This document shows, piece by piece, positions 1 through 34,078 of a DNA stretch of 34,078 bases (positions are counted from its first letter, which is position 1; each line of letters opens with the position of its first letter). The stretch is from positions 1 through 34,078 of IMG/VR virus record IMGVR_UViG_3300005805_000258. The stretch is one strand, 5' to 3'. This stretch comes from a virus. Lineage: Duplodnaviria > Caudoviricetes. The position numbers were made by a program, and so were the translations under genes. Below the pieces are notes generated by a model. That model did not search any database. It saw nothing but the letters and a program-made list of their open reading frames with translations, and was not told the DNA's origin.

Positions 1-193
1 ATCAAATTGATGAAGGAACGCGTTTAAGCAAGTTGCCTTCACATGGTAACCTGCTCATTTCGTATTTTCACAAATACATCACTGCAAAGATGAAAGAAGG
101 TGCTGGCTTCTCATCTGAACCAATCAATCAAATTGATGAAGGAACGCGTTTAAGCAAGTTGCCTTCACATGGTAACCCGTTCATTTTGTATTT
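1..193 (+). repeat. Direct repeat with 126-bp period (1-51 identical to 127-177, near-identical out to about 67/193)
   Basis: ATCAAATTGATGAAGGAACGCGTTTAAGCAAGTTGCCTTCACATGGTAACC occurs at 1 and at 127, followed by TGCTCATTTCGTATTTT versus CGTTCATTTTGTATTTT. Confidence 0.95.
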
Positions 194-500
194 TTCTGGT
201 GACAGTTTGGGTAATGTTGAAGAAAAATTAGCGAAGAACGGATATGAATTCATGTGTGATTTGAGCGGACGCCCAACATCTGCTTCTGATAGAAAGAAGC
301 TATCACCAGCCGCGCTTAAGGCGATGGGAGTAAGAGATGAAGATATTGATAATGTTAAGGAAAATGGTGGTTGGCCTCTGCACCAATATCTAGTTTTTTC
401 TAAGACTGAGATGAGTCCTTCTGAAGCTGTGGAATTCATGAATTCCCGGGCTGAATCTATATCTAATCCTGAAAAATTCGCCGAGGTTACTTATCTCTAA
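1..500 (+). CDS. Hypothetical protein, 5' truncated by the window edge; possible internal head protein
   Basis: The frame is open from position 3 (QIDEGTRLSKLP...) to TAA at 498-500. It contains an in-frame duplication with a 126-bp period and lies just upstream of the head genes. Confidence 0.6.
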   Translation, partial: QIDEGTRLSKLPSHGNLLISYFHKYITAKMKEGAGFSSEPINQIDEGTRLSKLPSHGNPFILYFSGDSLGNVEEKLAKNGYEFMCDLSGRPTSASDRKKLSPAALKAMGVRDEDIDNVKENGGWPLHQYLVFSKTEMSPSEAVEFMNSRAESISNPEKFAEVTYL

Positions 501-626
501 TAGGAAATTGTCAAACCCGGCATTTTAACAACATATATCAGAAACCAAAGAGCCGAGATACAGCAAAAATGATCAGCTTGATAGTGCATGAAATGATTGG
601 TACACACGACTAATAAAGGATATAAA

Positions 627-986
627 ATGGATCTCAATCTATTACGCCGAATGGCTGGCATTCCAACTCTAGTTCCTAGCAGCATTGCTAAGTCCAATAC
701 TGTTGCTAATGAGTTCCGTAAATTAGCCGGACTCAGCCAACTTCCAATTAAGGAAGATGACAAGGACGATAAGGAAGAAATGCCAGCAGAAGAAATGCCA
801 GCAGAAGAAATGCCAGCAGAAGAAATGCCAGCGGACGGTCTTCCAGATATAGTAAAAGCAATCGCTTCCCAAGCTGAAGGAAAAACTGGGGAAGAATTAA
901 TGTCTCTAATTCACAATGTCTACATGGCTGGATTTAAAGATGGATCAGAGCATGAAGACGAGGAAGGTGGGGAAGAAGCCAAATAA
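627..986 (+). CDS. Small acidic protein with two R-[KR]-[LM]-A-G motifs and an EEMPA repeat; putative prohead core/internal protein
   Basis: ATG at 627 has an AAGGA SD at 616-620, a better start than TTG 597. Motifs LRRMAGI and FRKLAGL are present; the protein is very acidic and sits next to the scaffold gene. Confidence 0.7.
   Translation: MDLNLLRRMAGIPTLVPSSIAKSNTVANEFRKLAGLSQLPIKEDDKDDKEEMPAEEMPAEEMPAEEMPADGLPDIVKAIASQAEGKTGEELMSLIHNVYMAGFKDGSEHEDEEGGEEAK
774..833 (+). repeat. 15-bp tandem repeat x4 encoding (EEMPA)4
   Basis: GAAGAAATGCCAGCA three times, then GAAGAAATGCCAGCG. Confidence 0.95.
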
Positions 987-1012
987 TTTTCAATTCATAA
1001 AGGAGAATCATA

Positions 1013-1210
1013 ATGGATAAAAGAGATGTGTTAAAGAGTATGCTTAATAATATTATTAATGATAAGACTGAGCAAGCTCAATTAGATCTACACACATATT
1101 TGACTGCTAAAATGAGAGACATCACGGGCTTAAGCCAAGCAGTTAATGATGTTGGCGATTTAGAACAGGAATCTTACGAGGATTCTATAGAAGAAATTAC
1201 TAAAGAATAG
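1013..1210 (+). CDS. Small prohead core protein, T4 gp67-like
   Basis: AAGGAG SD. A helical N-terminus (LKSMLNNIINDKTEQAQLDLHTYLTAK) and acidic tail, directly before the scaffold, match gp67-like proteins in size and pattern. Confidence 0.5.
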   Translation: MDKRDVLKSMLNNIINDKTEQAQLDLHTYLTAKMRDITGLSQAVNDVGDLEQESYEDSIEEITKE

Positions 1211-1228
1211 AAGGATCACCACGTTTAG

Positions 1229-1339
1229 TAACGCGTTTTATACATTTTTATTAGTTTTTGCGAGATTTTTGCGCCATTTTATAAATACGATTACGTATAT
1301 TTCTCGCTTGTTTTCACACTCTGTTGTTAAAACGCGTTA
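1229..1339. repeat. Long imperfect inverted repeat centred on a late promoter
   Basis: TAACGCGTTTTA (1229-1240) pairs with TAAAACGCGTTA (1328-1339), a perfect 12-bp IR. Inner arms are GCGAGA (1260-1265) and TCTCGC (1302-1307). The common axis is about 1284. Confidence 0.85.
1280..1287 (+). promoter_or_regulatory. T4-type late promoter TATAAATA
   Basis: Exact gp55 consensus upstream of the scaffold-capsid operon. Confidence 0.8.
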
Positions 1340-1404
1340 ATGTTCAAAAAAGCCATTAGACAGATGAGTCTAATTATCATTAAATCAAGATAAAGGAGAA
1401 CTGC

Positions 1405-2298
1405 ATGGATGAGATCCTACAGAAGCTGCTAAGCTCTGAACTTCTAAGTGAAGAAGCTAAAGCAGAAATCTCTTCTCAGTGGACTTCTGCTGTAGAACAG
1501 TACAAGACTGCAGTTAAGGAAGAAGCTACTCTGGAAGTGAGAGCAGAACTTGCCGAACAATGGGCCACAGAACGTGACGCTTTGGTTGAAAGTGTCGAAT
1601 CATTCGTTTCAAAGAAACTAGAAGAAGAAATAACTGAACTAAAGTCAGATATTGAACGCTTCCGTGATCTCGAAGCAGAGTATGCTGAGAGAATAGTTGA
1701 AGAAAAACATCACATGGCTGATCAACTCTCTGAAGAGCTAGATCAACTCATTGATAAGATGGATTCATTCTTTGAAATGCGTCTAACAGAAGAATTCACA
1801 GAGCTTCGTGAAGATCTAGAGATCGTCAAGCAAAATGAATTTGGTCGTCGCATGTTTGAAACTTTTGCTGCAGAATTCAGCAAATACCACATTGACGAGA
1901 ATTCGATTCAGTCAAAGTTAAATTCTGCTGTAGCTCAGCTAGAAGAAGCACATATGAAAATTGAAACCCTTGCCACTGAAAATGCCAAGATGTTTCGCGA
2001 ATCAAAGCTAGATAAAATCCTATCACCTCTACAAGGTAAGAAACGTGAGCAAATGGCATTCGTGCTAGCAAATGTTGAAACTGATCGCCTTGAGGAGGCA
2101 TTCAACCACTTCATTGGTCGTGTTCTCAAGGAAGAACAATCCCCAGAGACGCTGCCTGAAGACGGAAAGAGCACCCAGGTTATCGCTGAAAGTGCCCCTT
2201 CCGTAATCGTAACAGGTGATAAAGCACCTGAGGCTCAATCCAAGCAAGTATCCGATAAGTATTCTCATCTGAGAAAGCTTGCTGGTATGACTAAATAA
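1405..2298 (+). CDS. Prohead core scaffolding protein (T4 gp22-like)
   Basis: AAGGAG SD. Glu-rich coiled coil with the KQNEFGRRMFETFAAEF motif typical of jumbo T4-like scaffolds, immediately upstream of the capsid gene. Confidence 0.85.
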   Translation: MDEILQKLLSSELLSEEAKAEISSQWTSAVEQYKTAVKEEATLEVRAELAEQWATERDALVESVESFVSKKLEEEITELKSDIERFRDLEAEYAERIVEEKHHMADQLSEELDQLIDKMDSFFEMRLTEEFTELREDLEIVKQNEFGRRMFETFAAEFSKYHIDENSIQSKLNSAVAQLEEAHMKIETLATENAKMFRESKLDKILSPLQGKKREQMAFVLANVETDRLEEAFNHFIGRVLKEEQSPETLPEDGKSTQVIAESAPSVIVTGDKAPEAQSKQVSDKYSHLRKLAGMTK

Positions 2299-2318
2299 TT
2301 AGTTCAAGGAGAACCTAA

Positions 2319-3557
2319 ATGGAACTATTTGAAAATTGGCAAGAAACCAAGGAAACTCTGCTAGAGGGTTTGAGCGAAAGCAAGAAAAGAATTCTAGCAC
2401 CAGTCCTTGAAAACCAAATGCAACATCTAGCGGAAACCGCTTCTAGTGGCACAAGTGCTGCTGGTGCAATCGGCAACTTCCAAAAGATTGTTATCCCAAT
2501 GATCCGCCGTATTATCCCCGGCACGATCGCTACTGAACTAGTTGGTGTACAACCAATGGCTGGTCCAGTTGGTCTAGTATATTCACTGCGTTTCCTCTTC
2601 TCTGAAGCAGTAAATGCAACTCCAGGTGCTGGTACCCTAGGTTCAGCTTCCAGTGAAGACATCTCTGCTGGTGATGAAGTTTTCGGTAACAACAGCAAGA
2701 CCAAGCGTTTCTATTCCACAAGCGATGCTCCAGCTACAGCTGGTGGCCCCGCTGCTGGTACCTCTACCGGCTTTGCAGCTGCCACAAGCGACTACGAAGC
2801 ATTTGGTGGACGCGCAATGACCTTAGAAGTATTGAAGCAAACTGTTACCGCTGGTAGCCGTAAGCTCCAAGCTCGTTGGACTCCAGAAGCAATGCAAGAT
2901 TTGAAGGCATCTCATGGTCTAGACCTTGAAGCCGAGATCACCGCATCTCTCTCAGCTGCTATCGTTTCTGAAATCGACAACGAAATCATCAACGACCTAA
3001 TCGCTCTAGCTGGTACAACTGACAGCTTCGATATGGCAGGTACCTTCACTGGTGTTCCTAACTATGTTGGTGATCGTCACGCTGTTCTAGGTGTTCTAAT
3101 CAATCGCGTAGCTAACGAAATCGCTCGTAAGACCCGTCGTGGTCCTGCTAACTGGATCGTTGTTAGCCCTCTCGTCGTATCCGTTCTACAGAGTGCTGCT
3201 AAGAGCGTATTTGCTCCAGCCGTAAGCGGTAGCTTCGATGGTCCTAACAATACCAAGCTAGTTGGTACGCTCAATGGCAACATCAAGGTCTACAGCTACA
3301 TCTACCACGACCAAGGCACTGAGCCTATCCTCCTTGGCTTCAAGGGTGGTTCTGGTGAAATGGACAGCGGTTATTTCTACTGCCCATATATCCCATTGAT
3401 GAGCTCTGGAGTTGTTGTTGATCCTAACACCTTCAACCCACACGTATCACTCATGACACGTTACGGTAAGGCTACCTTCACGTCAACTTCCACATCTCTT
3501 GGCAACTCAGCTGACTACTATGGTCGCATCAGCGTTGCTAACCTCTCATTCGTTTAA
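2319..3557 (+). CDS. Major capsid protein (T4 gp23-like)
   Basis: Diagnostic gp23 motifs: IPMIRR, VGVQPMAGPVG, SRKLQARWTPEAMQDL..HGLD.EAE, EIDNEII, IARKTRRG.ANW, GYFYCPYIPL, P....MTRYG. Confidence 0.97.
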   Translation: MELFENWQETKETLLEGLSESKKRILAPVLENQMQHLAETASSGTSAAGAIGNFQKIVIPMIRRIIPGTIATELVGVQPMAGPVGLVYSLRFLFSEAVNATPGAGTLGSASSEDISAGDEVFGNNSKTKRFYSTSDAPATAGGPAAGTSTGFAAATSDYEAFGGRAMTLEVLKQTVTAGSRKLQARWTPEAMQDLKASHGLDLEAEITASLSAAIVSEIDNEIINDLIALAGTTDSFDMAGTFTGVPNYVGDRHAVLGVLINRVANEIARKTRRGPANWIVVSPLVVSVLQSAAKSVFAPAVSGSFDGPNNTKLVGTLNGNIKVYSYIYHDQGTEPILLGFKGGSGEMDSGYFYCPYIPLMSSGVVVDPNTFNPHVSLMTRYGKATFTSTSTSLGNSADYYGRISVANLSFV

Positions 3558-3610
3558 TTAATGATAATTAATGATTGAGTTTTTCGTCTAACCAACGGCT
3601 AAGACGATTA

Positions 3611-3648
3611 AAAAAGGAGCCTGATTTAATCAGGCTCCTTTTTATTTT
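3611..3648 (+). terminator. Strong rho-independent terminator after the capsid gene, potentially bidirectional
   Basis: AAAAAGGAGCCTGATT-T-AATCAGGCTCCTTTTT palindrome followed by ATTTT. Confidence 0.9.
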
Positions 3649-3671
3649 ACTTGGGATATAATAAATAACAT

Positions 3672-4057
3672 ATGATGATTGAATATGTTAACCTGTCCTA
3701 TTTGCAATCTGCATTTCAAAAAATAGATTCTCAGCACCTGATATCACACGCAACAACACCCCCAAGCCTATCCCGCAGTCCGCTGCGGTGACGCTCAAAC
3801 CAGGGGTTACTTCTTTCTGGGGGCAGTCATGCGCTATGACAAATCCATTAAAGAATGTATATACAGCCGCCGGATTCAGTTTTCACAGCGAAAGCAGTAT
3901 TGGCTACTGTTACACTGATTTAGTCAAACGATATCACCGTTATGGACGAAGGAAACCTGCTGGTGAGTCACGCACTGAAGAACAGTGGAACAGTGATCAT
4001 GGTTTCTATCAGCTGTATGATGCTGGCACACTCAACTATGTTCTAACTGTAGGATAG
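3672..4057 (+). pseudogene. Decayed Hef-like homing endonuclease remnant (frameshifted zinc finger plus C-terminal fragment)
   Basis: Joining frames gives MMIEYV-TCPICNLHFKK-IDSQHLISH (C2H2-like finger). ORF 3788-4057 ends in VY...GF......GYCYTD...RY.RY...TE.....GFYQLYDAG..Y, the pattern of the Hef-like nuclease C-terminus. The middle of the gene is missing. Confidence 0.65.
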
Positions 4058-4075
4058 CCTGCGCAAATGCTATAA

Positions 4076-4105
4076 GTTTAATTCTCAGCGCAGTTATACT
4101 ATAAT
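4076..4105 (+). promoter_or_regulatory. Sigma70-type (early) promoter
   Basis: GTTTAAT (4076-4082), 17 nt, then TATAAT (4100-4105), upstream of the GGAGG SD of ORF 4129. Confidence 0.6.
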
Positions 4106-4128
4106 AGCTTAACATACGGAGGACTTAG

Positions 4129-4329
4129 ATGGCAGACTGTAAAATCACTCTCTCAAAGACTCAGGTACTTGAGCTGAGGCGGGCACTACTGAAGCACTCA
4201 AACCTTGCAGATAGGTTTGAACTGTGTCAATCCACAGAGAGTGGTATTGGTCTGAGCCTACAGCTACTGGTGCACTGCTCAGATGGGGTTACATATGTAG
4301 AAGACCTAACCGATTACAGCTGCTGGTAA
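4129..4329 (+). CDS. Small hypothetical protein
   Basis: GGAGG SD and a promoter upstream; 66 aa ending in DLTDYSCW. Confidence 0.65.
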   Translation: MADCKITLSKTQVLELRRALLKHSNLADRFELCQSTESGIGLSLQLLVHCSDGVTYVEDLTDYSCW

Positions 4330-4349
4330 AATTATAAGAGGAAAGAAAA

Positions 4350-4772
4350 ATGAGAGTAGGATTCACTGCCAGTGCCTTTGATCTACTACATGCGGGTCAT
4401 GTTGCCATGCTACGAGAAGTAAAATCGCGCTGTGACCGTCTAATCTGTGGTCTTCAGGTTGATCCATCAGTTGACCGTGCTTGGAAGGCTAAACCTGTTC
4501 AATCAATAGTCGAGCGCTATGTGCAACTAGCAGCAGTACAGTACGTAGATGAAATAATTCCCTACTGTTCAGAGGCTGATCTTGAAGATATTCTGCGACT
4601 TCATAGAATTGACGTGCGGTTCTTGGGTGAAGAATATAGAAATGCAGACTTCACAGGGAAGCAATTGTGCGAGGAGCTGGGAATAGAAATTTATTTCAAT
4701 AAGCGTCATCATAATTTCAGTAGCACATCATTACGCGCCAGAGCGGCTAGCTCTGCACAGCAAACATCATGA
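4350..4772 (+). CDS. Cytidylyltransferase family protein (glycerol-3-phosphate cytidylyltransferase/TagD-like)
   Basis: FDLLHAGH (HxGH) motif, LICGLQVDP, ER...L...YVDEII and C-terminal SSTSLR. Confidence 0.9.
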   Translation: MRVGFTASAFDLLHAGHVAMLREVKSRCDRLICGLQVDPSVDRAWKAKPVQSIVERYVQLAAVQYVDEIIPYCSEADLEDILRLHRIDVRFLGEEYRNADFTGKQLCEELGIEIYFNKRHHNFSSTSLRARAASSAQQTS

Positions 4773-5044
4773 ATTTTTTCAAAAAAATACTCGGTAAGAG
4801 AACCCCACAGCAAGTTGACCCAGCGCACGGGCACCTGTCTGAGCTCAGGTTGTCTGAGCTCGTCGCAGAACACCGGTTCATCTGTGCCACGCTAGCACAC
4901 TTAAGCTCCTCATTCCCAACATATGCACGACAGCATGGTAATGATTCCACTACCTTCGCAATCTCAAGTTTAAAGGCTAAAAAAGTAGAACTAGAGGCCA
5001 AAATAGAAGTACTGCGACATTTTTTGAATTCTACTTCTTCTTGA
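4769..5044 (+). CDS. Hypothetical protein
   Basis: ATGA overlap with the upstream stop suggests translational coupling; coiled-coil-like C-terminus. Confidence 0.55.
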   Translation: MNFFKKILGKRTPQQVDPAHGHLSELRLSELVAEHRFICATLAHLSSSFPTYARQHGNDSTTFAISSLKAKKVELEAKIEVLRHFLNSTSS

Positions 5045-5258
5045 ACGCCTGAGCATGATGGCGTTCTAATATAGGAACCAGCACACGTTCGCCTGGTTTA
5101 AAATTCTTAGCTCCATTCAACTCATTGAATGCTCGTAGCAGCTGAGTCATCTCTTCCTTGGTTACATCATAGAAGTTATACAGCTTGATAGCTGCTGTAA
5201 TAGTTTCACCTGGCATTAACAGGTGAGGCTTTGCTTTGAGTATTTTTCCAAGTGACAT
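5031..5258 (-). CDS. Small LysM-like domain protein
   Basis: An AAGGAG SD supports a start at 5258 (MSLGK). The pattern H...PGET......N.LNG...F.PG..V.VP resembles LysM. GTAAATA, a late-like motif, lies upstream. Confidence 0.55.
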   Translation of the reverse strand: MSLGKILKAKPHLLMPGETITAAIKLYNFYDVTKEEMTQLLRAFNELNGAKNFKPGERVLVPILERHHAQAFKKK

Positions 5259-5367
5259 ATGCATTCTCCTTTGAATGTATTTACACTGTTGATCATGGTT
5301 AACAACCAGGCTTATCTGCATGATTGTCAATAAATAGTCCATAAGTGGACTTCATGAAAGACATCCC

Positions 5368-7236
5368 ATGGCAGACAATCTTCAACTGACTACACATGAG
5401 CTCTGGATAGACGGGCGCCAGATGCTCACCACAGCTACAAAAATATCACCCACCACAATAAGAATAAGTTGGAAGTTACCTTCACCTATTGTAGCATACG
5501 CTGGTGCCATAGTACTGTTAAGTGATAAAAAGTTCGACTCTTCTAATTTTCCAGTTGACGGTCAACGTTACACCGCCTCTTCTAATTGGACAGCTCCTGC
5601 AGATACAATAGATGGTGCACATGTGGTTGCATCATTCTATGGTTACTATGGTGATAGCGTTACTCAGACCTACGTAGATGTAACAAACATAGATGCTGAT
5701 AAAATCTACTATGCCTCTGTGCATGCAGCATCTAACATTCTGCAGTACTATACCATAGGAACGCAGAGCTATCCTCTAGAATCTTCACGAATAGAAAAAG
5801 CTTCAGAGACCTACGCAGCATCAATCCAATCTTCACCAGTTCCTCCTGAGAATCCAAAGAATGGTCAGGTCTACTATGATCCTGCGAGTAACAGTGTCCT
5901 GATCTGGAAAGCTGATCTGTCATCCTGGGTTGCCAGCTCTCAACGAACTGTACCGACCGGCACCTCTCCAGCAGTTGACATCAACCAATTGTTCTACAAC
6001 AGTACTGACAACCTGCTCAAGTTCTTCAATGGTTCAAGTTGGGTAACCTGTGACTCTACCAACACTCGAGTCAAATTAAATGGATCAGCCTGGTCAACTT
6101 TCAACACAGTTTCAGCTGGTGGAAGTTTTCCTCAGGCTCCAGTAATAGGTGACTTTTTCTACATTACATACAAGGCTGCAATAAGTGCCCCCACAACCTA
6201 TGAAGTAAAATTCTTTACGCTGGGTGGTTGGTTAAACCCTTCACCCAATGTGGTTCAAGTTTTTCATGGTGGTAGCTGGAGGCCTATAGCTGACTACACC
6301 ACTACCATAGCGGACTTCCAGGATCCTCCTATTCCTGCCATAGGAGATCTATTCTACGAAACAAATTCTAAAAATCTTCTAGCATGGTCTGGTAACTCCT
6401 GGTCTCATGCTAACACATTTGAAGGTGGGGCCCCAACAACAGATAAATTTGGGGTAGGAACAGATGGTTCATATGATGAGAGGCTACGACTCATTAAGGT
6501 TTTAAAACATCAACTAGGCTATCCCCAGGTGTGTTCTGAACTGTCTGAAGAGCAGTTCAACGTTGCCATAGACAACGCACTAGATGAATTTAGGCGACGG
6601 GCTGACAATGCATATGCACACAAATTTATATCTTTCTCAGTCAAAAAAGGTCAAGTTGTCTACTATCTAAATGATCCTCGTGATCTCACACACAAGATTG
6701 TGAACGTCATAAAGATACACAGAATAAACCATCTAGGGATTAGTTCTCTCAGTGCTGAAACGGGCTTGTATGCTCAGGCATTCTTTAACCAGCTCTATCA
6801 GGGTTCAAACGTTGATGTGCTAGCCATACACCTAATGAACCAGCTCTCAGAAAATTATGAAAAAATATTCGCTGGAAATCTATCATTTACATGGGACGAG
6901 CCAAGTCGTCAGCTCACTATTCTAAGAAGAATACTGCAAGATGAAGAGCGAGTACTACTTGAAGTTTCATTGGAACGAACAGAGCAGGAACTATTGTATG
7001 ATCGCTGGGTTAAGCAGTGGATTCAGGCATGGGCGCAGAGTGAGTGCTGGGAAATGCTGGGTGAAATAAGATCTAAGTACGGCTCACTGCCTGGACCAAG
7101 TGGTGGTATTACCCTCAATGGTGACAGCTGTCTAGCAAGAAGCACTGAGATGCAGGTAGAGCTGCTGCGACAGATAGCTGACTATGAAGTTGGCAATGGT
7201 GTGAACTTTGGCAATACCAGTTTCCTCATAGGCTAA
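5368..7236 (+). CDS. Neck/head-tail adaptor protein (T4 gp13-like) with about 370-aa N-terminal extension
   Basis: The C-terminal part has LKHQLGYP...ELSEEQ...AID.AL, WIQAWA.....LGEIRSKY..LPGP.GG..LNGD and F.IG, typical of gp13. AATAAATA lies at 5329-5336 upstream. Confidence 0.88.
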   Translation: MADNLQLTTHELWIDGRQMLTTATKISPTTIRISWKLPSPIVAYAGAIVLLSDKKFDSSNFPVDGQRYTASSNWTAPADTIDGAHVVASFYGYYGDSVTQTYVDVTNIDADKIYYASVHAASNILQYYTIGTQSYPLESSRIEKASETYAASIQSSPVPPENPKNGQVYYDPASNSVLIWKADLSSWVASSQRTVPTGTSPAVDINQLFYNSTDNLLKFFNGSSWVTCDSTNTRVKLNGSAWSTFNTVSAGGSFPQAPVIGDFFYITYKAAISAPTTYEVKFFTLGGWLNPSPNVVQVFHGGSWRPIADYTTTIADFQDPPIPAIGDLFYETNSKNLLAWSGNSWSHANTFEGGAPTTDKFGVGTDGSYDERLRLIKVLKHQLGYPQVCSELSEEQFNVAIDNALDEFRRRADNAYAHKFISFSVKKGQVVYYLNDPRDLTHKIVNVIKIHRINHLGISSLSAETGLYAQAFFNQLYQGSNVDVLAIHLMNQLSENYEKIFAGNLSFTWDEPSRQLTILRRILQDEERVLLEVSLERTEQELLYDRWVKQWIQAWAQSECWEMLGEIRSKYGSLPGPSGGITLNGDSCLARSTEMQVELLRQIADYEVGNGVNFGNTSFLIG

Positions 7237-7260
7237 TTCAAAAAGAAAGTGTGAACACTA

Positions 7261-9204
7261 ATGGCCACTATACCTTGTGCAGATGATGCTGGTAGCTTGA
7301 ACGATCCAAATGGTTCCCCAGCTCAAACTGGAAAAAATAATCCAGCCCTAACCACCTATACTCCTCCTTCTCTTGAGATTGGGCGGTGGGAAATATCCAC
7401 TCTTTCACCTGATGCCTGCGCGCAGGCTGATCAGCTGCGTCAGGAAACATACATAGCTGAGTCTCTGAATATTTCTGGAGCACCGATAAATATCTTCAAG
7501 CTACTAGGAGTTCATCAACAGGACTCCTCTTCTCTTAAGAATGTGGCCACTATCCTGGCTTCACCCTCTGCTCCTGGAAGCCCTACCTCAGGTGTAAATT
7601 CTGGAACGGGTTCTTGGAAATCATTGCAGACTGGAAGTGGTGTTACTAGCGGCAGCGTATGGATAGGTATGGATTTTGGTATTAAAACATTTACTAATTC
7701 ACCTAATCCTATCTACTCACCTAGCAAACCCAAGCTAACTCCTATAGGTGCAGTGTACCTGACTCAGGCAAACACGCCTCAAGAATTTGCACGAAGAGTG
7801 CGAGTTGAAACAACTGATGGATCCTGTGAGATATCGGGCGTGCCCATGCTCTCAGGTGTTGGCAATGGAACCATAGAGGACATTACACTAGGATCAGGTG
7901 CAACTGAGGGAACACTTATACTAACTGCGCTCAGTTCACCTAATGCATTCAGTGTCATGCTATCAAAGGCAGGCGGGGTCCTGGATCTCGGTACGGCTAC
8001 TGTTGGCCAGCAATTCAATAGCACTGTGATCAACTTCACCATTACCAGCGGTACCACTCCATTCAGCACAGGCGATCTTTTTTCTATTAGAGTATCATTT
8101 ATTTGGAAACGATCGGGTGTATTCAGTCTTGCCCAGTCACCTCTACCACAAGTATTAAATTTCCAAACTCCGGTACTGGCTAGGGCAGTGCGCATCATTC
8201 CTACTGTTTTTAACGGGTCTGGTAGCTGGGAAGTTCTAGCGCTTGACGCAAACCCTGCTCCAAAAGAATCAGTTGAAAATATAGAGGATTCATTCTTCAA
8301 TGAAAATAGAGACAGAGACTATGCTGTAGAGCCAGTCCTTCTAAAGGTACAGTATACCCCCACAGATTCTAATACAGATCTGTCACGGTTTGGTTTGAGC
8401 ATGATGGATCAGTATACATTTAAGGCAGCTTTTTCAACAATGGTGCGACTGCTAAACCGACCAATAGTGGTAGGCGACATCATAGAAGTTATTCCTGAAC
8501 TACAGTACGATACACAGCTCAGGCCTGTTAGAAAATTTTTAGAAGTGGTAGATACTGGATGGGATGCTGACGGATTCAGCACGTCCTGGCGACCAACAAT
8601 TTATAGATTCTCTGCGCAGCAGGTGCTTCCAAGTCAAGAAACGCGGGACATATTCGGGACCATTGATACTCAGAAATATATTCTCTCAGACGATCTCATT
8701 GTCTCAGATATTGGTGCTCAAATAGATACACTACCTCTTACGTCAAGTGAAGAAATATCCAAAGCCGCGGGAGACCGAGTTCCCGAGATAGGTTCAGATG
8801 ATTCATTGTCTGTGCTAGCTGTGCCAAAACCCTCAGCAGTTCCCATCATTAGTCAACCAGTCGCAGATATAACAGATGACAAACCCCAACAGGCAGCTCT
8901 CATAGAAGATGGATTGCCACCTGGGGGACTGCCGTATGGTGAAGGATTTGCACTGCCTGCTCTTACTGATTCAGTTGATGGCCAGTATTTCCGTCTGTAC
9001 TATGCCCCTGAAACACAGATACCTCCTCGTCTCTATCGCTTTAGTTCATTAAAGAATCGGTGGATATATCAAGAAACAGACAGGCGTGGAAAATACAGCT
9101 CTCATCGACCATCAGTGCGGGGAATACTTGAATCATCAACCAAGCAGGCTATAAATTCAAAAACGCCAATTAAGAGTGGAGGATCAATTCCTGACGATAA
9201 CTAA
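7261..9204 (+). CDS. Neck/head closure protein (T4 gp14-like) with inserted domains
   Basis: ESLNISGA.INIFKLLG, then IED.FF.ENRDRDY...DLSRFGL and LNRPIVVGDIIE. It follows the gp13-like gene. Confidence 0.8.
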   Translation: MATIPCADDAGSLNDPNGSPAQTGKNNPALTTYTPPSLEIGRWEISTLSPDACAQADQLRQETYIAESLNISGAPINIFKLLGVHQQDSSSLKNVATILASPSAPGSPTSGVNSGTGSWKSLQTGSGVTSGSVWIGMDFGIKTFTNSPNPIYSPSKPKLTPIGAVYLTQANTPQEFARRVRVETTDGSCEISGVPMLSGVGNGTIEDITLGSGATEGTLILTALSSPNAFSVMLSKAGGVLDLGTATVGQQFNSTVINFTITSGTTPFSTGDLFSIRVSFIWKRSGVFSLAQSPLPQVLNFQTPVLARAVRIIPTVFNGSGSWEVLALDANPAPKESVENIEDSFFNENRDRDYAVEPVLLKVQYTPTDSNTDLSRFGLSMMDQYTFKAAFSTMVRLLNRPIVVGDIIEVIPELQYDTQLRPVRKFLEVVDTGWDADGFSTSWRPTIYRFSAQQVLPSQETRDIFGTIDTQKYILSDDLIVSDIGAQIDTLPLTSSEEISKAAGDRVPEIGSDDSLSVLAVPKPSAVPIISQPVADITDDKPQQAALIEDGLPPGGLPYGEGFALPALTDSVDGQYFRLYYAPETQIPPRLYRFSSLKNRWIYQETDRRGKYSSHRPSVRGILESSTKQAINSKTPIKSGGSIPDDN

Positions 9205-9276
9205 TACTGCGCCTAGACGCGGCATATTGGCTATGAATAAATACTCTACAAATCTATTTCATCCTATTAAATCAAG

Positions 9277-11520
9277 ATGACTACTACAAAAAAGCCACTA
9301 ATACTAGAGACAGATGGCGTTATTGAACAACTGCCCAATGGTGGCATAATAAACGCCGGCGGTACCTCCTGGAACACCTTTACAGTGGGTGGGCGTGGGC
9401 TGCTGTTTGACGATGGATCCTCTACAAGTGGAGGTGCGCCATCTACTGTTGGACCAACTGGACCAACTGGACCAACTGGAGGTGCTGGTGCAACCGGGGC
9501 AACTGGTCCAACCGGTAAATCAGCAGAAGTTTATAGGCAGCGCTGGAACTATACAACTGCCCCACTAGCAATTGATGGAGTTATTGAGTTTGAAATTGAA
9601 CTTGGTGCAGCAATTATAGTCTATAATCTAACAGTGTCTAGACCTGTTCTAGTTCAGATATATGGTACTCCCCAGAAAAATGAACCAAATCCATACACAT
9701 TTCGTGCCACTTCAAATCACCTAATAGATGATGGTACCACACTTCTAAGCGATGGTACTACTATTAAAACTCGGCAGTATTCAATATTTGCTAATCTTGA
9801 AGAACCGGTTAAAGAGAAGGTCTATGCAAGGATTACAAATGTTTCAACTACTGCTGGCCCTGTAAACATAAGCATTCTCTATTTTGCTGCTGCAACTGAG
9901 CAGCCACCAACTCCTCCACCATCCCCAGTTGTGGGATATGGGACATCATTTCCTAGTTTTCCAAATACTGGAGAATTATTTTTAAGAACAGATGAAGATC
10001 GACTCTATGTGTACACTGGTTCAGATTGGGTGGCACCATCATCTCCGTCTACACTAGTAGGATATGGAACAGCTTTCCCGTCAGCACCATCTATAGGTGA
10101 GCTCTTCTTAAGAACTGACCAAGATGTTCTGTATGTCTATGACGGTACGCTGTGGATAGCAACCGTAGGTGTTGAAGCAAATGCTGCTGGGCTAGATACT
10201 CAAGTCCAGTATAACAGTGACAATCTTCTAGCAGGATCACCTAAGTTTACATGGGAAAATACTTCTGCAATTCTAACAGTCGATGGAACTATATCCGGTA
10301 AGAGTGCAGTACCTGGTGGTGGAGCTCTAACAATAAAAGCCGGAGATTCAAGCGCTGGCCCCGGTGCTCTACTCAGTGTCTTAGGATCAAATGGCTCAAG
10401 TGGTGGTAATCTAGTAATAGCTGCTGGTTCCACAGTTCTTGGAGATGGTGGCGACACCTTAATCTCTGGAGGAGCAGGAGCTGGACCTGACGGATCAGGT
10501 GGTCATCTTGAATTGTCAGGCGGCACATCAACGCAGCCTAGTGCAAATATTGGATCAGTAATACTTAAAACAAATGGCCAGGAACGTATTAGAGTTAATT
10601 CTGCTGGTGCCGTGTGTCTATCTGGGGCTACTAACTATGGGCTAAATGGCCAGATTCTAACTTCAAATGGGAATGCACCGCCAGCATGGAAAAATCCTGC
10701 ACCTCCAGTAGCAGGAGGTGCAGATGGTAATATTCAGTACAACTCTGGAGGATCTATAGTCGGTGCCTCTGAGTTGGGAATAATTCCTGGTGCATTTACG
10801 GTTGGAGGAGTTCTCGTAGTAGGAAAAATATTTGATAGCACACCTTTTAGAATAAAGGGGCTGTCACACTCATTTTCATCTGATTATTCGCCGACTTGCA
10901 GTGTAGAGATCTCTGGAGGAGATGCAGGTGCTGGAACAGGCACAGGTGGATCTGTATATCTTGTTGGTGGCCGATGCCAGAGTTATGGCTCGGCAGGCAG
11001 TACCTACATCTACTCAGGTCTTACTGAAGCAGGTGGCAGTGCTACCCCTGGTTCTCTGTATTTTGGAACTGGAACCACTGCTCGTGCAGAAAGACTGAGA
11101 ATAACCCCTCAAGGAGCATGGGGATTAGGAGGCTCGAATTTTGGTTCAGCAGGAAATATTCTAACAAGTAATGGTTCAACTTCTCCACCAACCTGGCAGC
11201 CTCATCTGGGATCAGCAATTCAAACTATTACTGAAATCCCTGATGTAGTTGCTGCTCTCAATGCAGATGTTGTGGGTAAGTGCGTCTCAAAATCTACTGG
11301 TACCATCCAACTTCGACCCAATATTTTTCCTGCTGGTGGTCAATTTAGTATTTTCAACAGCAGTAACTCCAGCATGGTAATAGAACAGATGAGTGGTCTG
11401 ACTCTCAGAAGAGCTGGAACACCAAGTACTGGTAATAGAAATCTTGCTGGATATGGGTTTGTAACCGTCCTATTCATAACACCAACTCTGGCGGTTGTCA
11501 GGGGAGACGGTTTAACCTAA
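9277..11520 (+). CDS. Fibre protein (tail/neck fibre) with short collagen-like stretch and Gly-rich repeats
   Basis: GPT/GAT triplets, two GT.FP..P..GELFLRTD modules, GG.L.I.[AG]G repeats, GQILTSNG..PP.W modules and a fibre-type C-terminal domain. AATAAATA lies at 9236-9243. Confidence 0.8.
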   Translation: MTTTKKPLILETDGVIEQLPNGGIINAGGTSWNTFTVGGRGLLFDDGSSTSGGAPSTVGPTGPTGPTGGAGATGATGPTGKSAEVYRQRWNYTTAPLAIDGVIEFEIELGAAIIVYNLTVSRPVLVQIYGTPQKNEPNPYTFRATSNHLIDDGTTLLSDGTTIKTRQYSIFANLEEPVKEKVYARITNVSTTAGPVNISILYFAAATEQPPTPPPSPVVGYGTSFPSFPNTGELFLRTDEDRLYVYTGSDWVAPSSPSTLVGYGTAFPSAPSIGELFLRTDQDVLYVYDGTLWIATVGVEANAAGLDTQVQYNSDNLLAGSPKFTWENTSAILTVDGTISGKSAVPGGGALTIKAGDSSAGPGALLSVLGSNGSSGGNLVIAAGSTVLGDGGDTLISGGAGAGPDGSGGHLELSGGTSTQPSANIGSVILKTNGQERIRVNSAGAVCLSGATNYGLNGQILTSNGNAPPAWKNPAPPVAGGADGNIQYNSGGSIVGASELGIIPGAFTVGGVLVVGKIFDSTPFRIKGLSHSFSSDYSPTCSVEISGGDAGAGTGTGGSVYLVGGRCQSYGSAGSTYIYSGLTEAGGSATPGSLYFGTGTTARAERLRITPQGAWGLGGSNFGSAGNILTSNGSTSPPTWQPHLGSAIQTITEIPDVVAALNADVVGKCVSKSTGTIQLRPNIFPAGGQFSIFNSSNSSMVIEQMSGLTLRRAGTPSTGNRNLAGYGFVTVLFITPTLAVVRGDGLT
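9451..9516 (+). repeat. Collagen-like Gly-X-Y repeat; GGACCAACT x3
   Basis: Encodes GPTGPTGPTGGAGATGATGPTG. Confidence 0.9.
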
Positions 11521-11541
11521 TCTGTCACTAATAAACATTTT

Positions 11542-11549
11542 TATAAATA
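11542..11549 (+). promoter_or_regulatory. T4-type late promoter TATAAATA
   Basis: Exact consensus, followed by a GTGGC-GAGC-GCCAC hairpin and an AGGAG SD. Confidence 0.8.
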
Positions 11550-11595
11550 ACTGAGTGGTGGCGAGCGCCACAAAAATAAAATAGGAGAATCTCGA

Positions 11596-12573
11596 ATGGC
11601 GTTCTTTACTGTGCAACGAAATGAGTTTACAAAGGTTTCTGACATGATGAAGCAAGTCGTCATAGACATGTCTGACCACGGTTTTGAGATTGTTTCTCCG
11701 ACAGATTTTGATCCGGCAGCTCCACTTACCGCTCCGTACAAAGTTGTGTTGAATGCTACCACAGATGTAGATCCTCTAGCTTCAACTCAGCCTTGGAGAA
11801 TTTGCTTTGACGTAATGAGTGATCAGACTTGCGCAGCATTCGTTGCTACTCCATTTCAAATTTCAGACACGGGTGAAATTAGCGGATTTGTTAATGCCAC
11901 AGGACAGGTAGTGTCCCTGACAGGAATAGTAGGATCCCCAGTGGATGCAGTAGATCAAGATGATCCATCAACTGGATTTATTAACAGATCCAAGAGAGTT
12001 ATGACGCAGAACAAGGGAACATTCCCCCTTAATTACCGGCTGAGTATATCTGATCATGGTTTCTTTTTGGGAGCATGGGAAGGTAACTGGGCTTCTGTTA
12101 TTGCTCAAACCACAATCGATTCATATATGAACTGGATACTCGTGCAGCGTCCAGTCAACAAACAGACCGGAGCCACTCTTGTAACTGGTAAATGTCCATT
12201 ATTCTGTGTTAATAAAGTCAATGATGGCTATTGGAGATTTATTGTACGTGAGAGTGACATTCCCCATCCCACTGTGCCAGTTGTAGCAGATGAGCACACG
12301 GAAGATAATTTTAGGCTGATAAATTCTCAAAATCAGGTATCTATAACTGAAGATAAAAAATACTTGGTTTCATTTGTTAATAATCTAAACACACCTCGCT
12401 TCAGATATACTGAAGAACTGGATATGATAGGCATCATATCAGCAGACGTGGTCATGGAAAGCATACCGCTAACACTGAGCGCATATGGAGCAAATAGAAT
12501 TTACACAGCTCTTCCCGGCGATCAAGATTTTAATACTGGTGTCAGAGTACTTGCGCTCACATCACTGAGCTAA
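11596..12573 (+). CDS. Virion structural protein, paralogue 1
   Basis: Late promoter and AGGAG SD; colinear similarity to 12590-13651. Confidence 0.7.
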   Translation: MAFFTVQRNEFTKVSDMMKQVVIDMSDHGFEIVSPTDFDPAAPLTAPYKVVLNATTDVDPLASTQPWRICFDVMSDQTCAAFVATPFQISDTGEISGFVNATGQVVSLTGIVGSPVDAVDQDDPSTGFINRSKRVMTQNKGTFPLNYRLSISDHGFFLGAWEGNWASVIAQTTIDSYMNWILVQRPVNKQTGATLVTGKCPLFCVNKVNDGYWRFIVRESDIPHPTVPVVADEHTEDNFRLINSQNQVSITEDKKYLVSFVNNLNTPRFRYTEELDMIGIISADVVMESIPLTLSAYGANRIYTALPGDQDFNTGVRVLALTSLS

Positions 12574-12589
12574 ATAGGAGAATAAACAG

Positions 12590-13651
12590 ATGTTTACAGT
12601 AGAGCGTCAAGGATTCAATACCGTTAGATCAATGACACTGTCTTTGATAGACGACATGGTTGCTAATGGATTTACCGTAATATACCCTCAGCCATATGCC
12701 TCTCCTACAGAAGGTAGCGCAGGGTTCAAGGTAGTACTTGAAACAACCCCAGTATCAAATGCATTTCACAGTACCACTGGTCAACCTTGGAGAATAGCAT
12801 TTGAGATTTTAGATACGACAAATGCAATTCAAAATGTGCCATCTTTAGATGATGCCCGCATCTTGGCCTGTTATGTAGGGACCAGTGCTAACATTGCGAA
12901 TGATGGCACCATTGCTTGTTCCCTATCTACATACATGTCCTCTATTTTCAAGAACGAACCATATGGAAATATTGGGGCAGAATGGACCAATAAAGGGACT
13001 CAGAATAATATAGATGCCACACCAAATCATAATATCCCTAACCAAGGTTTTATTAACAGATTCTTGATAGAGAATCAGGGAATGGGTGGCATACGCCCTC
13101 TATCTTACAGGCTGTGCATAACTAACCGTGGAGCGTTTATCGGTGTATGGGACACACGAACAGAAGAAACGGGCGTTGGCTTTAATTGGATTCTAATTCA
13201 GCGCTCAGTTGATAAGGATACTGGTGCAATCAGAGGATCTTCGGCCCCAGCCAGTACCTGTCCCGTTTTTTGTATTAATTCAGTTGCAAATAACATCTAT
13301 AAATTTATTGTAAGAGAGACAGACGTTCTCAGCCCAAGTTCTAGAAAGTTGAATACTGCTGATGCAGAAGATAGTCCAGCTCCTCTTAATCCAGAGAAGC
13401 AGGTATGTTTCAATGAAAATGGGGACTATGTTATCACGCTCTTGAACAATCTAACAACCCCAAGATACAAGTATGCTGATGAATTGGATATGGTTGGCAC
13501 GATCAGCGCTGATGTAGTTGGGGCGGGTCAAGTCATAGACTTTACTGTGTATGGCGAATCCTCTGCTAGAAGCTACATGGCACTTCAGGCAAATAAACCA
13601 AACAACACCGGCATGAGACTCATGGTTCTCGTTAATAACCCTAATGAGTAA
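12590..13651 (+). CDS. Virion structural protein, paralogue 2
   Basis: AGGAG SD. Shares QPWRI, GFINR, NWIL.QR.V.K.TGA, CP.FC.N.V, FIVRE.D and TPR..Y..ELDM.G.ISADVV with paralogue 1. Confidence 0.7.
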   Translation: MFTVERQGFNTVRSMTLSLIDDMVANGFTVIYPQPYASPTEGSAGFKVVLETTPVSNAFHSTTGQPWRIAFEILDTTNAIQNVPSLDDARILACYVGTSANIANDGTIACSLSTYMSSIFKNEPYGNIGAEWTNKGTQNNIDATPNHNIPNQGFINRFLIENQGMGGIRPLSYRLCITNRGAFIGVWDTRTEETGVGFNWILIQRSVDKDTGAIRGSSAPASTCPVFCINSVANNIYKFIVRETDVLSPSSRKLNTADAEDSPAPLNPEKQVCFNENGDYVITLLNNLTTPRYKYADELDMVGTISADVVGAGQVIDFTVYGESSARSYMALQANKPNNTGMRLMVLVNNPNE

Positions 13652-13672
13652 CAGGTGTGATAGGAGCTACAG

Positions 13673-16600
13673 GTGTTTCCATCACTATCAAAGTGCGCTC
13701 CTGGGGTAATAACTGAGAGTGAATTTACCGCCACATATAGTTTTTCATTAGATATATCTCCTGATATTGAGATATATCTAGATGGTGACCTCGTTACTGC
13801 TCGTCCAATAGGGATAGAAGTCGGCGAAAATGTAAAAGCGCGATTTTTTTCACCACTTGATTTTTTAGATCATGTACTTATCCCTTATACTATAGATGGG
13901 ATAGGCTACAGTTTTGCCGCCGTTAACAAAAGCCAGCACACGGTCTTTTTCTCAAGTGAAATAGGGAATAAGAGGTGGTGGGAAATTCCTACGACTTTGC
14001 CACATGTGATCTCATACAGGAACAACAGCGGCAATAAAACTATCTTTAGGGATTTGGGCTATAATGCTGTATCAGTTCTTCAAGAGTATGAAGCGATACC
14101 GGATCCACAGACAAGTACAGTGTATTTCTACAATGCGGATGGGGTACTAATTGAAAATTTGTTGATGCCAGCTAAACCAATTCAGTGCACAAAGTATATC
14201 TCTGAACAAGAAAGTTTCTTTATAGTTTCTTGCGATAATGGTTTTTTGTACAGAGTTAATCCAAATCTACAGATTCTAGAACAACCCTACCTAGAAGGTG
14301 GGCAACTTATTAGCAGGCGCAGGGGAAATACTAGCGATTGGCTCTTCCTGCTTTCTTTTGAAATAGATGTTCCATTTAAGGGCTCTTTTGTTAATTTGGG
14401 TGGCTCTTCAATTGAAGATGCAGTGTCTGAAGAAAAGTATGTAAGTTGCGCGAATGGGAGAATTTGGGTTGGAGGACCAGGGAAAATATGGGTACTAAAC
14501 CCCGATTTTTCAATCATGCGAGAATTTACCACATACGCACAGTGTGTTGGAATTCAGGCACTGGATAATGCAGCAGTAGCCACTACTAAATATGGTACTG
14601 TCGAATTAGTAGATTTAGAGCAAACTAGCAATGAAAGTCTTCCACTGTATGAAGATGAATGGTTGACCAATCCTGTTAAATTTGGAGACTATATTGCTAT
14701 CGGCAATAGCACTAGATCTTCACTCATCTTAATAAATGCACAGAGCTATTCTCAGAGTGAAATAGAACTAGGGGATTTTGCACCAAGCTATCTATGCAAA
14801 TCAGGAGATAGGCTATACATTTCAGGTCATGATACAAACATCATAAAAATTTATGATGGGGCGCTACTGCAAGAAGATAGCTTTGCAGATAAAGTCACAT
14901 GGGTACAGACAGTTGGTGATGGAGTAATTGTCAGCCACTATCTAAGAGGAATAAGCGTACTAGAACATGATCGCAGACAAACAGTAATTCCATTTCAGTT
15001 ACCAAGCACAACAGCACCACTGACATGGGTGGGCGGCGGTTCCCACAAAATTATTAATCTAGGACAAGAATCAATACCTGTTGTGGTCCCCGAAGGGGTC
15101 AGATACTGGTCTGATGGAGTAGAGAATGGGCTACTAAATACTGGATCTATTTTTACAGTGGCCGCTCGCATTGATGCTCCAAGAACACATCTATTCCCAG
15201 TCATCATTGGTGATACTGTTCTAGAATTTCAAATCACGGGTTCCGCGCAGACATACAGCCCTAGAGATATCAACTTTCCTACTGTAATGGCAGAGAATGG
15301 TATTGCTCAGCATGATTTTTACTATCCTGATGGGTACCAACCAGTCATAGCAAGTATAGACTGTGGGCACCTATTAAAGAATTTTAGGCCATATATGGGA
15401 GAACCAATAACTCCAGGCGATGTTGTTTCCGTGTGCATACCATTTGGTAACAGCGTTAATCCAGTTGTTTCTACATTTACCCTAGGTGATTCTACTTTCT
15501 GTATCCCCGTCAATCCTGTCACTGTTTCTACTCACATACTGAATCAAACTGCAGCAGCAATAAATTCAACCTCTTCAGCTTCTTATACAATCACACAGGC
15601 GGGTGATTACTATTTTCCGCCAAATGATGAAACTGTCTCAAGTGTAGAAATTCAACTGCTCGGTAGACCAATTTTTAATTTAGGAGCAGCAACTGATTCA
15701 TCTAGTGCAATCTCTAATCTTACCCTCTATGGATCTACCACGCAGGAGTTGGCAGACCTGTACGCTCGTGTTAGTGAAACCTCTGGACTATTTGATGTCT
15801 ATTTTGATGCTGGGACTCCACACGTCTTAACATCTTATTACCTAATGCCACGGTGGGGTGATGTTCAACTAACTCCAGAAATAACAGTCAGGCAAGCCAT
15901 AGAAATCCCCGTAAACTTTAAAATTTTAGCCTCAAATGATGCCACCACTTGGGTAGAGCTAGCCACATTTTCGGGACTAACCGTAAGTGAGTGGGAGGAA
16001 AATACTTTTAGAGAATTTCAATTCTCAAATAACCAAGCCTACAGATATTGGCGACTACAGAATACAACAACCCAGGACGGCGGCGTTTCTATTGTTAGGT
16101 GGAAAGTAAAAGGATCCAAAAAGGATCTTGAGATCTCCATAAATGGTGTTGCATCAACACCTGGATTGATTAGTCTCAGTGCCGGAGACACAGTTTTATT
16201 TAAAGTTGGAAATAGCCCTAGAATATGGGATTCCCGACACGCAAAAATAGTAGGACCACAGAACATAACATTCACATCTACGACTGTTTCACTTGAGACA
16301 ATATCTTATTTAGACTGTGGATCCATAGCAGATGCATATGTGAGGCTGACTTATGATAGAGGGCCAGTGTCCATAATAACCTCACTTGATTCTGTAGAAT
16401 TAAAAACATTCAGTCCCTACCTGAAATTACGCAAAAATAGTGAAATAGAATTTGTGGATACTCTTACTGTACAGAATGGTGATACTGTCTCAGTGAGAAA
16501 AATAGTACGCAATCTTTTTGAAGACCGAGCAGCAATTTTTAATCAACAGGAAGACCCAACTTTTGAGGATACTGTTAATGTTGAAGTAGGCTCCCTAAGC

Positions 16601-17803
16601 ATATCCAGTGATGATATTAGTGGCGCACTCTATTATAATAGTAGCTCGTATGTGAATCAAGTTGCCCATCCCACGGTGACAGCGCAGAGCCACACCACAT
16701 CTACAGCTTATGATTTTAACCTTTCGCGCTTGAATGTCACCTCTGCAACAAATGAATTTGATGCGAAGCTGCACTCTCTACAATCATCAACCTCACCAAG
16801 ACTCGCTCAACAACTACTATTCAACAATACATTCTCTGAGGCCGGGGCAATACAATCTCAGATTACCACTCAATTTACAACAGCATTCTCAAATGTATAT
16901 GGTTTAGATCTCCTAAGTACTTCTTCATACAGTGATACTTCTTATATTATCAATAAAAACACAGATGCTGTTGATAGATTTTTTACAGCATTTAATCCCA
17001 TAGAATATCATGAGGAGCTTAAATTTGTACTGTTACCACCATCAGTACAAATTTATTTGTACTCAAGAGCAATTGATTTTTACACACTGATAGTGTTTGA
17101 AACGCACCATCATGTTCCAACGTATTCCATAGTAGACCCCCATGTAAGCTTAAAGTCAGGGTCTGAATTGGTGTTACGACCGATACCTGTACTTGAATCT
17201 ATAAAATCAATTTCTGAATTAGTGCTGCGGGCAATACCTGTGCATGACAGTCTTTTAGATCATGACAGTCTGACAGAGCTGGCTGTTTTTAATACTCATC
17301 TTGGACTAGATAATAAATTAACTTTGTCATCTTTTACTAAGATGGTCTCAAGGGACAATTATGTTGATCTAGATGTTTTTGAGACGTATATTTCTCAGTT
17401 GGCAAATAAATTAGGATCTAAGCCACTTGCAATCCATCATGGATTTAATCATATACTGTTTGACCACTATTCATTCCTAGCGCCTAAAGATCAATTCATA
17501 CATCTAAACAGATATCACTCTCTAAAGAGTGAGCAGGTTGTACGCATTCTGGATGGAATGAACACAATACCAATTGACGACATCATTTGGACAACAGATG
17601 AAATAAATGAGTATGGAGCCTTTGCCACAGACCAGGAAGCTGCAGATGCTGCTCTAGTTGCGGGGCATACCCCTGTCATAGTGTTTCAGATACCAGGAAC
17701 TTCTAGCTTCACATACAGAAGGTTGAGCAACATAACACAGGTCTGTGGTATTATACCAGTTCCCTCAATCTATGCTGTTGCATGGTTAATTCAAGGAGGA
17801 TAG
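13673..17803 (+). CDS. Large multidomain virion protein (beta-propeller-like region plus discoidin/F5-8C-like domain)
   Basis: GTG start with AGGAG SD; beta-rich. P.NFKILASNDATTWVEL...F.F.N.QAYRYWRL is a discoidin-like signature. Confidence 0.65.
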   Translation: MFPSLSKCAPGVITESEFTATYSFSLDISPDIEIYLDGDLVTARPIGIEVGENVKARFFSPLDFLDHVLIPYTIDGIGYSFAAVNKSQHTVFFSSEIGNKRWWEIPTTLPHVISYRNNSGNKTIFRDLGYNAVSVLQEYEAIPDPQTSTVYFYNADGVLIENLLMPAKPIQCTKYISEQESFFIVSCDNGFLYRVNPNLQILEQPYLEGGQLISRRRGNTSDWLFLLSFEIDVPFKGSFVNLGGSSIEDAVSEEKYVSCANGRIWVGGPGKIWVLNPDFSIMREFTTYAQCVGIQALDNAAVATTKYGTVELVDLEQTSNESLPLYEDEWLTNPVKFGDYIAIGNSTRSSLILINAQSYSQSEIELGDFAPSYLCKSGDRLYISGHDTNIIKIYDGALLQEDSFADKVTWVQTVGDGVIVSHYLRGISVLEHDRRQTVIPFQLPSTTAPLTWVGGGSHKIINLGQESIPVVVPEGVRYWSDGVENGLLNTGSIFTVAARIDAPRTHLFPVIIGDTVLEFQITGSAQTYSPRDINFPTVMAENGIAQHDFYYPDGYQPVIASIDCGHLLKNFRPYMGEPITPGDVVSVCIPFGNSVNPVVSTFTLGDSTFCIPVNPVTVSTHILNQTAAAINSTSSASYTITQAGDYYFPPNDETVSSVEIQLLGRPIFNLGAATDSSSAISNLTLYGSTTQELADLYARVSETSGLFDVYFDAGTPHVLTSYYLMPRWGDVQLTPEITVRQAIEIPVNFKILASNDATTWVELATFSGLTVSEWEENTFREFQFSNNQAYRYWRLQNTTTQDGGVSIVRWKVKGSKKDLEISINGVASTPGLISLSAGDTVLFKVGNSPRIWDSRHAKIVGPQNITFTSTTVSLETISYLDCGSIADAYVRLTYDRGPVSIITSLDSVELKTFSPYLKLRKNSEIEFVDTLTVQNGDTVSVRKIVRNLFEDRAAIFNQQEDPTFEDTVNVEVGSLSISSDDISGALYYNSSSYVNQVAHPTVTAQSHTTSTAYDFNLSRLNVTSATNEFDAKLHSLQSSTSPRLAQQLLFNNTFSEAGAIQSQITTQFTTAFSNVYGLDLLSTSSYSDTSYIINKNTDAVDRFFTAFNPIEYHEELKFVLLPPSVQIYLYSRAIDFYTLIVFETHHHVPTYSIVDPHVSLKSGSELVLRPIPVLESIKSISELVLRAIPVHDSLLDHDSLTELAVFNTHLGLDNKLTLSSFTKMVSRDNYVDLDVFETYISQLANKLGSKPLAIHHGFNHILFDHYSFLAPKDQFIHLNRYHSLKSEQVVRILDGMNTIPIDDIIWTTDEINEYGAFATDQEAADAALVAGHTPVIVFQIPGTSSFTYRRLSNITQVCGIIPVPSIYAVAWLIQGG

Positions 17804-17804
17804 C

Positions 17805-18383
17805 ATGTTTCTTGTGCCAAACAGAGATGTTATCATACCATTTGGTGAAGATAGATTTATTCGTAGAGCTGTTAATAACCTCGCAGACATGAGAGGTGAA
17901 AACAGAACGATCATTTCATGTAACAACACTACTTCAGTAGTGTTGTCATTTACACCAACATGTCCAGACTGGGTTGAGATATACAAAGATGGATTCAGGA
18001 TCATGAACCCAAGGGTATCTAGTATTACTGGTGGTACGCTCTATGAAACATTTAATGTTCAGGGAAGAACTATCACATTCACGCAGCCTATGACAGGCAC
18101 AATAGTAGTTGTGTGCGATACAGTTGCAAGAATTCAGTGGAATGCCTCGATAATTCAGGTTGATAATGTTCAGGGATTTAAGACGGCGCGGGCTTCTCTC
18201 TATATAGAGCCAGTAATTGTAACAGAACCCGTTAATGGGTATGCAAGATTATCAACAGATAGAATGAGCATGGTTTATTTACCAAAAAATGGGTTTGTTG
18301 GCGATGATTCATTTAGTTACTGTCTAATAAATAATCATGGGCAGTACAGCAGGAATTACTGCGTCAACATAACTGTCTTCTAA
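17805..18383 (+). CDS. Virion protein with C-terminal Ig/cadherin-like (Big_9-type) domain
   Basis: GGAGG SD; EPVNG......YLPKNGFVGDDSFSY motif. Confidence 0.7.
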   Translation: MFLVPNRDVIIPFGEDRFIRRAVNNLADMRGENRTIISCNNTTSVVLSFTPTCPDWVEIYKDGFRIMNPRVSSITGGTLYETFNVQGRTITFTQPMTGTIVVVCDTVARIQWNASIIQVDNVQGFKTARASLYIEPVIVTEPVNGYARLSTDRMSMVYLPKNGFVGDDSFSYCLINNHGQYSRNYCVNITVF

Positions 18384-18401
18384 GACCTCCTAGGAAAAAA
18401 G

Positions 18402-18761
18402 ATGGCCGCACCTAATCTATTAAGAATTACATCAGCGATAGGCAAAACGTCTACGGCAAATGTCACAACTACAAACGCAGCGCTGCTGTCTAACCCTGCT
18501 GCTAGTAATAAAGTTTACAAAATAAATTCTTTATTTGTGGCAAACGTCAATGGCACAAATAGCGCAACTATTACCGTGTCATTCGTTAGGAGTGCCACAT
18601 CCTTTCCTGTTGCAAGCACAATTAATGTTGAAGCTGACAGCAGTTTGGTTGTTTTTGGTAAGGAAACCGGCATATATTTAGAGGAAGGCGATTCTATATC
18701 CTGTATTGCTTCTGCAAATAATTATTTGACTGCTGTCATTTCATACGAGATTTTAGGATAA
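18402..18761 (+). CDS. Small beta-rich virion/fibre-associated protein
   Basis: MAAPN...KVYKINSLFVANVNG...IYLEEGDSI...ISYE is a pattern common next to fibre genes in aquatic phages. Confidence 0.65.
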   Translation: MAAPNLLRITSAIGKTSTANVTTTNAALLSNPAASNKVYKINSLFVANVNGTNSATITVSFVRSATSFPVASTINVEADSSLVVFGKETGIYLEEGDSISCIASANNYLTAVISYEILG

Positions 18762-18765
18762 TTAG

Positions 18766-20829
18766 ATGTCAATCTACTACTTAAAAAATCTTTCATCTGC
18801 TGTAGCTCCAGCAGCCGAAAATATTTCAGGAGGCATTGTTAATCAGATACCATTTCAAAGTGCAGCTTCAACTACTGCATTTTCAAATAATTTGACATTT
18901 GATGCCTCACAGGGAATTCTAAAAATCTTCGGACCATCTGATCAGGCTATTCCTGGTAGTGTGATGTTAGGTAATGTCACATATGGGGAAGCAAGGATAA
19001 CGACGGGTGGATCAAACAATTTATCTATACGTATTCAACCTCATGCCCAAGAAGTTGGAAATGGCATAAGAACTGGAGGAGTCGTTATTTCTGGTGGTGA
19101 TGTTGCCGGGTCAAATGGAGCGCTGGCAGGTGGCGTTGATATTATTGGTGGAGGGACAAATTCTACAGCAGCTGGAGGTCTATATGGTCCAAATGGCCCT
19201 GTAACTATTACTGGGGGTCCAGGATCCGGGGCATCTTCTTCAGGTGGCAGTGTTACTATAAGTGGTGGTACTGGAAATTATTCTGCAGGAAGTGTTGTGC
19301 TACGTGGTGGAACAGGTAATAGTGGTGGCGGAATAATTTCACTCTATACTGCAGAGACAACTACACTTGTTCAGCGACTTTCAATTCTAGCCAATGGAGC
19401 ATGGTCCATTGGTTCAGATAATACCTCATATGGTACTAGTGGTCAAGTCTTAACCTCAAATGGTGCTGCACCACCGACATGGCAACCTGTAGGTGTAACC
19501 GGAACAGTAACCTCAGTAGATGCAAGTGGTGGTACCACAGGGCTTACTTTCAGTGGTGGTGCAATTACTTCAAGCGGCACTCTCACTCTCAGTGGCACAC
19601 TAGGCATAGCTAATGGTGGTACCGGTCAGACCACAGCCAGTGCAGCAATCAATGCTCTGCTACCCAGCCAGGTTTCTCAGAGCGGTAAGTATCTCACGAC
19701 TGATGGTACTACTGTTAGTTGGTCCTCTGTGACAGCAGCGCAAATTCTACCCAGTAGTGTCACCGTTGGAACCTCAGATTCTGCGGCCGCCATAACTGGT
19801 AATACCAGCACAAGCGGCAGTGGATCGCCAATGACAGTAGCAGCCGGTGCAACCAGTGCTGGAAATGGAAACAGTCTGACTTTAGCTGGTGGTGCTGCAG
19901 CTTCAGCTAACACCGGCGGTGCAGTTGTTATTAGATCGGGTGATAGTGGTGCGGGTGGAGGAGGTGCTGGTCCAGTAACTGTTCATGCAGATAGCTCATA
20001 TGGTGGTGGTGCTGTTACGGTACGAGGTGGTGACAGCAGTGGTAATGGTTCAATTGGTGCCGTTGCCGGAGGTGGTAGTTTAACCTTGCGTGGCGGTGAT
20101 TCATCAAATGCATCAACTGGCTCTATTCCTGGAAGTGTGACCATTCGCGGTGGTAATTCTATCGCAACGACAGCCGGCGGCTCAGTAACCATCAGCGGTG
20201 GCACTGGACCAGCAGGTGGTGGGCAGTTGGTATTTCAAACGGCTTCCACGACTTCACCTACAGAGCGGTTAAGAATTACAAACGGCGGTGCTTGGGGTCT
20301 AGGAGGTGCTAACTACGGTACAAGTGGTCAGGTTCTAACTAGCAATGGTTCAGGCGCACCTCCTACCTGGACTACTGTTGCTAGTGAGAGTCTGCCAACT
20401 CAAACTGGCAACAGCGGTAAGTATCTAACTACCGATGGAAGCAGTGCAAGCTGGTCAGCTATTACTTCACTAAATAGCACAGTAGCATTTAGTGCTGGTT
20501 ACAATGAATCTGTTAGTGCAGTCACATCCAGTACCAGCACTAATATAGATTGTAGTTTAGGAAACAATTTTGACATAACTCTTTCATCATCTATAACAAC
20601 TCTAACATTTTCAAACGTTCCTACGACTAGAAGACTCTTTCCCTGTACCCTCATTCTTATTCAAGATTCAGTTGGTGGCAGAACTATTTCATGGCCAGCC
20701 AGCTTCAAATGGAGCGGTAAGGTTGCTCCAACTCTTACATCTACCGCAGATGGTATTGACATAATCACCATGATCACCTATGATGGTGGAACGACATGGC
20801 TGGCTACAGTAGCTGGTCAGAATTTTTAA
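18766..20829 (+). CDS. Gly/Ser/Thr-rich tail fibre protein
   Basis: GG.VTI.GG repeats, GTVTSV, GTLGIANGGTG, LP.Q...GKYLTTDG twice, and a C-terminal IQD..G.RT..WP...KW....PTL..T....DI domain. Confidence 0.82.
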   Translation: MSIYYLKNLSSAVAPAAENISGGIVNQIPFQSAASTTAFSNNLTFDASQGILKIFGPSDQAIPGSVMLGNVTYGEARITTGGSNNLSIRIQPHAQEVGNGIRTGGVVISGGDVAGSNGALAGGVDIIGGGTNSTAAGGLYGPNGPVTITGGPGSGASSSGGSVTISGGTGNYSAGSVVLRGGTGNSGGGIISLYTAETTTLVQRLSILANGAWSIGSDNTSYGTSGQVLTSNGAAPPTWQPVGVTGTVTSVDASGGTTGLTFSGGAITSSGTLTLSGTLGIANGGTGQTTASAAINALLPSQVSQSGKYLTTDGTTVSWSSVTAAQILPSSVTVGTSDSAAAITGNTSTSGSGSPMTVAAGATSAGNGNSLTLAGGAAASANTGGAVVIRSGDSGAGGGGAGPVTVHADSSYGGGAVTVRGGDSSGNGSIGAVAGGGSLTLRGGDSSNASTGSIPGSVTIRGGNSIATTAGGSVTISGGTGPAGGGQLVFQTASTTSPTERLRITNGGAWGLGGANYGTSGQVLTSNGSGAPPTWTTVASESLPTQTGNSGKYLTTDGSSASWSAITSLNSTVAFSAGYNESVSAVTSSTSTNIDCSLGNNFDITLSSSITTLTFSNVPTTRRLFPCTLILIQDSVGGRTISWPASFKWSGKVAPTLTSTADGIDIITMITYDGGTTWLATVAGQNF

Positions 20830-20914
20830 CCCCCAGTGAGTATATTCTGATTGAAACGAGGTAGCACAGGCAAAGTAAATAATTTAGCTTCCTGCGACTA
20901 TCCCATATTAAATC

Positions 20915-22018
20915 ATGAATAAACTTAAAATAGCTGTGTATGCTATCTCAAAGAATGAAGAGGCATTTGCGCGCAGATTCTGTGAGTCTGCAGCCGAGGC
21001 TGATGCAATCATAATAGCCGATACTGGTAGTGCTGATTCAACAGTTTCTCTGGCCAGAGACTGCGGTGCCACTGTTCATGAAATTTTTATCTCTCCTTGG
21101 CGATTTGACAAGGCCAGAGATGCTGCCCTAGCTCTCATTCCACGGGACATTGATGTCTGCGTCTCTCTAGATCTTGATGAGTTGCTGGAGCCCGGATGGA
21201 GACAGGAAATAGAACGAGTATGGGAACCTGGTAAGACCACACGCCTGCGCTATGGATACGACTGGGGGCAAGGAATTAGATTCCAATATGAAAAAATACA
21301 TTCCAGAACTGGCTATCACTGGCATCATCCGTGTCATGAGTATCCACGACCTGATGGTAGAATAGAAGAAGTATATGCAGAAACAACTGCCTTACTTGTT
21401 AGCCATCATCCAGATCCATCCAAGAGTCGAGGCCAGTATCTAGATCTTCTTTCTCTCTCAGTTAAAGAGGATCCTAGCTGTCCAAGGAATGCTTTTTACT
21501 ATGCCCGAGAACTAACTTTTTGGAATAGGTGGGAAGAGGCAGTGACTGCCCTAAAAAAATACCTAGAATTGCCAGGTGCCACGTGGCAAAATGAGAGATG
21601 CTATGCCATGCGCCTACTGGGTAAAGCATATGAAAAAACAGATAAGCGGTGGGAAGCGTTTCAGTGGTATCGACGCGCAACGGCAGAGGCTCCAGGTACG
21701 CGAGAACCATGGTGCGATCTTGCACTAGCCTGCTACGGGCAAGGTGCTTGGGCAGAGTGTTTTGCAGCTGCTACGCGCGCGCTTGAGATCACTAGTAGAG
21801 AACATGTATACACATGCGATCCAGTCGTTTGGGGTAGCCTACCTCATGATCTTGCATCAATTGCTGCATGGAATATGGGAATGTTGGGCGAGGCACTCTC
21901 TCATGGGCAAGCTGCAGTCAGCCTAAATCCAGAAGATCAACGACTGAGGCGAAATGTAGAATTTATGCAGAATGCACTAAATGATCTAAATATAAGCAGT
22001 AAAGGGGAAAATACATGA
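20915..22018 (+). CDS. Family 2 glycosyltransferase with C-terminal TPR repeats
   Basis: I.KNEE, DTGSADST, F..ARD.AL, SLDLDE (DxD), HE, then R..FYYAREL and TPR-like helices. Confidence 0.92.
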   Translation: MNKLKIAVYAISKNEEAFARRFCESAAEADAIIIADTGSADSTVSLARDCGATVHEIFISPWRFDKARDAALALIPRDIDVCVSLDLDELLEPGWRQEIERVWEPGKTTRLRYGYDWGQGIRFQYEKIHSRTGYHWHHPCHEYPRPDGRIEEVYAETTALLVSHHPDPSKSRGQYLDLLSLSVKEDPSCPRNAFYYARELTFWNRWEEAVTALKKYLELPGATWQNERCYAMRLLGKAYEKTDKRWEAFQWYRRATAEAPGTREPWCDLALACYGQGAWAECFAAATRALEITSREHVYTCDPVVWGSLPHDLASIAAWNMGMLGEALSHGQAAVSLNPEDQRLRRNVEFMQNALNDLNISSKGENT

Positions 22019-22473
22019 TTCAAAAAATTTTAGGTACCTTAGGTGGTGCAAGCATTTTCTTACGATCTAACCTATCACTAGTTTTCGTGGCTGTTTTATT
22101 AACAGCTGGAGGAATTTTTGCATATTCATATCACCGCATGGGCGTAAAAATAGATGCTTTGCAGGTAGAAAAAGGACAACTTCAAGAAGCGAACGCCAAT
22201 CTACTCGCTCAGATTGAGGGATTACAGAATAGTATTGCTCTTCTTACAGAGGCAAATGATCAAAATCTCAAAACTATTGAGAAATTAAAGAAGGAAAGAG
22301 CTGATGCAACTACAGCTATAGCTTCTCTAGCTAACTCAACAGCGAATAACAAGAAGCTTATTGCTGCGCTACAGGCAAAACTAAAAGAATTGCTTAAGGA
22401 TCCAAAGAATGATGGACCTGTGTCTCCAATTCTGAGGGAGACTGTAGAACAAATTCAGAAGAATAGGAAGTAA
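22015..22473 (+). CDS. Inner-membrane spanin (Rz-like)
   Basis: Single N-terminal TM segment, long coiled coil and C-terminal DGPVSPILR; followed by a lipoprotein gene. Confidence 0.78.
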   Translation: MIQKILGTLGGASIFLRSNLSLVFVAVLLTAGGIFAYSYHRMGVKIDALQVEKGQLQEANANLLAQIEGLQNSIALLTEANDQNLKTIEKLKKERADATTAIASLANSTANNKKLIAALQAKLKELLKDPKNDGPVSPILRETVEQIQKNRK

Positions 22474-22475
22474 TC

Positions 22476-22811
22476 ATGAAAAAAATACTGCTCATCTTGT
22501 CATCATGCATGCTTTTTACTGGCTGCGCCACGTTCGGTGATGGGTCAAGAGGTTGTGCGCCCTCGACAGCAAAGCAAGTAGAGTACATAATAAAGATTCC
22601 TCCTAAGGAACTCATGACTCTGCCACCAGCAGTAGAACCAGTTGATGCTCGGACAGCAAAGCAGAGTGATATAGCACAATGGATTATTAGAAACGAGGAA
22701 CGTTCTAAGACTCTGGAGGACATCATACGCCAACTTGCACAATTTTTTAGAATTGAACAGCTGAAATTAGATGATGCCGCAGCTGAAAAAAATAAGACCA
22801 ATGAAAAATAA
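22476..22811 (+). CDS. Outer-membrane lipoprotein spanin (Rz1-like)
   Basis: MKK plus hydrophobic signal, lipobox FTGC (Cys17), Pro-rich IPPKELMTLPP, and a helical C-terminus. Confidence 0.78.
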   Translation: MKKILLILSSCMLFTGCATFGDGSRGCAPSTAKQVEYIIKIPPKELMTLPPAVEPVDARTAKQSDIAQWIIRNEERSKTLEDIIRQLAQFFRIEQLKLDDAAAEKNKTNEK

Positions 22812-22842
22812 ATTTTACGCATAGTAGAAGGAAACTGTAAAT

Positions 22843-24405
22843 ATGACCTGCGGGTGCTCTAAGCAAGAAAAAACAAATCTGTGGACACCAATACCAGATT
22901 TTACGAAGCCAACTGAAATATTACCTGGTGAAAACATAGACTGTTACGCTAAGAGGGCAAATGACGATATTAAAGATTCACCTGCTGAACAGCTGGCTGG
23001 GCGTATCAGTAACACAGTAATCGTTTCTGATCTAAACTTACAGGTAAATGAACAGTTTAAGCTTACTCCAAATCCACCTACTCCTGCAGCAAGCTGGAGT
23101 ATTACGGTAGATGGTGCATCAGGTGTCCCATCTGGAATGGGACTCGCATTCAACACCTCTACTGGAGCACTGAGTGGAACTGTTAATGAATCATATGCTG
23201 ATAAAAATTACAAAATAAAAATAACAGCACTGAGCTCAGCAGGAGCTGAGATAGACTCTAGAGAATTTAATTTCTATCCTAAGAAAGCTAGCTCAGAAGA
23301 AACTATTAAATTCGTGTGGCCACTTCAACCTAAAGGTGTTGTTACCAGCAAATTTGGACCAAGAAAGAGGCCAGCCGCTGGTGCAAGTAGTGATCATGGC
23401 GGTATAGACATTGCTCTACCTGGGGGTGCGCTAGGAGAGATTGTTGCTGCAGCAGATGGAACAGTGATAAGATGTGGGCCTGGCCGAGGTTGGGGCAATG
23501 TCATCATGATAGAGCACCGTGATGCACAGGATAGACTGGTTGCAACAACGGTTTATGGCCACTGGAGCTCAGCGTATGTTACCGTGGGGCAGAAGGTTGC
23601 TGCTGGACAGAGGATAGCAAAAGAAGGAAATGTTGGTGTTGGCACCGGCGCTCACCTTCACTTTGAACTACACAGGGGAAAGTTTAAGAATCCTATTGAT
23701 CCTCTTGGCTATCTAAATGGTGAAATTTCAGTAGCTGTGAATAACGATCCTCAGACCGGAGCTCCTACTGGTGGTCAGGAAACTCAGAACAGATCAAATA
23801 CTGGAATGACAGCCAGAGAGACTGAAACCATTCAGAGTACGGCATGCCCAAGTGTGCTGCCCAATCAACAGCCTCCGCTGACATCCACCGATCCATCATC
23901 ACCGCCTATTCCTTCTACGCCTGGCAATGCAGATGTTAAATCAGAGATTCAGCGCGCACTAGACGAATCAGATCTAGCACAGGATGATAAAGATTTGCTC
24001 ATGTTCATGGCCTACATAGAGAGTGGATTTAAGGCCGATGCGAAGAATCCTACCTCTAGTGCCCGGGGTCTATTTCAGATGTTAGACAAGACTGCAGTAA
24101 GATACTATGATAAAATAGGAATCCCTGCAACAGTTGAGAATAGGAATAATCCTTACTATGCCACCAAGGCACAGATAGAGTTCTACAAATCAGAGCAGCT
24201 GCGATACTGGAATGAATTCAATTCATCAGGAAAAACAAAGATAGCTGGAAAAACTCTTAAACCTGAAGTTTCATCTAGGTACGCTAATTACAATAAAGGC
24301 GAATTCGTTTACGGGCTCATACATCACGACGGAGTTGGAAGCGCCGTGGCTGGCAAGGATCTCCAGGGCGTTGACTACTACAGAAAACGGGTTAGGCAGG
24401 CATAG
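22843..24405 (+). CDS. Multidomain peptidoglycan hydrolase: Ig-like + M23 peptidase + lytic transglycosylase-like
   Basis: P.G..FNTSTGALSGT (Ig-like); HGGID, YGH and HLHFE (M23 zinc motifs); IESGF...A.N..SSARGLFQ (SLT motif with catalytic Glu). Confidence 0.88.
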   Translation: MTCGCSKQEKTNLWTPIPDFTKPTEILPGENIDCYAKRANDDIKDSPAEQLAGRISNTVIVSDLNLQVNEQFKLTPNPPTPAASWSITVDGASGVPSGMGLAFNTSTGALSGTVNESYADKNYKIKITALSSAGAEIDSREFNFYPKKASSEETIKFVWPLQPKGVVTSKFGPRKRPAAGASSDHGGIDIALPGGALGEIVAAADGTVIRCGPGRGWGNVIMIEHRDAQDRLVATTVYGHWSSAYVTVGQKVAAGQRIAKEGNVGVGTGAHLHFELHRGKFKNPIDPLGYLNGEISVAVNNDPQTGAPTGGQETQNRSNTGMTARETETIQSTACPSVLPNQQPPLTSTDPSSPPIPSTPGNADVKSEIQRALDESDLAQDDKDLLMFMAYIESGFKADAKNPTSSARGLFQMLDKTAVRYYDKIGIPATVENRNNPYYATKAQIEFYKSEQLRYWNEFNSSGKTKIAGKTLKPEVSSRYANYNKGEFVYGLIHHDGVGSAVAGKDLQGVDYYRKRVRQA

Positions 24406-24469
24406 TGCGCCTAATCATATAAAAGCACACAGCGCCAAGAATTTGAAGAACAGCGAGAGTGCTGACACC

Positions 24470-24477
24470 TATAAATA
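24470..24477 (+). promoter_or_regulatory. T4-type late promoter TATAAATA
   Basis: Exact consensus about 30 nt upstream of the MotA-like gene. Confidence 0.78.
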
Positions 24478-24507
24478 AATTCATCATATATTAAAAAGGT
24501 GGCGCGC

Positions 24508-24984
24508 ATGTTAGTTCTTTTGCGGTGGTGGTTTATATTCTGTCTGTGCTGCTTTGGTTTTGGAATAGCGTGCATGCTGGGATTCTTTGGCTACATGCTG
24601 AGAGTTGATCACTCTTATATGGGTATAGTAACTCTTACCGTATTCGCAGTCACCAGCATATGGATAGGATTCCTTACATACCGGGCTCATCGAGGTGATA
24701 GTACATTTGCGGATCACCTTCCTACTTGTTGGTTTATTAGTGAAGGAATGATGGGACTAGGTATGGTGGGAACCCTAGTGGGCTTCTTGGTGCTACTCAG
24801 TACCGCCCTAGGTTCTCCTATTAACACTGCAGATACTGCAGCAATGGCCGCCCTCATATCCAAGATGGGAGTAGGATTTGCCACTGCTGCCCTTGCAACT
24901 CTAGTTGGCCTTATCTGCTCTCTGCTAACCAAGCTACAGTTAGTGAATCTTGAATACTTGAAGCCTGATAATGAAAAATTATAA
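24508..24984 (+). CDS. MotA/TolQ/ExbB proton-channel family protein
   Basis: Four hydrophobic segments. GLGMVGTLVGF and GFATAALATLVGL match the two conserved channel helices. Start is ATG 24508 or GTG 24499. Confidence 0.82.
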   Translation: MLVLLRWWFIFCLCCFGFGIACMLGFFGYMLRVDHSYMGIVTLTVFAVTSIWIGFLTYRAHRGDSTFADHLPTCWFISEGMMGLGMVGTLVGFLVLLSTALGSPINTADTAAMAALISKMGVGFATAALATLVGLICSLLTKLQLVNLEYLKPDNEKL

Positions 24985-25609
24985 ACTAGACCTTGCATTT
25001 CTAGACATGTTATTCAACATGACTCTAGCATTCTCATTTCTCTTTCTCATGTCTTTCCTGCTCATCCGGCCACCTGCTGCTAAAGAAGATGCAGCGTTAA
25101 AACCCAAGGCAGAATTTATTATTTCACTCTCCTGGCCAGATGAGTCTCTGGATGACCAAGACCTGTGGGTTAAGCTTCCAAATGGAAAAATAATATCTTA
25201 TGGCAGTAAGGATCTGGGTTACGCCATCTTAGACAGAGATGATCGTGGAACCGTTAGCAATTTTTATATGGATAAGAATGGTAAGATGCAGCTCATCAAG
25301 CAGCGCAACGAGATTGTGACAATCCGAACTCTTATGCCTGGGAGATATGTTGTGAATGTCTATTGTTTTTCCGTTAATAGTACTTGGGCCGAATTTAAGA
25401 ATCCTCACGACCTACCCTACCCTGTTTCAGTTTCTCTAACTAAGGTTAATCCCACGCTCTCAGAGATTATAAAGGTTGAAAAACCTATGAAGAAATTAGG
25501 GGATCAGCTGACCATGTTTGCTTTCACAGTAGGTGAAGATGGGCAAATAGTCTCAGTTGAGCAAGATGTGGATGAGCCTTTTATCAGTAAATTCGCAATA
25601 CCTCAGTAA
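24971..25609 (+). CDS. MotB/ExbD/TolR-like single-pass protein with periplasmic beta domain (YfaP/DUF2135-like)
   Basis: N-terminal TM with the conserved Asp (LAFLDMLF). W.....D.DLWV..P, LDRDD.G, E and PG.Y.VNV motifs follow. Overlaps the MotA-like gene by 14 nt. Confidence 0.72.
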   Translation: MKNYKLDLAFLDMLFNMTLAFSFLFLMSFLLIRPPAAKEDAALKPKAEFIISLSWPDESLDDQDLWVKLPNGKIISYGSKDLGYAILDRDDRGTVSNFYMDKNGKMQLIKQRNEIVTIRTLMPGRYVVNVYCFSVNSTWAEFKNPHDLPYPVSVSLTKVNPTLSEIIKVEKPMKKLGDQLTMFAFTVGEDGQIVSVEQDVDEPFISKFAIPQ

Positions 25610-25613
25610 ATCT

Positions 25614-26099
25614 ATGAAAGAAATAATCTATTTGCTCTCTCCAATCATAGCCACACTGTCAGTGATTTTTTCAGTAGCTGTGTTTGTCTATCTAAAATCA
25701 AGTGCTCCTACCTTTGTGAAGGCGCTGTTAATTCCATTCTCTCTGGCACTGTGTTTGTTCATACCTATTGTTTTTTGGACATTTGTTGGCGTGGCCAAAC
25801 CTGTTCATAGTCTTCCTTATAAAATACAGGTTCTCTGTCACCATGTAACCGTTGTTGAAGGGAAGAAAGACAGAATAGAGATATGGTACGCTGATGGTAG
25901 TAGAACCAAACTTGTGTCTATACCTTATTCAAAGGGACTTGAGAGAGCACTGTCAGAAATAGCAGAGGCCAGAGAGAGTGGTGAGATGAGAGCTCTAATA
26001 TCGGGGGAGGCTGGCGGAGGGGAGGCAGGGGCACAGGGTGAAGAGAGCTCCTATAAATCTGAGATTATTCCGCCAAACCATGGTCTTCCACCTAAATAG
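25614..26099 (+). CDS. Membrane protein (2 TM + soluble domain), third gene of the MotA-like cassette
   Basis: ATG 25614 follows the upstream stop; two hydrophobic segments, then IEIW...IPYSK.L, and ends LPPK. Confidence 0.65.
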   Translation: MKEIIYLLSPIIATLSVIFSVAVFVYLKSSAPTFVKALLIPFSLALCLFIPIVFWTFVGVAKPVHSLPYKIQVLCHHVTVVEGKKDRIEIWYADGSRTKLVSIPYSKGLERALSEIAEARESGEMRALISGEAGGGEAGAQGEESSYKSEIIPPNHGLPPK

Positions 26100-26116
26100 A
26101 ACCCACAGCTAACATC

Positions 26117-26587
26117 CTACAGTGCCGAGCGGAGAATATCAACCAGAGGATACCGTGACGAAGATCTAAATCTTTTCCAGTACTGTGGATGATCTACTTT
26201 TATGAGAGGGCTAAGATTTGATTTCTTAGCCCATTTTTCTGCGGCACCACCAAGAGCTATAAACCGCTCAATATCCCAATCTTGCAGTAGGTTGCTATCT
26301 AGAGCACATCCATCATAGAGTGTACTGTTAACCCAAACTAGCCTGTTCTCAGGAATGCCGTTCAGGTGTAGCAAAGAATTTAGCCACCCAGAACAGTGCT
26401 TGGTGCTGTAGAAGGGAGTGTGATGATAGCCAATATCCTGAGGAGCTGATGGGCCAGGTCTATCTCCTATAATACAGATCTTAGGGCCAACATCTGCACA
26501 TCCTGCTAGAACTTTAAGGTAGGTCTGTTTCCTAACTTCTAGACTAGCTGCATAGGAACATTTATCAAGGCTGTGGTTATTGAGCAT
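26117..26587 (-). CDS. Uracil-DNA glycosylase superfamily protein (family 4/5-like, minimal)
   Basis: IIGDRPG (motif A-like), PF....SG.L, W.N, IALG..A and HPQY (motif B-like). Confidence 0.7.
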   Translation of the reverse strand: MLNNHSLDKCSYAASLEVRKQTYLKVLAGCADVGPKICIIGDRPGPSAPQDIGYHHTPFYSTKHCSGWLNSLLHLNGIPENRLVWVNSTLYDGCALDSNLLQDWDIERFIALGGAAEKWAKKSNLSPLIKVDHPQYWKRFRSSSRYPLVDILRSAL

Positions 26588-26610
26588 GATGGATACTTAA
26601 TAAAGCGTAA

Positions 26611-27465
26611 TTAAACAAAGTTACTCTCGCGTAGCCACTTGGTAGCTACCCATTTCTCTCCCTGCATAACCGGTACGCTGCCATGAAGAGTACGAGTACT
26701 TGCGTGAGGTCTGTCATAACTGAAGAACAGAGCATTTCCCTTGATAGGAGATACGAGCAGATTAAGATCGGGAAACGTTGTTTCTCCTCCTAAATGAGGA
26801 GTGTTAAGATACATGATTACTGTTGCCACTCGTTGACCACCGCGCTTCAAGACTGTTGCTGATCCAGCATGAGCTGGATCAAAATAATCATAATGAGGTT
26901 TATACTCTTCGCCTGGTCCATAGTGCAGTAACTGCAACCCTTCACCATTTTCTATGGGCCAGTGGGTTAGAGCCGCTATACGAGCCTCAATTCGGGCTAC
27001 TAGTTCATTCTGAGCTCTTTGAAAGAACATTCCTCTGCTTGTTCTAGCTGAGTGAATGGCATTCCCACCAGTTTCAGGAACAAATGCTTCAGATCTAGCT
27101 AGTTGTGGAGAGGCAGCCTCTATTAGACTGTCACATTCTTCAGATGATAGAAAATTTGACAAAACAACAACTCTGGGGTTGCTCATGCTTATGATGATAG
27201 GAACCTCTCTATCAGGTAGGCGCAGTGTAGCGCACCCTGGTTGAACTATTGGTTCTGGCAATACTACAGATGATGAAGCGCTGCTTGAACGCAGATTTTG
27301 GACAGCTGCGGGATTGAGTGTTGTCTCTAGAGCACGTTGCGCTACCTCTGCAGGCCAGCCATTCTTGATCATGGATTCGAGTAGATGTTGTACGGAAAAA
27401 TTAGCTGACTGTGCTACTATCCATGTACGTAATTCTGGAGTAATTTCTGGCAATAACATATACAT
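26611..27465 (-). CDS. Prolyl 4-hydroxylase-like 2OG-Fe(II) oxygenase
   Basis: FLS.EECD.LI, RTS, EGLQLLHY..G.EYKPHYDYF, QRVATVIMYLN, GGETTFP, TLHG..PV..GEKWVATKW. The H-x-D...H triad and the 2OG-binding Lys are intact. Confidence 0.93.
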   Translation of the reverse strand: MYMLLPEITPELRTWIVAQSANFSVQHLLESMIKNGWPAEVAQRALETTLNPAAVQNLRSSSASSSVVLPEPIVQPGCATLRLPDREVPIIISMSNPRVVVLSNFLSSEECDSLIEAASPQLARSEAFVPETGGNAIHSARTSRGMFFQRAQNELVARIEARIAALTHWPIENGEGLQLLHYGPGEEYKPHYDYFDPAHAGSATVLKRGGQRVATVIMYLNTPHLGGETTFPDLNLLVSPIKGNALFFSYDRPHASTRTLHGSVPVMQGEKWVATKWLRESNFV

Positions 27466-27503
27466 TATTCCTATTAAATTTATCTACAATTATATTGTAA
27501 CCT

Positions 27504-28442
27504 CTAATTTAATCTGTGTACAATCTGCGCGTAGAGAGGTATTCCTATCAAGATATTAAATGGGAATGACAGACACAGAGTGAGGGTGTGATGGACTTGT
27601 GCTCCAATGGCAGACCCCGTATTCCTGATAACAAATGGAACTGTGGTGTAGCTGGCACCTCCCGCCAGTGCCATTAGAAGAATTGTATCACCATCGCTGA
27701 TTCCAGCTAGTTCACATGCTACCAGCACTAGTAGGCTGCAGCACACGGGAGCAGCTATTGCATAGCTCAAGAGCACTGAGCTCTTCCCTCTAAGAGCTGG
27801 AAAGCGTTCTGCAACTCTGAGGCCCATGTCTAGAAGTATGAATGCCAGCACCCACTTAAAAATATCAATTGTAAGTGGTTCAAGCCTGTGCACGCCAGCC
27901 CGATCTGTTACAAATCCAATCACTAGCCCCAACAGCAGTAGTAGGAATGTTTTGTCTGTGAAGGATTCACGAGCTACACCTTTAAGTCCACTAACTCGCC
28001 CGGTGCACCACAAGGATACCAGCGCTACAGAAATGATTATAGCTGGACCCTCTATCAAGGTCACTACTGTAGCTAGAGTTCCTGAAAATTCTGTTCCATT
28101 AAGGATTAGATATTGAAATGCCACCACAAGAGTCACTGGGCTAATTGATTCACAGACTGCCGAGGCTGCTGTGGTATGGGATCGTTCAAAAAATTTTCTA
28201 AACAGCATATAGCCTACAGAAGAAATAATCAGAGCAAGCAGACCAATCACGGCAATGAATACTGTCTGAGTATTAAAACTGCTGTTGCTCACAGACACGC
28301 CACATTTGACACCTAGTGCAACAAGTAGATAGATACCCAGGAATTTTGATATTTGAGCGGGTACCGAGACACTAGATTTGAATAATCCAACAAATATACC
28401 CAGTACAAAAAATAATACTGTTGGATCAAATAGAACATTCAT
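27504..28442 (-). CDS. sbtA: Sodium-dependent bicarbonate transport family permease (SbtA-like), diverged
   Basis: DP..LFF.LG, P..ISKFL..YLL.A.G.K.G, E.PAII, LLLL.GL.IG, F...LAF.LLDMG, ASY..VP and FPFNILIGIPLY; about 10 TM segments. Confidence 0.85.
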   Translation of the reverse strand: MNVLFDPTVLFFVLGIFVGLFKSSVSVPAQISKFLGIYLLVALGVKCGVSVSNSSFNTQTVFIAVIGLLALIISSVGYMLFRKFFERSHTTAASAVCESISPVTLVVAFQYLILNGTEFSGTLATVVTLIEGPAIIISVALVSLWCTGRVSGLKGVARESFTDKTFLLLLLGLVIGFVTDRAGVHRLEPLTIDIFKWVLAFILLDMGLRVAERFPALRGKSSVLLSYAIAAPVCCSLLVLVACELAGISDGDTILLMALAGGASYTTVPFVIRNTGSAIGAQVHHTLTLCLSFPFNILIGIPLYAQIVHRLN

Positions 28443-28519
28443 ACGGCCCCCACGCTTAACTTTTAAATGCGGAGTAAGATGGACTCTTAAGTGCTCTACT
28501 AGAAAGATTAACCGCTGTG

Positions 28520-29605
28520 TTAGGAGATGAATACATCATTTATCTGACGATTCACTCGAATGAAAGATGTGCACTTGCTGAGGTGCTTCAAACTTGAGGC
28601 ACCCACATATGTACAGGTGCTGCGTAGTCCACCTAGGATATCTAATACCGTGGCATCAACACTGCCCCTATATGGGACACGAACGGTTCTACCCTCACTG
28701 CTTCTATAGCTAGCAACCCCGCCGTGATGCTTGCGCATTGCGGTGTCTGAGCTCATACCATAAAATTCTACAAATTGTTTAACATCATAGACTTTTTTAG
28801 ATAGATCACCGGGGGAAACAAATTTATTTGTTTCACTTACCTCTTCTACGACTTCGCCTCCTCCTTCATCATGCCCAGCGAGCATGCCTCCCAGCATCAC
28901 AAAGTCCGCACCAGCACCAAAAGCTTTAGCAACATCACCAGGACATATACATCCACCGTCAGCAATAATATGTCCACCAAGACCGTGAGCCACATCGGCG
29001 CATTCAATAATAGCACTAAGTTGTGGGTAGCCCACACCAGTTTGAATACGAGTAGTACAAACGCTACCAGGCCCAATACCAACTTTAACAATATCTGCTC
29101 CACGTAAAATTAACTCCTGTGTCATGTCTGCGGTAACAACATTACCCGCAATTATAGTATGCTGAGGGAACGCTTTTCTAACTTCTTCAACAAAATCACC
29201 AAAATGTTCTGAATACCCATTAGCAATGTCTATGCAGATGAAATTTATTTCTGGACATGCATTTAAGATACTGCTTAAACGTACTAGATCTTTTTCACTA
29301 GTTCCAGTGCTGACAGCAAAGTTGTCAGCACTCGTATTTTCAATTACAGCGGGTAATTTCTCCGCATCGATATTTTTAACCAGGCACGTAAACATTTGAT
29401 GTTTAGCCAGTGCAGTAGCCATCTCTAGCGTTCCAACACCATCCATGTTGGATGCCATGATAGGAACACCTTTCCACTCCAAACCACTGTGTCTGAAATT
29501 ATAGGTGCGTATTAGATCAACTTCTTTTCTGCTTGACAGGGTACTTCTTTTAGGACGAATTAGGACATCTTTGAAATCAAGTTTAATATCTTCTTCAATT
29601 CGCAT
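28520..29605 (-). CDS. guaC: GMP reductase
   Basis: [79 protein letters not shown]. Confidence 0.96.
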
Positions 29606-29641
29606 GTATTGTCCTCACATGTTATTTTATATTCATATGTA

Positions 29642-29671
29642 ATAATAACACGCGTGGGTTGTGTTGTAAAC
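29642..29671 (-). promoter_or_regulatory. Early sigma70-type promoter for the guaC-sbtA-P4H-UDG run
   Basis: Minus strand reads GTTTACA, 17 nt ending in TGT, then TATTAT. This matches a T4 early-type -35 GTTTAC and an extended -10. Confidence 0.75.
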
Positions 29672-29677
29672 TGCGAT

Positions 29678-30313
29678 TTAGAAATAATCAGAGAACCACT
29701 GTTGCCATGTTCCAGGGAATTTGGATGGTTGGTAGAACCAACGGGATCCATTGGTTTCACTTATGGAGACATTCAGCTTTATTTGATAGAGGTCACCTAC
29801 CAAAAGTGGTGATATTACTGTAATAAAGTGCGGGCCAGCTGGGAAAAGAACAAGCGTACCTCTCTGTGGCATGAGGCTGAAATTATATGCAGGAAATTCT
29901 AACTTTCCACCGAAGACTTCGAAACGTGGATCGATTGGAACCTGTTGGTTGAAGTCCTTTAACCAAACAAAACCGACAAGATCAACATCCTTGTGCATTA
30001 CCCATTTTTTACGCACATATTTGGAATTTTCACAGCCAGGCGCCTCTGCAGGTTCCTTAGCATTTTCAGGATAGTACTGAAACAGTGGCTTGTGAAGACC
30101 TTTGTACGCGCACGAATAGGTTGATTCAATATTAGGAATGAGGGGTCTAAAATTCTCTATGAGAGACTGTTCCCAGAAAAGATGGTGCCTTTCAAGTTTC
30201 TTAGGATTACCATCCGCGTCACGATCTGGTTCTAGAACCTTGGTGTCCTCTATAATTTTTTCACAAGTAAGGGGTGAAATAAAATCCTGCACCACAATAA
30301 AAGGGCTTACCAT
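29678..30313 (-). CDS. 2OG-Fe(II) oxygenase-fold protein with non-canonical ligand motifs
   Basis: VQDFISP..C, FQYY, GGKLEFP and P.RGTLVLFP are present, but the HxD site reads GCEN and the distal H..V.PV..G.R reads FITVISPLLVGDL. Confidence 0.7.
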   Translation of the reverse strand: MVSPFIVVQDFISPLTCEKIIEDTKVLEPDRDADGNPKKLERHHLFWEQSLIENFRPLIPNIESTYSCAYKGLHKPLFQYYPENAKEPAEAPGCENSKYVRKKWVMHKDVDLVGFVWLKDFNQQVPIDPRFEVFGGKLEFPAYNFSLMPQRGTLVLFPAGPHFITVISPLLVGDLYQIKLNVSISETNGSRWFYQPSKFPGTWQQWFSDYF

Positions 30314-30332
30314 ATAGGCCTCTCAAGATAGA

Positions 30333-30980
30333 TTATCTTAGTTTAATAGAATTCTTAGTATTTATTTGGGAATTCAGTGTGTTTTCTACCAACGCTATAT
30401 CCTTGCTTATATCACTTATATCTTTAGACAGCTCCTTGTGATAGCTTCTGAACTCAGGCACCGCAGCTCTCGCAAATTCATCGATCTTATCCAGCTGAGA
30501 GGTAATCTTTGAGAGAATATCTTGAACCTGATGAAGAGTCGTTTTTAGATTAGAGGTAACTGTATCTCCTTCAGACTCCTGATGTTTGAGCTCATCTTTA
30601 ATCACATCAATATCACGGGCTAGCTGATCTGCTAGATCTTGAAGATCTCTCTTTAGCATTAAAATTTCAGTGGCGTTTGAACGCATCGCATCCAAATTAG
30701 ACATTGAGTGATGCTTCAGTTCATCTAATTTTTCCACAAGCGCGTCAAAGGCCTGCTTGTGATCTTCTTTTGTTGGTACGTCATCTAATTTTTCACTAAA
30801 TTCTTTTATATGCATATCCATACCACCGGAGAACAGCCCACCACCATTGGCAATCATCATCTTTAAAGCCAGACGCATTACAACAAATACGATCCCCATG
30901 ATCACTATAGATACGAATACGAATTCAACAGGAGAGACCGTAGAATATAGATCCTTTAATAATTTTAGGATTAAATCCAT
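30333..30980 (-). CDS. Membrane-anchored coiled-coil protein
   Basis: Hydrophobic segment at about residues 18-40, then a long heptad-rich region. Confidence 0.7.
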   Translation of the reverse strand: MDLILKLLKDLYSTVSPVEFVFVSIVIMGIVFVVMRLALKMMIANGGGLFSGGMDMHIKEFSEKLDDVPTKEDHKQAFDALVEKLDELKHHSMSNLDAMRSNATEILMLKRDLQDLADQLARDIDVIKDELKHQESEGDTVTSNLKTTLHQVQDILSKITSQLDKIDEFARAAVPEFRSYHKELSKDISDISKDIALVENTLNSQINTKNSIKLR

Positions 30981-31023
30981 GGAACTTCACTCACTTTCTA
31001 AATAGGTTAGAAGATTTTCGAGA

Positions 31024-31770
31024 CTAGACCGCTTCTAATTCTGATGAGTGTTCTGGTACAATGATTATATTATGATCGGCCATGTACTGCTGAACTTGTT
31101 CAACAATATCAACGTTGCCATAATTTTTTAGTATGAAAATGCGTTTTTCGGTTAATTTATAAAAATAGTCAGCTCTGCTTAGCAGTGGCACCATACCCCA
31201 TCCGTGTGAATTAATGGTGTGGCAAAAGTCTGAGCATGAAAGAAATTCTGGAGTCTGTTTTGTTATAACGTTATTGTTAAATTCGTGCATGCACGCCAGC
31301 AAATGCTGTAGATAATTTGAAATCTGACTAACAACACGTTCATATGCTCTGTTAGGATTATTTTTTAGAGCCGCATTAAATTCTGCAAGCAATGCCGCTA
31401 AGGCGTACTCATGAATCAGCTTTGAGTATGCTGAAACTTGTGGAGTGAATATGTCTATATTATGATCTACAATTTTTTCTGTTTCTTCTAGTGTTTCTTT
31501 GAATGATTCAAGAATAGACTTTCTAAGCTCACTGGACAGTCTTTTATTATCTGCAGCTATGAAAATTTTCTCTATTGAAAGTATCCAGTGCGAAAATTTA
31601 TCAAATTCTAACAGCACTATCTCTTTTGCTGATTCATCAAATTTTAATTCTTTTCTTGATAGCTGAACAAATGTTTCAGCCTGTGCTGCTTTAAACTGAG
31701 ATATGGCAGTAGCGGACGCTATTCTAAAAACAAGATTATTTTTATGATAGCCTGGCATGTTAAGCTCCAC
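31024..31770 (-). CDS. Hypothetical helical protein
   Basis: 248-aa ORF packed in the operon, overlapping the upstream stop. Confidence 0.65.
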   Translation of the reverse strand: MELNMPGYHKNNLVFRIASATAISQFKAAQAETFVQLSRKELKFDESAKEIVLLEFDKFSHWILSIEKIFIAADNKRLSSELRKSILESFKETLEETEKIVDHNIDIFTPQVSAYSKLIHEYALAALLAEFNAALKNNPNRAYERVVSQISNYLQHLLACMHEFNNNVITKQTPEFLSCSDFCHTINSHGWGMVPLLSRADYFYKLTEKRIFILKNYGNVDIVEQVQQYMADHNIIIVPEHSSELEAV

Positions 31771-32425
31771 TAACCGGAATGACGTCAGCTCCTATGTGCA
31801 GACATTCTTCATCTTGCTCAGAAGGGCAAGGTACAAGGGTTAGTAGCATATTAACAGCTTCATCGAAGCCGGGAAGAATTACTGCACAGCAGATTGTATT
31901 TGGACCTACTGCGTGGTTAGGATTACAGATTCCTGGTTGCTGTACAGCTAATGGTCTGACTTTAGGGTGTCTGTAAATAAAATCGCCATATGAGAATGTA
32001 ATGTTCTCGGGCTCTGTGAAAATTTTCTTAACGTACAGACATGAATTTTCCAGACTCGCGTCGATTAGGCAGGGAATATCATTAACAGAGCTGATGCTTA
32101 ATATCTTAGCATTCAACATTTGAGGAGCTGGGGTGTCCATTAGCTCACATGACTGATCACATGCAGAGTGATCATGAGAATCAGGAACAACAACAACGGC
32201 ATCCAAAGGAACTGGTTCTGACATTTCACATGAGTCGGCGGTTTCGGGAACATCATTTGCTGAGTTCAAACCAGTGGCCGATTTCTTGGCTACCATGGTG
32301 ATAACATCACCATCAGTATTTTTATATTGAAGTGCAATTCCACGTGACACTAGCATTTCATGCAGAGCGAATTCAAATTCTTTGCCAGCTTCTTCAAATT
32401 GTGCCGTTAATACTATGGTAATCAC
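31760..32425 (-). CDS. Hypothetical protein
   Basis: 221-aa ORF with GTG start; acidic, Cys/His-rich linker. Confidence 0.6.
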   Translation of the reverse strand: MITIVLTAQFEEAGKEFEFALHEMLVSRGIALQYKNTDGDVITMVAKKSATGLNSANDVPETADSCEMSEPVPLDAVVVVPDSHDHSACDQSCELMDTPAPQMLNAKILSISSVNDIPCLIDASLENSCLYVKKIFTEPENITFSYGDFIYRHPKVRPLAVQQPGICNPNHAVGPNTICCAVILPGFDEAVNMLLTLVPCPSEQDEECLHIGADVIPVSGA

Positions 32426-32484
32426 TATAGCTTCCTTTTCTTATATTGATATACAAACTGTAGATCAACTACAAACTACCTTTC

Positions 32485-32694
32485 TTATTTACTTGATTGT
32501 TCTGATTTTTTAAGCAAAGCGGCAACTTGATTGTTCTTCTTGTTAAATTGCAGAACCATGTCCAAATTATTGTTATCCAGGAATGCACATACGAAGTTCT
32601 CAATTTCTTCTTGCTTGATGTTAGTCTTGTGGCGATGCTTGATCCAAAACTGTAATTCTGCTGCCAGCGCTCTAGTATTTTCTGATGAAGCCAT
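32485..32694 (-). CDS. Small hypothetical protein
   Basis: AAGGA SD; directly follows the exonuclease stop. Confidence 0.6.
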   Translation of the reverse strand: MASSENTRALAAELQFWIKHRHKTNIKQEEIENFVCAFLDNNNLDMVLQFNKKNNQVAALLKKSEQSSK

Positions 32695-32706
32695 TGTTAT
32701 TCCTTA

Positions 32707-33375
32707 TTATTGATTCAAAAAGGTAGCGTAAAACTGAGAAACTCTGCCCTTCAGTTGCTGCTCAAAATCTTTTAGATTGATTCTAAACTCTTGTGGAAAA
32801 GATTTAGCTGATACCATTATAATCACTCCACGAGAAATATCCGTTCCATACATTTCATTGAACATGATACCATATGCGGTGAGCTGTAAGTAATAATCCT
32901 GAATGTCTTTAGACTTTTTAAGTTTAGATGATGTTTTGAAATCTATAATAGCAGGCATTCCTCTATGGATTCCAATACAATCACATCGCCCTGCCACTCC
33001 TAGTTCATGGGAATAGAGTGCGGCCTCCTGAGCCCATACTTCATCTATGTAAGAGAGCTGAGCTTTTATGGCATTGAATGACATAATTTGATCTCTAGAA
33101 TAGTGGCCACTGTCCGCAGCAGACTTGTCTCCATTCAAGTATTTTTCAATAATTTCATGAACTTCTGTGCCATTAGTAGCTGCCTCTAGGCCAATTCTAT
33201 CAGCCTCAGCGTGCCCAATTGAATCTCTCCATGACTCGAGAGATTTTTTCTTTTCTTCAGGCACTGTGCTGCCAAGCACAGTGGTGATGGATGGATAATA
33301 GACCCCGTCGGAGACATTATACAGTCTCATTCCATGTGCGCTAATCGTGGATATATCTCGTAAAATATACTTCAT
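32707..33375 (-). CDS. PD-(D/E)XK exonuclease (Cas4/RecB-like phage exonuclease)
   Basis: YPSITTVL, L..WR, G..VH..IE.YL, E, AGRCD, IIDFKTS and Y.LQL.AY. Confidence 0.9.
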   Translation of the reverse strand: MKYILRDISTISAHGMRLYNVSDGVYYPSITTVLGSTVPEEKKKSLESWRDSIGHAEADRIGLEAATNGTEVHEIIEKYLNGDKSAADSGHYSRDQIMSFNAIKAQLSYIDEVWAQEAALYSHELGVAGRCDCIGIHRGMPAIIDFKTSSKLKKSKDIQDYYLQLTAYGIMFNEMYGTDISRGVIIMVSAKSFPQEFRINLKDFEQQLKGRVSQFYATFLNQ

Positions 33376-33418
33376 GTGATGAAATTTTTAGTGCATATGA
33401 TTATGATTATAATACAAC

Positions 33419-33446
33419 ATAGGATCCACTAGGGATCCTATTTTTT
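33419..33446. terminator. Hairpin/terminator between two minus-strand genes
   Basis: ATAGGATCC-ACTAG-GGATCCTAT. The T6 tail is on the + strand; the - strand has only a weaker GTTGTATT tail. Confidence 0.65.
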
Positions 33447-34068
33447 AGTCTATGAGTTTTAACTTTAATTTTGCCACTTCATCTGCTGGTAGATGCGCTA
33501 AAACCTGCGCATTTTCCCTGATCTCGTAACTTCCATCATGCATCCTGTGGAATGCGAACCTCTTACCAGATTTATTTAGCACGGAGCAATCATGGTCAAG
33601 GTGAATGGCATGAAACAATTTTTGAGCTTCATCTTCATGCAGCTTGAGCGCCACATCATTTCCAAGATTTACTGTGACAAATTTTACATCAGACGCAGCC
33701 GCCACAGAAGATTCTTGCACCCCGACTTTTGCTAGACTCAACTTTGAATTCAATTGGGTCATGAGTCTCATTAGCTGTGAATTTGCGGAGATCCTTGTGA
33801 GCGCTCTGTGACTGTTTGGCATAATGAGCTGTGCTGCTATGGATTTTTGTTTATTTGGGTCAAGTCCAATGTGACTCATGAGAGTTATGATTTGGCTCAT
33901 GGCTTCCTCAACTCTTGCATCTGTTCCACGTGGAACATTAACGATTTCTTCATCCTGTTCTGTTATCTTTCCAAGTTGATCAGGAGTTGGAGGTTCCATC
34001 AAATGACTGGTTTTACCACCCACACCTAAAATACTGGCGATACCATTCAGCGCTCTCCGTACACTCAT
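33445..34068 (-). CDS. Hypothetical protein, possibly 5' truncated; possible internal head protein
   Basis: The frame stays open to the window end. It contains LME, ITE and VQE sites resembling prohead protease sites. Confidence 0.6.
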   Translation of the reverse strand: MSVRRALNGIASILGVGGKTSHLMEPPTPDQLGKITEQDEEIVNVPRGTDARVEEAMSQIITLMSHIGLDPNKQKSIAAQLIMPNSHRALTRISANSQLMRLMTQLNSKLSLAKVGVQESSVAAASDVKFVTVNLGNDVALKLHEDEAQKLFHAIHLDHDCSVLNKSGKRFAFHRMHDGSYEIRENAQVLAHLPADEVAKLKLKLID

Positions 34069-34078
34069 ATCTGTCAGA

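Follow-up and report, generated by a model that had tools for sequence, protein, structure and literature searches.

In print, all of the 5:2 ion-driven motors that we found are host machines, at work in flagella, in the Ton and Tol systems, in gliding and in Zorya. Sections of two papers on this class (PMC9389320, PMC11946911) provide the model of ring subunit and axle subunit that is used below. For the Tol system, a section of PMC12583513 gives T145 and T178 of TolQ, together with D23 of TolR, as essential, and also describes an SHLS motif in TonB and TolA. Here, we describe a three-gene phage cassette, A-B-C, which is apparently an undescribed variant of the 5:2 class that is widespread in phages. 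A search of open-access paper listings found no paper on the trio, whose genes could still be named in phage annotation tables among supplements.

The cassette lies in a stretch of 34,078 nucleotides from the IMG/VR virus record IMGVR_UViG_3300005805_000258, which was analysed at full length and is referred to here as the window. The virus is a jumbo phage; its major capsid protein is gp23-like and closest to that of Ralstonia phage RsoM2USA (344 kb; 64% identity), and the 34-kb window corresponds to ~10% of the genome size in this phage group, one complete relative of which has 368 kb. On the plus arm, head and tail genes are followed by an i-spanin, an o-spanin lipoprotein (both assigned from weak PHROG matches) and a lysin that combines Ig-like, M23 and SLT domains (22843-24405, plus strand), and then by genes A, B and C. 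Gene A (24508-24984, plus strand) encodes 158 amino acids, and its ATG start agrees with the starts of its homologues. Gene B (24971-25609, plus strand; 212 amino acids) overlaps A by 14 nt, and gene C (25614-26099, plus strand; 161 amino acids) follows after a gap of 4 nt. Hydropathy gives four transmembrane (TM) segments for A, one for B and two for C, and the GC content of all three genes is the same as that of the window. The layout is therefore as given in the preliminary description, i.e. a promoter-like box at 24470, three tightly packed membrane genes, and a third protein with two TM segments.

The box itself, TATAAATA (24470-24477, plus strand), is located 31 nt upstream of the A start codon and matches the consensus of T4-type late promoters. 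Three copies of TATAAATA occur in the window, all of them intergenic, on the coding strand and upstream of genes; their number alone is at chance level (a mean of 1.74 in shuffled sequence, with three or more copies in 23 of 100 shuffles). Its ATAAATA core precedes 7 of the 34 genes of the window, with no antisense occurrence, against a mean of 1.4 in shuffled sequence and a single shuffle out of 2000 that scores as high. Either the box or the core also precedes head and tail genes, at 1405, 5368, 9277, 11596 and 18402. Because the copies are intergenic and in sense, and because the core is enriched upstream of genes, TATAAATA at 24470 is likely a late promoter, and the earlier proposal of late expression is thereby supported for the window. 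A scan for sigma-70 promoters and terminators gave nothing above chance level. Late timing is not general for the cassette, since many phage copies have replication genes as neighbours and no TATAAATA-like box. One copy with TATAAATA upstream lies on a contig of 11 kb in a cyanobacterial bin (L050) and is placed near the window copy in a tree of B proteins; the contig is possibly a phage contig inside that bin.

Judged by profile comparison, A is a relative of the MotA/TolQ/ExbB family and a homologue of PF01618. A profile built from 69 A sequences matches MotA (E 6e-6), TolQ (6e-5) and ZorA (1e-4) in the PDB, as well as ExbB and PomA, with MotA being the best sequence match. A shallower A profile finds no motor in the PDB, and the window protein alone has neither a Pfam nor a PHROG match. 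Matches to PF01618 are below threshold in 13 of 19 close A homologues, and longer bacterial ones exceed its cut-off (9/16 A proteins). Atlas features place A with viral PF01618 clusters (0.94), and an Atlas structure search with A returned no TM-score over 0.5. Two conserved threonines are present in the last two TM helices: Thr89, in a GxxGT motif, and Thr131 align with T145 and T178 of Escherichia coli TolQ, these residue numbers being counted from the profile alignment. A is thus a compact four-TM protein with both channel motifs, as had been claimed. Across the 69 sequences T131 is invariant and T89 is kept in at least 90%, whereas in a set of 43 loci the first channel Thr is kept in 36 A proteins and absent from seven, four of which have Lys instead. 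In one bacterial clade (L068, L071-L073), Lys replaces this first Thr. Trp7 and Asp34 are conserved positions specific to the family.

With TolQ and ExbB, A thus shares homology and both channel threonines; it differs in having four TM helices and almost no cytoplasmic domain. The four-TM topology is that of MotA and PomA. The cytoplasmic domain of MotA is large, whereas A has no such rotor-contact domain: its TM2-TM3 link is only ~25 residues long and the protein ends ~18 residues after TM4.

Gene B encodes the single-pass partner with a TM Asp that is also found in TolQ-TolR-TolA and ExbB-ExbD-TonB. Its model (pLDDT 93) comprises a TM helix (residues 5-31) that contains Asp12, a 15-residue coil linker and a periplasmic beta-sandwich. 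Asp12 is kept in 143 of 144 homologues; in the 43-locus set, its column holds Asp in 38, and the five exceptions are one bacterial clade (L074-L078), in which an Asp stands four residues earlier and a Lys four residues later. Conservation of the channel Asp and Thr, which the preliminary description had made decisive for its reading, is therefore found among the homologues, with deviations in some bacterial clades, and together with the profile matches it supports the claim of a phage-encoded MotA/ExbB-type pair.

As modelled, the periplasmic domain of B is YfaP-like in sequence and TerD-type in fold. Fold comparison matches it to TerD with Z-scores of 9.8 (rmsd 3.6, 131 residues aligned) and 8.9, the next match being at 5.5, and Foldseek likewise pairs the model with TerD (E 2e-4); by sequence there is no link to TerD (profile probability 1.5%). 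Its likeness to YfaP, which was recognized at the outset, holds in hhalign at a probability of 90% and an E of 1.4e-6, using a YfaP template that included one wrong-frame row (L083), and 7 of 144 B members match PF09906 (YfaP/DUF2135) below threshold. In contrast to YfaP and TerD themselves, the domain of B stays below the Pfam cut-offs and is fused to a motor axle helix. It takes the place of the ExbD/TolR domain, which is absent from the model and matched by just three of the 144 members, with an E of 0.005 at best, and no OmpA-like domain appears in the model or in the fold comparison. Unlike MotB and PomB, then, B has neither a plug helix (the linker is a coil in the model) nor an OmpA-like anchor, and there is no flagellar context. 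Four acidic residues (D62, D64, D90 and E114) are invariant, and the head likely binds Ca2+, by analogy with a TerD entry in the PDB whose title names a calcium-binding protein.

A third membrane gene in the operon is likewise a feature of the Tol and Ton systems, and C occupies the corresponding place. The protein consists of a TM hairpin (residues 2-57), an invariant Gly59, a small beta domain (65-150) in which three strands are followed by a helix and a further two strands, and a low-confidence tail; as the hairpin loop is basic, it is likely cytoplasmic. Compared with TonB and TolA, C crosses the membrane twice, with no His in either helix; both the SHLS motif and a long periplasm-spanning linker are missing, and its compact domain follows directly behind the membrane. 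It matches no named family. Residues 65-160 gave weak structural matches (Z 4.2-5.7) to domains that are presumably OB folds, and the modelled small domain is probably OB-like. At E <= 0.001, a fold search with C against the PDB gave no match; a wider one was filled by the TM hairpin, and in BFVD only members of its own family match. Sub-threshold matches to DUF4131 of ComEC, a DNA-binding periplasmic OB fold according to a section of PMC12455585, occur in 21 of 53 C members (best E 4e-4). Homology to ComEC/DUF4131 was not confirmed: hhalign of C with 26 ComEC N-termini reached a probability of 4%, and 0.3% for the soluble part, against a shuffled-column control that is rough only, and so did no better than with CcmE or NfeD, which were themselves dismissed as relatives of C for want of any hhalign signal.

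All three ORFs are genuine genes, and they occur together as a single unit. For their order, on which the preliminary description had suggested a synteny survey, A-B-C proved fixed: all 44 IMG/VR loci have A ahead of B, and among the best 80 of 145 metagenome matches, 79 of which contain an A ORF, B follows A in 70/70 and C follows in 55 of the 57 loci with room for it. At 50% identity, 2003 clusters match B. A tblastn search with B hit 29 of 50,697 phage records, all from Rhizobium or Sinorhizobium phages, and each of five inspected records has all three genes, which their annotations call hypothetical or identify by just a number. Cultured carriers include Rhizobium phage RL2RES and Sinorhizobium phage 16-3, and in the temperate phage RHph_TM3_3_14B the cassette sits just after the annotated attL. 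Among 401 bacterial genomes of one phylum, 14 matched, of which one weak match lacked A or C, leaving 13/401; a C profile built from phage sequences finds C in 12 of these 13 regions. A pattern scan of genome contigs was insensitive (three loci), and the profile search found more. In a midpoint-rooted tree of 62 B proteins, the window copy groups with two others of viral or metagenomic origin, whereas the bacterial copies, of which there are 15, fall for the most part (11) into one clade among viral ones; the diversity of the cassette in this sample is mostly viral. One bacterial copy (L052, 7398-9124) has B and C broken up into pieces in different reading frames, either by decay or by long-read assembly error.

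How might these proteins work together? By analogy with known 5:2 motors, a working ion-coupled A5B2 complex is quite probable, and we also consider it probable, if with somewhat less assurance, that C is a true subunit. The intact channel residues, together with a B and a C of the cassette's own, speak for a functional, self-contained motor and against a decoy. Modelled on MotAB and TolQR, five A would form a ring around two B helices; ions, likely protons, would pass Asp12 and the ring of Thr89 and Thr131, turning the ring against the axle. The B heads—TerD-type and likely Ca2+-bound—would be held close to the membrane by their short linker, and C would dock outside the ring via its TM hairpin, at the place where TolA and TonB dock, a position drawn from analogy only. 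The small beta domain of C could then grip a substrate, and rotation would move C against the B heads. Since the periplasmic domains of both B and C sit close to the membrane, the work would probably be done near the inner membrane and not at the outer membrane.

The weakest step of this scheme is its purpose, which may lie in helping to catch or bring in material needed late in infection. Within ~8 kb of the cassette in 63 loci, neighbouring genes comprise an SbmA/BacA-type cluster (nine), ClpP-like proteins (11) and trypsin-like proteins (seven), and Pfam confirms SbmA_BacA in six loci; these neighbour counts are inflated by kinship, as many kin phages are included. The recurrence of such importers and proteases suggests uptake of peptides or nutrients; the SbmA and ClpP-like neighbours may, on the other hand, be merely common cargo. 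None of the three gene types is found in the window. Chromosomal copies adjoin regulators, solute-binding proteins and, in one case, a TonB-dependent receptor, and Pfam named no defence family among 100 of their neighbours. Uptake as the purpose is thus a possibility that we regard as rather doubtful.

In the window, the cassette shares a variable accessory slot (24406-29677), located between the lysin gene and gene 29678-30313, with four minus-strand genes. These are a 156-aa ORF (26117-26587) without a Pfam match, which also occurs next to the lysin in one relative (L194; 46%) and whose GDRPG motif we associate with uracil-DNA glycosylase-like proteins; a 2OG-Fe(II) oxygenase (26611-27465); a full-length SbtA-family Na+-dependent bicarbonate transporter (27504-28442; Pfam Sbt_1, E 1e-66), which has no PHROG family and does not occur in this slot in close relatives; and a GMP reductase (28520-29605), whose best match in the phage collection is a Salmonella record (60%), with related phages at 44-46%. 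A search with gene 29678 gave six relatives, and all but L189 extend as far as the lysis block. In each of these five, the spanin-spanin-M23/SLT block adjoins gene 29678 with no cassette there; a match to B is absent from their records, including the complete 368-kb one, and RsoM2USA has no cassette match anywhere. The slot is only 59 bp long in L190, is occupied by different genes in L191-L194 and in RsoM2USA, and spans 5.3 kb in the window. The cassette is therefore optional accessory cargo, beside the lysis module and not part of it.

This arrangement bears directly on the proposal that the complex controls lysis, by replacing the holin or by timing depolarization. Such a role would suit the late box, the spanins and lysin next door, and one clade in which C is in frame with a lysozyme (six full loci); moreover, RsoM2USA, which has no cassette, has a holin-like ORF before its spanins. 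Against this, the five closer relatives have no multi-TM holin-like gene before their spanins and no cassette beside the block. The window indeed has no holin-like ORF next to the spanins, so that the description of the module as holin-less stands for this stretch, but the observation is uninformative; the window covers ~10% of a genome, and the cassette-less relatives look the same. Of 22 non-redundant IMG/VR loci, only one has a lysin within ~4 genes of the cassette, in a scan of the fusion ORF and 149 of the 152 called neighbours. Among 18 metagenome loci, L137 left out, the number is four, three of them kin, with 111 of the 130 neighbours scanned. Intact chromosomal copies exist outside any phage context. 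Holin replacement was accordingly rejected, the suggested part in lysis timing or depolarization did not hold up, and control of lysis now appears very improbable; that the cassette is not for lysis is, in turn, very likely. Several observations on this module stand apart. In L033-L036 and L038-L040 (e.g. L034, 2645-3553), the reading frame of C continues into that of a phage lysozyme, which retains a separate ribosome-binding site and start codon (ATG), making this either a fusion or a dual-start gene that could anchor the lysozyme on the periplasmic side. The ORF of RsoM2USA (L188, 7841-8164; RsoM2USA_422) is unannotated, encodes a hydrophobic protein of 107 amino acids directly before the spanins, is holin-like by position and has no homologue in the window or the other phage records; the lysin counterpart of this phage has a GH108 domain instead of SLT. 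A 215-aa single-TM coiled-coil protein of the window (30333-30980, minus strand), conserved in relatives and replaced in L194 by an ORF of 87 amino acids whose TM segment is C-terminal, is a possible holin candidate to which Pfam and PHROG lend no support.

Other readings place the cassette in conflict or in metal handling. Superinfection exclusion, whereby the motor or its subunits would block competing phages by disturbing the host Ton/Tol systems or by gripping incoming DNA or tail parts in the periplasm, fits accessory membrane genes in a variable slot, the presence in temperate phages such as RHph_TM3_3_14B with its copy next to attL, and the weakly OB-like C with its sub-threshold matches to the DNA-binding DUF4131. 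A jammer, however, needs no B and C of its own with intact channel residues, early timing would presumably suit it better than late, and the soluble domain of C gave no signal in the comparison with ComEC; we regard exclusion as unlikely. A more specific version, in which a phage-centred 5:2 motor uses C as a membrane-anchored OB-fold gripper, like the front end of ComEC, for proton-powered DNA catching in the periplasm—blocking superinfecting genomes or scavenging nucleic acid—and was taken over by bacteria from phages, is highly unlikely. For the TerD-type head to sense or handle Ca2+ or a similar metal, gating the ion channel or loading periplasmic metal enzymes, speak its fold, the four invariant acidic residues and one bacterial branch that adjoins sigma-54 activators and metallo-beta-lactamase-fold genes; yet sequence similarity to TerD is nil, and the acidic motifs are common to YfaP-like domains and may be structural, leaving this reading distinctly unlikely. 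Finally, A also matches ZorA and the pair shares 5:2-type channel motifs and a phage-related setting with ZorAB, as a Zorya decoy or counter-defence mimic would. ZorA nevertheless scores below MotA and TolQ, and the cassette lacks both the long cytoplasmic tail and the peptidoglycan-binding OmpA-like domain that a section of PMC11946911 ascribes to ZorAB. It also has no ZorC, ZorD or ZorE, no effector-like neighbours in the window by Pfam or PHROG, a dedicated third gene and copies in bacterial chromosomes, and it is phage-carried rather than anti-phage. The decoy that had been suggested is hence extremely improbable.

Our preferred reading remains that of a likely late, self-contained 5:2 ion-driven motor that would sit in the host inner membrane and do mechanical work in the periplasm, most plausibly in uptake and not in lysis, and we hold it, taken as a whole, tentatively. 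While the Ton, Tol, flagellar and Zorya motors belong to the host, this cassette is mostly phage-borne, and it offers two new types of partner, B and C, for 5:2 motors. What the window contributes is the TerD-type fold that B adopts in its model, the hint of an OB-like domain in C and the status of the cassette as optional cargo, not a missing holin. Since cultured Rhizobium and Sinorhizobium phages carry it, the cassette is directly testable, and A, which is little more than four helices, would make a natural minimal model for how 5:2 motors turn.
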